A stretch of DNA of 24,272 nt from a virus. How positions within the stretch are numbered: the first letter of the stretch is position 1; each line of letters opens with the position of its first letter. A model generated the notes under the pieces. It saw only the letters and a list, made by a program, of their open reading frames with translations. It did not search any database and had not been told where the DNA came from. Shown piece by piece: positions 1-24,272 of the stretch. The position numbers and the translations under genes were made by a program. The stretch lies in UHGV virus genome UHGV-0102815. One strand, written 5' to 3'.

Positions 1-504
1 GACTGACAGGTGCCTTACCTGCTGCAAGGTCATATGCCGCCTTCACTGCCTTTGGTGTGGCAGCCTGCGTTTCTGACGTGCTGTTAGTGGCGCTGCTGAG
101 TTGCACGGTGCCTTTTACCGTCAGTGAAGCTGCAGGCACATCCGTTATCTGGCTCCACGGATGCGTGTGACTGACAGGTGCCTTACCTGCTGCAAGGTCA
201 TATGCCGCCTTCACTGCCTTTGGAGTGGCGGCCTGCGTTTCTGATGTGCTGTTAGTGGCGCTGCTGAGTTGCACAGTGCCTTTTACCGTCAGCGAGGCTG
301 CAGGTACACCTGTTATCTGATTCCACGGGTGTGTGTGACTGGCGGATGCTTTACCTGCTGCAAGATCATATGCAGCCTTCACAGCCTTCGGTGTTGCGGC
401 CAGTATTTCGGATTCACTGTTGGTCGCACTGCTTAACTGAGTAAAACCTTTTGCGGTCAGCGAGGCGTCCGGGTGACGTCGTGACTGTTCGTGCTCTGAT
501 ATTT
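1..504. repeat. 168-bp tandem direct repeats (two near-identical copies plus a diverged third) inside gpH, each encoding a 56-aa tail-fibre repeat module
   Basis: Unit beginning gactgacaggtgcc recurs at 1 and 169, with a diverged copy from 337; period 168 is a multiple of 3 and in frame on the minus strand. Confidence 0.9.
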
Positions 505-967
505 TGTCATCCACATACTTGCGAGTTGCCAGTACTACAGCAGGGTCGATTTTCAGGGTGATATTGTCCGTACTGCTGGTAATCAGCACCATGCGCACGG
601 TCTGGGTGCGCCCGCTGCCTTCAGCCAGTTGCGGTTTATAGCTTTCCGGGCAGTTCCCCACGGCAATCAATGCCCCTGACTCATCAAACAGGCCCACTTC
701 ACGTATCCACCAACCGCCCTCGTTTTCAGGGATCACCTGTTCAGCAATAATCTGGCTGCTGTTCTGCGGGTCGATATAGAGCATATTCAGCGCAGCCCGG
801 CGTTTCTCATTTACCAGTGCAGTCTGCTTTGCGTCCGGCGTCGGCAATGCTCCGCCGCCATCGCCCACCGCCATATGGGTAATTTTTAGCGGCACACCAA
901 GCGCGGCGGCGCTGGCAAGTTTCGCCGCGCCAATATCCGTCAGCAGGGTATAAAATTTTGTGCTCAT
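1..967 (-). CDS. H: Tail fibre protein gpH, N-terminal part (3' end lies beyond the window start)
   Basis: ATG at 967..965; translation MSTKFYTLLTDIGAAKLASAA...MAVGDGGG resembles the P2 gpH N-terminus; open frame runs to position 1; contains repeated tail-fibre motif QLSSATNSxSExxAATPKAVKAAYDLA and SHTHPW. Confidence 0.85.
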   Translation of the reverse strand, partial: MSTKFYTLLTDIGAAKLASAAALGVPLKITHMAVGDGGGALPTPDAKQTALVNEKRRAALNMLYIDPQNSSQIIAEQVIPENEGGWWIREVGLFDESGALIAVGNCPESYKPQLAEGSGRTQTVRMVLITSSTDNITLKIDPAVVLATRKYVDDKISEHEQSRRHPDASLTAKGFTQLSSATNSESEILAATPKAVKAAYDLAAGKASASHTHPWNQITGVPAASLTVKGTVQLSSATNSTSETQAATPKAVKAAYDLAAGKAPVSHTHPWSQITDVPAASLTVKGTVQLSSATNSTSETQAATPKAVKAAYDLAAGKAPVS

Positions 968-1569
968 GGATTCACTCTCATTGTGTCAATAACATGGACC
1001 GCCCCGCCTTCATGCGCGGTGCCGCCGGAAATAATTGTTTCGTTGATATACGGATAGATCGTGATTTCTTCGCCAAGATAGCTGGCGGCTCCCACCCAAT
1101 GCGGGCCGCTGGTCTGCAGGTTGATGGACATGCCGCTCATGTGACGGCTACATGGTTTGGCATCGCTTATCAGTCGCTCAAGTTCCAGATAGGTATCTTC
1201 AGTGATGCCCTGGTCCTGCACGCCGATATCCAGACGAAACGTGCCCGGTGCCTCTCCGGTCTGCCACCACTCAATAATGCGGATCAGAAAGCCGAACGGC
1301 TCCACCACCCGCCGCACGGCACTGGTGGTCCCTTTATGCTGATGAATATAAAAAGCATCCTTCACCACCTGGCGCTTGACGCTTTCTGTCCAGCCCTCGT
1401 CCCAGCGATCCACAGAGAACGCCCAGGCGAGATAAGGCAGGAAACTGACCGGACAGGTAGCCGGATTCCACAAGTCACGCAGCGGCACCTGCAAATCAGA
1501 AATCCCGCTACAGGTTTGCGCCAGTCGGCGCTCCAGTGAAGTTGAACCCGGTGGCAGCAGACTATTCAT
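964..1569 (-). CDS. I: Baseplate assembly protein gpI
   Basis: Translation ...LWNPATCPVSFLPYLAWAFSVDRWDEGW...GTFRLDIGV... matches the conserved gpI core; position between J and H. Confidence 0.85.
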   Translation of the reverse strand: MNSLLPPGSTSLERRLAQTCSGISDLQVPLRDLWNPATCPVSFLPYLAWAFSVDRWDEGWTESVKRQVVKDAFYIHQHKGTTSAVRRVVEPFGFLIRIIEWWQTGEAPGTFRLDIGVQDQGITEDTYLELERLISDAKPCSRHMSGMSINLQTSGPHWVGAASYLGEEITIYPYINETIISGGTAHEGGAVHVIDTMRVNP

Positions 1570-2470
1570 CCGCTCCTCCGTTGGTTACGCTCCACTGCGT
1601 ACATGATGCCGCCTGTGTTTTGTTCAGGACCACATCCGCCAGCGGAGAAGCCAGTTCCACACGTTGAACACCCTCAACATGCAGAGCAGCAAAGATGGCG
1701 CTACGGCGAATATCCCGACCAAGCCTCGTCTGGCTGGCAATGTACTTCTGCAGACTGGCTTTTGCCGCTGCCATTACCGGCTCTGCTTCCGGTCCCGGAT
1801 AGAGAAAAATGGTGGCTTCCACGCGATACGGAATGATTTCTGCGCTGCGAACCGTAAGACGGTCAGCCACCGGGCGGACGTTCTCACTGTTCAGGGCTTT
1901 CTCCACCACATCCAGCAAGTCTTTTTCTGCTGTTCCGTCGCCTTCACGACTCAGGACAGTCAGTACCACCTCTGCAGGTGCCGGACTGGTTGCACTGGCA
2001 TCCGCCACCCGACCGTCGGCGCTTCGGGCATGAAATTCATAAGCGGCAGTTGGCCCCGCAACAGAAAGCCCTTCAAAGGCTGCGGGCACACGCAGGCGTA
2101 ACGCTTCATCGCTTTCCATCACAGCCGCAACGGGTGGCACAGCGTCATTATCAGCAGGCGTCACCGTCAGGCGTTTCACGTTGTAGTTGGCAGCGAGCTG
2201 GTCAAGATCGCCGCCCATCGCGTAAGCCACCATCACAGCCTGCGCGGCTTCGTTAATGCGCTGGCGCAGAAGCAACTCACGGTAAGCGTTCTCCTGCAGC
2301 AATTTGGTGACGGGTTCAGATTCCAGTTCCAGCGTGCGGATCACGGCTTCCTGCTCATCTTTCGGATGAAGCGCAACAAATTCGGCCTTGCGTTCGGCAA
2401 GCAGCGTCTCAAAGTCCGGCACATCGACAATCTGCGGCGCAGGCAACTGCGAAAGGTCAATCACTGCCAT
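1562..2470 (-). CDS. J: Baseplate assembly protein gpJ
   Basis: Translation from internal Met MAVIDLSQLPAP... resembles P2 gpJ (MPIIDLNQLPAP...); start chosen at ATG 2470 (302 aa) rather than the longer ORF at 2509. Confidence 0.88.
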   Translation of the reverse strand: MAVIDLSQLPAPQIVDVPDFETLLAERKAEFVALHPKDEQEAVIRTLELESEPVTKLLQENAYRELLLRQRINEAAQAVMVAYAMGGDLDQLAANYNVKRLTVTPADNDAVPPVAAVMESDEALRLRVPAAFEGLSVAGPTAAYEFHARSADGRVADASATSPAPAEVVLTVLSREGDGTAEKDLLDVVEKALNSENVRPVADRLTVRSAEIIPYRVEATIFLYPGPEAEPVMAAAKASLQKYIASQTRLGRDIRRSAIFAALHVEGVQRVELASPLADVVLNKTQAASCTQWSVTNGGADE

Positions 2471-2816
2471 TCTCTGCTCCTGTTGATACGGAAAGGGAAA
2501 CAGGCACACCGTTATTACGCCGCCCGGTCAGCCCCACCACCATTGAACCGTCAAAATTGCTTTTAATGGTGATGGAATCCAGCGTCAGCCGTGGCTCCCA
2601 GCGACTCAGCGCCACATACACTGCCGACATGACCTGCAGGCGTAATGCCGGATTTTGTGGCTGGTCTATCAGTGTCGACAGCAGGGAACCATATTCACGA
2701 CGGGCAATGCGGCTACCCTGCGGTGTCAGTAGAATGTCCCGCACCGACTGACGCAGATGGTCAATATCAGTAATGGCTTTACCGCTGGTATTGTTCATCC
2801 CGATATAAAGCGTCAT
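2457..2816 (-). CDS. W: Baseplate wedge protein gpW (gp25-like)
   Basis: 119-aa ORF between V and J, overlapping both neighbours as in P2; size and position match gpW. Confidence 0.8.
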   Translation of the reverse strand: MTLYIGMNNTSGKAITDIDHLRQSVRDILLTPQGSRIARREYGSLLSTLIDQPQNPALRLQVMSAVYVALSRWEPRLTLDSITIKSNFDGSMVVGLTGRRNNGVPVSLSVSTGAENGSD

Positions 2817-3391
2817 ACCGGGCCTCCGGTTGTATCGCCGCCTTTCAGGACGCCAGTATGCTGATGCGCATCAACCACGATCCCGTTAGAACTCATCGCT
2901 CCGCCGCCCTGGGTAACGCCACCATTGATCACCACTTCGCTGTTAATGCGCGTGCGGTCAGCCTCCAGTACAAACTCACTGGTTTTCATGGTGATGTTGT
3001 CAGCGGCCTCAATGACCATTGATTTGATGCCCCTGACATACCAGCGCCCGGTGGCGGGTTCGTATTCAAACCAGCCGCCGTCCGGGTATTCCGTCACGTT
3101 GCCGTCCTCAGAGCCTGAAGGTGGCGGAAACTGGTTTGAGTAGACCGCAGGCAGGGCAAACGCGGTTTCCAGATTGCCGCCAAGGCTGAACAGCACAACC
3201 TGCTCACCCACAGACGGTTTCCACCAGGTGCGCGATTTGCCCGCGCGCAGCGTCAGCCAGTTAATCCAGTTGGTTTCAAGGTCGCCCGTTTTCACCCGAC
3301 AAAGCCAGTGTTCCCGGTCCACTTCGGTGACTACACCAGTGCGGATCAGATTGGTGATAAGGCGCATGATTTCGGTTAATTGTGCGTTCAT
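2813..3391 (-). CDS. V: Baseplate spike/assembly protein gpV
   Basis: Translation ...RTWWKPSVGEQVVLFSLGGNLETAFALPAVYS... and C-terminal HQHTGVLKGGDTTGGPV resemble P2 gpV. Confidence 0.88.
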   Translation of the reverse strand: MNAQLTEIMRLITNLIRTGVVTEVDREHWLCRVKTGDLETNWINWLTLRAGKSRTWWKPSVGEQVVLFSLGGNLETAFALPAVYSNQFPPPSGSEDGNVTEYPDGGWFEYEPATGRWYVRGIKSMVIEAADNITMKTSEFVLEADRTRINSEVVINGGVTQGGGAMSSNGIVVDAHQHTGVLKGGDTTGGPV

Positions 3392-3437
3392 AGGGAAAGG
3401 TTGCCATCAGGGGAAGAAAGGCGGCAGTGCTGCAACT

Positions 3438-3455
3438 TGTATCAGTGCTGATACA
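3438..3455 (-). promoter_or_regulatory. Candidate late-promoter activator site (TGT-N12-ACA dyad) for the V-operon
   Basis: Perfect palindrome tgtatcagtgctgataca in the S-V intergenic gap; matches the P2-family Ogr/B-dependent late promoter dyad. Confidence 0.45.
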
Positions 3456-3459
3456 AAAA

Positions 3460-3906
3460 TCACCCCGCCAACCATTGCAGAATCATGTCGCGGGTCATTG
3501 CCTCAACATCATCATTTACGCCCAGAAGGCGACGCTCTGCGTAACGGACCTCCGGTCCTTTGCGGCTGACGCGATCACGCAGGCCATAATGGTGGACGCG
3601 GGCAATGCGCTGCACCTTACCTTCAAACTGCACGCTGGCAGAGTCCTCGCTGGCGGCGGTTTTCAGGTATTTTGTGGTGCGAAGTTTTGTAAACATCTGC
3701 CGTTTGATACGGCCTTTTTTACTGCGTGCTGTTACTCGCCTCGGTTCATAGCTGCTGCCATCAGGATTGCGTTGCATCCTGATGTTCTGCTGCTGTGTCC
3801 GGCGCAGTTCCTGCGCCAGCTGGCGCATCATGCGGCTTCTGGCGGCTGGTTCCAGATTCGCCAGCAAGGCACTCAGCCAGTCGTCCACTTTCTGCAGTTC
3901 AGCCAC
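3460..3906 (-). CDS. S: Tail completion protein gpS
   Basis: 148-aa ORF in the gpS position between R and V; size matches P2 gpS. Confidence 0.8.
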   Translation of the reverse strand: MAELQKVDDWLSALLANLEPAARSRMMRQLAQELRRTQQQNIRMQRNPDGSSYEPRRVTARSKKGRIKRQMFTKLRTTKYLKTAASEDSASVQFEGKVQRIARVHHYGLRDRVSRKGPEVRYAERRLLGVNDDVEAMTRDMILQWLAG

Positions 3907-4351
3907 GTTTCACCGTCCACATTTCTTCAGGTTCATCAGGTTCCGCTATAGCTTCAACACTCGACACACTACCGTCAGTGCTGACCAGCACACGCTCCGT
4001 CAGTTGCAGGTTCAGGCTGATATCACAGACATCGTTGCGCAGAATATCCACCTCAAAGGTGAATAGTTTTTCCCGTAACGCCGGGTTATTGATGGCATCG
4101 GGCTGGTTATCCCTCAGCCACAGCAAAACCGGGGCCATCAGCAGATTCTGGTCGCCGCTGAAATCCTCAATCACCGCGTTCAGGGTGTAACGGTACTCCC
4201 ACGACATGGAGCTGGCCCCCGTGGCAACCAGCGAACCGTTATCCACAAACAGATGCAGTTTGTCCGGGTTATTGCGGACATAAGGCACCGCTTTATTGAG
4301 GGCGTGGCGCAGGGATTGTGGTTTGTTCACTGTTTCGCTCCTGACACGCAA
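3899..4351 (-). CDS. R: Tail completion protein gpR
   Basis: Translation ...LHLFVDNGSLVATG...YRYTLNAVIEDFSGD...LLWLRDNQPD... resembles P2 gpR; true start may be a few codons downstream. Confidence 0.82.
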   Translation of the reverse strand: MRVRSETVNKPQSLRHALNKAVPYVRNNPDKLHLFVDNGSLVATGASSMSWEYRYTLNAVIEDFSGDQNLLMAPVLLWLRDNQPDAINNPALREKLFTFEVDILRNDVCDISLNLQLTERVLVSTDGSVSSVEAIAEPDEPEEMWTVKRG

Positions 4352-4583
4352 TAATCATGTCCACTTTGTCTGCACAGACCGCCCAGGCGGCCTCCGTTTC
4401 ATCCAGCAACGCGTTCAGATCACCGTTAGTGCGCGGCGCTGCCTGATCCAGCCAACACGGCGTCACTCGCGGACAACCACTGACGGTAAGCTGCACCTCC
4501 GGTGAGCGTCGGACGTTCCCGCAGCCGGATAATGTCAGCAGGCAAAGGAGTATCAGCCCAGCGGCGTAAATCCTCGTTCTCAC
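4293..4583 (-). CDS. lysC: Outer-membrane spanin LysC (Rz1-like lipoprotein), overlapping lysB and R in another frame
   Basis: Translation begins MRTRIYAAGLILLCLLTLSGCGN: signal peptide with lipobox LSGC; overlapped arrangement as in P2. Confidence 0.7.
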   Translation of the reverse strand: MRTRIYAAGLILLCLLTLSGCGNVRRSPEVQLTVSGCPRVTPCWLDQAAPRTNGDLNALLDETEAAWAVCADKVDMIIACQERNSEQTTIPAPRPQ

Positions 4584-4854
4584 GTTTCAGTTCCTCGATC
4601 CGGTGTTGTCGTTGTCTCAGCAGCGCGCTGGTCTGTTCTGCTTCGGCATAGAGCCGCGCCTGCTCCCGGTTATTGGTTTCAGTCAGAATGGACAGGCTGA
4701 TAAGCTGGCTGTTGCTCTTTGCCAGTGCCTGGCTTTTGCTCTGCAGCTCGTCTGCCTGCGTGCTAATGGTCTGGCTGGCATCAGCCAGCCGCCACGTCTG
4801 CCAGCCCAGCGCCGCCAGTAATAACGCCAGCACAACCAGCAGCAACCGGTTCAT
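4426..4854 (-). CDS. lysB: Inner-membrane spanin LysB (Rz-like)
   Basis: N-terminal transmembrane segment LLLVVLALLLAALGW followed by a coiled-coil-like charged region; position after lysA. Confidence 0.8.
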   Translation of the reverse strand: MNRLLLVVLALLLAALGWQTWRLADASQTISTQADELQSKSQALAKSNSQLISLSILTETNNREQARLYAEAEQTSALLRQRQHRIEELKRENEDLRRWADTPLPADIIRLRERPTLTGGAAYRQWLSASDAVLAGSGSAAH

Positions 4855-5228
4855 GCTGCTACCTGTTGCGCCATCTGATTACGGGTGATCCAGAAGGCAA
4901 TAACGGTCAGTAGATAAAAGACCAGGGTAATAGCCCACCCCGTCCAGGCGAGACTTACAACAATCAGCAATCGCATCACCCAACTGATAAATACGTTTTC
5001 TTTTCGGGTAATTGTCTTCAGTAAAGATGCCCTTAACTCCTGCCAGAGCGGGCCATTCTTAATTAACGCAGCCAGTGCTACCGGAATTACCGCCCATGTC
5101 AGCAAACAGGCTACCCAAACGCCGGACGCTGCCAGTACCGGAAAAATCCCCTGCGGATACACCATTGCTGCGATTAACAGCGCCATCCATAACATCAGAA
5201 ACAGTCCGCTGATTAATTTCTTTTTCAT
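4851..5228 (-). CDS. lysA: LysA-like membrane protein (lysis timing)
   Basis: Start at ATG 5228 (MKKKLISGLFLMLW...) preceded by GGGAG; several hydrophobic helices; the longer ORF to 5300 overlaps the endolysin and lacks an RBS. Confidence 0.75.
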   Translation of the reverse strand: MKKKLISGLFLMLWMALLIAAMVYPQGIFPVLAASGVWVACLLTWAVIPVALAALIKNGPLWQELRASLLKTITRKENVFISWVMRLLIVVSLAWTGWAITLVFYLLTVIAFWITRNQMAQQVAA

Positions 5229-5229
5229 T

Positions 5230-5742
5230 TCAGTTTGCTCCCTGTAAACACCAGGCCATCTCCCGCGCACGGCGGTTATCCAGCCCCTGATTAAACACAC
5301 CTTTTACATAAACCCAGCGCTGCAACTGTCGGCACGCATCCGCCCAGCGCCGCTGATTGAGCAATTTCACCAGCGTGGAACTGCAGGCATTGCCCGTCCC
5401 CACGTTGAAGGCAAACGACACCGCAGCGTCATACACCTTCTGCGGTGGCTGTTGCTTCACACACCTTTCCAGTGCCCGCTCCACACGCAGCACGTTGGAG
5501 ATCAGCCCTTCTGCTGCCTGTCGTTCCGTGATTGTTTTGCCGGGAATAACGCCCGATGTATTACCAATGCCGTCGGTCCAGACACCCGCGCTGCACTGAT
5601 ACGGCTGCAGACGACAGCCTTCGTAATCAGCAATCAGTTTCAGCCCCTCCACGGAGGTGTGAAGCTGCTGAAAATCCGGCAGCGTGGCAGCAATAGCCAG
5701 CACGGCCCCGACAAGGCAGCGTTTAACGATTGATGGATTCAT
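5230..5742 (-). CDS. SAR endolysin, T4-lysozyme-like (GH24) with N-terminal signal-anchor-release domain
   Basis: Gly/Ala-rich N-terminal segment CLVGAVLAIAATL, then lysozyme catalytic region ...DYEGCRLQPYQCSAGVWTDGIGNT... Confidence 0.88.
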   Translation of the reverse strand: MNPSIVKRCLVGAVLAIAATLPDFQQLHTSVEGLKLIADYEGCRLQPYQCSAGVWTDGIGNTSGVIPGKTITERQAAEGLISNVLRVERALERCVKQQPPQKVYDAAVSFAFNVGTGNACSSTLVKLLNQRRWADACRQLQRWVYVKGVFNQGLDNRRAREMAWCLQGAN

Positions 5743-5938
5743 AGTCCTCCCGCGAGATCTGCCCGTCGCGCAGAAGCTGGTAGGCTTTGTGTTTGTAGTA
5801 CCAGTTGATAGCCAGCATCAGCACACCAATCATCAGGCCGCCCAGCGTTGAGGCATCCTTGATGGACAAATCGCCCAGCCAGGCCAGCACAACGGCGATG
5901 CAGTACGTGATAAAGGCGCTGATTCGCTCAAGCGTCAT
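5723..5938 (-). CDS. Holin
   Basis: 71-aa protein with two hydrophobic helices and a charged C-terminus, immediately upstream of and overlapping the endolysin. Confidence 0.8.
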   Translation of the reverse strand: MTLERISAFITYCIAVVLAWLGDLSIKDASTLGGLMIGVLMLAINWYYKHKAYQLLRDGQISREDYESINR

Positions 5939-5941
5939 AAT

Positions 5942-6145
5942 TCAGTCCCATAGCTGGACGGTCTGCACGGTGGTGGTTGTCGGTATGTCCGGCAGCTCCA
6001 CCTGCAGCCCGTGAGGTAAAAAGGGGCCGTATTCGGCAAGCCCCGGATTTGCCTTCAGTACCTGCTCCGTGACACCCTGCGTGCGCCCGTAATGACGCCA
6101 GCAAAGCGCGTCCACCGTGTCATACTGATACGCACGCACTTTCAT
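5942..6145 (-). CDS. X: Tail protein gpX
   Basis: 67-aa translation ...DTVDALCWRHYGRTQGVTEQVLKANPGLAEYGPFLPHGLQVELPD... closely resembles P2 gpX. Confidence 0.88.
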   Translation of the reverse strand: MKVRAYQYDTVDALCWRHYGRTQGVTEQVLKANPGLAEYGPFLPHGLQVELPDIPTTTTVQTVQLWD

Positions 6146-6672
6146 CAGATAAGCTCCACTGTGCAGTGCGGCGCATCCTGCACCCGGCTGATGGCCCAGC
6201 GGGCGTCACGCCACAAATCACCGCTTGCTTCCGCCAGTTCCTCGCCCCGCTTCACACCGGATGCCGTGGCGTCATAGTCCTGATAACGCTCGTTGAGCAT
6301 GGCGCGTGCCCAGCAGTAAACCGCGTTGAAATAGTGATGAATGCGCTCACTTTTGCTGTCCAGCTGTTCAGCCGGAATCTCTGCCAGCGAGGAATATCCC
6401 AGCATCTGCTGGCGTCTGCGAAACTCATACAGCTCTGCGTTGACCTCCGAAATTGCCGACAGCGCAACCTGCTTTAAACGCGGCTGCGTCACCGTGCCGT
6501 CAGTGCGCATGACACTGCGAAACTCCGACAGGTCCACATCAGGCCAGAACGGCGTATTTCTGATGATTTCCGCCTGTTCCGGTGCCTGTTCTGGCGCAAC
6601 AAACTTCATGCTGCTTTCTCCTGAAATAGAGGGCGGTGGACGGGGTTTTGATGTAGCAGTGCCTTTCGCCAC
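6145..6672 (-). CDS. L: Head completion/stabilisation protein gpL
   Basis: 175-aa ORF in the gpL position between M and X; size matches. Confidence 0.82.
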   Translation of the reverse strand: MAKGTATSKPRPPPSISGESSMKFVAPEQAPEQAEIIRNTPFWPDVDLSEFRSVMRTDGTVTQPRLKQVALSAISEVNAELYEFRRRQQMLGYSSLAEIPAEQLDSKSERIHHYFNAVYCWARAMLNERYQDYDATASGVKRGEELAEASGDLWRDARWAISRVQDAPHCTVELI

Positions 6673-6704
6673 CCCGTGCCGCCCGTGCGCGGGGGCACGT
6701 TCTG

Positions 6705-7355
6705 TCAGCGGCTGTCATTGCGCAGTCTGCGCTCCAGCTGCTGTTTGTCTTTTTTCACGCCACAGCGGGGATCGAGCTGTAACGCATGGTTGAGATGATT
6801 AAGGGCGGACGCCGGATTGCTTTCACTCAGGACAGCGCCAATCGCTTTATGCAGACGCGCCCGTGACTGGTCCGGCATATCCAGACCGTCTGTCAGCTCC
6901 AGCGTCTGCAGCAGCGGATCGGCATCAAAGCCGGTGGCAGCAAGCATTGCGCTCTGCGCCGCGTCTGCCATTTCCTCTGCCAGCACGGTCTGCACGTTGC
7001 GGTTACCCAGCGGCATCACCCAGCCATGACGCAGGGCATGACGCCCGATCTCCAGCGCCCCGGCATAATCTCCGGCATCAATGCGCCACAGCATCACGTA
7101 CATCAGCACGTCATCCTGTTGAGCGCCTCCGGCAGCCAGGACACCCTCTGCCCAGGTGGCGTACTTCGGCAGCAGCTCCACCTTGATTTCCGCTTTTTTG
7201 ACCGTGGACTGAACGCCCTTGAGACGGCGGCGGTCTTCCGCCAGTTGCAGCAGCATCAGGTCATAGCCCGACGCGTGGCGAACACTGCCGCCCTCGCGGG
7301 CGGCCTGTTCAGCCTGAACGCGCAGGCGATGCTGCCGTGCGGGACTCAGGCTCAT
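6705..7355 (-). CDS. M: Terminase small (endonuclease) subunit gpM
   Basis: Translation ...ELLPKYATWAEGVLAAGGAQQDDVLMYVMLWRIDAGDYAGALEIGRHALRHG... resembles P2 gpM. Confidence 0.88.
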   Translation of the reverse strand: MSLSPARQHRLRVQAEQAAREGGSVRHASGYDLMLLQLAEDRRRLKGVQSTVKKAEIKVELLPKYATWAEGVLAAGGAQQDDVLMYVMLWRIDAGDYAGALEIGRHALRHGWVMPLGNRNVQTVLAEEMADAAQSAMLAATGFDADPLLQTLELTDGLDMPDQSRARLHKAIGAVLSESNPASALNHLNHALQLDPRCGVKKDKQQLERRLRNDSR

Positions 7356-7358
7356 GGA

Positions 7359-8417
7359 TTACGCTCCGGCTTCTGCTGCAGCGGCGCTGAAATCGCCAAT
7401 CTGGATGTTTTCCACCAGTGCGGCGCAGCGGTAGTCCTCAACCACATAGGCTTCATTAACGGATTCAAAGTTTTCAATCCGGTCACGTTTCGGGTTGTCG
7501 ATAACTGAGCGGCGGCGGGTGTCTTCCTGCCAGTAGATGGACAGGTTATCCAGACGGGTGATCAGCAGTGCATTCGGCGGGAAGAACGGCGCACGCACGG
7601 CCTGCAGGCCACCCATGCGTTTCTGACTGATGATCATATCGGCAGCCAGTTTTTCACTGTTTTCCTGCTCTTTGTTGACCAGCGGGAAATACTTGTCAGA
7701 CAGCAGTTCACGACCGCAAATCACCACCAGATCGTCATCGTCCTGGTAGACCACGTCGATAAGCTCATTGACGGCATCCATCACCACGGCGTCCAGGTTG
7801 GCATATTCGCCACCTTTCCCGACTTTCACCGCACCCGGTGTGGTTTCACCGCCCGTGGTGGTGCTGCCCATGACGTGATCCGGTGCATCTTCACGGATTT
7901 TCTGCAGCCAGCCTTTGTTCACATCCTGCAACAGCGGGTTTTCGCTACGGTTGGAGGTTTTCGCACGCTTCACGCCGTTAAAGCCGATCATGATGCGGTC
8001 CAGTGCCTGACGTTTCACGATGGCGTCACGGATACGCACCTGGAAATCCTGAAACTTCGCCCACAGGTCCAGCTTCGCGTAGGTCAGTACCGTGTCAAAG
8101 TTGGTCTGCTCGCATTTGTATTCCACATCGACCATCAGCGTCGGATCGACAGGTTCACGCTCTTTCGCGGTGGTGTCAGTGGTTCCGGCAATGGTGCTGC
8201 CAACTCCCAACCCCAGCAGCTGACCGGACTGCTCAGTCACTGGCGTGACGTTAATCAGCGTCAGGAAAGCGGCGGACTGCTGGATCTGGTCTTCCAGCGT
8301 CTGCTGTACAGACGGCTCTACAGTGAACTTGCTGGACAGTTCTTCAACTGCCACACCGTTCAGACGCGCCAGCTGCTGCAGGTAAGCGTTAAAAGCAAAG
8401 CGGGTATTCTTCTTCAT
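7359..8417 (-). CDS. N: Major capsid protein gpN
   Basis: Translation MKKNTRFAFNAYL...KFTVEPSVQQTL... and ...AVRAPFFPPNALLITRLDNLSIYWQ... resemble P2 gpN over the full length. Confidence 0.95.
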   Translation of the reverse strand: MKKNTRFAFNAYLQQLARLNGVAVEELSSKFTVEPSVQQTLEDQIQQSAAFLTLINVTPVTEQSGQLLGLGVGSTIAGTTDTTAKEREPVDPTLMVDVEYKCEQTNFDTVLTYAKLDLWAKFQDFQVRIRDAIVKRQALDRIMIGFNGVKRAKTSNRSENPLLQDVNKGWLQKIREDAPDHVMGSTTTGGETTPGAVKVGKGGEYANLDAVVMDAVNELIDVVYQDDDDLVVICGRELLSDKYFPLVNKEQENSEKLAADMIISQKRMGGLQAVRAPFFPPNALLITRLDNLSIYWQEDTRRRSVIDNPKRDRIENFESVNEAYVVEDYRCAALVENIQIGDFSAAAAEAGA

Positions 8418-8433
8418 CGGGTTTTGTGCTCCA

Positions 8434-9267
8434 TCAGCAATTGGTCAGAGTGTCAGCGGGGGCGTTACCGCCTGTTGCACGCTGGCGGTAGTCCTGGCGG
8501 CTGTCTTCATGACTCAGCTTATTCACCAGTTCGTTAAAGGCGGTTTGCTGCTCCTGCAGAGCAGTCTCCAGTTCAGACAGGCGTTCTTCCTGCTCAGACA
8601 GGGATTTTTCGGTGCGTGCGCTCAGGTTTTGCTGCTCAGTGGCGACCAGCTCCACGGCCTTATGCACATCAGAGAACCGGGCGTCATCGGACTGCTCTTT
8701 TTTGGTAAACAGCGCCGTGACGCGGGCAAACAGGGATGGTTTGTCATCCTGGACTTCTTCCAGTTCGATCACCGTTTCCTCTGCAGCGGTAAAAAGATTG
8801 GCGGGATTCTGCTTGCGGTTTGCCAGCGGGTTATGGGCTGCACAGGCGCTGAATGTCAGCATTTCCGTACCCAGACTGGCTGGATCATCAGTGGCAGCCA
8901 GGCCAACCAGGTAGGCTTTGCCCGTATCAGCAAACTTCGGGCTGACTTCCATAGAGGTGAATAATTTCTGGCCTTTTTTCACCAGCTCCACCAGAGATTC
9001 TGTTGGCTCAACGTCGGCATACAGCGCCATCTTGCCTGCCAGCGGACCTTCCGTGATTTCTTCAGCAAACAGCGCCGTCACCTTGCCGTAGCGGTTAAAG
9101 GTGCTGTCCGGCAGATAAGACTTGATGTGCTCAAGGTTAATCAGCGCGGTATACATTGCCGGGTTGTAGCTGGCTGCCATCTGTTCCAGCCATTCACGCT
9201 GGATTTCGCGTCCGTCGGTGGTGGCACCTTCCACCCCGATGCGAAAACGCTTTGCTTTCACTGTCAT
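8434..9267 (-). CDS. O: Capsid scaffolding protein gpO
   Basis: Translation ...FRIGVEGATTDGREI...INLEHIKSYLPD...YLVGLAATDDPASLGTE...ATGGNAPADTLTNC resembles P2 gpO. Confidence 0.95.
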   Translation of the reverse strand: MTVKAKRFRIGVEGATTDGREIQREWLEQMAASYNPAMYTALINLEHIKSYLPDSTFNRYGKVTALFAEEITEGPLAGKMALYADVEPTESLVELVKKGQKLFTSMEVSPKFADTGKAYLVGLAATDDPASLGTEMLTFSACAAHNPLANRKQNPANLFTAAEETVIELEEVQDDKPSLFARVTALFTKKEQSDDARFSDVHKAVELVATEQQNLSARTEKSLSEQEERLSELETALQEQQTAFNELVNKLSHEDSRQDYRQRATGGNAPADTLTNC

Positions 9268-9345
9268 GAGCCGTGCTCCGTTAGAAAAAACTTACTGGAG
9301 CCTTATGGTTGCGGTGATGGGGGCAGTGAAACAATGCGCGGTATT

Positions 9346-9363
9346 TGTACCGACAACCACACA
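9346..9363 (+). promoter_or_regulatory. Candidate late-promoter activator site (TGT-N12-ACA) in the O/P divergent region
   Basis: tgtaccgacaaccacaca lies about 50 bp upstream of the P start codon in the 142-bp O-P intergenic region. Confidence 0.4.
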
Positions 9364-9409
9364 AACCGCAGGCGGGGAAAGCCTTCATTCAAGGCTGTAG
9401 GTTTGTGCC

Positions 9410-11176
9410 ATGAACACCACACTGACACCCGCAGATCTCGATCCCCGTCGGCAGGCCATGCTGCTGTACTTTCAGGGATACCGCGTAGCCCGCATTGCTG
9501 AAATGCTGGGCGAGAAAGTTGCAACCGTTCACAGCTGGAAAAAACGCGACAAGTGGGGTGACTATGGGCCGCTGGATCAGATGCAGCTCACTACCGCCGC
9601 ACGCTACTGCCAGCTCATCATGAAGGAGCACAAAGAAGGGAAAGATTTCAAAGAGATTGACCTGCTGGCGCGCCAGTCTGAGCGCCACGCGCGGATCGGC
9701 AAGTTTAACAATGGCGGCAACGAAGCCGACTTAAACCCTAACGTCGCCAACCGCAATAAAGGCCCACGCCGTCAGCCGGAAAAGAATGTTTTCACCGATG
9801 AGCAGATTGAAAAGCTGGAAGAAATCTTCCATTCCTCCATGTTCAACTACCAGCGCCACTGGTGGGAAGCCGGAAAAACCAACCGCATCCGCAACCTGCT
9901 GAAGTCACGCCAGATCGGCGCGACCTTTTACTTTGCCCGTGAAGCCCTGATTGACGCCCTGCTTACCGGACGTAACCAGATTTTCCTTTCTGCCAGTAAG
10001 GCACAGGCCCACGTCTTCAAACAGTACATCATCGACTTTGCCAAAGAAGTGGAGGTGGAGCTGAAAGGCGATCCGATGGTGCTTCCTAACGGGGCCACGC
10101 TTTACTTCCTCGGCACCAATGCCCGCACAGCCCAGAGTTATCACGGCAACCTGTATCTGGATGAATATTTCTGGATCCCAAAATTCCAGGAGTTGCGCAA
10201 AGTGGCTTCCGGTATGGCTATTCACAAGAAATGGCGACAGACCTATTTTTCCACGCCATCCAGCCTGACACACAGTGCTTATCCGTTCTGGTCCGGTGCG
10301 CTGTTCAACCGAGGGCGCAACAAAGCCGATAAGGTGGACATCGACCTGTCCCACAGCAATCTGGCCCCCGGCCTGCTGTGCGCAGACGGGCAATACCGCC
10401 AGATAGTCACCGTGGAAGATGCGGTGCGCGGCGGCTGTAACCTGTTCGACCTCGACCAGTTGCGCATGGAGTACAGCCCGGACGAATACCAGAACCTGCT
10501 GATGTGTGAGTTCGTGGACGATCTCGCGTCCGTGTTCCCGCTCAGCGAGCTGCAGGCGTGCATGGTGGACAGTTGGGAAGTCTGGACCGACTTTCATGCA
10601 CTGGCCCTGCGCCCGTTTGGCTGGCGCGAGGTGTGGATCGGTTATGACCCGGCAAAAGGTACGCAGAACGGCGACAGCGCCGGATGCGTGGTGATGGCAC
10701 CGCCAGCCGTGCCAGGCGGTAAGTTTCGCATTCTTGAGCGTCACCAGTGGCGCGGGATGGACTTCCGCGCCCAGGCTGACGCCATCAAAAAACTGACCGA
10801 ACAGTACAACGTGACCTATATCGGCATCGACTCAACAGGTGTCGGTCACGGGGTTTACGAGAACGTGAAAGCGTTCTTTCCTGCCGTCCGGGAGTTTGTC
10901 TACAACCCCAACGTTAAAAACGCCCTGGTACTCAAAGCCTACGACATTATCAGTCACCGTCGTCTGGAGTTTGACGCCGGACACACCGACATAGCGCAGT
11001 CATTTATGGCAATCCGTCGCGCCACCACCGCCAGTGGCAACCGCCCGACCTATGAAGCCAGCCGCAGCGAAGAAGCCAGCCACGCCGATCTGGCCTGGGC
11101 AACGATGCACGCACTGTTTAACGAACCGCTGCAGGGCGAGTCCGCCAATACCAGCAATATTGTGGAGATTTTTTGA
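9410..11176 (+). CDS. P: Terminase large (ATPase) subunit gpP
   Basis: 588-aa ORF divergent from O and overlapping Q by ATGA; size and position match P2 gpP. Confidence 0.92.
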   Translation: MNTTLTPADLDPRRQAMLLYFQGYRVARIAEMLGEKVATVHSWKKRDKWGDYGPLDQMQLTTAARYCQLIMKEHKEGKDFKEIDLLARQSERHARIGKFNNGGNEADLNPNVANRNKGPRRQPEKNVFTDEQIEKLEEIFHSSMFNYQRHWWEAGKTNRIRNLLKSRQIGATFYFAREALIDALLTGRNQIFLSASKAQAHVFKQYIIDFAKEVEVELKGDPMVLPNGATLYFLGTNARTAQSYHGNLYLDEYFWIPKFQELRKVASGMAIHKKWRQTYFSTPSSLTHSAYPFWSGALFNRGRNKADKVDIDLSHSNLAPGLLCADGQYRQIVTVEDAVRGGCNLFDLDQLRMEYSPDEYQNLLMCEFVDDLASVFPLSELQACMVDSWEVWTDFHALALRPFGWREVWIGYDPAKGTQNGDSAGCVVMAPPAVPGGKFRILERHQWRGMDFRAQADAIKKLTEQYNVTYIGIDSTGVGHGVYENVKAFFPAVREFVYNPNVKNALVLKAYDIISHRRLEFDAGHTDIAQSFMAIRRATTASGNRPTYEASRSEEASHADLAWATMHALFNEPLQGESANTSNIVEIF

Positions 11177-12213
11177 TGGGAAAGAGTAAGAAAAACCGCG
11201 CTGCGGCGACGAATCAGCTCAAGCATAAAAGCCAGACTTCAGCCGAAGCATTCAGCTTCGGTGATCCCGTTCCTGTACTTGACCGCCGCGAACTGCTGGA
11301 CTATGTGGAATGCGTACAGACAGATCGCTGGTATGAGCCTCCTGTCAGCTTTGACGGACTGGCGCGCACCTTCCGCGCTGCCGTGCATCACAGTTCACCA
11401 ATTGCGGTGAAATGCAACATTCTGACCAGCACCTACATCCCTCACCCGCTGCTCAGCCAGCAGGCTTTTTCGCGTTTTGTACAGGACTATCTGGTTTTTG
11501 GTAACGCCTACCTGGAAAAACGCACGAACCGCTTCGGAGAGGTCATCGCTCTTGAGCCTGCGCTGGCAAAATACACCCGACGCGGGTTAGACCTGGATAC
11601 CTACTGGTTTGTGCAATATGGTATGACAACCCAGCCGTATCAGTTCACGAAAGGCAGCATCTTTCATCTGTTGGAACCGGACATCAACCAGGAGATCTAC
11701 GGCCTGCCCGGTTATCTTTCTGCCATTCCGTCCGCTCTGCTCAACGAGTCCGCCACGCTGTTCCGCCGGAAGTATTACATTAACGGTAGTCATGCAGGCT
11801 TCATCATGTACATGACCGATGCCGCGCAAAACCAGGAGGATGTGAACAACCTCCGCAACGCAATGAAAAGCGCCAAAGGTCCAGGCAACTTCCGCAACTT
11901 GTTTATGTACTCGCCTAACGGTAAAAAAGACGGGCTTCAGATCATCCCATTGTCAGAAGTCGCGGCGAAGGATGAATTTCTTAACATCAAGAACGTGAGT
12001 CGGGATGACATGATGGCAGCGCATCGCGTGCCGCCACAAATGATGGGGATTATGCCTAATAATGTCGGGGGGTTTGGGGATGTGGAAAAAGCCGCTCGCG
12101 TTTTTGTACGTAACGAACTGCAGCCATTGCAGAAACGTATGTGCGAACTGAACGAATGGATTGAGGAAAAAGTAATAAATTTTGAAGCGTATCAGCTCTC
12201 AATTGAGCAATAA
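11173..12213 (+). CDS. Q: Portal protein gpQ
   Basis: 346-aa ORF translationally coupled to P (ATGA overlap); size and position match P2 gpQ. Confidence 0.88.
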   Translation: MMGKSKKNRAAATNQLKHKSQTSAEAFSFGDPVPVLDRRELLDYVECVQTDRWYEPPVSFDGLARTFRAAVHHSSPIAVKCNILTSTYIPHPLLSQQAFSRFVQDYLVFGNAYLEKRTNRFGEVIALEPALAKYTRRGLDLDTYWFVQYGMTTQPYQFTKGSIFHLLEPDINQEIYGLPGYLSAIPSALLNESATLFRRKYYINGSHAGFIMYMTDAAQNQEDVNNLRNAMKSAKGPGNFRNLFMYSPNGKKDGLQIIPLSEVAAKDEFLNIKNVSRDDMMAAHRVPPQMMGIMPNNVGGFGDVEKAARVFVRNELQPLQKRMCELNEWIEEKVINFEAYQLSIEQ

Positions 12214-12245
12214 CTCTCAAATAGCTGAATAAGCCCGCAAAAGCT

Positions 12246-12271
12246 AACCTATAGATCAGGGTCTATAGGTT
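12246..12271 (-). terminator. Perfect 10-bp inverted repeat hairpin at the 3' end of the cargo operon, possibly bidirectional with Q
   Basis: aacctataga-tcaggg-tctataggtt; on the minus strand it is followed by agcTTTTgcg; the stop codon of the 215-aa cargo gene lies inside the stem. Confidence 0.45.
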
Positions 12272-12896
12272 TATGATGTAATGATACAGGATAATGCACA
12301 ACTTGATAATCCAGCTTACTTACAGTATGAAGGTGCTGACTATAAAAAACCAAGGGGTTTTTTGGGCAATCAATAATATTAACGGATTTACAAGCATGAA
12401 TCCTAGGTGCATTCTTTGATAAGAATGTTTTCCATGAATCCATCATGTCAGAACAGGAAGCGTTTTTCGTATAAATAATTAAACCACCCGAAGAGCTATT
12501 TATAGTCCCAGTACTATACCGCTCGGTAAGTTGTGCATAACCTTTAAAAAGATATAAATATGAAGAATGTTTTTTAGCTTCCCCATGCCAGATATAATCT
12601 GCAAGGGTAATAGATATATCACAATGTCCTCTCTGGTTCTTCTCGTGACTGGCTTCGAGCCCCAGATATCTATTTTCAATATACGAAAGCAAATATAGAG
12701 TTAACTGATCTTCAGAGAGATCAAAGTTAATTTTATTGCCATTTTGCTCTAATTTACTTACAGCGTAATCCAGCTCCTTTCGAACAAGACTGTTGAAATT
12801 AGAATAGGACTCCAACGCAAATTGAATCCTTTGAATGGCAAAGTGAACCTTCTGCAAATGAAAGTTTTTCTCCAAATCATCCAGACTTGTAAGCAT
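12249..12896 (-). CDS. Cargo operon gene 3: hypothetical protein, 215 aa, no confident family assignment (weak PD-(D/E)xK-like motif)
   Basis: Long ORF in AT-rich DNA; start ATG overlaps the upstream gene's stop (TAATG); segment CDISITLADYIWHGEAKK loosely resembles a nuclease D...ExK motif. Confidence 0.7.
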   Translation of the reverse strand: MLTSLDDLEKNFHLQKVHFAIQRIQFALESYSNFNSLVRKELDYAVSKLEQNGNKINFDLSEDQLTLYLLSYIENRYLGLEASHEKNQRGHCDISITLADYIWHGEAKKHSSYLYLFKGYAQLTERYSTGTINSSSGGLIIYTKNASCSDMMDSWKTFLSKNAPRIHACKSVNIIDCPKNPLVFYSQHLHTVSKLDYQVVHYPVSLHHKPIDPDL

Positions 12897-13324
12897 TAGT
12901 ACGCCCCTTCCTTTGTGAAATTAATAACTGTAAAGAAAGGAAATACATATTTTTTGTAGTCTGGCACAATCTCACCAGTATATGGATGCTCTAAACCTTG
13001 ATTATCTTCAGCATCAATCACGTCCGCAATGCTTATATTAACTGGATCGAAACCATCGTCTATAAATTGATAGTTTAATTTCAAAAAATTAACTTTTGGA
13101 TTACACAAAACTTGGATAGCCAAGTAAATATCATGCTCATCCACTTTAGCGCCCCCCTTATTCGAAATCGCTATATCAAATAAAAGGTTATAACTAATGA
13201 ATATATTAGGAGAGCGAGCTGCTAACTTTGCAAGTTTTTCATAAAACATGCACGCCAAAACTCCCACTTCTGGGCGTTCTGAGCATATGTCTTGTATAGT
13301 CTTTGCCAAGTTAGCATCCTTCAT
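12896..13324 (-). CDS. Cargo operon gene 2: hypothetical protein, 142 aa, function unknown
   Basis: ORF with CTGGAG Shine-Dalgarno 6 nt upstream of ATG 13324; AT-rich; no recognisable motif. Confidence 0.7.
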   Translation of the reverse strand: MKDANLAKTIQDICSERPEVGVLACMFYEKLAKLAARSPNIFISYNLLFDIAISNKGGAKVDEHDIYLAIQVLCNPKVNFLKLNYQFIDDGFDPVNISIADVIDAEDNQGLEHPYTGEIVPDYKKYVFPFFTVINFTKEGAY

Positions 13325-13336
13325 TTTTGTCTCCAG

Positions 13337-14443
13337 CTATAGTATCAGCTTCGTAAGCGTTTCGAAATCATCACGAGAGATACATTTACTAAGTATAGCA
13401 AAATTCACTGGTGAACCAGAGCTTCCACCAAGGTACCGTCTTAGCGTTCCTGGTATAGTAAGTTCTACATTGTCCGCTAACTGTAGTAAAGGATTTGTTC
13501 GCTCAACCCTGATGCCTATCCTATAAAGTCCGATATTGCCTACGGCTTTAATACCTTCTTGATTGAAGATATCTTGTCTCAAATCTTTAGTGGAGTCAGT
13601 TTTCCTTTCCTTATGTGTTGTCCCTTCAGGGGTAAGGAATGAAAGCTCAAAAACTTTATAATTAAGAGTTGAGTATGGTTTTTGATCTTGCTTAAAGATT
13701 GGTTCAATCAAGGGAAAGAAATCTCTTTCTTTTGATGCAAACTCAGCACCTATAATATTATAAAGTTCTCTTACTACAGTACTCTTTGCAAACAAGACGC
13801 TCTCACCTATTGTATTAATACCTGCATCTATCAAAATAGAGATAGTAGAGTTGGTCTTATTAAAAATGCACACATCAAAACATTGATGCTTTTCTTTTTT
13901 AGTAGCAATGATCTCTTCGTAGCCACTGTACTGCGGTAAACTTTTAGGCGAAATCCGCTCTCTAATTTTTTGCTCTCTAACGGAACTAAATAGAGCTAAA
14001 GCCTGATTATTGCTCTCAGAATAATGAACTAAGTTTATTTTATTCTTCCCCGACGCATTAATTTCCTGCTCAGAAAGGATTACATCTGAGGCGACAGAAG
14101 GCTGTTCAGATAAATCCCACTTTAATTTCATAGCCTTTGTTAGCGAGGAAATTATTTGGTTGTCTACTGATAAACAAAAAAAAGCTTTATCACCGTAGAC
14201 CAATTGACCAAATATTAAATTATTTACAGACCTTATGATATCATTAAATTTATTTAAATTCTTTTCCTTTAATTCTGTTAATTCTTCCAGTATTTTTCCA
14301 TGAGTAGCATCTCTACCTTTACCACGAGCTAATCCAAGAGCTGAAATAACAGGTTTTGCCACGTTCCATGGAAATCTCGTGATTAGTGTCAAAATGGATT
14401 TCATTTCTGCTTCACTAAGTACTACTGGGACATTTCCTGTCAT
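13337..14443 (-). CDS. Cargo operon gene 1: hypothetical protein, about 368 aa, with a possible trypsin-like serine-protease signature near the C-terminus
   Basis: Start placed at ATG 14443 (MTGNVPVV...); the track's longer ORF begins at GTG 14470 with no RBS; motif LGGSSGSPV resembles the GxSGxPV catalytic-serine signature of S1 peptidases. Confidence 0.7.
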   Translation of the reverse strand: MTGNVPVVLSEAEMKSILTLITRFPWNVAKPVISALGLARGKGRDATHGKILEELTELKEKNLNKFNDIIRSVNNLIFGQLVYGDKAFFCLSVDNQIISSLTKAMKLKWDLSEQPSVASDVILSEQEINASGKNKINLVHYSESNNQALALFSSVREQKIRERISPKSLPQYSGYEEIIATKKEKHQCFDVCIFNKTNSTISILIDAGINTIGESVLFAKSTVVRELYNIIGAEFASKERDFFPLIEPIFKQDQKPYSTLNYKVFELSFLTPEGTTHKERKTDSTKDLRQDIFNQEGIKAVGNIGLYRIGIRVERTNPLLQLADNVELTIPGTLRRYLGGSSGSPVNFAILSKCISRDDFETLTKLIL

Positions 14444-14586
14444 CTTAATTACCTGTTGAAATTGCAACACAAGGTCGTCTTCGGGAGATCAATGGGAGTA
14501 TTCCAATAACTTACCCAGGTATAGGAGTGCTTTCAAGTCTAAGACTATCTTCTGTCTAACAGCGCATGTTTTCATCTAAGCGCGCG

Positions 14587-14605
14587 CTCGTATCCCCGCC
14601 ACGCC
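14587..14605 (-). other. Candidate cos site (cohesive-end sequence)
   Basis: Minus strand reads GGCGTGGCGGGGATACGAG, close to the 186/P2 cohesive-end sequences as I recall them; GC-rich island between the cargo operon and the SOS operon. Confidence 0.45.
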
Positions 14606-14650
14606 TGCCCGCTTTATGTAGTGGTTTTCATGCACCTGCATGATCTACGC

Positions 14651-14675
14651 AAAAGCCCGCCAGTTCTGGCGGGCC
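14651..14675 (-). terminator. Rho-independent terminator downstream of the DinI-like gene
   Basis: GC-rich hairpin gcccgccag...ctggcgggc; the minus-strand transcript is followed by TTTTGCG. Confidence 0.55.
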
Positions 14676-14809
14676 TTAGCAAAAACGATCCTCAAACGAT
14701 CATGCGATCTCATGCGGCATAGACATGCACTACAGAGCTAACGCCTCGCAAGGGCTCGTTGTTCAACCTTGCTGACGCCAGAAGCAAGTTCAGACGCCAG
14801 CAACGTTTC

Positions 14810-15043
14810 TTAATGCAGCCAGCTGTCGTCTTCCCACACCTTCTGCATAATTTTCATCACTTGTTTTCTTTCTTCGTCCAGTTGCAGTCCGGTTAGTTCC
14901 ACACCGTTAGAGCTACCTTTGCGAATGCGAATTACCGTTTTGGGATACAGGGGGCGCAGATTGCGGTAAAGCTCGGATTCAAGGGCGTCCAGGGTAGACT
15001 GGCTAATCTTCTGCTCTTTATCGATCATTATTTCAATGCGCAT
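14810..15043 (-). CDS. DinI-family protein (Tum-like antirepressor domain), SOS-induced
   Basis: Translation from MRIEIMIDKEQ...ALESELYRNLRPLYP...QKVWEDDSWLH resembles DinI and the C-terminal part of 186 Tum; strong GAGGTGA RBS 5 nt upstream of ATG 15043. Confidence 0.8.
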   Translation of the reverse strand: MRIEIMIDKEQKISQSTLDALESELYRNLRPLYPKTVIRIRKGSSNGVELTGLQLDEERKQVMKIMQKVWEDDSWLH

Positions 15044-15053
15044 AAAAGTCACC

Positions 15054-15242
15054 TCAGCTGATGACATCCATTGAGCGGTTGTATTCGTGGGTTCTGATTT
15101 TTGCCATGAGTTCATCAGTCAATTCAGAAACCCACTGCAGAGCCAGCCCCTTCTCTTCATCACTACACTCACTAGCCGCTACAAGCTTAAGAAAAAAATC
15201 AATGCGCTGGAGCTTCAAAGACTCCAAAAAATAGTCCTGCAT
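15054..15242 (-). CDS. Small protein (62 aa), first gene of the LexA-controlled operon; possible N-terminal Tum-like partner
   Basis: ATG 15242 preceded by GGAGG with a 4-nt spacer; stop lies 10 nt before the DinI-like start; the two products together approximate 186 Tum in length. Confidence 0.55.
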   Translation of the reverse strand: MQDYFLESLKLQRIDFFLKLVAASECSDEEKGLALQWVSELTDELMAKIRTHEYNRSMDVIS

Positions 15243-15285
15243 CTTTCCTCCTATGACACCACACGCAATACTGTATGTATAACCA

Positions 15286-15301
15286 CTGTTTATATTTACA
15301 G
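15286..15301. promoter_or_regulatory. Consensus LexA box (CTGT-N8-ACAG) overlapping the -10 of the SOS operon promoter, with a second degenerate box adjacent at 15271-15286
   Basis: ctgtttatatttacag is a perfect CTGT-N8-ACAG; the minus-strand -10 TATACT (15305..15300) overlaps it; ctgtatgtataaccac lies next to it. Confidence 0.7.
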
Positions 15302-15396
15302 TATATAATAATCTTACTGATGTAAAACGTTTTTTTTACGTTCATCAGCCTGATATGCCTGGTATTATTAAGAGCACGAATTGTTAACCCGCGTAA

Positions 15397-17811
15397 TTAA
15401 TACAGGTTCCGCCACTGATCATCTTCCTGCAAACGCTGGTTCCGATAGAAGATACGCAGGCCTGCTCCTGACGGAATACTGCCTCCGCGAAGGAGTAAAT
15501 CGACCTCTTTCTCGCTGCCATCAAATCCTCTGGACTTCAGCTCATACACGAGCTGCAGTCGCTGATGGTCTGTAATTCGCTGTTTGTAGTCTTTACGCCG
15601 TTTCGGTTTCACCAGGCGTAACCTTGCTGCCAGTTCCCGACGCTCTTTTTTGCTCATACTGTGCAGGTAATCGTGCAACTCCTTGTCATCCATGCTGGTA
15701 ATGTCCGTTCTGGGGTCCCCATCTGCTGATTTATCTTTCTCCTGTTGGTTAAAATTTTCAGCAAGGGGACAGTTATTGCCACGAGTCCAAGGGGCGCAAG
15801 CGCCCTGGTCGGCTACCGCCTCCTGAACGTCAACGGCCTTACGAACCATTTTCCACTTCACTGCATGAGTGCAGATCTTGCCCTCTGAAATGGGTGACCA
15901 GATGCCATAAATACGAATACCGTGATCGCCATAGGCGGTCGGCTCTTCGTTAATTTCATAAGCGGTTCTGATAAGGTGATATTTGCGGGGAACCAGTACG
16001 CCGCCCTGCTTCATGATGTAGGTGGCAAAACAACCAGCATCAGCAGCAGCCAGGATGGCATCAAGACGCGGGTCATCCAGTACCGGCGCACCTGCTTTTT
16101 TGTCACCCGGTTGCCTTGCCGCCTGACCAGCCAGCAAGCGAAGTTCACGGTAAGCCTGACGCCCCGGAATGCCAAAGAAGCGGAATTGCTGAACACGATG
16201 CAGAGACGCCCAGGCATTAACGTATTCAGCGTTATCACGCAGGGATTTACCCGTTTCCTTGCTGATCTCGCCAGCCAGACCACGCCCGTCAATGTTCTTA
16301 CTGATGTATTTCGCGATGTAGCTTGTTGGCGTACCTTTGCGCGGGTTTATCAGCTCAGACTTAAAGCGTGGTCCCGTGTTATTACCCAGCTCCTCGCGGT
16401 CTTCACGAATGGCAAACTTACGCAACAAAGCAGTAATGGTGCGGCGATCTTTTTTGCGCATAAAACACAACAGGTGCCAGTGAACTGTACCGTCATGATG
16501 CGGCTCAGCCACCCGCACGCCATACCAGCGCAATCCGGCTTTGTGCATCGCCTTACGAAATGCAGCAAACATGCCGACCAGATAATCACTGCTTTGTCTT
16601 ACCGTCGTATTTGTCCAGGTCGGGTTGGGCCTGCCGTTATTTAGCGTGGAATGGAAACGTGACGGACAGGTGATGGTGTAGAAAACGGCGCAGTCACCGC
16701 GCATTTCCGCGATAAGCTCCAGACCTTTAACACAGGCCATCATCTCATTGCGGCGATGCGCAGGGTTGCTGCTGCTGGCGTTTACCACATCCTCCATGTC
16801 CAGCGTGTCGCCGTCTTCGTTCACCAGTTCATGAGAACGGAAAAACTCCAGCGACTTACGGCGCTGCTCACGTTTATGCATCACGGCTTCATAGCTGACA
16901 TAGGGAGATGCTTTTTTGCTGACCAGGCAAACAGCACGCAACTGCTCTTCCCGCCATTCGCAACGCATCTTCCATAATTTCCGGTACCACCAGTCGGCGC
17001 ACAACATACGCGCCAGCGAACCCGGAATGAGTTCATAGGGCACGGGTTTACGGCGGTTTCTTTTCCGGCGGAGTTGCTCAAACGCAGGCGGTATGACATC
17101 CAGTCGCAGGGTTTCCGCAGCCACCTTTTCCCATGTCTTGCGGATTTCTTCTGGCTTAACATCATCGGTGGCGTACAAATCACCACAAGCGGCATCAAGA
17201 CACATGCTCATATGCGCAGCGACAAGAGTAGACAGGCGTTTCACCTGATCCTGACTCATTTCAGGCAAGTTCAGCAGGCCGTCCAGCCCTTCATGGCTTG
17301 CCATAAAGCGAAAAGAAGTGGATAGCTGACTCTCGCGTACATGCTCCAGTCGTTCCAGACATGGCTTAATCGTCTCACGCAAATAGCGGGAATAAGCCTT
17401 TGGCCTGCCCAGGCTGCTGAAGTATTCAATACGTTGCATCAGCGGCTTGCTGATATGGGAAGGCTGGGCGTTAACGTCCGCCAGTATGACCATGTCCGGA
17501 TTAAAACGCTGCTGCTCATGCGCCAGCTTTGCCCGGCTAATGAGCTTATCCTGCTCCATTTCGCGTTGGACAGGATCACGGGATTCATTAAAGAAATAAC
17601 GCTCCCAGACCTGATCACTCAGTACCTCGAGGCGCAGTTGTTCCTGCTCGTTATCGGCAGCGTACAGAGTGATCAGGTTTGAAAGCGCAGAAACCGGCGC
17701 AACTTCCGCCGGGTCCAGATAAGGGTTAATAGCCTTTTTCGGGCTGTTCCATGAGAATGCTGCGGCGGCCTCGTTAAAGCCGCTGCAGTTGTTCATATCA
17801 GCATGGCTCAT
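15397..17811 (-). CDS. A: Replication initiation protein gpA (rolling-circle HUH endonuclease)
   Basis: 804-aa ORF containing [12 protein letters not shown] (HUH-type motif); position and size match P2/186 gene A. Confidence 0.92.
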
Positions 17812-18665
17812 GCACGCACTCCGTACACGGCAGAACTATCCACGCCACGCGAAGGATCAAATCCCACCCAGCAGCGCACCCCAGAAACAGCGATGATTTC
17901 TGCTGCAAATTTACTCTCACCAGCTGCTACGCCGATGCTGCGTTTTGCCTTGATGTAGTGGTGAGTAAAATTGCGATACAGCGAACGGATCAGGGATGTG
18001 TCACTGTTAGAAACAATGACCGGATGTCCTTCTGATGACCGATGTTCAAGAACGGATGCCAGGTGATACTGGTCATCTTCAGTGAAGCCGTCAGTGTGAT
18101 AACCGGAAAACGTGCCGTCATACGGCGGATCGCAATACACCACATCCCCCGCCTTCAACATCGCCAGCGTTTCATCAAAGCTGGCGCAGATAAACGTTGC
18201 CCGCTGAGCTTTTTCTGCAAATGCGCGAATTTCTTTTTCAGGGAAATACGGATTTTTATAATTACCGTAGGGAATGTTGAAATGCCCGCTCTTGTTATAG
18301 CGACATAAACCACGGTAACCGTGACGATTGAGATACAGGAAATATACCGCTTTCATGAAATCAGTAATTTCAGTGGAGTAATTAAACTCCTGCCTTATGT
18401 TGTAATAAGCCACCTCCCTGTTTGCTTCCTCAAACAAAATTCTGGCGCTAGATATAAACGCCTCACAATCAGCAGCAACCTTTTTATAGAGGTTGATTAA
18501 ATCAGGATTAATATCCGCAACCAGATAGCTGGGATAATCCGTCTCCATCATCACTGCACAGGAACCCGCGAAAGGTTCAACCAGTCGCGGGCCAGCAGGA
18601 AGATGTTTTTTCAGTTCGGACATAATGGCGGTTTTATTTCCCGCCCATTTCAGGATGGTGCTCAT
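17808..18665 (-). CDS. dam: DNA adenine methyltransferase (Dam family)
   Basis: N-terminal KWAGNK (Dam motif I-like), FAGSCAV (AdoMet binding) and catalytic DPPY; stop overlaps the start of A. Confidence 0.9.
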
Positions 18666-18889
18666 ACAGCACCTCCGTTGTAATGTTTACCTTTCAGCTC
18701 TGCGATTTCCTGACAGGTAATGCAAAGCTGCACACCCGGAATGGCGCGGCGGCGTGCTGGCGGAATTGGCGCTTCACACTCAATGCAAAGCACGCGGGAC
18801 ACGCCCGGTGTTTTAGCACGGGCAGCACAGATATGGCGCTGGCGTTCTTCTTCAACGCGCTGCTGTACGAGATCCATTGCATCAGCCAT
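18662..18889 (-). CDS. TraR/DksA-family C4 zinc-finger protein
   Basis: CIECEAPIPP...CITCQ gives a CxxC-N17-CxxC spacing; small protein in the early region, comparable to P2 orf82. Confidence 0.75.
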   Translation of the reverse strand: MADAMDLVQQRVEEERQRHICAARAKTPGVSRVLCIECEAPIPPARRRAIPGVQLCITCQEIAELKGKHYNGGAV

Positions 18890-19128
18890 TAGTGGATCTC
18901 CTGCGCTTCGTTCTGGATTGCTTCAGCAGTCACACGCAGCAGTTCTGCCGCTTCGACGTGGTTTAGCTGGCGGGATGTGATATGACACGCCAGGCTATCA
19001 AGGCGAGCTGCCATTGCTTCAGCCCTTGCCCGGCGTTCTTCCAGACGAGCCTCTGTCAGTAAAATATTAAGCCCTGCGTCATCCGGTCCGGTTTTAGTCG
19101 TGAGGGTTTCAATATTACGCATAATCAA
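18889..19128 (-). CDS. Hypothetical early protein (79 aa)
   Basis: ORF translationally coupled to the downstream zinc-finger gene; Ala/Glu-rich helical composition. Confidence 0.6.
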   Translation of the reverse strand: MIMRNIETLTTKTGPDDAGLNILLTEARLEERRARAEAMAARLDSLACHITSRQLNHVEAAELLRVTAEAIQNEAQEIH

Positions 19129-19189
19129 TTCTCCTGAATTTAGATAAAGGGATGCCCGGCGGGTTTACGCCATTAATTTCATTAGTTGG

Positions 19190-19531
19190 TTAATTCGGCA
19201 TGGTTAGCCGTCTGGGAAATAAGCTCACCACTGCACGAAAATGATTCATTGCTTTAATCAGCTCCCGCTTTTCGTCAGTAGTCAGCTCATTAATGCTGAT
19301 GCTATGACGTTCAGCTGGAATTTTTGCCATAAAGAATATAGCAGCCAGTGCCCGTTTATTTTGTTCATTATTGATATCCCGTGGGTCACGCATATCTTTA
19401 ATAAACCGCTCAAGCTCTGACTCAATATTCAGGCCAAAAACTTTCGCCCTTAATTCCGCTATGTGATTAAGTCCATTCAGGCGTTCGCCGGGGCTTAATG
19501 GAACAGTCGCCGCAGCGCCATTAATTGCCAT
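19190..19531 (-). CDS. Hypothetical early protein (113 aa)
   Basis: ORF with GGGGA RBS upstream; no recognisable motif. Confidence 0.6.
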   Translation of the reverse strand: MAINGAAATVPLSPGERLNGLNHIAELRAKVFGLNIESELERFIKDMRDPRDINNEQNKRALAAIFFMAKIPAERHSISINELTTDEKRELIKAMNHFRAVVSLFPRRLTMPN

Positions 19532-19553
19532 AATTCATATCCCCAAAACGCAA

Positions 19554-19778
19554 CTATCGTTCTTTGTTCTTACGGTAACGCTCAAGGGGAGATACATTTT
19601 TTCGTACCGTCTCTTTAACCTGCTCTCCCCGTAAAAACGTCCCATCCTTTAACGTGAAAAAGTAACTGCCATCGCCCGACAACGACGGATAACAACAGAG
19701 CAAATCATCTTCAGGTACTGAATAACTATCCCCTCTGTAACGAAACTGATAAACCACTTCACTTTCTGCCGCATACAT
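19554..19778 (-). CDS. Hypothetical small early protein (74 aa), possible fil/dhr-class gene
   Basis: ORF downstream of cII in the position of the 186 fil/dhr genes; overlaps the neighbouring ORF in another frame. Confidence 0.45.
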   Translation of the reverse strand: MYAAESEVVYQFRYRGDSYSVPEDDLLCCYPSLSGDGSYFFTLKDGTFLRGEQVKETVRKNVSPLERYRKNKER

Positions 19779-19945
19779 TTGGACTTTCTCCGTTTCCTCG
19801 TGGTCACTTCAGACAGCAATTCATCTTGTGAATAACATGGATGCCAGCGTTTACCATCCTCACCCATGATCCAGCCGTGACCGTAGTGCATTGCCGGGCT
19901 TTGTTTTACCAGCAGCGATGCAAATGATGGTTCTTTCGTAAGCAT
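19649..19945 (-). CDS. Hypothetical small early protein; extent uncertain
   Basis: ATG 19945 with GAGGT RBS immediately after the cII stop; 3' part overlaps the 74-aa ORF, so the true stop is unclear. Confidence 0.35.
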   Translation of the reverse strand: MLTKEPSFASLLVKQSPAMHYGHGWIMGEDGKRWHPCYSQDELLSEVTTRKRRKSKCMRQKVKWFISFVTEGIVIQYLKMICSVVIRRCRAMAVTFSR

Positions 19946-19952
19946 AAGCACC

Positions 19953-20471
19953 TCACAGCAAACCGAATGAAGCACCGAGGCCAGTCACGGTATCAACTGC
20001 ACTCGCCATCGCAGGATTAGCCTGTAAACGGGCCTGCAATGAAACAGCAGCCAACGCCATCAGTCGTGTTACAGAGTTAATGCTGCTGATCGCATCACGA
20101 CGACCTGTGCTGGTTTTCACATCACCAGATACCGCACCAGCAGCAACACGCCCAATCTCTGCGGTTGCACTCATGACGTAATGCGGCAGTTTCTCTTTTG
20201 CTACCTCATTAATCGGTACGCATGGCAGGCAGTGAATCTGAGCCAGAAAACCATCTACCAGCGTTGAATCTTCAGTCAGATCGGTAAGCAGCCAGATTTC
20301 TGGTGCGGTTAATAAATGAGGTTGAGCAGGGTTCAACTTGTTTCGCAGAATCTGCACATTCATTCCTGCACGTCCTGCCAGCTGCACCAGGTTGTGGCGC
20401 AGTGCGAATGCACGACAGGCTTCATCAAAATGTGGATGTTTGGAAACTTGGTAATCAAACATGGTTTTCAA
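19953..20471 (-). CDS. cII: CII-like transcriptional activator (186 CII / CP76 family)
   Basis: Translation [25 protein letters not shown]...[43 protein letters not shown] matches 186 CII as I recall it; start may be the second Met (20462). Confidence 0.8.
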
Positions 20472-20526
20472 TTCCGAACTTATCGCAAAATCGAACTCAG
20501 CGTCTTATTGCGAAAATAGACGTCTA

Positions 20527-20730
20527 TTAAGCAGACAAAGCATCAACAGTCAGAGCAGCCAGGTTAATCATTACCTTTTCACGTTTTTTGTCTTTACGAA
20601 GACGATGACGAGGTAGTCGGCCATCAGCCAACATATCGTTAATCGTATCAATAGAAAGGCCAGTCAGTTCGCTATAACGTTCGATTGTGACATGTGGTGT
20701 ATTCAGAGTAATTGAAATGTTAGGTGTCAT
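20527..20730 (-). CDS. apl: Apl/Cox-like small HTH protein (excisionase / switch repressor)
   Basis: 67-aa protein with helix-turn-helix ([19 protein letters not shown]), first gene of the transcript divergent from cI. Confidence 0.7.
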
Positions 20731-20819
20731 AAGGCAACATTCCTTCTAGATATGGCTTGTGGCGAGCCGTTGTTTGTCGTGATTAGTAGTGAAGGCTCCA
20801 AAAGAAGACTTCTGGTTCA

Positions 20820-20848
20820 ACTTTAAGATCGCTTTTGGAATCTGTCAA
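20820..20848 (-). promoter_or_regulatory. Candidate lytic promoter pR (-35 TTGACA, 17-bp spacer, -10 TAAAGT) directed toward apl
   Basis: Minus strand reads TTGACA-gattccaaaagcgatct-TAAAGT; flanked by imperfect repeats of TTTTGGA(A/T)T that could be operator sites. Confidence 0.4.
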
Positions 20849-20875
20849 CGAATTTTGGATTTCTTTGGAGGATTT

Positions 20876-21445
20876 GTGGATTTCAATAGCGGCGGTAAGA
20901 AAGCCATAGAACGTTTGGTTGAAGCATACGGGTTCGGTACCCGTCAGGCTCTCTGTGATCATTTAGGTGTTTCTAAGAGCACCATGGCAACGCGTTATAT
21001 GCGTGATATTTTTCCGGCAGATTGGGTAATCCAGTGCGCCCTTGAAACGGGTACCTCGCTTAATTGGCTAACAACAGGGCATGGTTCAAAGCAAGCATCA
21101 GCAAATACAAATACTATAGAAGTAGTAAAATATTTATTGTCTGATGGAGCATTGCAGGAAGACGGTTTTTATATTTTTGATAAGGGATTTCTACCCTCTA
21201 CGTTTAAAAAACCTTTTGTCATCACAGATAACAATTCTGAATTTATTTGTGATAAAGAATTTGATGATATACGTGATGGTAAATGGGTAATAAGTATTGA
21301 TGGCGAAATAACAATCCGCGACATCACTCGTTTACCCGGTGGAAGAATTTTCGTTGAAGGTGGAAACAGAGCCTTCGAGTGCAAGATAGAAGATGTTGAA
21401 ATAATTGGAAAAATTATAAGCTTAACAGTTAAGTATGTTAGATAA
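20876..21445 (+). CDS. cI: CI-like immunity repressor (186 CI type)
   Basis: Start placed at GTG 20876 after GGAGGA; translation ...EAYGFGTRQALCDHLGVSKSTMATRYMR...CALETGTSLNWLTTGHG... and C-terminal ...WVISIDGEITIRDITRLPGGRIFVEGG... resemble 186 CI. Confidence 0.8.
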   Translation: MDFNSGGKKAIERLVEAYGFGTRQALCDHLGVSKSTMATRYMRDIFPADWVIQCALETGTSLNWLTTGHGSKQASANTNTIEVVKYLLSDGALQEDGFYIFDKGFLPSTFKKPFVITDNNSEFICDKEFDDIRDGKWVISIDGEITIRDITRLPGGRIFVEGGNRAFECKIEDVEIIGKIISLTVKYVR

Positions 21446-21460
21446 TACCTGGAGGAAACT

Positions 21461-21643
21461 ATGCTTGGTAAGTTTTTTTTTGTGGTTTTATCATGCTCTT
21501 TGCTATTAAACCCACTAACTACCTATGCTAAAAATTATCCTTGTTCTGGGAAAAAGGGAGGTGTCTCTCACTGTACCTCTGATGGAAAATTTGTTTGCAA
21601 TGATGGAACCATCAGTAAATCCAAAAAAACATGCATCAAATAA
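21461..21643 (+). CDS. Small cysteine-rich exported peptide (60-aa precursor)
   Basis: Strong RBS (GGAGGaaact-ATG); N-terminal signal peptide with likely cleavage after TYA; predicted mature 37-aa peptide is Lys-rich with four Cys. Confidence 0.5.
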
Positions 21644-21656
21644 TAAGGAAATATGA

Positions 21657-22988
21657 ATGAGCACAGATATAACTTTCGATATACGTGATGAATATAAAAG
21701 AAAAGCCATTGCAGAAAAAATAATAAGTTTGCTAGAGTCTAATATTCCTGTTTCACCTATGGTCATAGATGGGGACTGGGGGACTGGAAAAACAGAGTTT
21801 TCAAAAAAGTTAGCATCCTTAATTGAAATAAACTCGACCAATCATAAAGTAATTTATATAGATGCTTTTACTGAAGATCACAACGATGCTCCCATACTTA
21901 CAATAATGGCCGCAATTGCAGCTCTATATAATAGCGATGAAAAAAAGGAATTAATATCTAAGGCATTGCCAGCCCTCAGATTCGGACTTAAGACTGTACT
22001 CAAAGCTGGTGCTGGTTGGGTATTAAAACAAAATGCGGATGAAATTAATAAGGAATTTGAAGAGGTTATCAAAGACGCTGCAAATTCAGCTATCGATGGA
22101 ACCATCGAGGCTCTGTTAGAAGATCATATCGAGGCACAAAAGAACGTTCTTGCTCTAAAAGAAGTACTAACCAAATTAGCTGGAGAAAGTAAACTAACAA
22201 TAATTATAGATGAGTTAGACAGATGTAAGCCTAGTTTTGCCATTTCTATTATTGAAAATATAAAACATGTTTTTGATATAAAAAACATTAACTTTTTATT
22301 AATTGCAAACACAACTCAACTAAAAGCATCCATAAATCATATCTATGGCTCTTCTGTAGACTCCAACCGTTATCTTGACAAATTTATAAAATTTACATAC
22401 AGCCTTCCTGTTACCTTTAAGGAAGATAATTATAATGATACTTTAACTTCCAAAAATCATTGGATGATGCTATGTGAGCAATCTGAAAGGCTGACCGCTG
22501 CAGTAGAAGCCAGCGAAGATATTTTCTTACAGTTCATTGAAAGTAGAAAATTATCATTACGTGAGGTTGAAACACTTGCTAGATATGTTGAAATATACCA
22601 ACTACTATCAGGCGACAAAATTAGCAACAAATATATTTATGGATATTGTTATTACAGGACTCTAGCGATAATAATCTACACTTTTAACCGAGAGTTAGCT
22701 CTCAACTTTCTTGAAGATAAAGTTGATGCTCAATCAATCATGAAATTGTTTGGTTTATCTAAATTTTCATATCAAACAAGTGAATATAATGTAGATAATT
22801 ATGAATATGCTATATTTGGAATAGTTTACAAATACTTATCTGAAAACTCATCTCTTTTACCTGCTGAGGAAAATATAAAAAGACAATGGGCAGAAATGAG
22901 TGAATACCATTTTTTAAAAGGTGGTGGCGGTATTGGTGAACCAACAAATATTGTGAAAGATGCTTTAAAAGTTTTTTTACTTCAGTGA
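21657..22988 (+). CDS. KAP-family P-loop NTPase
   Basis: Walker A GDWGTGKT and Walker B IIIDELDRC separated by a long insert, typical of KAP NTPases; AT-rich; inserted between cI and int. Confidence 0.8.
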   Translation: MSTDITFDIRDEYKRKAIAEKIISLLESNIPVSPMVIDGDWGTGKTEFSKKLASLIEINSTNHKVIYIDAFTEDHNDAPILTIMAAIAALYNSDEKKELISKALPALRFGLKTVLKAGAGWVLKQNADEINKEFEEVIKDAANSAIDGTIEALLEDHIEAQKNVLALKEVLTKLAGESKLTIIIDELDRCKPSFAISIIENIKHVFDIKNINFLLIANTTQLKASINHIYGSSVDSNRYLDKFIKFTYSLPVTFKEDNYNDTLTSKNHWMMLCEQSERLTAAVEASEDIFLQFIESRKLSLREVETLARYVEIYQLLSGDKISNKYIYGYCYYRTLAIIIYTFNRELALNFLEDKVDAQSIMKLFGLSKFSYQTSEYNVDNYEYAIFGIVYKYLSENSSLLPAEENIKRQWAEMSEYHFLKGGGGIGEPTNIVKDALKVFLLQ

Positions 22989-23067
22989 TATGTATGGCTA
23001 TACAAATTCATACATTGACACTGGTTATACATACAGTAAAAATGCTCTCCACTGGAGGGCATTTTTT

Positions 23068-24120
23068 ATGGCAGTACGAAAACTCACCACAGGAAAATGG
23101 CTTTGCGAATGTTACCCCGCCGGACGTAGTGGACGTCGTGTGCGTAAACAATTCGCCACCAAAGGCGAAGCTCTGGCTTTTGAGCGTCACACGATGGAAG
23201 AAACCGAAGCAAAGCCCTGGCTGGGTGAATCAGTGGATCGTCGAACACTGAAAGACGTGGTTGAACTATGGTTCAAACTACATGGTAAATCTCTGACTGC
23301 TGGGCAGCATGTCTATGACAAATTGCTGCTGATGGCTGACGCTCTGGGCAATCCCCTTGCAACCGATCTCACATCTAAAATGTTTGCCCATTATCGAGAT
23401 AAACGACTGACAGGTGAGATCTACTTCAGCGAGAAATGGAAGAAAGGAGCCAGCCCGGTCACCATTAACCTGGAGCAAAGCTATCTAAGTAGTGTTTTTA
23501 GCGAACTATCCCGTCTGGGCGAATGGTCGTATCCGAACCCACTGGAGAACATGCGAAAATTCACCATCGCAGAAAAAGAGATGGCATGGCTTACCCATGA
23601 GCAGATTGTTGAATTACTGGCTGATTGCAAACGTCAGGACCCAATTCTGGCACTGGTAGTTAAGATATGCTTAAGCACAGGCGCACGCTGGCGAGAAGCC
23701 GTAAATCTTACTCGTTCACAGGTGACCAAATACCGAATTACCTTTGTCAGAACGAAGGGGAAGAAAAACAGAAGCATCCCTATCAGTAAAGAGCTTTACG
23801 AAGAGATCATGGCGCTTGATGGGTTCAATTTCTTCACAGACTGCTATTTTCAATTTTTATCCGTGATGGAAAAAACGTCTATCGTGCTCCCTCGCGGTCA
23901 ACTGACACACGTTCTGCGCCATACGTTTGCGGCGCACTTCATGATGTCGGGTGGAAACATCCTGGCCTTACAAAAAATTCTCGGACACCACGATATAAAA
24001 ATGACTATGCGTTACGCACATCTGGCACCGGATCATCTGGAAACGGCGCTCCGTTTCAATCCTCTGGCAACATTGCCAAGTGGCGACAAAGTGGCGGCAG
24101 CGGTTGGCATTACCCCGTAA
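23068..24120 (+). CDS. int: Tyrosine integrase (P2/186 Int family)
   Basis: Translation from MAVRKLTTGKW...GRSGRRVRKQFATKGEALAFE resembles the P2 Int N-terminus; C-terminus has ARW, HVLRHTFAAHFM and MRYAHL (R-H-R-Y catalytic residues); start at ATG 23068 after GGAGGG. Confidence 0.93.
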   Translation: MAVRKLTTGKWLCECYPAGRSGRRVRKQFATKGEALAFERHTMEETEAKPWLGESVDRRTLKDVVELWFKLHGKSLTAGQHVYDKLLLMADALGNPLATDLTSKMFAHYRDKRLTGEIYFSEKWKKGASPVTINLEQSYLSSVFSELSRLGEWSYPNPLENMRKFTIAEKEMAWLTHEQIVELLADCKRQDPILALVVKICLSTGARWREAVNLTRSQVTKYRITFVRTKGKKNRSIPISKELYEEIMALDGFNFFTDCYFQFLSVMEKTSIVLPRGQLTHVLRHTFAAHFMMSGGNILALQKILGHHDIKMTMRYAHLAPDHLETALRFNPLATLPSGDKVAAAVGITP

Positions 24121-24141
24121 TAACCACCACTGACCACCAAC

Positions 24142-24175
24142 CTAACTTATTGTTTTTAATCTAACTTATTGTTTT
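24142..24175. repeat. Two direct repeats of ctaacttattgtttt spaced 19 bp apart downstream of int; possible arm-type sites in the attachment region
   Basis: Identical 15-mers at 24142-24156 and 24161-24175. Confidence 0.4.
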
Positions 24176-24180
24176 CATTA

Positions 24181-24206
24181 ACCCGTTTACATAAATGGGT
24201 TTTTTG
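24181..24206 (+). terminator. Candidate rho-independent terminator after int
   Basis: Hairpin acccgttta-ca-taaatgggt followed by tttttt. Confidence 0.45.
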
Positions 24207-24272
24207 TTATCTAAAATTTATCTACTACCCTGCAACCCTCTCAACCATCCTCAAAATCTCCTCGCGCGATAG

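Follow-up and report, generated by a model that had tools for sequence, protein, structure and literature searches.

Cassette genes and boundaries

The window analyzed here, a stretch of 24,272 nucleotides, derives from a P2/186-like prophage in which the interval between the stop codon of portal gene Q and the cos site is filled by three genes. A first-pass annotation had placed three co-oriented open reading frames on the minus strand of this interval, and all three were recovered at the same positions. The gene nearest cos, g1 (13337..14443, minus strand), encodes 368 amino acids from its ATG, a basic protein (pI 8.7) with a predicted RdgC-like fold that is the putative DNA-binding or sensor component. 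It is followed by g2 (12896..13324, minus strand), an open reading frame for an acidic protein of 142 amino acids (pI 4.7) that is a putative docking or regulatory partner of a nuclease, and by g3 (12249..12896, minus strand), whose 215-residue product is a predicted nuclease of the PD-(D/E)xK (restriction-endonuclease-fold) type and the putative effector. Since each gene has full-length homologues and the order of the triad is conserved in related loci, sequence comparison indicates that g1, g2 and g3 are genuine genes rather than chance open reading frames. The ATG start of g1 is also the choice of PGAP in identical Escherichia coli loci; an upstream GTG would instead yield a protein of 377 amino acids.

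On one side, the cassette is bounded by portal gene Q (11173..12213, plus strand), which is convergent with g3, is preceded by the gene for terminase P (9410-11176, plus strand), and is annotated as a phage portal protein in an identical E. coli locus. The boundary toward gene A is a cos-like core, GGCGTGGCGGGG, at about 14586..14604 (minus-strand reading GGCGTGGCGGGGATAC), beyond which lie a DinI-like gene and replication gene A. As noted in the first-pass annotation, the intervening DNA is AT-rich: the GC content of 12214-14586 is 36.2%, compared with 54.5% across P and Q and 52.8% in gene A (about 54% for the flanks).

Inspection of the signals around the genes revealed an AGGTAA Shine-Dalgarno sequence ahead of the g1 ATG and a second one, GGAGA, for g2, 12 nt past the g1 stop codon; the g2 stop and the g3 start overlap in a TAATG, in keeping with the translational coupling proposed earlier. 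A relaxed scripted scan picked out a candidate sigma-70 promoter (14508..14536, minus strand; TTGAAA, 17 nt, TAAGTT; 8 of 12 matches), which may drive the genes. A stricter scan did not call this candidate and found no promoter at the standard consensus threshold, an absence that, with regard to expression in the lysogen, we count against the defense reading discussed below. The hairpin said to end the operon is indeed present as a perfect 10-bp inverted repeat with a 6-nt loop (12246-12255 / 12262-12271, minus strand), but a terminator scan neither calls the repeat nor finds any strong terminator at its standard threshold. Since the repeat extends into the g3 stop codon and just four T's come after it on the minus strand, it is possibly an RNA-stabilizing hairpin or, at best, a weak intrinsic terminator. 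A search of the region against Rfam gave no match.

Genomic setting and distribution

The Q-to-A interval around cos is a published defense hotspot of P2-like phages, gpA-gpQ (PMC9122126), and has been validated for defense (PMC9122126; PMC13586616); such hotspots hold non-defense cargo too, including partition systems and toxins (PMC9122126). The cassette is a cargo of this cos-proximal hotspot, lying between Q and gene A. In 21 of 27 viral loci the order is cos, cassette, Q, with the same cos string 160-180 nt upstream of g1, in agreement with the cos-proximal variable locus recognized by the first-pass annotation. The cos string also occurs within cloned P2-hotspot sequences (PMC9122126 Table S2). 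The novelty that had been implied for the location does not hold: the hotspot was already known, and the exact cassette proteins (WP_032254892, WP_042050665 and WP_042050668) are listed as hypotheticals in Table S5 of the same study (PMC9122126). What is undescribed is the three-gene architecture. Comparison of the protein N-termini with the supplementary files of that study did not find the cassette among its tested systems, as far as those files document them.

The cassette is present in 27 of 5426 complete E. coli genomes; this rarity, together with the low GC content, bears out the horizontal acquisition suggested earlier, and its absence from most P2-like phages places it outside the conserved core of related phages. 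Across Proteobacteria, the three genes remain linked in an unchanged order even where identity falls to about 20%. Their order is kept in all 27 viral loci, in eight genomic lineages including Bradyrhizobium, Alteromonas and Ca. Schmidhempelia, and in loci L048-L051; the triad is likewise present in 12 of 12 metagenomic loci that were reached via distant g1 homologues and had enough downstream sequence (the locus scan used a narrower g1 alignment, the broad g1 alignments being too divergent). Every free-standing instance of g2 plus g3 has a g1 homologue of ~350 amino acids. From Enterobacterales to Alphaproteobacteria, the triad forms an obligate unit of fixed gene order.

Among the 27 viral loci, cassette identity is uncoupled from core identity. 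Locus L040, for instance, matches this prophage at 97% identity in A, 94% in Q and 99% in P, but at just 59% in g1 and 62% in g3, suggesting that cassette alleles are swapped independently of the phage core. The cassette also occupies non-phage chromosomal sites and islands; its neighbors in other settings include integrases and SIR2_2 and HipA modules, and no methyltransferase accompanies the triad in unrelated contexts.

The g2 domain and the predicted g3 nuclease

None of the three proteins has a match in Pfam, NCBIfam or PADLOC, which agrees with the earlier remark that they were unrecognizable, and family members of the cassette proteins are also without a match in Pfam and PADLOC. PDB sequence searches, whether queried with g1 by itself or with family profiles for each of the three proteins, returned no match; the only PHROGs matched are of unknown function, and nothing turned up in the literature under the protein accessions or PHROG identifier. 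Of the profile and structure searches that had been proposed as a check, direct searches against profile libraries gave no known family for any of the three, and the fold searches returned an RdgC-like g1 and a nuclease-fold g3.

The product of g3 had been credited with a weak, nuclease-like D...EAK motif. The assignment to a nuclease fold stands, and the motif is not weak: across 28 sequences reaching down to 32% identity, among them the copies associated with Type ISP enzymes, no substitution occurs at D93, E106 or K108, nor at E62 or D63. The structural model contains the alpha-beta-beta-beta-alpha-beta core of restriction endonucleases, and its closest folds are Type IIP restriction enzymes and McrC. 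By predicted fold and by the invariant catalytic D...ExK, g3 is probably a restriction-type DNA nuclease. Its identity to the Type IIP enzymes BamHI, OkrAI, BstYI and BglII is just 6-12%; unlike such enzymes, the cassette has no cognate methyltransferase, and g3 has some 60 additional, helical residues at its N-terminus and is without exception accompanied by the g2 domain.

Family alignments (A3 and A4) tie g2 by homology to a domain of about 130 amino acids at the C-terminus of Type ISP/ResIII restriction enzymes (hhalign probability 96.8%, E 2.2e-10, 126 columns; reciprocal HMM matches down to E 1e-22). In Alphaproteobacteria, Type ISP enzymes that possess this domain, there covalently part of a 1770-aa restriction enzyme, are always directly followed by an overlapping, translationally coupled g3 homologue. 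Because the g2 domain and a g3 homologue recur together with Type ISP enzymes, g2 and g3 look like a portable docking-domain-plus-nuclease module that is partnered either with g1 or with a restriction motor. If so, this module, common to the cassette and Type ISP enzymes, would offer a concrete entry point to the recruitment and safekeeping of effector nucleases. The resemblance to alphaproteobacterial enzymes of the Type ISP class (LlaGI/LlaBIII type) lies in their additional C-terminal domain and coupled downstream gene; the cassette differs in having no helicase, methyltransferase or target-recognition domains, with g1 in place of the motor, and the solved Type ISP enzymes contain no g2-like domain by sequence. 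Both the kinship of g2 with Type ISP enzymes and the portability of the g2-g3 pair had been overlooked by the first-pass annotation.

A small acidic protein coupled to a DNase might also be the antitoxin of a toxin-antitoxin or addiction module, with g3 as the toxin, g1 as a regulator or third component, and stabilization of the prophage or island, not phage defense, as the main role. A simple toxin-antitoxin pair would have no need of the g1 homologue that is found in every free-standing instance, and the occurrence of the g2 domain inside a 1770-aa Type ISP enzyme suits docking better than a labile antitoxin. We judge such a module improbable; it would not be exclusive of defense, because many toxin-antitoxin systems are themselves defense systems.

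The g1 fold and a candidate defense mechanism

The first-pass annotation had likened an LGGSSGSPV string in g1 to the catalytic-serine signature of trypsin-like S1 peptidases, a reading in which g1 would be a protease sensor or activator that licenses the g3 nuclease. The string is present (residues 338-346) and is the one point in favor of that idea. The third serine of GSSGSPV is, however, replaced by G, C, T, V, A or N in g1 relatives of at least 46% identity, and is variable even among those of at least 50% identity; the motif is gone from the consensus of the wider family (39 diverse members), no invariant His/Asp/Ser triad exists in the g1 family, and g1 has no peptidase match in Pfam. 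Conservation, together with a predicted fold that is RdgC-like and contains no double beta-barrel, rules out g1 as an S1 protease and leaves a protease-licensed nuclease with next to no probability.

Two methods predict that g1 adopts an RdgC-like fold, with base and center domains of mixed alpha/beta structure. RdgC is a ring-forming, sequence-non-specific DNA binder, to which weak structural similarity has been reported for lambda RexA (PMC11077077) and, in the N-terminal domain of YejK only, for YejK-like proteins (PMC11229321). By sequence, g1 belongs neither to the RdgC family (PF04381) nor to the NdpA/YejK family (IPR007358 / PF04245): Pfam gave no match for any of 39 g1-family members at E-values up to 5, and hhalign comparison of the g1 family profile with E. 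coli RdgC and with YejK returned probabilities of 1.3% and 0.2%, respectively. The modeled relationship of g1 to RdgC is one of fold only, without sequence support, and in these models g1 appears structurally closer to RdgC than to YejK. The g1 family comprises ~425 clusters at 50% identity, and its conserved residues include two basic (K86 and R289) and two acidic ones (D190 and D206); given the latter pair, g1 might be an enzyme.

Structure matches of g1 in BFVD carry RdgC or exonuclease annotations, phage genomes often encode homologues of RdgC, and the E. coli protein is a modulator of RecA (PMC11077077). All of this would suit a DNA-metabolism or recombination module of benefit to the phage, whose RdgC-like RecA modulator and nuclease would assist the prophage in replicating or recombining its own DNA, or act against host systems. 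Such a function sits poorly with a cassette that most P2-like phages lack, that is swapped independently of the core and that is found at non-phage sites and islands, with a g3 that is BamHI-like and not lambda-Exo/RecB/Cas4-like, and with the ties of g2 and g3 to restriction enzymes. We regard it as very improbable.

The sensor-plus-effector defense system put forward in the first-pass annotation is still the best reading: the cassette is probably a three-component system against phages, or invading DNA more generally, carried as swappable hotspot cargo. This reading is supported by the validated hotspot site, low GC content, rarity, core-independent allele swapping and conserved triad, and from the fold and motif of the g3 nuclease, the RdgC fold of g1, the RexA, YejK and PANGU precedents, and the presence of the g2 domain in Type ISP/ResIII enzymes. 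Together, these sequence comparisons, models and analogies make the cassette a plausible defense system with an undescribed architecture. In the mechanism we envisage, g1 would bind or encircle DNA as a sensor or targeting subunit, and g2 would dock g3 onto this partner, perhaps restraining it. On infection, g1 may load on invading DNA, for example at free ends or replication/recombination intermediates, or might alternatively be released from damaged host DNA; g3 would then be licensed to cut DNA, and the outcome would be either direct destruction of the invader or death of the infected cell (abortive infection). Counted against the defense reading were the fold-only link between g1 and RdgC, residues D190 and D206, and the non-defense cargo of such hotspots.

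A sub-variant of this explanation that differs in cell outcome is a restriction-like system that attacks DNA directly and involves neither abortive infection nor a cognate methyltransferase. Here g1 would be the recognition or clamp subunit, g3 the cleavage subunit and g2 the joint between them, and foreign DNA would be told by its modification status (Type IV-like), its topology or its free ends. The nearest folds of g3 (Type IIP enzymes and McrC), the company that g2 and g3 keep with bona fide Type ISP restriction-modification enzymes, and the travel of the triad without a methyltransferase in unrelated contexts all fit such a scheme. Nonetheless, g1 shows no sign of sequence or modification specificity, its ring-clamp relatives are non-specific DNA binders (PMC11077077, PMC11229321), and a solitary endonuclease without regulation would be toxic, so we hold direct restriction to be rather unlikely.

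We also advance, tentatively and with low confidence, a more specific form of the defense reading that builds on the structural models, namely that g1 belongs to a hitherto undescribed family of ring-clamp sensors, which distinguishes foreign from self DNA by topology and recruits a restriction-type nuclease via the g2 docking domain. On this proposal, g1 would thread onto free ends or replication/recombination intermediates of injected phage DNA, and the same docking domain would have been captured by Type ISP restriction motors. Such an arrangement would amount to a modular effector cassette pluggable into different DNA-tracking proteins, and to a restriction route independent of methylation.

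Two systems offer precedents for the defense reading. [quoted passage not shown] In PANGU, a YejK-like nucleoid-associated DNA clamp sensor is operon-coupled to interchangeable toxic effectors, and Cluster 3 of the preprint holds NAP operons with two downstream hypothetical proteins (10.64898/2026.04.06.716658). The resemblance lies in a ring or clamp DNA-binding sensor coupled to effectors, a role that is putative for g1. The differences are that the g1 family is not NdpA/YejK by sequence (0 of 39 in Pfam; hhalign 0.2%) and that PANGU, as it is defined, is bicistronic, its tested effectors being toxSAS and a membrane protein, with no nuclease among them. If the cassette proves phage-protective, it would constitute a new defense system built from three families for which Pfam, NCBIfam and PADLOC offer no model, and RdgC-fold DNA binders would join RexA and the YejK-like PANGU proteins as a third class of infection sensors resembling DNA clamps. 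Annotation pipelines and defense finders would gain three models, and the catalog of the P2 hotspot, with its many 'hypothetical x3' arrangements, would have one fewer to explain.

A validated system from the same hotspot, Rst_3HP ('hp + hp + hp') of E. coli E1114, also comprises three cos-proximal genes without recognizable domains, encoding proteins of 349, 364 and 227 amino acids (PMC9122126). The cassette is not Rst_3HP: the proteins are unrelated, with no match better than E 4 in an all-against-all blastp comparison. The present cassette lies on the Q side of cos; Rst_3HP, judging from the cloned sequence, apparently lies toward gene A.

A three-gene cassette between gene Q and cos

The cassette comprises three minus-strand genes, g1 (13337-14443, 368 aa from its ATG), g2 (12896-13324, 142 aa) and g3 (12249-12896, 215 aa). 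The g1 ATG, which is also the start chosen by PGAP in identical E. coli loci, has an AGGTAA Shine-Dalgarno sequence upstream; g1 and g2 lie 12 nt apart, with a GGAGA ribosome-binding site for g2, and a TAATG overlap joins the g2 stop to the g3 start. The portal gene Q stop at 12213 forms one border and the cos core (GGCGTGGCGGGG, about 14586-14604) the other, with a DinI-like gene and replication gene A on the far side of cos. GC content is 36.2% in the cassette, versus 54.5% in the terminase and portal genes and 52.8% in gene A. A perfect 10-bp hairpin at 12246-12271 overlaps the g3 stop codon, without a proper T-tract. Since open reading frames, GC contrast, borders and hairpin were all checked, the first-pass annotation, which had described three AT-rich minus-strand frames between the Q stop and cos and a perfect 10-bp hairpin, is confirmed on these points. 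A promoter scan found no consensus-grade promoter for the cassette, the weak candidate being TTGAAA-17-TAAGTT at 14536-14508, and a search of the region against Rfam gave no match.

The stretch between gpA and gpQ around cos has been published as a defence hotspot of P2-like phages, with 1,650 gene arrangements, in which old/tin, DUF4238, a three-gene 'hp+hp+hp' system and DprA-PRTase have been validated (PMC9122126). Table S5 of that study lists the window's three proteins (WP_032254892, WP_042050665 and WP_042050668) as hypothetical cargo; their N-termini were not found in the parts of its supplementary material available to us, and so, as far as those parts extend, the proteins do not appear among the systems cloned and tested there. 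Rst_3HP, the validated three-gene system of the same hotspot, is unrelated to the cassette by blastp.

Just past cos, towards gene A, an imperfect inverted repeat of 15 bp (GCAAAAGCCCGCCAG / CTGGCGGGCCTTAGC, 87% complementary) at 14649-14680 looks like a terminator. The otherwise identical prophage of E. coli GW-AmxH19 (L001) differs from the window in having one more hypothetical gene (WP_000834899, 141 aa; L001 8735-9160, versus window 14604-14810), located between cos and the DinI-like gene. Variation on the gene A side of cos is therefore independent of that on the Q side.

Inheritance and exchange of the cassette

Among 5426 complete E. coli genomes, six carry DNA at least 99% identical to the cassette, as does a record named Klebsiella phage KP12, and every copy is annotated "hypothetical protein x3"; once alleles at about 66% nucleotide identity are counted, the family reaches 27 of the 5426. 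All 27 IMG/VR loci found with g1 keep the g1-g2-g3 order, and 21 of them show the order cos, cassette, Q in P2-like phages. A metagenome scan with g1 homologues only 20-25% identical to window g1 returned 17 loci; g2 and g3 follow in order in all 12 that have enough downstream sequence, and the remaining five are truncated contigs. By gene order, the triad is an obligate unit.

Comparison of related loci indicates that the cassette diverges independently of the phage core: relative to the window, L040 has A, Q and P at 97, 94 and 99% identity but g1 and g3 at only 59 and 62%, and L036 combines a 100% identical P with a g1 at 63%. Allele swapping is a described behaviour of defence cargo in these P2-like phages (PMC13586616), and the cassette behaves in the same way. 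In six lambdoid-prophage loci (L006, L023, L029, L030, L039 and L042), a C-terminal Q fragment of about 75 aa (58-61% identity) adjoins g3 just downstream (e.g. L023 8272-8496), with no cos there, among neighbours that include replication protein O, ParB-HTH, DnaC-like, antiterminator Q, tail fibre and S-pyocin genes. The fragment suggests a footprint of cassette capture from a P2-like phage.

A 2.9-kb contig labelled as a Turicibacter sp. MAG (L007, JBOFCV010000430.1) has cos, the cassette and Q in an Enterobacterales-type arrangement, with g1 60% and Q 80% identical to their window counterparts; its presence in a Firmicute bin is probably binning contamination.

A predicted nuclease and its putative docking domain

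The g3 family, which reaches Alphaproteobacteria at 32-40% identity, keeps E62, D63, G90, D93, E106, A107 and K108 invariant. An AlphaFold2 model (pLDDT 91.5, pTM 0.87) has an alpha-beta-beta-beta-alpha-beta core in which strand beta2 begins with D93 and beta3 carries E106-x-K108. Fold comparison scored OkrAI (9.4), BamHI (9.0), BstYI (8.9) and BglII (8.6) highest, followed by the CdiA-CT EC869 DNase (7.3) and McrC (6.8), with NucS, Can2, NucC, HamA, the LlaBIII nuclease domain and SduA lower. What had been noted as a weak D...EAK motif is thus confirmed and strengthened by the invariance of D93, E106 and K108 and by the modelled nuclease core, and g3 is a predicted restriction-type nuclease.

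Distant g3 homologues occur in two contexts. The first is the triad, in Bradyrhizobium (352/137/259 aa, adjoining an integrase and a SIR2_2 gene), Alteromonas, Ca. Schmidhempelia, Pantoea, Rosenbergiella, Plesiomonas, Klebsiella and metagenomic contigs. In the second, the g3 homologue overlaps the stop codon of a gene for a Type ISP restriction-modification enzyme. Two of these enzymes are complete (1773-1774 aa) and contain Mrr_cat_2, ResIII, Helicase_C, ISP_coupler, N6_Mtase and Type_ISP_C domains; the others run past the fetched loci and are read there as about 1600 aa, and a Pararhizobium variant has instead a 1026-aa ResIII protein with an adjacent Eco57I-type methylase. The last 130 or so residues of these enzymes, beyond Type_ISP_C, are homologous to g2: the g2 profile matches the tails at E 9e-6 and 5e-4 (hmmsearch) and a further ISP enzyme's tail at E 4e-8, family alignment gives 96.8% probability (hhalign, E 2.2e-10, 126 columns), and a tail profile retrieves free-standing g2 proteins at E 1e-22. 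These alphaproteobacterial enzymes, and the split ResIII/Eco57I-methylase version, have an extra g2-like C-terminal domain and a coupled g3-like nuclease; no g2-like domain is seen by sequence in the solved LlaBIII and LlaGI.

In the examples examined, whichever the context, the g3 start again overlaps the stop of the g2 gene or domain. Together with the tail homology, this overlap indicates that the g2 domain and g3 form a conserved, translationally coupled pair, joined to g1 in one context and to a DNA-translocating restriction enzyme in the other. On Rosetta-stone reasoning, the most likely role of g2 is to bind g3 and connect it with the DNA-engaging partner.

The accessory module of g2 domain and g3 is found in L003/L004/L011, L012, L013, L015, L045-L047 (g3 homologue at about 5001-5500 or 6001-6621), and also in L017. 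In L055, the frame with the g2-like match (5227-6441) spans about 405 codons, versus the usual 140 or so, and may represent an extended g2 or a g2 fusion.

The g1 fold and a proposed mode of action

The first-pass annotation had likened LGGSSGSPV in g1, with low confidence, to the catalytic-serine signature of trypsin-like S1 peptidases; on that reading, g1 would be a protease sensor. The serine is variable among 26 relatives of at least 40% identity, the motif is gone from a 39-member alignment reaching about 18% identity, and the model of g1 has an RdgC fold; we rejected the protease reading on these grounds. By sequence, g1 has no link to RdgC (hhalign 1.3%), YejK (0.2%) or any Pfam family. 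A profile search of 1.84 billion representatives returned 425 clusters, nearly all single-domain proteins of 340-390 aa, the members looked up being annotated as hypothetical. Recent work makes the predicted fold relevant to immunity: RexA, the sensor in Rex exclusion by lambda, is reported to be structurally related to RdgC (PMC11077077), the DNA clamp YejK is reported to resemble RdgC weakly (PMC11229321), and PANGU systems use YejK-like proteins as sensors (bioRxiv 10.64898/2026.04.06.716658).

Invariant or nearly so in the 39-member alignment are K86, D190, D206, F269, R289, G297 and G332. D190 and D206 (window about 13874-13876 and 13826-13828) lie on neighbouring predicted strands (QCFD, ILID); these two aspartates, with K86 and R289, would not be expected of a purely structural DNA clamp. 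Split into two frames, g1 occurs in Klebsiella sp. I138 (L006 3410-4554) and metagenomic L063 (1700-4011) and L064 (3968-5189), which may reflect frameshift, pseudogene or assembly error.

Beside the observed gene content, folds, catalytic motif, domain sharing, co-inheritance and hotspot position, we infer how the proteins act. As a sensor or targeting subunit, g1 would bind DNA, probably as a dimeric clamp; g2 would tether, and perhaps restrain, the g3 nuclease, which on infection would cleave DNA. The trigger might be g1 loading on foreign DNA ends or intermediates, or g1 release from damaged host DNA, as in the PANGU model; the outcome might be direct restriction or abortive infection. We lean towards a defence system of this general design, and hold any specific trigger with far less confidence. 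Rival readings would make the cassette a TA or addiction module, or a phage-intrinsic recombination module.

Neither the prophage hotspot nor the logic of sensor plus nuclease is new, many candidate systems of this type exist, the locus already stands in a catalogue as hypothetical, and the function of the cassette is predicted. In the libraries and literature searched, which did not extend to the newest DefenseFinder models or the PANGU Cluster 3 sequences, we found no description of the three protein families, of an architecture of RdgC fold, adaptor and nuclease, or of a link between g2 plus g3 and Type ISP enzymes.

The window prophage has another cargo or defence-candidate slot, an AT-rich island (21000-23000, 33.5% GC) between the CI repressor (20789-21445) and integrase (22990-24120) genes, where the plus strand encodes a 443-aa KAP-family P-loop NTPase (21657-22988; PF07693, E 4.7e-53).

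What the first reader, a model, noticed from the sequence alone, without database searches (positions are those of the whole stretch)
14560..14620. Candidate cos site placed so that the cargo operon lies between cos and the portal gene
The minus strand carries GGCGTGGCGGGGATACGAG, close to the conserved cohesive-end sequence of 186/P2 as I recall it. If this is cos, the three-gene cargo sits inside the packaged genome at the extreme left end, between cos and Q, and is mobilised with the phage. It also shows that the Q-to-cos interval tolerates about 2.3 kb of insertion.
Basis: partly seen in the sequence, partly recalled or inferred. Interest (0 to 1): 0.4.

Follow-up and report, generated by a model that had tools for sequence, protein, structure and literature searches.

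The report
P2-type cos site beside cargo slot
The flagged sequence is the DNA-packaging cut site (cos) of a P2/186-like prophage, and the three foreign genes between it and the portal gene sit in a cargo slot that has been described in this phage family since the 1990s, so the finding is correct but ordinary.

Summary
GGCGTGGCGGGGATACGAG lies on the minus strand at window 14605→14587. It matches the mapped 186 cohesive end at 15/19 bases and the P2 end at 14/19. It is identical to the cos annotated in Salmonella phage SEN8 and lies within the one annotated in phage Cartapus.

The 19-mer sits inside a 151-bp block (14579-14729) conserved across related prophages of 56 bacterial species. The exact 19-mer occurs in 33 of 61 loci. 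Conservation falls to background 7-8 bp past the 19-mer on the portal (Q) side. There a 2.4-kb segment of 36% GC begins, against a backbone of 53-55%.

It is not new. Cargo between cos and the packaging genes is cited to Dodd & Egan 1996 and Nakayama 1999. Rousset 2022 described the gpA-cos-gpQ interval as a defence hotspot. In my survey 44 of 52 related loci carry more than 500 bp between Q and cos, up to 3.5 kb.

Virion termini were not mapped here, nor did I find a published mapping for this cos variant.

The cargo itself has no known function. It comprises a protein with an RdgC-like fold, a small acidic protein and a predicted PD-(D/E)xK nuclease. The same three-gene module occurs in a Bradyrhizobium island, so it is a candidate defence system.

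The parts
14587..14605 (-). 19-nt cohesive-end sequence GGCGTGGCGGGGATACGAG. Staggered nicks are predicted between 14606|14605 on the minus strand and 14587|14586 on the plus strand.
   Evidence: 15/19 to 186 and 14/19 to P2. Identical to the SEN8 annotated cos (PMC5427200) and lies within the Cartapus annotated cos. 33 of 61 related loci carry the exact 19-mer. Nick positions are inferred from the 186 annotation.
14579..14729 (.). Whole conserved cos block: about 124 bp on the replication-gene (right-arm) side, the 19-mer, and 7-8 bp (CGCGCGC) on the portal (left-arm) side.
   Evidence: Per-base conservation over 56 loci is 75-100% inside the block and about 25-35% outside, with sharp edges at 14729 and 14579/80. 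Homology in 1277 E. coli genomes ends 10-16 bp past the 19-mer. In E. coli relatives an extra 678-bp gene lies on the replication-gene side of the block, at about its right edge.
14579..14636 (-). Core shared with P2, P4 and 186 (GGTGCATGAAAACC...AAAGCGGGCA + 19-mer + CGCGCGC). It corresponds to the 55-bp core of Ziermann & Calendar 1990.
   Evidence: Four-way alignment. Identity 43-45 of 58. The 55-bp core is cited in PMC5694545.
14649..14680 (-). GC-rich hairpin followed by a T run, inside the cos block. Probably an intrinsic terminator that stops the SOS-operon transcript before cos.
   Evidence: RNA fold -27.6 kcal/mol, z = -4.2. Inverted repeat I1. The hairpin plus T run is kept in relatives with different stem sequences; 3 of 5 consensus pairs show compensatory changes. 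Function is inferred.
14697..14729 (-). Distal GCATG/TGCAT repeats, with a further palindrome CATGCAGGTGCATG at 14629-14642. Candidate terminase (small subunit) recognition elements.
   Evidence: Motifs at -124/-123, -110, -100, -37/-36 and -29/-28 from the 19-mer. Five GCATG/CATGC in 151 bp against 1.85 per kb in the window. Conserved in P2, P4 and 186. Binding is inferred, not tested.
12177..14578 (.). Variable cargo segment, 36% GC. It replaces the short Q-cos spacer and the tQ terminator seen in P2/186-type relatives, and also the last 37-76 nt of Q.
   Evidence: Homology breakpoints against loci with the minimal spacer fall at 12137-12176 and 14579-14581. GC is 0.362 against 0.545 and 0.528 in the backbone.
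13337..14443 (-). Cargo gene 1, 368 aa, RdgC-like fold, unknown function.
   Evidence: No Pfam, PADLOC or NCBIfam hit. phrog_12777, unknown function. AlphaFold2 mean pLDDT 85.7. Best PDB matches are RdgC 2owl/2owy, E 2e-6, TM 0.33-0.39.
12896..13324 (-). Cargo gene 2, 142 aa, acidic (pI 4.7), unknown function.
   Evidence: Homologue in the Bradyrhizobium module, 29% identity, E 2e-11.
12249..12896 (-). Cargo gene 3, 215 aa, predicted PD-(D/E)xK nuclease.
   Evidence: D93, E106 and K108 are invariant in 35 homologues. pLDDT 91.6. Most of the leading fold matches are restriction-type or CRISPR-ancillary nucleases and all are weak (OkrAI E 9e-3, Cdn1, Nt.BspD6I, Bax1, Can2). One distant homologue is named 'Restriction endonuclease' by UniRef.
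11173..12213 (+). Portal gene Q, convergent with the cargo.
   Evidence: PF04860. 61% identical to P2 Q, 64% to the 186 Q homologue (W), 94% to Cartapus.
9410..11176 (+). Terminase large subunit gpP.
   Evidence: PF06056, PF03237 and PF17289. 63% identical to P2 P, 99.7% to Cartapus.
6705..7355 (-). Terminase small subunit gpM.
   Evidence: PF05944, E 1.5e-39.
14810..15301 (-). SOS operon reading towards cos: LexA box (15286-15301), a 62-aa ORF (15054-15242) and a DinI/Tum-like gene (14810-15115 as the longest ORF).
   Evidence: PF06183 DinI. phrog_189 and phrog_698. CTGTTTATATTTACAG. Same layout as 186 p95-tum.
15397..17811 (-). Replication endonuclease gpA.
   Evidence: PF05840, E 2.9e-127.

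Best explanation
Window 14579-14729 is the cos site of a P2/186-like temperate phage close to the Felsduovirus/Elveevirus genera. After excision and replication, the P2-type terminase (gpM small subunit, gpP large subunit) recognises the conserved block. Most of that block lies on the replication-gene side: GCATG repeats, the palindrome CATGCAGGTGCATG and AAAGCGGGCA. The terminase then makes staggered nicks that leave the 19-nt 5' overhang GGCGTGGCGGGGATACGAG. Only about 7 conserved base pairs (CGCGCGC) follow the 19-mer on the portal side, so DNA from that point up to the 3' end of Q is free to vary. In this prophage that slot holds a 2.4-kb, low-GC, three-gene operon transcribed away from cos. 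The operon therefore occupies the extreme left end of the linear virion DNA and travels with the phage. Shown here: sequence homology, position relative to the genes, the extent of conservation, the breakpoints and the foreign composition. Inferred: terminase binding to the repeats, the exact nick positions, and that this copy is active.
For: The 19-mer and its flanks align with the annotated ends of the P2 and 186 records and with the P4 record ends. The identical 19-mer is annotated as cos in SEN8 and lies within the cos annotated in Cartapus, whose gpP is 99.7% identical to the window's (PMC5427200). The SEN8 and EtG records, which were laid out to start at their annotated cos, end at the base before the 19-mer. 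A cos motif lies downstream of Q in 63 of 80 species-level loci, and 61 could be extracted; 33 of these carry the exact 19-mer. The conserved block has sharp edges. The window carries the majority base at the highly conserved positions, so there is no sign of decay. A P2-type terminase, portal, scaffold and capsid are encoded alongside. The cargo is compositionally foreign, with breakpoints at 14579-14581 and 12137-12176. SEN8, an isolated phage, carries about 2.2 kb between cos and Q. Cartapus carries about 0.8 kb.
Against: No virion end was mapped for this element. For the ATACGAG variant I found only annotation by homology. The window does not contain the whole prophage, so its completeness and packaged size are unknown. 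The scan found no consensus promoter for the cargo operon between cos and its start codon.
Confidence: 0.9

Rival explanations
1. The homology is real, but this copy is a relic in a defective prophage and is never cut, so the cargo is not mobilised by packaging.
For: Only 24 kb of the element is visible, and the distal tail genes and att sites are outside the window. Many P2-like prophages are cryptic (general knowledge).
Against: Every visible gene is an intact ORF with a strong family match: gpP, Q, O, N, M, lysozyme, baseplate, A, CI, CII and integrase. The cos block carries the majority base at the highly conserved positions. Nearly identical packaging genes and cos occur in Cartapus, which has its own phage genome record.
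Confidence: 0.1
2. The site is cos, but the cohesive end differs from the 19 bases predicted. The last 6 bases (TACGAG against AAGCAT in 186) diverge, so one nick could be displaced.
For: Positions 14-19 differ from 186 and P2 at 4-5 bases. No experimental mapping of this variant was found.
Against: The distance from the invariant GGCGTGGCGGGG to the invariant (C/T)GCGCGC is exactly the same in P2, P4, 186 and all 56 loci. Same-length overhangs are therefore the simplest reading.
Confidence: 0.05
3. The match to the P2/186 cohesive end is a chance resemblance in a GC-rich intergenic stretch.
For: None beyond the 4-5 mismatches to the reference 19-mers.
Against: Flanks and position relative to the genes are conserved in dozens of species. 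blastn E-values reach about 1e-40. The 13-mer is unique in the window.
Confidence: 0.01

Closest known systems
cos of coliphages P2 and 186 and satellite P4 (19-nt 5' cohesive ends; 55-bp core of Ziermann & Calendar 1990)
   Same: Same position between the replication region and portal gene Q. Same GGCG(T/A)GGCGGGG start. Same spacing to the flanking GCGCGC. Same upstream TGCAT(T/G)AAAACC and AAAGCGGGC elements and distal TGCAT repeats. A P2-type terminase is present.
   Different: Positions 14-19 of the overhang differ (TACGAG against AAGCAT in 186 and AAGCAC in P2). Terminase gpP is only 63% identical to P2 and 186. The Q-cos spacer is 2373 bp instead of 167 or 176 bp.
Annotated cos of Salmonella phage SEN8 (NC_047753; PMC5427200) and Escherichia phage Cartapus (NC_070909)
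   Same: Identical 19-mer and near-identical core. Both also carry cargo between cos and Q: a hypothetical protein plus an HNH endonuclease in SEN8, and a DUF4145 protein in Cartapus.
   Different: Different cargo genes. Those cos sites are themselves predictions by homology.
Cos-proximal cargo hotspot of P2-like phages
   Same: Foreign genes inserted right next to cos between gpA and gpQ, variable among otherwise collinear phages. Rousset et al. 2022 (PMC9122126) describe the gpA-gpQ locus. Retrons Ec67 and Ec86 lie between cos and the packaging gene according to Dodd & Egan 1996, as cited in PMC7826664 and PMC5694545. PMC5694545 also cites Nakayama 1999 for the cosL-Q position as a hotspot.
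   Different: This three-gene cargo has no match in PADLOC 2.0, Pfam or NCBIfam and was not found in the Rousset supplementary tables. P2 itself carries its cargo (old, tin) on the other side of cos.

Membership tests
P2-family cos site | 19-nt cohesive-end sequence beginning GGCG(A/T)GGCGGGG | tested here: met
   Minus strand 14605-14587. 15/19 to 186 and 14/19 to P2.
P2-family cos site | Conserved core of about 55 bp around the cohesive end, shared by P2, P4 and 186 | tested here: met
   43-45 of 58 identical, with the same spacing of all conserved elements. The core is cited in PMC5694545.
P2-family cos site | Location between the replication/accessory region (gpA side) and portal gene Q, with Q transcribed towards cos | tested here: met
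   gpA 15397-17811 (-), cos 14579-14729, Q 11173-12213 (+). The same order holds in 52 related loci.
P2-family cos site | Cognate P2-type terminase (gpM small subunit, gpP large subunit) in the same element | tested here: met
   PF05944 at 6705-7355. PF06056, PF03237 and PF17289 at 9410-11176.
P2-family cos site | Cleavage in vivo to give 19-nt 5' overhangs on virion DNA | not testable with these tools
   Needs virion DNA. No published mapping of the ATACGAG variant was found.
P2-like cos-proximal cargo/defence hotspot (Rousset 2022) | Variable gene content at the gpA-cos-gpQ locus among collinear phages | tested here: met
   1277 of 5426 E. coli genomes match the query, the listed ones over the cos block only, and 6 carry this cargo. 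Q-cos distance is 148-3499 bp and A-cos distance 460-4390 bp in 52 loci.
P2-like cos-proximal cargo/defence hotspot (Rousset 2022) | Cargo has anti-phage activity | tested here: inconclusive
   No hit to known defence models. There is a predicted PD-(D/E)xK nuclease. The three-gene module is conserved next to an integrase and a SIR2_2 gene in Bradyrhizobium. No phenotype data.

The most novel reading that the evidence does not exclude
The three-gene cargo (RdgC-like DNA-binding-fold protein, small acidic protein, PD-(D/E)xK nuclease) is a previously undescribed anti-phage defence system. It is conserved as a unit from P2-like prophages of Enterobacterales, and of a MAG labelled Plesiomonas, to an integrase-associated island in Bradyrhizobium. 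It is carried at the very left end of the phage genome.
Probability: 0.4. Interest if true: 0.5.

Novelty: already known. Interest (0 to 1): 0.15.

Why it matters
The result fixes the linear map of this prophage and defines the minimal conserved cos block (151 bp, with only about 7 bp on the portal side). That explains why the DNA next to the left cohesive end is such a free cargo slot in P2-like phages and P4 satellites. This is useful for annotating such elements and for delimiting cargo. It does not change what is known about packaging in this family. The only part with discovery potential is the uncharacterised three-gene cargo.

Tried and rejected
- **Known-family searches for the cargo.** Pfam, NCBIfam and PADLOC gave nothing for the three proteins, even at E up to 1 over whole alignments. 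Profile searches of PDB sequences gave nothing.
- **Literature on the cargo.** The RefSeq accessions of the cargo proteins are absent from the Rousset 2022 supplements and from the paper library. A search for 'RdgC-like' defence systems was unproductive.
- **Ziermann & Calendar 1990.** The paper is not held, so the 55-bp core is cited second-hand.
- **Other features.** Rfam and tRNA scans of the window found nothing.
- **Promoter for the cargo.** The promoter scan gave no site on the cargo strand between cos and the first cargo gene.
- **Second cos-like site.** Rejected. The only other weak match (17839-17851, 2 mismatches) lies inside coding sequence at the methylase/gpA junction.
- **The hairpin at 14649-14680 as a conserved structured RNA.** Covariation is modest. 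A plain terminator is the simpler reading.

Full report
**What the window is**

The window is a P2/186-like prophage, reversed relative to the standard P2 map.
- The terminase large subunit gpP (9410-11176) and the portal Q (11173-12213) are on the plus strand.
- On the minus strand are the scaffold O, capsid N, small terminase M, lysis and baseplate genes, and the replication endonuclease gpA (15397-17811).
- The CI repressor and the integrase, near the right end of the window, are on the plus strand.
- gpP is 63% identical to P2 and 186 and 99.7% identical to Escherichia phage Cartapus. Q is 61-64% identical to P2 and 186 and 94% to Cartapus.

**The observation**

The minus strand reads GGCGTGGCGGGGATACGAG at 14605→14587.
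- The reference records annotate the cohesive ends as GGCGAGGCGGGGAAAGCAC (P2) and GGCGTGGCGGGGAAAGCAT (186). The window matches them at 14/19 and 15/19.
- After rebuilding the circular junctions of P2, 186 and P4, the flanks align as well. Upstream lie TGCAT(G/T)AAAACC...AAAGCGGGC(A/G) and downstream (C/T)GCGCGC, all at the same spacing.
- The window shares 43-45 of 58 core positions with the three references. This corresponds to the 55-bp P2-family core of Ziermann & Calendar 1990, as cited in PMC5694545.
- The identical 19-mer is the annotated cos of Salmonella phage SEN8 (PMC5427200). It also lies within the annotated cos of Cartapus.
- The SEN8 and Erwinia EtG records, which were laid out to begin at their annotated cos, end exactly at the base before the 19-mer.
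- The 13-mer GGCGWGGCGGGGA is unique in the window.

**Extent of the element**

A scan of one genome per species with the portal protein returned 80 loci. A cos motif lies downstream of Q in 63 of them, and the surrounding sequence could be extracted for 61.
- Of those 61, 33 carry the exact 19-mer.
- Per-base conservation over 56 enterobacterial-type loci defines a block from 14729 to 14579. It comprises about 124 bp on the replication-gene side, the 19-mer, and only 7-8 bp (CGCGCGC) on the portal side.
- Identity drops sharply to about 25-35% at both edges.
- The block holds distal GCATG repeats (14697-14729) and a hairpin plus T run (14649-14680; -27.6 kcal/mol, z = -4.2). It also holds the palindrome CATGCAGGTGCATG (14629-14642).
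- The hairpin keeps its form in relatives with different stem sequences, though covariation is modest. I read it as the terminator of the SOS operon that runs towards cos.
- That the GCATG repeats are terminase recognition elements is an inference.

**The cargo slot**

- In complete E. coli genomes, 1277 of 5426 have a match to the query. For the listed genomes that lack the cargo, the match is the cos block only, and homology stops 10-16 bp past the 19-mer. Only 6 genomes carry this cargo.
- Compared with relatives that have the short P2-like spacer, the breakpoints are 14579-14581 and 12137-12176. The variable segment therefore also replaces the tQ terminator and the last 37-76 nt of Q.
- The segment is 36% GC against 53-55% in the flanking phage genes.
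- The Q-stop to 19-mer distance is 2373 bp here, 167 bp in P2 and 176 bp in 186.
- Across 52 loci where both distances could be measured, the Q-side spacer ranges from 148 to 3499 bp with a median of 1718 bp. Forty-four loci exceed 500 bp and 18 reach 2 kb or more. The replication-gene side ranges from 460 to 4390 bp.
- A filled cos-Q slot is thus the normal state in this clade.
- In close E. coli relatives and in the Klebsiella phage record KP12, an extra 678-bp gene lies on the replication-gene side, close to the right edge of the block. Cos is therefore flanked by two cargo slots.

**Prior knowledge**

- Rousset et al. 2022 examined the cos-proximal locus between gpA and gpQ. They reported 1,650 gene arrangements and validated defence systems there (PMC9122126).
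- PMC7826664 restates that retron Ec67 is inserted between cos and the DNA-packaging gene.
- SEN8 (about 2.2 kb) and Cartapus (about 0.8 kb) are phage genome records with cargo in the same place.
- One correction: the cargo is packaged because it lies within the prophage. Its side of cos only decides that it maps to the extreme left end, 143 bp from the duplex end.

**What remains inferred**

- No virion termini were mapped. I found no experimental mapping of the ATACGAG variant.
- The whole prophage is not in the window, so I could not confirm that it is intact.
- No consensus promoter for the cargo was detected.

**The cargo itself**

- The three proteins (368, 142 and 215 aa) match no Pfam, NCBIfam or PADLOC model. 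They fall in PHROGs of unknown function.
- Protein 1 models well (pLDDT 85.7). Its best structural matches are the DNA-binding toroid RdgC, with E 2e-6 but TM only 0.33-0.39.
- Protein 3 (pLDDT 91.6) has invariant D93, E106 and K108. Most of its leading structural matches are PD-(D/E)xK nucleases, and all are weak.
- The same three-gene order occupies the same cos-Q slot in a Plesiomonas MAG and in Rosenbergiella, at 43-64% protein identity.
- It recurs outside any P2-like phage in Bradyrhizobium yuanmingense, next to an integrase and a SIR2_2 gene. There protein 1 is 23% identical (E 5e-18), protein 2 is 29% (E 2e-11) and protein 3 is 38%.
- In Sneathiella a homologue of protein 3 directly follows a Type ISP restriction enzyme.
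- This makes the module a reasonable candidate defence system, but no function is shown.

**Verdict**

This is a known kind of element in a known arrangement, so interest is low.

Noticed in passing
window 12249-14443 (minus strand); L094 3521-5780; L060 and L044 downstream of Q: The three cargo genes (RdgC-like fold, small acidic protein, predicted PD-(D/E)xK nuclease) form a conserved module. It also occurs in a Bradyrhizobium island beside an integrase and a SIR2_2 gene. It matches no known defence model and is a candidate new defence system.
   Followed up: partly
window 21657-22988 (+): A KAP-family P-loop NTPase (PF07693, E 5e-53) sits between the CI repressor (20789-21445) and the integrase (22990-24120). 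This is a second cargo position in the same prophage.
   Followed up: no
window 15286-15301: A perfect LexA-box pattern CTGTTTATATTTACAG lies upstream of a 62-aa ORF and a DinI/Tum-like gene. The layout matches the SOS-inducible p95-tum operon of 186, which suggests the prophage is SOS-inducible.
   Followed up: partly
loci L010-L089 (52 with both distances measurable): The lengths of the two cos-flanking variable intervals (Q side and gpA side) are negatively correlated (r = -0.57). Their sum is 960-5137 bp, which may reflect a packaging-size budget. This was not corrected for phylogeny.
   Followed up: partly
window 12137-12213: Homology with relatives ends 37-76 nt before the Q stop codon. 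The portal's C-terminal codons therefore belong to the exchanged segment rather than to the conserved gene.
   Followed up: partly
L090 19273-19950; L005 4223-4900: Close E. coli and Klebsiella relatives carry an extra 678-bp hypothetical gene between the DinI-like gene and the cos block, close to the block's right edge (window 14729). The window lacks this gene.
   Followed up: partly
L005 (OM835953, 'Klebsiella phage KP12 clone KP12_3'): This record, classified as Vequintavirinae, is a P2-like element with the same cos and the same three-gene cargo. The taxonomy label looks wrong.
   Followed up: no

Follow-up and report, generated by a model that had tools for sequence, protein, structure and literature searches.

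Tum of phage 186 is a LexA-controlled anti-CI factor (PMC7708051). It is expressed from a LexA-repressed promoter that follows gene A and has its -10 hexamer, TACTGT, inside the LexA box. A single 146-aa ORF encodes Tum, with an antirepressor N-terminal half and a DinI-like C-terminal half, and orf97 is the next gene of the operon. The 186 record also annotates nested internal starts, including one for a 76-aa DinI-like product, a truncated Tum that begins at an internal GTG and is said to modulate SOS induction. Binding to CI that blocks its binding to operators has been reported only for 186 Tum (PMC3121763, PMC7708051).

The split form of this module, in which tumA and tumB are separate genes of one SOS operon, is already described in 186-like phages and has been genetically tested in prophages nearly identical to the one studied here. 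In PSP3, a 60-aa TumA is followed by a 77-aa DinI-like TumB, both located after gene A and preceded by a LexA box. The PSP3 GenBank record describes tumA as "similar to 5' end 186 tum; UV induction of prophage" and tumB as "similar to dinI and 3' end of 186 tum". A passage of Lemire et al. 2011 states that the tum genes of Fels-2 and PSP3 are split in two by a stop codon, with Bunny et al. 2002 and a personal communication from G. E. Christie as its sources, and that the upstream gene of PSP3 carries antirepressor activity (PMC3121763). In Fels-2, the two genes are STM2728 and STM2726.1 (originally STM2727). STM2727 was up-regulated 5.5- to 14.8-fold upon treatment with the mutagen MX, and STM2726-2727-2728 were described as an operon (PMC2225428). 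In the P2-like prophage DuoHS of E. coli HS, either deletion of tum or a lexA(Ind-) allele abolishes lysis triggered by mitomycin C (PMC12055606). [quoted passage not shown] The order of the genes is reversed in these operons, with dinI first, and the Gifsy elements are lambdoid prophages with unrelated repressors.

The locus described here lies in a 24,272-nt stretch of DNA (UHGV virus genome UHGV-0102815), referred to as the window, which carries a prophage of the 186/Fels-2 type (Peduoviridae). Its features are as follows.

17811..15397, minus strand: replication gene A, with a short intergenic region and two small genes after it
15326..15321, minus strand: -35 hexamer TTTACA, read from the sequence and placed like the annotated -35 of phage 186 p95
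15303..15298, minus strand: -10 hexamer TACTGT, with a 17-nt spacer, overlapping LexA box 1
15286..15301: LexA box 1, a perfect box, CTGTTTATATTTACAG (CTGTAAATATAAACAG on the minus strand), assigned by pattern search, conservation and alignment with box 1 of colicin operators
15286..15271, minus strand: LexA box 2, GTGGTTATACATACAG, which has one base pair in common with box 1
15247..15252, minus strand: Shine-Dalgarno sequence AGGAGG of tumA, read from the sequence and invariant in eight relatives
15242..15054, minus strand, stop codon included: tumA, putative 62-aa antirepressor homologue, assigned by homology, selection and the match to DuoHS primers
15050..15055, minus strand: Shine-Dalgarno sequence GAGGTG of tumB, read from the sequence and overlapping the tumA stop codon
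15043..14810, minus strand, stop codon included: tumB, 77-aa DinI-family protein, assigned by Pfam PF06183
14677..14650, minus strand: intrinsic terminator closing the two-gene operon, AAGGCCCGCCAG-AACU-GGCGGGCUUUUG (dG -27.9 kcal/mol, z -5.6)
20789..21445, plus strand, start codon uncertain: 186-type CI immunity repressor, presumed target of TumA, assigned by Pfam

The two small genes lie downstream of gene A and are read in the same direction. A strong terminator stands approximately 135 nt beyond the 77-residue ORF, and the unit is therefore a two-gene operon. What lies beyond it differs between relatives, as the operon is followed by STM2726 in Fels-2 and by the terminator and then unrelated cargo genes in the window. 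An Rfam search of the window returned no match. A hairpin located after gene A and ahead of the promoter (15349..15316) was weak (z -2.1) and is not kept in relatives.

Fels-2 carries essentially the same module as the window, downstream of gene A and with the same promoter and double operator. The tumA product is 98.4% identical to STM2728, and the TumB protein is 100% identical to the Fels-2 copy, which is annotated as similar to PSP3 TumB. Between the CI repressors of the two prophages, identity is 71% over the N-terminal domain and 25% over the C-terminal domain. The primers used to delete tum in DuoHS, which join ATAGGAGGAAAG-ATG to TGA-GGTGACTTTTATGCGCATTG (PMC11195241), provide a link to the published genetics. 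Their two halves align without mismatch to 15240..15262 and 15034..15056 of the window, and the junctions fall exactly on the ATG and the TGA of the 62-aa ORF, which makes this ORF the counterpart of the gene that was deleted in DuoHS. The proposed experiments with lexA(Ind-) and with gene deletion have accordingly in effect already been carried out in DuoHS, where induction was lost in either mutant (PMC12055606).

The initial annotation had placed a perfect LexA box over the -10 hexamer of the promoter that drives the 62-aa gene, with a second, degenerate box abutting it, and both elements were confirmed. Box 1 (15286..15301) is the sole perfect CTGT-N8-ACAG in the window. Approximately 0.31 such boxes are expected in the window by chance, and 27 of 100 shuffled sequences had at least one, so a single perfect box is weak evidence by itself. 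For the extended consensus TACTGT-W8-ACAGT, the window has a single occurrence (15285..15303, minus strand), and 100 shuffles had none. Box 2 shares one base with box 1. The -35 hexamer at 15326..15321 falls outside the span initially given for the module, 15243-15310. An alternative -10, TATACT, is found at 15300..15305 with a 15-nt spacer; TACTGT is the -10 given in the annotation of p95, the LexA-controlled promoter of 186. A simple sigma-70 consensus scan found no promoter at this site, because TACTGT matches TATAAT at only three of six positions. Conservation was assessed by aligning the region with that of Fels-2, SopEPhi, SEN8, Yersinia MLG42, three Klebsiella phages and E. coli phage 500465-1. 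Across these eight diverged phages, the sequence on either side differs or has insertions, but neither promoter hexamer changes and the half-sites of the two boxes are likewise invariant: CTGT and CAG of box 1 are kept, and TGG and ATACAG of box 2 are invariant. A conserved LexA-like box is also present in a putative promoter upstream of int, within an element at 23015..23067.

Two 16-bp boxes that overlap by one bp at a promoter form an arrangement of the kind known as the colicin-type double SOS operator. Phages 186, PSP3 and ESSI-2 have a single LexA box, in contrast to the two found here. When a 51-nt operator sequence was used as the query, approximately 790 small Col-type plasmids were matched, with 83-86% identity over 42-46 nt. 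In the three plasmids that were inspected, the match lies approximately 40 nt upstream of a gene for a colicin-like pore-former or a tRNase bacteriocin. The two boxes of the Col plasmids share one bp, as they do in the phage (phage, CTGTAAATATAAACAGTGGTTATACATACAG; plasmid, CTGTATATAAAACCAGTGGTTATATGTACAG), and in the phage as in the colicin and bacteriocin operators the left half of box 2 deviates to GTGG. The columns align one by one. Box 2 of Fels-2 is identical to box 2 of a Klebsiella bacteriocin plasmid. There are also differences, since the plasmid operators drive a toxin gene and the phage operator drives an antirepressor homologue, and since the colicin -10 lies upstream of box 1 whereas that of the phage overlaps it. 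Common descent and convergence on the requirements of LexA would both fit this likeness, and they cannot be told apart by it. A colicin double operator is reportedly bound by two LexA dimers, with very tight repression as the outcome (PMC2994835), and by analogy the phage operator would be occupied by two LexA dimers.

The 77-aa product of the second gene is readily assigned. It matches Pfam PF06183 with an E value of 6.5e-23 and 81.3 bits (cut-off 24.2), over profile positions 1-63 of 63, and it aligns with residues 1-77 of the 81 residues of E. coli DinI (PDB 1ghh; E 2.7e-6), including the acidic C-terminal W-E-D...W motif. It is 41% identical to residues 71-145 of 186 Tum (E 3e-24), and it begins exactly at the internal GTG that is annotated in 186 as the start of the truncated protein. 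NCBIfam NF007893, the equivalog of the host chromosomal DinI, scored 42.7 bits with this protein, below its cut-off of 111. By sequence, TumB is a phage paralogue of the TumB type rather than a host dinI product. Deletion of dinI in the Gifsy prophages had no significant effect on induction (PMC3121763), and by analogy the DinI-like cistron may contribute little to induction here. A hairpin at 15065..15048, spanning the tumA stop codon and the tumB Shine-Dalgarno sequence, was considered as a translational-coupling element and rejected (z -1.1; not conserved).

The relationship of the 62-aa protein to Tum is more remote. Pairwise BLASTP gave no alignment of this protein with either 186 Tum or PSP3 TumA, nor of PSP3 TumA with 186 Tum, and profile methods were therefore needed. 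A broad TumA profile was built from an exhaustive profile search of 1.84 billion representatives, which gave 85 family members. When compared by hhalign with the family of the 186 Tum N-terminal half, this profile was matched with a probability of 96.7% and an E value of 3.9e-10, residues 4-46 aligning with residues 4-46. It also matched a 60-aa Yersinia phage protein annotated as "tum protein" (E 2.4e-10). A narrow profile of close relatives matched the 186 Tum N-domain family in register (P 7e-4), and the profile match of the window TumA with PSP3 TumA alone was weak (P 0.004). In PHROGs, the window TumA belongs to phrog_698 ("unknown function") and PSP3 TumA to phrog_1993. Residues 7-44 of 186 Tum match phrog_698 at 2.4e-5, 186 Tum also matches phrog_1993 at 1e-22, and phrog_8554 is matched by both 186 Tum (1.4e-11) and the window TumA. 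No family for the 62-aa protein was found in Pfam or NCBIfam. AlphaFold predicts a two-helix hairpin for TumA, with helices at residues 2-23 and 28-61 (pLDDT 88.8). A model of the 186-type family, which is of low confidence (pLDDT 67.5), has the same topology, and the turn lies near a conserved Cys in both. A sequence profile search of the PDB and a Foldseek search with the TumA model returned only generic helical hairpins, with E values above 0.7. These profile comparisons show remote homology between the 62-aa protein and the 186 Tum N-terminal half. The 62-aa protein shares with the Tum/TumA proteins its homology to the non-DinI half, its site after gene A and a LexA box over the -10. In the alignments with 186 Tum and E. 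coli DinI that had been suggested for this locus, TumB thus matches both proteins and TumA matches Tum only by profile.

The presumed target of TumA is also encoded in the window. The CI protein has an HTH domain (PF07022, 3.3e-31) and a 186 CI C-terminal domain (PF16452, 1.6e-28); no ATG is present upstream of the HTH domain. The Pfam search reported no S24 self-cleavage domain in this CI, which fits induction by an antirepressor rather than by cleavage of the repressor. Phages with a 100%-identical TumA have a CI that is only 42-56% identical to that of the window, and a strictly cognate pairing of TumA with CI would not predict this. The conservation of the N-terminal domain reconciles the two in part: among phages with an identical or near-identical TumA, the HTH domain of CI is 71-83% identical to that of the window, and the C-terminal domain only 25-42% identical. 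The N-terminal domain of 186 CI is 38% identical to that of the window. Across ten phylogenetically non-independent points, the Spearman correlation of TumA identity was 0.91 with identity of the CI N-terminal domain and 0.55 with that of the C-terminal domain, which is suggestive of TumA tracking the DNA-binding domain of CI rather than the C-terminal domain. From this tracking, we infer that TumA probably contacts the N-terminal HTH domain, which fits the known effect of Tum on DNA binding. Such a contact, if true, would let one TumA serve several immunity types.

Taken together, the locus is very probably the SOS induction operon of a 186/Fels-2-type prophage, comprising a LexA-gated promoter, a TumA antirepressor of CI and a DinI-like TumB. 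In a healthy lysogen, two LexA dimers would sit on the double operator and cover the -10 and the transcription start. Upon DNA damage, active RecA would promote self-cleavage of LexA and the promoter would fire. TumA would then bind the 186-type CI, probably at the N-terminal HTH domain, and stop it from binding DNA, such that the early lytic promoter is released. TumB would presumably modulate RecA filaments or the timing of induction, and the operon transcript would end at the strong terminator. Of this scheme, the layout of the locus, the homologies, the conservation and the selection acting on the two genes come from the present analysis, and inducibility by DNA damage and the need for tumA and for a cleavable LexA come from published work on nearly identical prophages. 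Occupancy of the operator by two LexA dimers, direct contact between TumA and CI and the site of that contact, and the role assigned to the DinI-like protein are predicted steps.

Three other explanations were weighed against this reading. The initial annotation had proposed that the coding capacity equivalent to Tum is split over two cistrons, each with its own RBS, and had named a frameshift error hiding a single Tum-length ORF as what would overturn the proposal. Because 186 has a single 146-aa ORF spanning both halves, and the two ORFs of the window are only 10 nt apart (tumA stop to tumB ATG) and in different frames, the split might be a frameshift artefact or a pseudogene of a fused tum. 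This is exceedingly improbable, as the same split is found with intact 62- and 77-aa ORFs in Fels-2, SopEPhi, SEN8, Yersinia MLG42 and several Klebsiella phages; phage 500465-1 is the sole diverged relative with an interrupted DinI-like gene. The spacers of the relatives are 10-12 nt long and occur in all three relative frames. At dS of approximately 1, tumA has a dN/dS of 0.06-0.08 and the DinI-like gene one of 0.03-0.10, so purifying selection on each of them is strong. Translation of tumB can start from a separate Shine-Dalgarno sequence (GAGGTG, with AGGAGG serving tumA) and a separate ATG, and at least 80% of the region is carried by 1076 E. coli genomes. No TumA-DinI fusion was found among the 85 representatives of the Fels-2-type family, and even among the close relatives of the 186 Tum N-terminal half, most are stand-alone proteins 63-72 aa in length, so the split is the common state and the 186 fusion the exception. 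The split is also ancient. The proposal of two cistrons is thus supported both by the 41% identity of TumB to Tum and by the profile match of TumA. It is also very improbable, if slightly less so, that the LexA box is a chance match and that expression of the two genes depends on read-through of the early lytic operon instead of SOS control. A perfect box is not rare in a sequence of this length, as the shuffles indicate, and no strong terminator stands between gene A and the promoter, such that lytic read-through is plausible as an additional route of expression. Against a chance box are the absence of the extended consensus from all of the shuffles, the invariance of boxes and hexamers where the flanks differ, and an architecture shared with the LexA-regulated p95 of 186 and with colicin operators. 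The Fels-2 copy, moreover, is induced by DNA damage (PMC2225428), and lexA(Ind-) blocks the induction of DuoHS (PMC12055606).

The remaining alternative accepts SOS control of the operon but not a direct action of the 62-aa protein on CI; the protein would either trigger induction through a different target, such as Apl/Cox, CII or a host factor, or have some other SOS-linked function. We consider it unlikely, and yet the most credible of the three. The pairing of an identical TumA with divergent CI proteins speaks for it, as does the lack of a significant fold match or a solved structure for TumA. Direct binding to CI has been shown only for the remotely related 186 Tum, and the DuoHS study says only that tum "inhibits pro-lysogenic regulators" (PMC12055606). 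The evidence that favours CI as the target is the homology of the 62-aa protein to the non-DinI half of 186 Tum, the antirepressor activity that the passage cited above reports for the upstream gene of PSP3 (PMC3121763), and the presence of a 186-type CI in the window. TumA identity also follows the CI N-terminal domain (rho 0.91 vs 0.55, n=10, non-independent), and deletion of tum blocks the induction of DuoHS (PMC12055606).

With TumA read as an antirepressor of CI, a wider hypothesis is possible but doubtful. It holds that TumA has a broad range through the conserved HTH domain of CI, that the colicin-type operator sets a higher damage threshold than the single boxes of 186, PSP3 and ESSI-2, and that the int promoter is LexA-gated. 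One near-invariant 62-aa protein would then induce prophages with very different CI C-terminal domains, and presumably different immunities, and cross-induction among co-resident P2-like prophages would follow if this were true. The double operator would have arisen by exchange with Col plasmids or by convergence. The int promoter of this lineage would start inside an upstream terminator hairpin, and excision would be wired to the same signal as induction. The double operator, the tracking of the CI N-terminal domain by TumA and the box upstream of int may bear on induction thresholds and on cross-talk between prophages.

The feature itself is an ordinary prophage induction module, and the main value of the analysis is in annotation. 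Nearly all records call the product of the 62-aa gene a "hypothetical protein", and labelling the gene as an SOS antirepressor would predict which P2-like prophages are induced by DNA damage. The module was found in 1125 of 5426 complete E. coli genomes (about a fifth) and in 67 phage records. It also occurs in many prophages of Klebsiella and Salmonella.

In the 80-nt gap that separates a KAP-family NTPase gene from ATG 23068, the likely start codon of int, lies a LexA-like box embedded in a promoter (region 23015..23070, + strand); a hairpin follows directly. The features of this stretch are as follows.

21657..22988, + strand: gene for a KAP-family P-loop NTPase of 443 aa (PF07693, E 4.7e-53)
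23015..23020 and 23038..23043, + strand: near-consensus promoter, TTGACA and AAAAAT separated by 17 nt
23021..23036, + strand: LexA-like box CTGGTTATACATACAG, one mismatch to CTGT-N8-ACAG
23044..23067, + strand: hairpin with a T-run, 3' of the promoter's AAAAAT

The LexA-like box takes up the promoter spacer and shares 15 of its 16 bases with box 2 of the double LexA operator that precedes tumA, the gene for the 62-aa antirepressor homologue. Transcription from this promoter is predicted to start within the 5' arm of the hairpin. Box, promoter and hairpin are all conserved in phages 813R9, KP12 and 4LV2017, and the hairpin stem displays compensatory changes among these phages. The element may serve as an int promoter gated by SOS, one that would bypass a terminator lying upstream.

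The KAP NTPase gene lies between cI, the immunity repressor gene, and int, whereas cI and int are adjacent in 186 and Fels-2. A 'chromosome segregation ATPase' is annotated at the corresponding position in 813R9 and KP12. Cargo or defence is the likely role of the KAP NTPase gene.

In Cronobacter phage ESSI-2 (1150..1400 of its record, L005) and in ESSI2_ev015 (L011), a TumA homologue (41-49% identical) is encoded behind one perfect LexA box. The genes that come next lie on the other strand, so neither phage has a DinI-like gene after it; the antirepressor half can thus occur without the DinI half. In Escherichia phage 500465-1, the DinI-like gene is interrupted (L013, about 1190..1230), with the conserved ATG (MRIE...) retained and a stop encountered after 4 codons. 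Constraint on tumA of this phage is relaxed (dN/dS of 0.66 vs the window). Either the module is decaying in this phage or the L013 record contains a sequencing error.

The TumA family profile also matched 10 separate stretches of a 1205-aa protein, P0289 (E 1.5e-8), the best of which spans residues 986-1023. From these matches, P0289 looks like a large protein built with repeated TumA-like helical units.

Downstream of the terminator that closes the tumA/tumB operon, three genes of unknown function occupy 12249..14470 (- strand), between tumB and the portal gene, a site at which P2-like phages carry variable cargo.

first gene, - strand: 377 aa, phrog_12777
second gene, - strand: 142 aa, phrog_11490
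third gene, - strand: 215 aa, phrog_9664

A Pfam search returned no match for any of the three; in phage 813R9, the counterpart of the 377-aa gene carries the annotation Hypoth_Ymh domain protein.

The CI open reading frame of the window (20789..21445, + strand) has no ATG upstream of its HTH domain. GTG 20789, its sole listed start, adds approximately 20 residues that are absent from homologues, and its assignment as the true start codon is uncertain. The N-terminal HTH domain occurs as two tandem copies in the CI proteins of two Klebsiella phages:

L017, 22..864: CI of Kp4871-2, 280 aa
L018, 100..873: CI of ST11-OXA245phi3.1, 257 aa

Follow-up and report, generated by a model that had tools for sequence, protein, structure and literature searches.

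The small open reading frame between the repressor and KAP NTPase genes of the 24,272-nucleotide viral stretch analysed here (UHGV virus genome UHGV-0102815, hereafter the window) is a genuine gene for an exported protein, and its product is a prophage member of the already named YdcA family. The explanation that we favour overall, with modest confidence, is that this YdcA protein of the lysogeny operon is a predicted periplasmic binding or docking module that perhaps serves in exclusion.

Family membership is supported by both profile models and existing annotation. Against the NCBIfam model NF007463 the window protein scored 108.8 bits, above the cut-off of 93, and against NF007462, the family's other short single-domain model, it scored 67.6 bits, below the cut-off of 118. 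We take NF007462 to be the model of chromosomal ydcA. The Pfam family PF27300 (YdcA) has precomputed assignments to the 90% cluster of which the exact window protein is a member and to the gene in identical prophages. RefSeq lists the protein as "YdcA family protein" (WP_001350185.1), so the first-pass remark that small genes of this kind are often missed by annotation does not apply to this one. YdcA homologues do go unannotated in older records (HP2, S2 and some Moraxella and Acinetobacter phages). The PHROG families matched, phrog_6000 included (Table 1), all lack an assigned function; PADLOC models and PHROGs with an assigned function gave no match to the small protein, and neither did a Pfam-A copy older than PF27300, even at E <= 1.

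The family comprises 1833 homologous clusters. In family members the median start of the YdcA domain is residue 27. The four cysteines and the motifs PCSGxKGG, F[VI]CxDG and SxSKK are all present in the window protein, and the corresponding columns are invariant in alignments of 34 and 77 sequences. Basic residues are 84-91% conserved at three positions of the family, and the domain has a net charge that averages +3.8. E. coli K-12 YdcA, which is chromosomally encoded, resembles the window protein in having a Sec signal followed by a domain of ~35 residues with the identical Cys framework and the same motifs. The two genes differ in subfamily and in location: the window gene belongs to the prophage subfamily NF007463 and lies in a cI-int lysogeny operon, whereas K-12 ydcA adjoins cybB. 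The chromosomal-type mature part encoded at locus L052 is ~14 nonsynonymous sites away from that of the window.

Several other family relationships were considered and rejected. A reading of YdcA as a circular permutant of DUF3761, with the CxDGxxSxS and CSxxGGV segments swapped, gave E 0.65 and 11 bits (cut-off 29) for the permuted sequence. The match to the NCBIfam lpg1681 family, described as a two-transmembrane protein linked to DsbD2, was too weak (E 0.1). Matches to LDL-receptor class A, EGF and TIL domains were treated as noise because they covered only a generic CxxxFxCxNG cysteine pattern.

The features read from the DNA alone in the first-pass annotation were borne out in detail (Table 1). 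The good ribosome-binding site that it had proposed is a 7-nt anti-Shine-Dalgarno match, TGGAGGA, 4 nt before the ATG, and the position claimed for the ORF, directly after the repressor, corresponds to a start 15 nt behind the cI stop (21445). The proposed signal peptide has the n-region MLGK, an h-region of 12 residues with a mean Kyte-Doolittle value of 2.74, and the c-region NPLTTYA, with T at -3 and A at -1. The mature product, described as a four-cysteine, lysine-rich peptide of 37 residues, has Cys at 5, 15, 23 and 35, eight Lys and two Asp, giving a computed net charge of +6 and a computed pI of 9.5. An AlphaFold2 model of this domain, with a pLDDT of 83, contains two short strands.

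At least 90% of aligned homologues keep Ala at -1; elsewhere the signal peptide varies freely in sequence, yet remains hydrophobic, and the mature domain is nearly invariant. The precursor is predicted from its sequence to be exported by Sec and cut after Ala23, and the +6 mature domain is predicted to fold in the periplasm as a small beta-hairpin unit with two disulfides. A lipoprotein was also considered, as VLSC (residues 9-12) resembles a lipobox; Cys12 lies 12 residues from the N-terminus and is missing from most homologues, and because it is not conserved the motif was rejected as a lipobox.

Table 1. Features in and around the lysogeny operon; positions are those of the window.
Feature	Position	Strand	Evidence
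Apl/Cox-like gene, divergent, marking the lytic/lysogenic switch region	20527..20730	-	Weak HTH_17 and Phage_Cox matches; position as in 186-like prophages
Phage 186-type CI repressor, first gene of the lysogeny operon	20876..21445	+	Phage_CI_repr 3.3e-31, Phage_CI_C 1.6e-28; RefSeq CDS L001 6177-6746
Shine-Dalgarno TGGAGGA	21450..21456	+	Read directly from sequence
ydcA-like gene (60 aa + stop)	21461..21643	+	ORF list, NF007463, phrog_6000 2e-32, RefSeq, PF27300, pN/pS 0.00-0.05
Sec signal peptide, residues 1-23, predicted signal peptidase I cut after TYA	21461..21529	+	
Mature 37-aa domain, 4 invariant Cys, conserved basic positions	21530..21640	+	Alignments, charge analysis, AlphaFold2
Cargo segment of 1.35 kb between ydcA and int, missing from most prophages of the lineage	21630..22979	.	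blastn breakpoints vs L005, L004
KAP-family P-loop NTPase, candidate single-gene defence protein	21657..22988	+	KAP_NTPase 4.7e-53, PADLOC PDC-S20 6.9e-171
Tyrosine integrase, last gene of the operon	23068..24120	+	Int_N 2.8e-32, Phage_integrase 1.1e-21; RefSeq CDS L001 8369-9421
First strong terminator-like hairpin downstream of cI, after int	24180..24201	+	9-bp stem + T run

Substitution patterns provide further evidence that the gene is translated and maintained as a protein. The mature domain shows a pN/pS of 0.03-0.05 against other E. coli prophage alleles, and in the comparison with Kosakonia it differs by 21 synonymous changes of ~22 possible and by no nonsynonymous change. By these sequence comparisons, the mature domain is under extreme purifying selection.

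Genomic neighborhood analysis places the gene in the lysogeny operon. A scan of the + strand for terminators from cI to int returned a single weak match, a 5-bp hairpin within the KAP gene (22690), and as the first strong hairpin follows int, cI, ydcA, KAP and int are read as one transcription unit. Two weak + strand terminator matches (20990 and 20991) are located inside cI itself, the start of which was taken from the RefSeq annotation of an identical prophage. In all 80 of the closest viral contigs, cI is found 19 nt upstream of the ydcA-like gene, and the order cI-ydcA-int is common to E. coli B, Kosakonia and Yersinia; it is the invariant layout of this lineage of 186/P2-type prophages. 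The first-pass annotation had named absence of the ORF from matching inserts as evidence against it, and the ORF proved to be kept in each of these 80 contigs and in ~630 E. coli genomes, with or without KAP.

A comparable arrangement recurs in other genera. In Haemophilus phage HP2 the ATG of the homologue shares the final base of the cI ORF; the HP2 record annotates a promoter, pL, upstream of the equivalent operon, driving the lysogeny-maintenance genes. The gene that follows the HP2 homologue encodes a signal-peptide OB-fold protein (tRNA_anti-like, 2.8e-13). In ~8 further species the ydcA homologue lies one or two genes behind an HTH_3/S24-type repressor. From the operon structure, together with knowledge of phage 186, we infer that the YdcA-like protein is made in lysogens alongside the repressor.

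The wider distribution of the family combines mobile and chromosomal contexts. At least 534 viral contigs in IMG/VR encode a YdcA relative. The gene is located among the tail genes in Moraxella phages, Acinetobacter phages and plasmids also have it, and it is present on plasmids of only 4.1 and 5.4 kb. Many of the temperate phages and small plasmids that bear it belong to naturally competent genera (Haemophilus, Moraxella, Acinetobacter, Neisseria and Psychrobacter). The chromosomal paralogue ydcA occupies a fixed locus beside cybB in E. coli and related species, and at ~60 of the 80 species-level loci the family gene has no obvious prophage around it. A universal conserved neighbour was sought in the family loci and none was found; the commonest neighbours were phage repressors (6/76 upstream), integrases (6/78 downstream) and cytochrome b561 (5 upstream).

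Domain architecture further connects the family to nucleases. Behind a signal peptide, the YdcA domain forms the N-terminal part of fusions to SNase (P0113), Endonuclease_NS (P0152) and a PLD-type nuclease (P0189). Among ~150 representatives, three such nuclease fusions were confirmed by Pfam and two more were judged by eye; they are few, and equally compatible with an anchoring role. At another locus (L074) an SNase gene lies directly downstream of the YdcA gene, and some family members contain two or three tandem copies of the domain. Some secreted or periplasmic nucleases carry YdcA as an accessory N-terminal module or, for SNase, have its gene adjoining. The window differs from the fusions in that its YdcA domain stands alone, with no nuclease nearby.

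The only relative with a solved structure, and a probable one, is Dis2 (Lpg0823, 7muc_AN), a component of the Legionella Dot/Icm system. It is the best PDB match by sequence profile, at E 5.4e-5 with the full profile, and a Foldseek search with the AlphaFold2 model ranked it first of 350,542 chains (TM 0.62, rmsd 1.9 A, 39% identity). A fragment of a Dis2 orthologue also carries PF27300. With signal peptides removed from the profile, however, the match falls to E 0.05, the same level as spurious LDL-receptor repeats, and in phmmer searches of the PDB with tandem-domain members, P0068 retrieved nothing and P0066 retrieved Dis2 at E 0.037 only. Because no single test carries the link, it rests on profile, fold and Pfam combined, and on that combination YdcA is probably homologous to the lobes of Dis2.

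Dis2 resembles the predicted window product in being a small, Sec-exported, disulfide-pinned periplasmic protein, and both its lobe 1 (CCSKMGGINYC..GRLVCNNGFYS) and its lobe 2 (..GLVVCNDGYVS) align with the YdcA motifs. The lobes are without YdcA's conserved lysines. Dis2 forms part of a type IV secretion system, whereas the window encodes no such system, and no type IV secretion genes were found either there or in the neighbour census. Dis2 also has two lobes and five disulfides (PMC8486379), compared with one domain and two predicted disulfides in the window protein. [quoted passage not shown] It was published as Legionella-specific and without homologues (PMC8486379, PMC12716638). Our results suggest that it is not Legionella-specific.

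The proposal of YdcA as a self-contained domain that binds or docks in the periplasm is drawn from the nuclease fusions, the adjacent SNase gene, the tandem copies, the OB-fold neighbour in HP2 and the conserved basic residues, and also from the location of Dis2, which docks on a type IV secretion system at the outer-membrane cap. As a general role for YdcA, binding or docking is plausible, and we hold it tentatively. The conserved basic residues of GKKGG and SxSKK would contact a polyanion such as DNA, or a machine close to the outer membrane. Expressed on its own from a prophage or plasmid, the protein would change what enters the lysogen, leading to exclusion of an incoming phage or of foreign DNA. 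That YdcA acts in exclusion specifically is a more speculative step, to which we assign a rather low probability.

Envelope-acting proteins for superinfection exclusion or lysogenic conversion are established phage cargo, as exemplified by T4 Sp and Imm, lambdoid Cor, T5 Llp and HK97 gp15. Like these, the YdcA protein is small, predicted to be exported and encoded by temperate phages, its gene is placed for expression from the prophage, and it occupies accessory positions in unrelated phages. It is related in sequence to none of them and, unlike them, is represented by numerous homologues at chromosomal sites without recognisable phage or plasmid surroundings.

In its most far-reaching form the proposal would make YdcA a minimal (~4 kDa) periplasmic module that binds DNA or docks on a DNA conduit, either attached to nucleases or produced alone from the maintenance operons of mobile elements, and that blocks incoming DNA. 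The stand-alone protein would then intercept or block DNA that comes in through superinfection, transformation or conjugation. We consider this form unlikely. A protected conduit normally takes phage DNA across the periplasm, so the effect of a free DNA binder would be limited.

The main alternative is that the prophage YdcA is a factor for envelope fitness: as a polycationic mini-protein of the periplasm, it would keep the envelope stable during stress from acid or organic acids and so give the lysogen a growth benefit. Deletion of ydcA in E. coli W severely reduced growth in 300 mM 3-hydroxypropionate, and the gene was reported to be induced at pH 5 under YdcI control (PMC7642389), which points to envelope stress rather than exclusion. 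The chromosomal paralogue beside cybB likewise argues for a housekeeping role in the envelope, most family members are in ordinary chromosomal contexts without a shared neighbour, and the conserved cationic surface could bind the phosphates of LPS or phospholipids. This reading nevertheless draws on one indirect study, and a search of the literature on YdcA function found only that 3-hydroxypropionate phenotype and expression tables. It leaves unexplained both the fusions to three nuclease families and the recurrent placement of the gene in repressor operons, as phage cargo and on tiny plasmids. Moreover, the prophage copy is recognised by the other NCBIfam model, passing NF007463 and falling short of NF007462. 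An envelope-fitness role for the prophage copy is a real but minority prospect.

The relationship to Dis2 raises a second alternative, in which the window peptide is an accessory docking subunit of a secretin, a type IV pilus, a type IV secretion system or an outer-membrane lipoprotein complex, tuning that machine, and its ligand is not DNA. The first rank of Dis2 in both the profile and the Foldseek searches, the PF27300 domain on its orthologue fragment, and its location near the outer membrane in contact with Dot proteins are all in keeping with such a subunit, and in part of the UniRef entries the prophage protein goes under the name "Conjugal transfer protein". That name has no traceable basis, however, and secretion-system genes are not near the YdcA gene in the window or at most loci. 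The loss of profile significance once signal peptides are removed, together with the missing lysines of the Dis2 lobes, further weakens this alternative, which we regard as quite improbable.

The first-pass annotation had also raised the idea of an exported toxin, a bacteriocin or a signalling peptide released from the lysogen. The product is indeed small, cationic, rich in cysteine and predicted to be exported, and all of this would suit such a peptide. Its leader is of the Sec type with a TYA site, however, not of the double-glycine type, and because this is a plain Sec leader in a Gram-negative cell the product is expected to stay in the periplasm. The adjoining genes are cI, KAP and int; no gene for immunity, for maturation or processing, or for ABC-type or other dedicated export adjoins it. 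That E. coli and related species have a paralogue at a constant place on the chromosome is also out of keeping with a released peptide and, unlike bacteriocins, the YdcA domain doubles as an N-terminal module of larger enzymes. The idea is not supported: a toxin role for YdcA-like proteins is unlikely, and release of this peptide as a toxin, bacteriocin or signal is highly improbable.

The neighbouring KAP NTPase gene is a separate cargo insertion and is independent of the small gene. In 75 of the 80 closest viral contigs, int follows ydcA after ~200 bp with no KAP gene, and 3 of the 80 have it. Among complete E. coli genomes, ~630 contain the small gene after cI and 34 contain KAP (~18-fold fewer), and at none of the 80 species-level YdcA loci does a KAP gene lie nearby. 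The left junction of the cargo falls inside the last codons of the ydcA-like gene, which ends in TCIK* here and in ICTKNSR* in KAP-less alleles; at the same insertion site, L004 contains ISEc53 and a ClbS/DfsB gene. The KAP protein has weaker PADLOC matches to PifA and QatA beside its match to PDC-S20, which we take to be a single-gene candidate from the S in its name. No transmembrane segment was predicted in it (maximum 19-residue hydropathy 0.93). Reve, a KAP-domain defence system from P4 satellite hotspots, has been described as single-gene (PMC13586616) and offers a precedent for KAP-based defence with one gene. The earlier suggestion that the peptide is an obligate periplasmic partner of the KAP NTPase in a two-gene defence system draws on the adjacency of the two genes (13 nt apart), on a collinear pair in a Kosakonia prophage (72% nucleotide identity) and on the junction within the 3' end of the small gene, and is barely credible given how much commoner the small gene is, the absence of KAP from most contigs and from the 80 species-level loci, a KAP protein without a membrane segment, its PDC-S20 match and the Reve precedent.

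These results show that, in several genera, a 37-residue predicted periplasmic domain under strong constraint is a fixture of the repressor-integrase operon of P2/186-type prophages, and that its gene recurs as cargo of other phages and of tiny plasmids. The KAP gene may now be regarded as single-gene cargo of a minor hotspot in P2-type prophages. For the YdcA family, the fusions to three nuclease families and the periplasmic OB-fold neighbour in HP2 are first functional leads. If the proposed binding and exclusion role is true, YdcA would constitute a new and very widespread class of exclusion factor encoded by mobile elements, and Legionella Dis2, published as species-specific, would be a duplicated member of the YdcA family.

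The small gene between the repressor and the KAP-family NTPase gene is a true YdcA family member, and every defining feature tested was found in it. Its protein matches the NCBIfam model NF007463 at 108.8 bits (cut-off 93) and phrog_6000 at 2e-32, and an identical gene is present in RefSeq as WP_001350185.1, "YdcA family protein". The local Pfam copy, which is older than PF27300 (YdcA), gave no match for the protein; PF27300 is recorded for its cluster in a large protein collection. As an object, the gene is already known and annotated. The remark in the first-pass annotation that such genes are often missed therefore fails for the window gene, but holds for its homologues in Haemophilus phages HP2 and S2, which are unannotated. 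The gene lies outside all known defence, exclusion and bacteriocin families.

The basic reading of the ORF was borne out in its position, strand and length, its strong ribosome-binding site and its place directly after the repressor (see table), and the interpretation placed on it held up in part. By sequence features, residues 1-23 form a textbook Sec signal, the canonical signal peptide seen at first pass, with the n-region MLGK, a 12-residue hydrophobic core of hydropathy 2.74 and the c-region NPLTTYA (T at -3, A at -1). The mature product of 37 aa likewise contains the four cysteines (positions 5, 15, 23 and 35) and many lysines (eight) described earlier; charge analysis gives a pI of 9.5 and a net charge of +6. 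In the AlphaFold2 model the mature part is predicted to form two short strands with a pLDDT of 83, which is confident for such a small protein. The protein is directly predicted to be exported, processed and disulfide-stabilised.

Coordinates of features in the window and in retrieved loci (L numbers)
Feature	Position	Strand	Remark
Three consecutive ORFs	12249..14470	-	214, 141 and 376 aa
Portal gene	11173..12213		
CI repressor	20876..21445	+	stop codon 15 nt before the ydcA-like ATG
Shine-Dalgarno site TGGAGGA	21450-21456	+	near-perfect; 4 nt upstream of ATG
ydcA-like ORF	21461..21643	+	60 aa, from ORF list
KAP segment	21630..22979		1.35-kb replacement; left junction within the final codons of the ydcA-like ORF
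KAP-family NTPase	21657..22988	+	
Weak 5-bp hairpin	22690	+	within the KAP gene
Integrase (int)	23068..24120	+	
HP2 orf1(S)	L002 4112..4876		
E. coli N32 prophage cargo	L004 4389..6146		ISEc53 and ClbS/DfsB-family gene
Secreted SNase gene	L074 6210..6899		directly downstream of YdcA gene
Membrane-anchored neighbour family	L092 3626..4264, L094 878..1609, L095 1281..2240, L026 5237..5989		
Possible further members	L028 6139..7137, L066 6147..7016		

A check for loss of the ORF from otherwise identical inserts firmly favours a gene, because the alignments show a mature domain that is almost frozen beside a freely variable signal peptide. Codon comparison with other E. coli prophage alleles gives a pN/pS of 0.03-0.05 for the mature domain, which differs from the Kosakonia copy at 21 of about 22 synonymous sites and at no nonsynonymous site. 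The ydcA-like ORF is a genuine gene and strongly constrained.

The window corresponds to the left arm of a 186/P2-type prophage, integrated beside rcdA. On the plus strand, cI, the small gene, the KAP gene and int follow one another, with gaps of 15 and 13 nt on the two sides of the small gene. The sole strong plus-strand terminator-like hairpin in the terminator scan lies past int, and between cI and int the only other match was the weak hairpin in the KAP gene. The small gene is directly predicted to share an operon with the repressor.

The proposal that the small protein is a periplasmic partner of the KAP NTPase is not supported by their distribution. At 90% nucleotide identity or more, the small gene occurs in about 630 of 5426 complete E. 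coli genomes, the KAP gene in only 34. The usual layout is cI-ydcA-int, as in E. coli B. Among the 80 closest IMG/VR viral contigs, cI lies 19 nt upstream of ydcA in every one, int about 200 bp downstream in 75 and KAP in 3, and none of 80 species-level YdcA family loci has a KAP neighbour. The small gene is thus directly predicted to be independent of KAP. The left junction of the KAP segment explains why the small protein ends in TCIK-stop in the window and ICTKNSR-stop elsewhere. A Kosakonia prophage has a collinear cI-ydcA-KAP-int arrangement (72% nucleotide identity; KAP protein 69% identical), so the pairing is old in one lineage.

The ydcA-int junction behaves as a small cargo hotspot, since in the E. 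coli N32 prophage the place taken by KAP in the window holds ISEc53 and a ClbS/DfsB-family gene (DUF1706, 3.1e-53). A recent survey of P2-like phages counts the interval between integrase and primase among the minor defence hotspots (PMC13586616). The KAP protein gives a nearly full-length match to the PADLOC candidate PDC-S20 (6.9e-171) and weaker PADLOC matches to PifA and QatA. Hydropathy analysis predicts no membrane segment in it, unlike the many KAP-family NTPases for which a membrane-spanning insert has been described. Elsewhere in the window, the classic P2 old/tin defence hotspot, between the portal gene and the DinI-like and gpA replication genes, is occupied by three consecutive minus-strand ORFs. 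Neither Pfam nor PADLOC gives a match to any of them, so they may form a cargo or defence module not yet characterised.

Profile searches recovered 1833 YdcA clusters at 90% identity and 429 representatives at 50% identity; most of the 80 species-level loci belong to Alpha-, Beta- or Gammaproteobacteria and a few to Myxococcota. No universal neighbour was found across these loci. The most frequent neighbours are 186-type CI repressors upstream (8 of 80 loci by tblastn), integrases downstream, and cytochrome b561, which marks the chromosomal E. coli ydcA locus. Neighbour clustering revealed a second group of about 8 loci, in which an HTH_3/Peptidase_S24 repressor lies one or two genes upstream of the YdcA gene; several also hold a P2 gpA-like replication gene. 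In HP2 and S2 the annotated lysogeny promoter pL precedes the 60-aa homologue, which begins on the final base of the cI ORF and is followed by orf1(S) and int. The product of HP2 orf1(S) combines a signal peptide with a tRNA_anti-like OB fold (PF12869, 2.8e-13), and is therefore a second predicted periplasmic protein in that lysogeny operon, of a nucleic-acid-binding fold type.

Other carriers are diverse. In Moraxella catarrhalis phages the gene lies among the tail genes, a classic place for accessory cargo. It is also present in Acinetobacter phages and plasmids, and is among the few cargo genes of a 4.1-kb Acinetobacter soli plasmid and a 5.4-kb Psychrobacter plasmid. Its neighbour in both of these plasmids, phage Mcat15 and a Comamonas locus belongs to an N-terminally membrane-anchored protein family with no Pfam or PADLOC match, possibly a recurrent partner there. 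Given such varied carriers, the YdcA gene is a self-contained unit acquired by very different mobile elements, often placed in the part expressed during stable carriage.

The domain is also found fused to three unrelated nuclease families. In these longer family members it stands behind the signal peptide and is joined to a staphylococcal-nuclease (SNase) domain in P0113 (4.8e-24), to a DNA/RNA non-specific endonuclease (Endonuclease_NS) domain in P0152 (6.2e-24) and to a PLD-type nuclease domain in P0189 (5.1e-19); in two further fragments (P0212, P0206) the likeness to Endonuclease_NS was judged by eye alone. One locus has a secreted SNase gene directly downstream of its YdcA gene. Other members carry two or three tandem YdcA copies separated by Lys/Ser-rich linkers, and 14 (P0057-P0061, P0087 and 8 others) end in a CxC(x5-6)CxGPRGGxYC...GxKSY module, also noted in a CTGPRGG form, for which the PBCV basic adaptor domain is only a faint match (E 0.11). 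Conservation lies at 84-91% for three basic positions of the YdcA domain, whose net charge averages +3.8.

Among solved structures, the best match by both sequence profile and Foldseek is chain AN of 7MUC/7MUD, the Legionella Dot/Icm component Dis2 (Lpg0823). The full-profile E value of 5.4e-5 includes a contribution from aligned signal peptides; with these removed it is 0.05, no better than spurious LDL-receptor repeats. The alignment spans the distinctive CSKxGGIxxC motif, the Dis2 orthologue fragment P0295 has a precomputed PF27300 match, and Foldseek, queried with the AlphaFold2 model, ranked Dis2 first of 350,542 chains (TM 0.62, rmsd 1.9 A, 39% identity). Homology between YdcA and Dis2 is therefore probable. 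Dis2, built of two lobes with five disulfides, lies close to the outer membrane (PMC8486379) and contacts DotD, DotK and DotC (PMC12716638). Contrary to its published description as Legionella-specific and without structural relatives (PMC8486379, PMC12716638), Dis2 (chain AN; P0295, P0296) appears to be a tandem pair of YdcA-like domains.

We tentatively propose that the YdcA domain acts in the periplasm as a module for binding or docking. A polyanionic ligand such as DNA is favoured by the fusions to nucleases, by the conservation of basic residues and by the OB-fold protein next door in HP2, and Dis2 favours docking onto an outer-membrane-proximal protein complex; the two readings are not exclusive. 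For a copy that stands alone and is expressed constitutively from a prophage or plasmid, the most coherent role would be interference with incoming phage or foreign DNA, a role that is itself rather doubtful. The main rival, to which we likewise give a low probability, is a role in envelope stress, as hinted for chromosomal ydcA, whose deletion makes E. coli W sensitive to 3-hydroxypropionate and which is reported to be acid-induced (PMC7642389). The exported toxin, bacteriocin-like or signalling peptide first suggested for the gene is unlikely: the leader is a Sec signal, immunity and export genes are absent, the E. coli chromosome retains a paralogue, and enzymes contain the domain as a module.

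What is new is contextual: ydcA is a constant part of the lysogeny operon in several genera, phages and plasmids carry it recurrently, its domain is fused to nucleases, and it is probably related to Dis2. The small gene is ordinary in itself, yet offers a cheap and well-defined way into the widespread YdcA family.

Follow-up and report, generated by a model that had tools for sequence, protein, structure and literature searches.

A predicted LexA-repressed, probably CII-activated promoter in front of the integrase gene of 186-like prophages

The cI-int region and its cargo

The window, by which we mean the whole stretch of 24,272 nucleotides analysed here (UHGV virus genome UHGV-0102815), is a 186-like (Peduoviridae) prophage integrated beside rcdA in E. 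coli. It carries cII (19953-20462; 68% identity to 186 CII) and an apl/cox-like gene (20527-20730) on the minus strand, and cI (20789-21445; identified by Pfam) on the plus strand. On the plus strand as well, int (23068-24120) encodes a tyrosine integrase of 350 aa, and its start at 23068 is common to the annotated relatives. According to the textbook description of P2 and 186, int is co-transcribed with the immunity repressor. In the window, a cargo gene for a KAP-family P-loop NTPase (21657-22988, plus strand; Pfam KAP_NTPase, 4.7e-53) lies between cI and int, and it matches the PADLOC candidate defence system PDC-S20 (6.9e-171). The gap between the KAP gene and int is 79 bp long and is wholly occupied by a predicted control module of int, which we name P_int; the KAP stop codon is located 1 nt ahead of the left half-site of the CII-type operator with which this module begins.

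In relatives, the site between cI and int is occupied by a PD-Lambda-1-like protein or by unknown proteins (e.g., L002, 1804-3480). Among close relatives, the cI-int gap has at least 30 different lengths, and this variety marks a defence hotspot. Homology of the window to the Klebsiella phages 4LV2017 and KP12 and to E. coli phage 813R9 extends from a few bases past the KAP stop codon into int, and the content between cI and int differs among these three phages, being a 349-aa protein or a PD-Lambda-1-like ATPase. Unrelated cargo ORFs share the end CTTCAGTGA just before the left CII half-site (22980-22988 in the window; also in loci with a 395-nt gap, e.g., L006). This shared sequence may descend from the end of an ancestral ORF, and it may indicate the boundary of cargo exchange.

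The left CII half-site contains an ATG in frame with int, resulting in a spurious 376-aa int ORF (22990-24120); automated annotation could in this way take the wrong start for int and hide the promoter. At the other end of the gene, just 3' of int, the direct repeat CTAACTTATTGTTTT (24142-24156 and 24161-24175) lies ahead of a terminator-like hairpin (24180-24201), and the two copies are candidate arm-type Int sites of attP/attR.

A LexA-type box in the spacer of a predicted int promoter

The -35 hexamer TTGACA (23015-23020, plus strand) is a perfect consensus, and its place is conserved in relatives. It is followed after a 17-nt spacer by the -10-like hexamer AAAAAT (23038-23043, plus strand), which bears out the sequence-only reading, in which TTGACA with an A-rich -10-like hexamer at 17-bp spacing had been noted just upstream of int. 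Two independent inferences agree on a predicted transcription start at ~23050-23051, i.e., 7 nt past the -10 hexamer and also 38 nt past the centre of the right CII half-site. The match to the promoter consensus alone is not significant (10 promoter-like hits vs 10.1 expected), and the weight of the evidence therefore comes from conservation.

The spacer of this predicted promoter, conserved as TTGACA-17-AAAAAT, is filled by a predicted LexA operator, the 20-mer CACTGGTTATACATACAGTA (23019-23038). Gammaproteobacterial LexA operators are defined by a 16-bp palindromic core of the form CTG-N10-CAG (consensus TACTGTATATATATACAGTA), and the core in the spacer, CTGGTTATACATACAG (23021-23036), is a perfect CTG-N10-CAG and only one mismatch away from CTGT-N8-ACAG, as previously proposed. 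With a weight matrix built from 26 E. coli LexA operators known from the literature, the int box scores 23.7 bits, compared to a median of 19.9 bits for the training sites and a maximum of 19.2 bits among 200 shuffled versions of the window. The matrix was controlled on the 186 genome, in which the annotated LexA site of p95 (29044-29063) ranks first with 27.0 bits. The sequence-only reading had suggested scoring the int site together with the tum site of the same prophage; done with this matrix, the comparison gives 23.7 bits for the int box vs 23.8-23.9 bits for the strong tum-like box (15284-15303). A weak LexA-like site elsewhere in the window (TTCTGTTAATTCTTCCAGTA, 14273-14292; 14.4-14.7 bits), within an unannotated 377-aa ORF (13337-14470, minus strand), scores above most shuffles but under typical operators and is probably due to chance.

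The tum-like SOS operon has a promoter on the minus strand with two adjoining LexA boxes (15269-15303), a strong one (15284-15303) and a weak CAC-variant (15269-15288), together with a -10 hexamer TACTGT (15298-15303) and a -35 hexamer TTTACA (15321-15326). This layout equals that of 186 p95, in which the LexA box begins at the -10. The cores of the two tum-like boxes overlap by one base (weak, 15271-15286; strong, 15286-15301), and 186 p95 has a single annotated box; overlapping double LexA boxes are known from colicin promoters. The first ORF behind the tum-like promoter encodes 62 aa (15054-15242, minus strand), and the second is DinI-like (14810-15115, minus strand). For the 62-aa ORF, no similarity was detected to 186 Tum or to any NCBIfam model, and the "tum" function in the window may be split or different.

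The sequence-only reading had also pointed to a 17-mer that the int spacer shares with the tum promoter. This 17-mer, TGGTTATACATACAGTA, indeed occurs twice, at 23022-23038 (plus strand) and in the weak tum box on the minus strand, where its position had been given as 15271-15287 and is corrected here by 2 nt to 15269-15285. Two operators drawn independently from the matrix have at least 17 contiguous bases in common with p ~6e-4; thus, the identity goes beyond what the LexA motif alone explains. In 813R9 and 4LV2017, the longest run common to the int box and the weak tum box is 6 nt, and 13-16 of 20 positions are identical. The 17-mer identity is specific to the lineage of the window and probably the outcome of shared descent or of a local exchange. 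Apart from LexA binding, no function is evident for it, and it adds only that both sites are LexA operators.

For comparison, we fetched 77 species-level loci and 80 viral contigs with relatives of Int and scanned the 150 nt 5' of int. A strong LexA box, at -47 to -54 relative to the int ATG, is present in 122 loci, which are the window, ESSI2_ev040, 40 GTDB species loci spanning ~19 genera of Enterobacterales, and 80 near-identical viral contigs, all of which are box-positive. Across the box-positive loci, Int identity goes down to 54%. Their 66 distinct upstream sequences contain 32 different 16-mer boxes, in which CTG is kept in 65/66 and CAG in 66/66 sequences while the interior varies. 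The place of the -35 is taken by TTGAC(A/C), TTGATT or TTTACA in these 66 sequences, and TAAATT, TAAAAT or AAAAAT is kept 1-2 nt past the CAG. The box is absent from 17/17 loci in which the cI stop codon is located 1-10 nt from int, as in phage 186. Consistently, when whole genomes were scanned, the window, 4LV2017, 813R9 and ESSI2_ev040 each had exactly two strong LexA loci (tum-like and int), and 186, YenM_201.16, RCIP0057 and Kp4885-2, in which int is coupled to the preceding gene, had only the tum-like site. This comparative evidence strongly supports the earlier proposal that int would have its own LexA-controlled promoter, tying Int synthesis to the SOS response.

One part of that proposal is not supported, namely, that the coupling to SOS would go back to the separation of int from cI by the insert. 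The cI-int gap in box-positive loci ranges from 78 to 3286 nt. ESSI2_ev040 has the 78-nt gap and no cargo and nevertheless has the box; the box is also found behind many unrelated cargos; and in box-positive Rahnella, Pantoea, Acerihabitans and others, int follows the tail genes U and D rather than cI. Because the module precedes int without an insert, behind unrelated cargos and after tail genes, it is best understood as an older autonomous feature of this int lineage, and it more likely allows cargo insertion than results from it. The same observations bear on the idea that the box is a non-functional by-product, for instance, a piece of the tum promoter left by recombination upon cargo insertion, with int being expressed by read-through from pL/pE as in 186. 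We find this hardly credible. The 32 box sequences in ~19 genera all retain CTG-N10-CAG, and its distances to the -35, the -10 and the ATG are fixed; the box is present without any cargo; the int and tum boxes of relatives share 6-nt runs only; and a terminator-like hairpin is located between cargo and int. In favour of such an origin are the 17-mer identity with the weak tum box beyond the motif alone (p ~6e-4) and the lack of significance of the single match to the promoter consensus.

In the sequences compared, the module appears to be confined to Enterobacterales. Vibrio K139-like phages, which have a known cI-int hotspot, were considered as carriers and rejected because glo overlaps int in VPUSM8. 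Vibrio phage vB_ValM-yong1 was likewise rejected; its TACTG-N7-CAGTA palindrome has the wrong spacing for LexA. This palindrome (TACTGCTTATAACAGTA, CTG-N7-CAG; L169, ~3629-3645) has LexA-like arms and is located in a 128-nt gap between cargo and int.

A CII-type inverted repeat and a hairpin over the int leader

P_int contains two elements in addition to those recognized in the sequence-only reading, namely, a CII-type operator directly upstream and a hairpin that is expected to block read-through. The predicted operator is the inverted repeat ATGTATG-N12-CATACAT (22990-23015, plus strand), identified by pattern match and by the geometry of pE. Its right half-site abuts the -35 with a 1-nt overlap, and the conserved stretch 5' of the -35 (ACATTGAC) is the right half of this repeat. 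If transcription starts at the predicted +1 at 23050, then the centres of the half-sites at 22993 and 23012 would be located at ~-57 and -38. The half-sites of 186 CII are located at -38/-58 of pE, where CII contacts the sigma and alpha subunits of RNA polymerase (PMC6593788).

Several observations point to CII as the protein that would bind this repeat. First, in 186 pE, ATGTTTG-N13-CAAACAT lies exactly at the GenBank feature "CII; activate pE", and the distance from the right half-site to the -10-like hexamer is 21 nt in 186 pE and in P_int alike. Second, the pattern ATGTWTG-N11-14-CAWACAT has exactly two matches in the window (0.00 expected), one at P_int and one at its own pE (20436-20462), where the canonical operator ATGTTTG-N13-CAAACAT overlaps the start codon of cII. 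Thus, the window has a cognate cII with a canonical operator at its own pE; this is established for the window, and the flanks fetched for Rahnella-type loci stop short of the switch region. Third, the repeat, with ≤2 mismatches, abuts the -35 in 118/122 box-positive loci vs 0/31 box-negative loci. One further copy, at pE, is present in almost every locus that reaches the switch region, and in complete phage genomes perfect copies are found at pE and P_int only. In ESSI2_ev040, the canonical ATGTTTG-N13-CAAACAT is present at both promoters.

P_int also differs from pE. The half-sites in the window deviate from the canonical sequence, having the central A of ATGTATG rather than ATGTTTG and being 19 rather than 20 bp apart from centre to centre; a 1-bp change in spacing reportedly lowers the affinity of 186 CII (Shearwin and Egan, in 2000). 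Moreover, the pE-type combination of a weak -35 with negligible basal activity in the absence of CII does not apply to P_int, in which the -35 is the consensus TTGACA. Therefore, P_int would not be a plain pE-type promoter; it may resemble one in the way it is activated, but it should also fire without CII once LexA is gone, and the need for an activator is not obvious. CII-stimulated transcription might also be blocked by LexA in the spacer, which would leave the supply of Int at infection unexplained. The consensus -35 and the deviating half-sites fit an alternative in which P_int responds to LexA only, in which the repeat is a relic or the site of another protein (CI, Apl, IHF or Int), and in which Int for integration is made from a leaky P_int or by partial read-through; the presence of a similar inverted repeat near ogr in Rahnella-type loci fits it as well. 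We nevertheless consider this alternative rather unlikely. The repeat matches the experimentally defined CII operator and not the 186 CI site (ATTCAC-N5-GTGAAT, from the FR feature), its geometry equals that of pE, its distribution follows that of the box (118/122 vs 0/31 loci), and some relatives, such as ESSI2_ev040, have the perfect canonical operator at P_int.

The ogr-side repeat of the Rahnella-type loci lies 5' of an ogr-like gene. In L034, this second CII-like repeat, ATGTATG-N13-CATACAA (3575-3601), is located ~30 nt 5' of an ORF for an ogr/B-like zinc-finger late activator (3629-3862); it is also present in L029-L038 and L080, at a distance of ~425-1320 nt on the 5' side of int. The late activator might thereby be under CII control or be opposed by a CII-dependent antisense transcript. 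We also considered whether the inverted repeat at P_int serves a leftward promoter; this was rejected since no correctly spaced -35/-10 is present and the sequence in question is unconserved between cargos.

The second additional element is a predicted RNA hairpin at 23038-23066 on the plus strand (arms at 23038-23050 and 23054-23066; dG -19.2 kcal/mol, z = -5.5). The Shine-Dalgarno sequence of int, GGAGGG (23054-23059), is part of the 3' arm, and a run of six T (23062-23067) directly precedes the ATG, giving the hairpin a terminator-like shape. The window thus has the GC-rich stem-loop and U-run by which intrinsic terminators are defined; a simple scan had not listed this hairpin, and an Rfam scan of 22700-23400 returned no known RNA family. 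In 62 or 63 of the 66 distinct leaders, the RNA folds at -5 to -19 kcal/mol, and it is weak in three or four (weakest in L028, L047 and, arguably, L039); the Shine-Dalgarno sequence is paired in 63/66. The stems of different lineages are of at least eight unrelated sequences, and L131 has a compensatory double change (GCCCTC/GAGGGC to GTCCTC/GAGGAC). Strand asymmetry, a test of selection at the RNA level, is marginal, with the plus strand being more stable in 29/47 sequences that are not independent of each other (p = 0.04). Altogether, the sequence elements of P_int, their significance, their co-conservation and their covariation are observed over ~19 genera.

The position of the hairpin relative to the promoter suggests how it could act. 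The 5' arm starts anywhere from a few nt inside the -10 hexamer to 4 nt past it. Because this arm is always near the -10, the predicted +1 is located 0-3 nt before the last base of the arm in 64/66 leaders, and a transcript from the predicted +1 would be nearly unfolded (~0 to -3.5 kcal/mol). With the 5' arm underlying the -10/start region, only read-through transcripts from cI or cargo would form the hairpin, and the transcripts of P_int itself would escape it.

In the window and in the E. coli and Klebsiella types, the stem is followed by 5-7 T, and the A-tract before it together with the T-tract after it has the shape of a bidirectional terminator. Accordingly, the hairpin could be a mere intrinsic terminator of the cI-cargo operon that has been packed into the promoter, with no role in translation and no promoter-specific escape, either because P_int starts further upstream or because its transcripts carry the hairpin; that the start site is a predicted one also leaves room for this explanation. 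We judge it to be distinctly unlikely. The versions in Rahnella, Yersinia, Serratia, Kluyvera and ESSI2_ev040 lack the U-run but keep the stem that pairs with the Shine-Dalgarno sequence, the predicted +1 precedes the end of the 5' arm by 0-3 nt in 64/66 leaders, and a promoter whose own transcripts had a terminator directly before the ATG would be futile.

Proposed control of int and comparison with known systems

We regard it as fairly probable that int has an autonomous promoter, P_int, which LexA represses and CII probably activates, and which is shielded against read-through from cI and cargo. We propose that in the undamaged lysogen cI and the defence cargo would be transcribed, read-through into int would be blocked, and LexA would keep P_int off. 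Upon DNA damage, RecA-stimulated cleavage of LexA would open P_int and the tum-like operon in parallel; the tum-like operon would inactivate CI, and pR would open and provide the excisionase Apl. Because P_int and the tum-like operon would both be under LexA control, Int and Apl would be made at the same time. After infection, P_int would also be boosted by CII expressed from pR, as pE is, giving Int for integration. Throughout, transcripts reading through from upstream would be terminated, by means of the U-run here, or would be untranslatable, the ribosome-binding site being hidden in those versions that have no U-run.

In a more far-reaching version of this model, to which we give about an even chance, P_int is a two-input promoter, with CII as the activator at infection and LexA as the repressor that responds to damage, combined with a hairpin that cancels read-through. 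int with P_int would then be a portable, self-contained cassette, and the uncoupling of int from cI would let the cI-int junction host defence genes that are expressed in the lysogen and would let int relocate. In this two-input reading, the design has gone unnoticed because the model phages P2 and 186 do not have it. The promoter together with the 5' end of int is found in 1138/5426 complete E. coli genomes (~21%), including ATCC 8739; E. coli NC101 is another carrier of the module.

If this model is correct, a large and common branch of the family would regulate int differently from the textbook scheme, with int being silent in the lysogen, switched on by SOS for excision and probably switched on by CII for integration. 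The model would also provide a mechanistic reason why defence genes accumulate between cI and int without upsetting the control of recombination, and P_int would be a natural, compact promoter at which an activator from the phage and a repressor from the host come together. It also has a bearing on the frequency of excision and spread of these prophages, with their defence cargo, under SOS-inducing antibiotics. In the literature on P2/186-like phages, we found no description of a LexA- or CII-controlled int promoter: the LexA sites in the Phollow paper and the Serratia phage paper are of the tum type or unrelated; studies of defence hotspots name a cI-int or int-primase hotspot and have nothing on LexA, SOS or the regulation of int; and the module is not mentioned in a phylogenetic study of P2-like switches and integrases. 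P_int would thus bring together known operator types in a new combination, on a gene that is not known to be regulated in this way in this phage family.

Several known systems come close to P_int. As predicted for P_int, the 186 promoter p95 (tum), of which the window has the homologue, has a LexA operator that overlaps the core promoter, and the host signal is RecA-stimulated cleavage of LexA. However, p95 controls an antirepressor/DinI-like operon rather than int, its operator covers the -10/start region rather than the spacer, and it has neither a CII operator nor a hairpin that sequesters a Shine-Dalgarno sequence. In 186 itself, int lacks a LexA site, since cI and int abut at 22433. The predicted CII operator of P_int resembles that of 186 pE in its inverted 7-bp half-sites two helical turns apart, and 21 nt lie between the right half-site and the -10-like hexamer in both promoters. 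By contrast, pE has a poor -35 with negligible basal activity where P_int has TTGACA, drives cI, with int being co-transcribed, and has no LexA operator. CII-stimulated transcription of int for integration, as proposed here for P_int, is also the role of lambda pI; however, the activator and its site in lambda are unrelated to those of P_int. Lambda has no LexA control of int, its Int for excision comes from pL, and it has sib retroregulation.

The suggested function of the hairpin is reminiscent of IS10/Tn10, in which Davis, Simons and Kleckner reportedly described in 1985 a "fold-back inhibition" of transposase translation. In IS10, the ribosome-binding site is masked by a hairpin of which transcripts from outside carry both arms; the transcript of the element itself begins within the hairpin and can be translated. 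The two systems differ in that IS10 acts on a transposase and in that the hairpin of P_int also looks like an intrinsic terminator, and for P_int the mechanism is one that we infer from the position of the arms.

The integron promoter PintI, which is repressed by LexA, has a LexA box in the promoter for the tyrosine recombinase of a mobile element, and this box is conserved across many hosts (PMC3108266). PintI differs from P_int in serving an integron cassette recombinase of an unrelated protein lineage, without a phage activator site and without insulation from read-through. In the prophage KplE1, intS is transcribed from its own, tightly regulated promoter rather than together with the repressor (PMC2951348), as proposed here for int; in that case, control is by IntS and TorI, whereas P_int would respond to LexA and CII.
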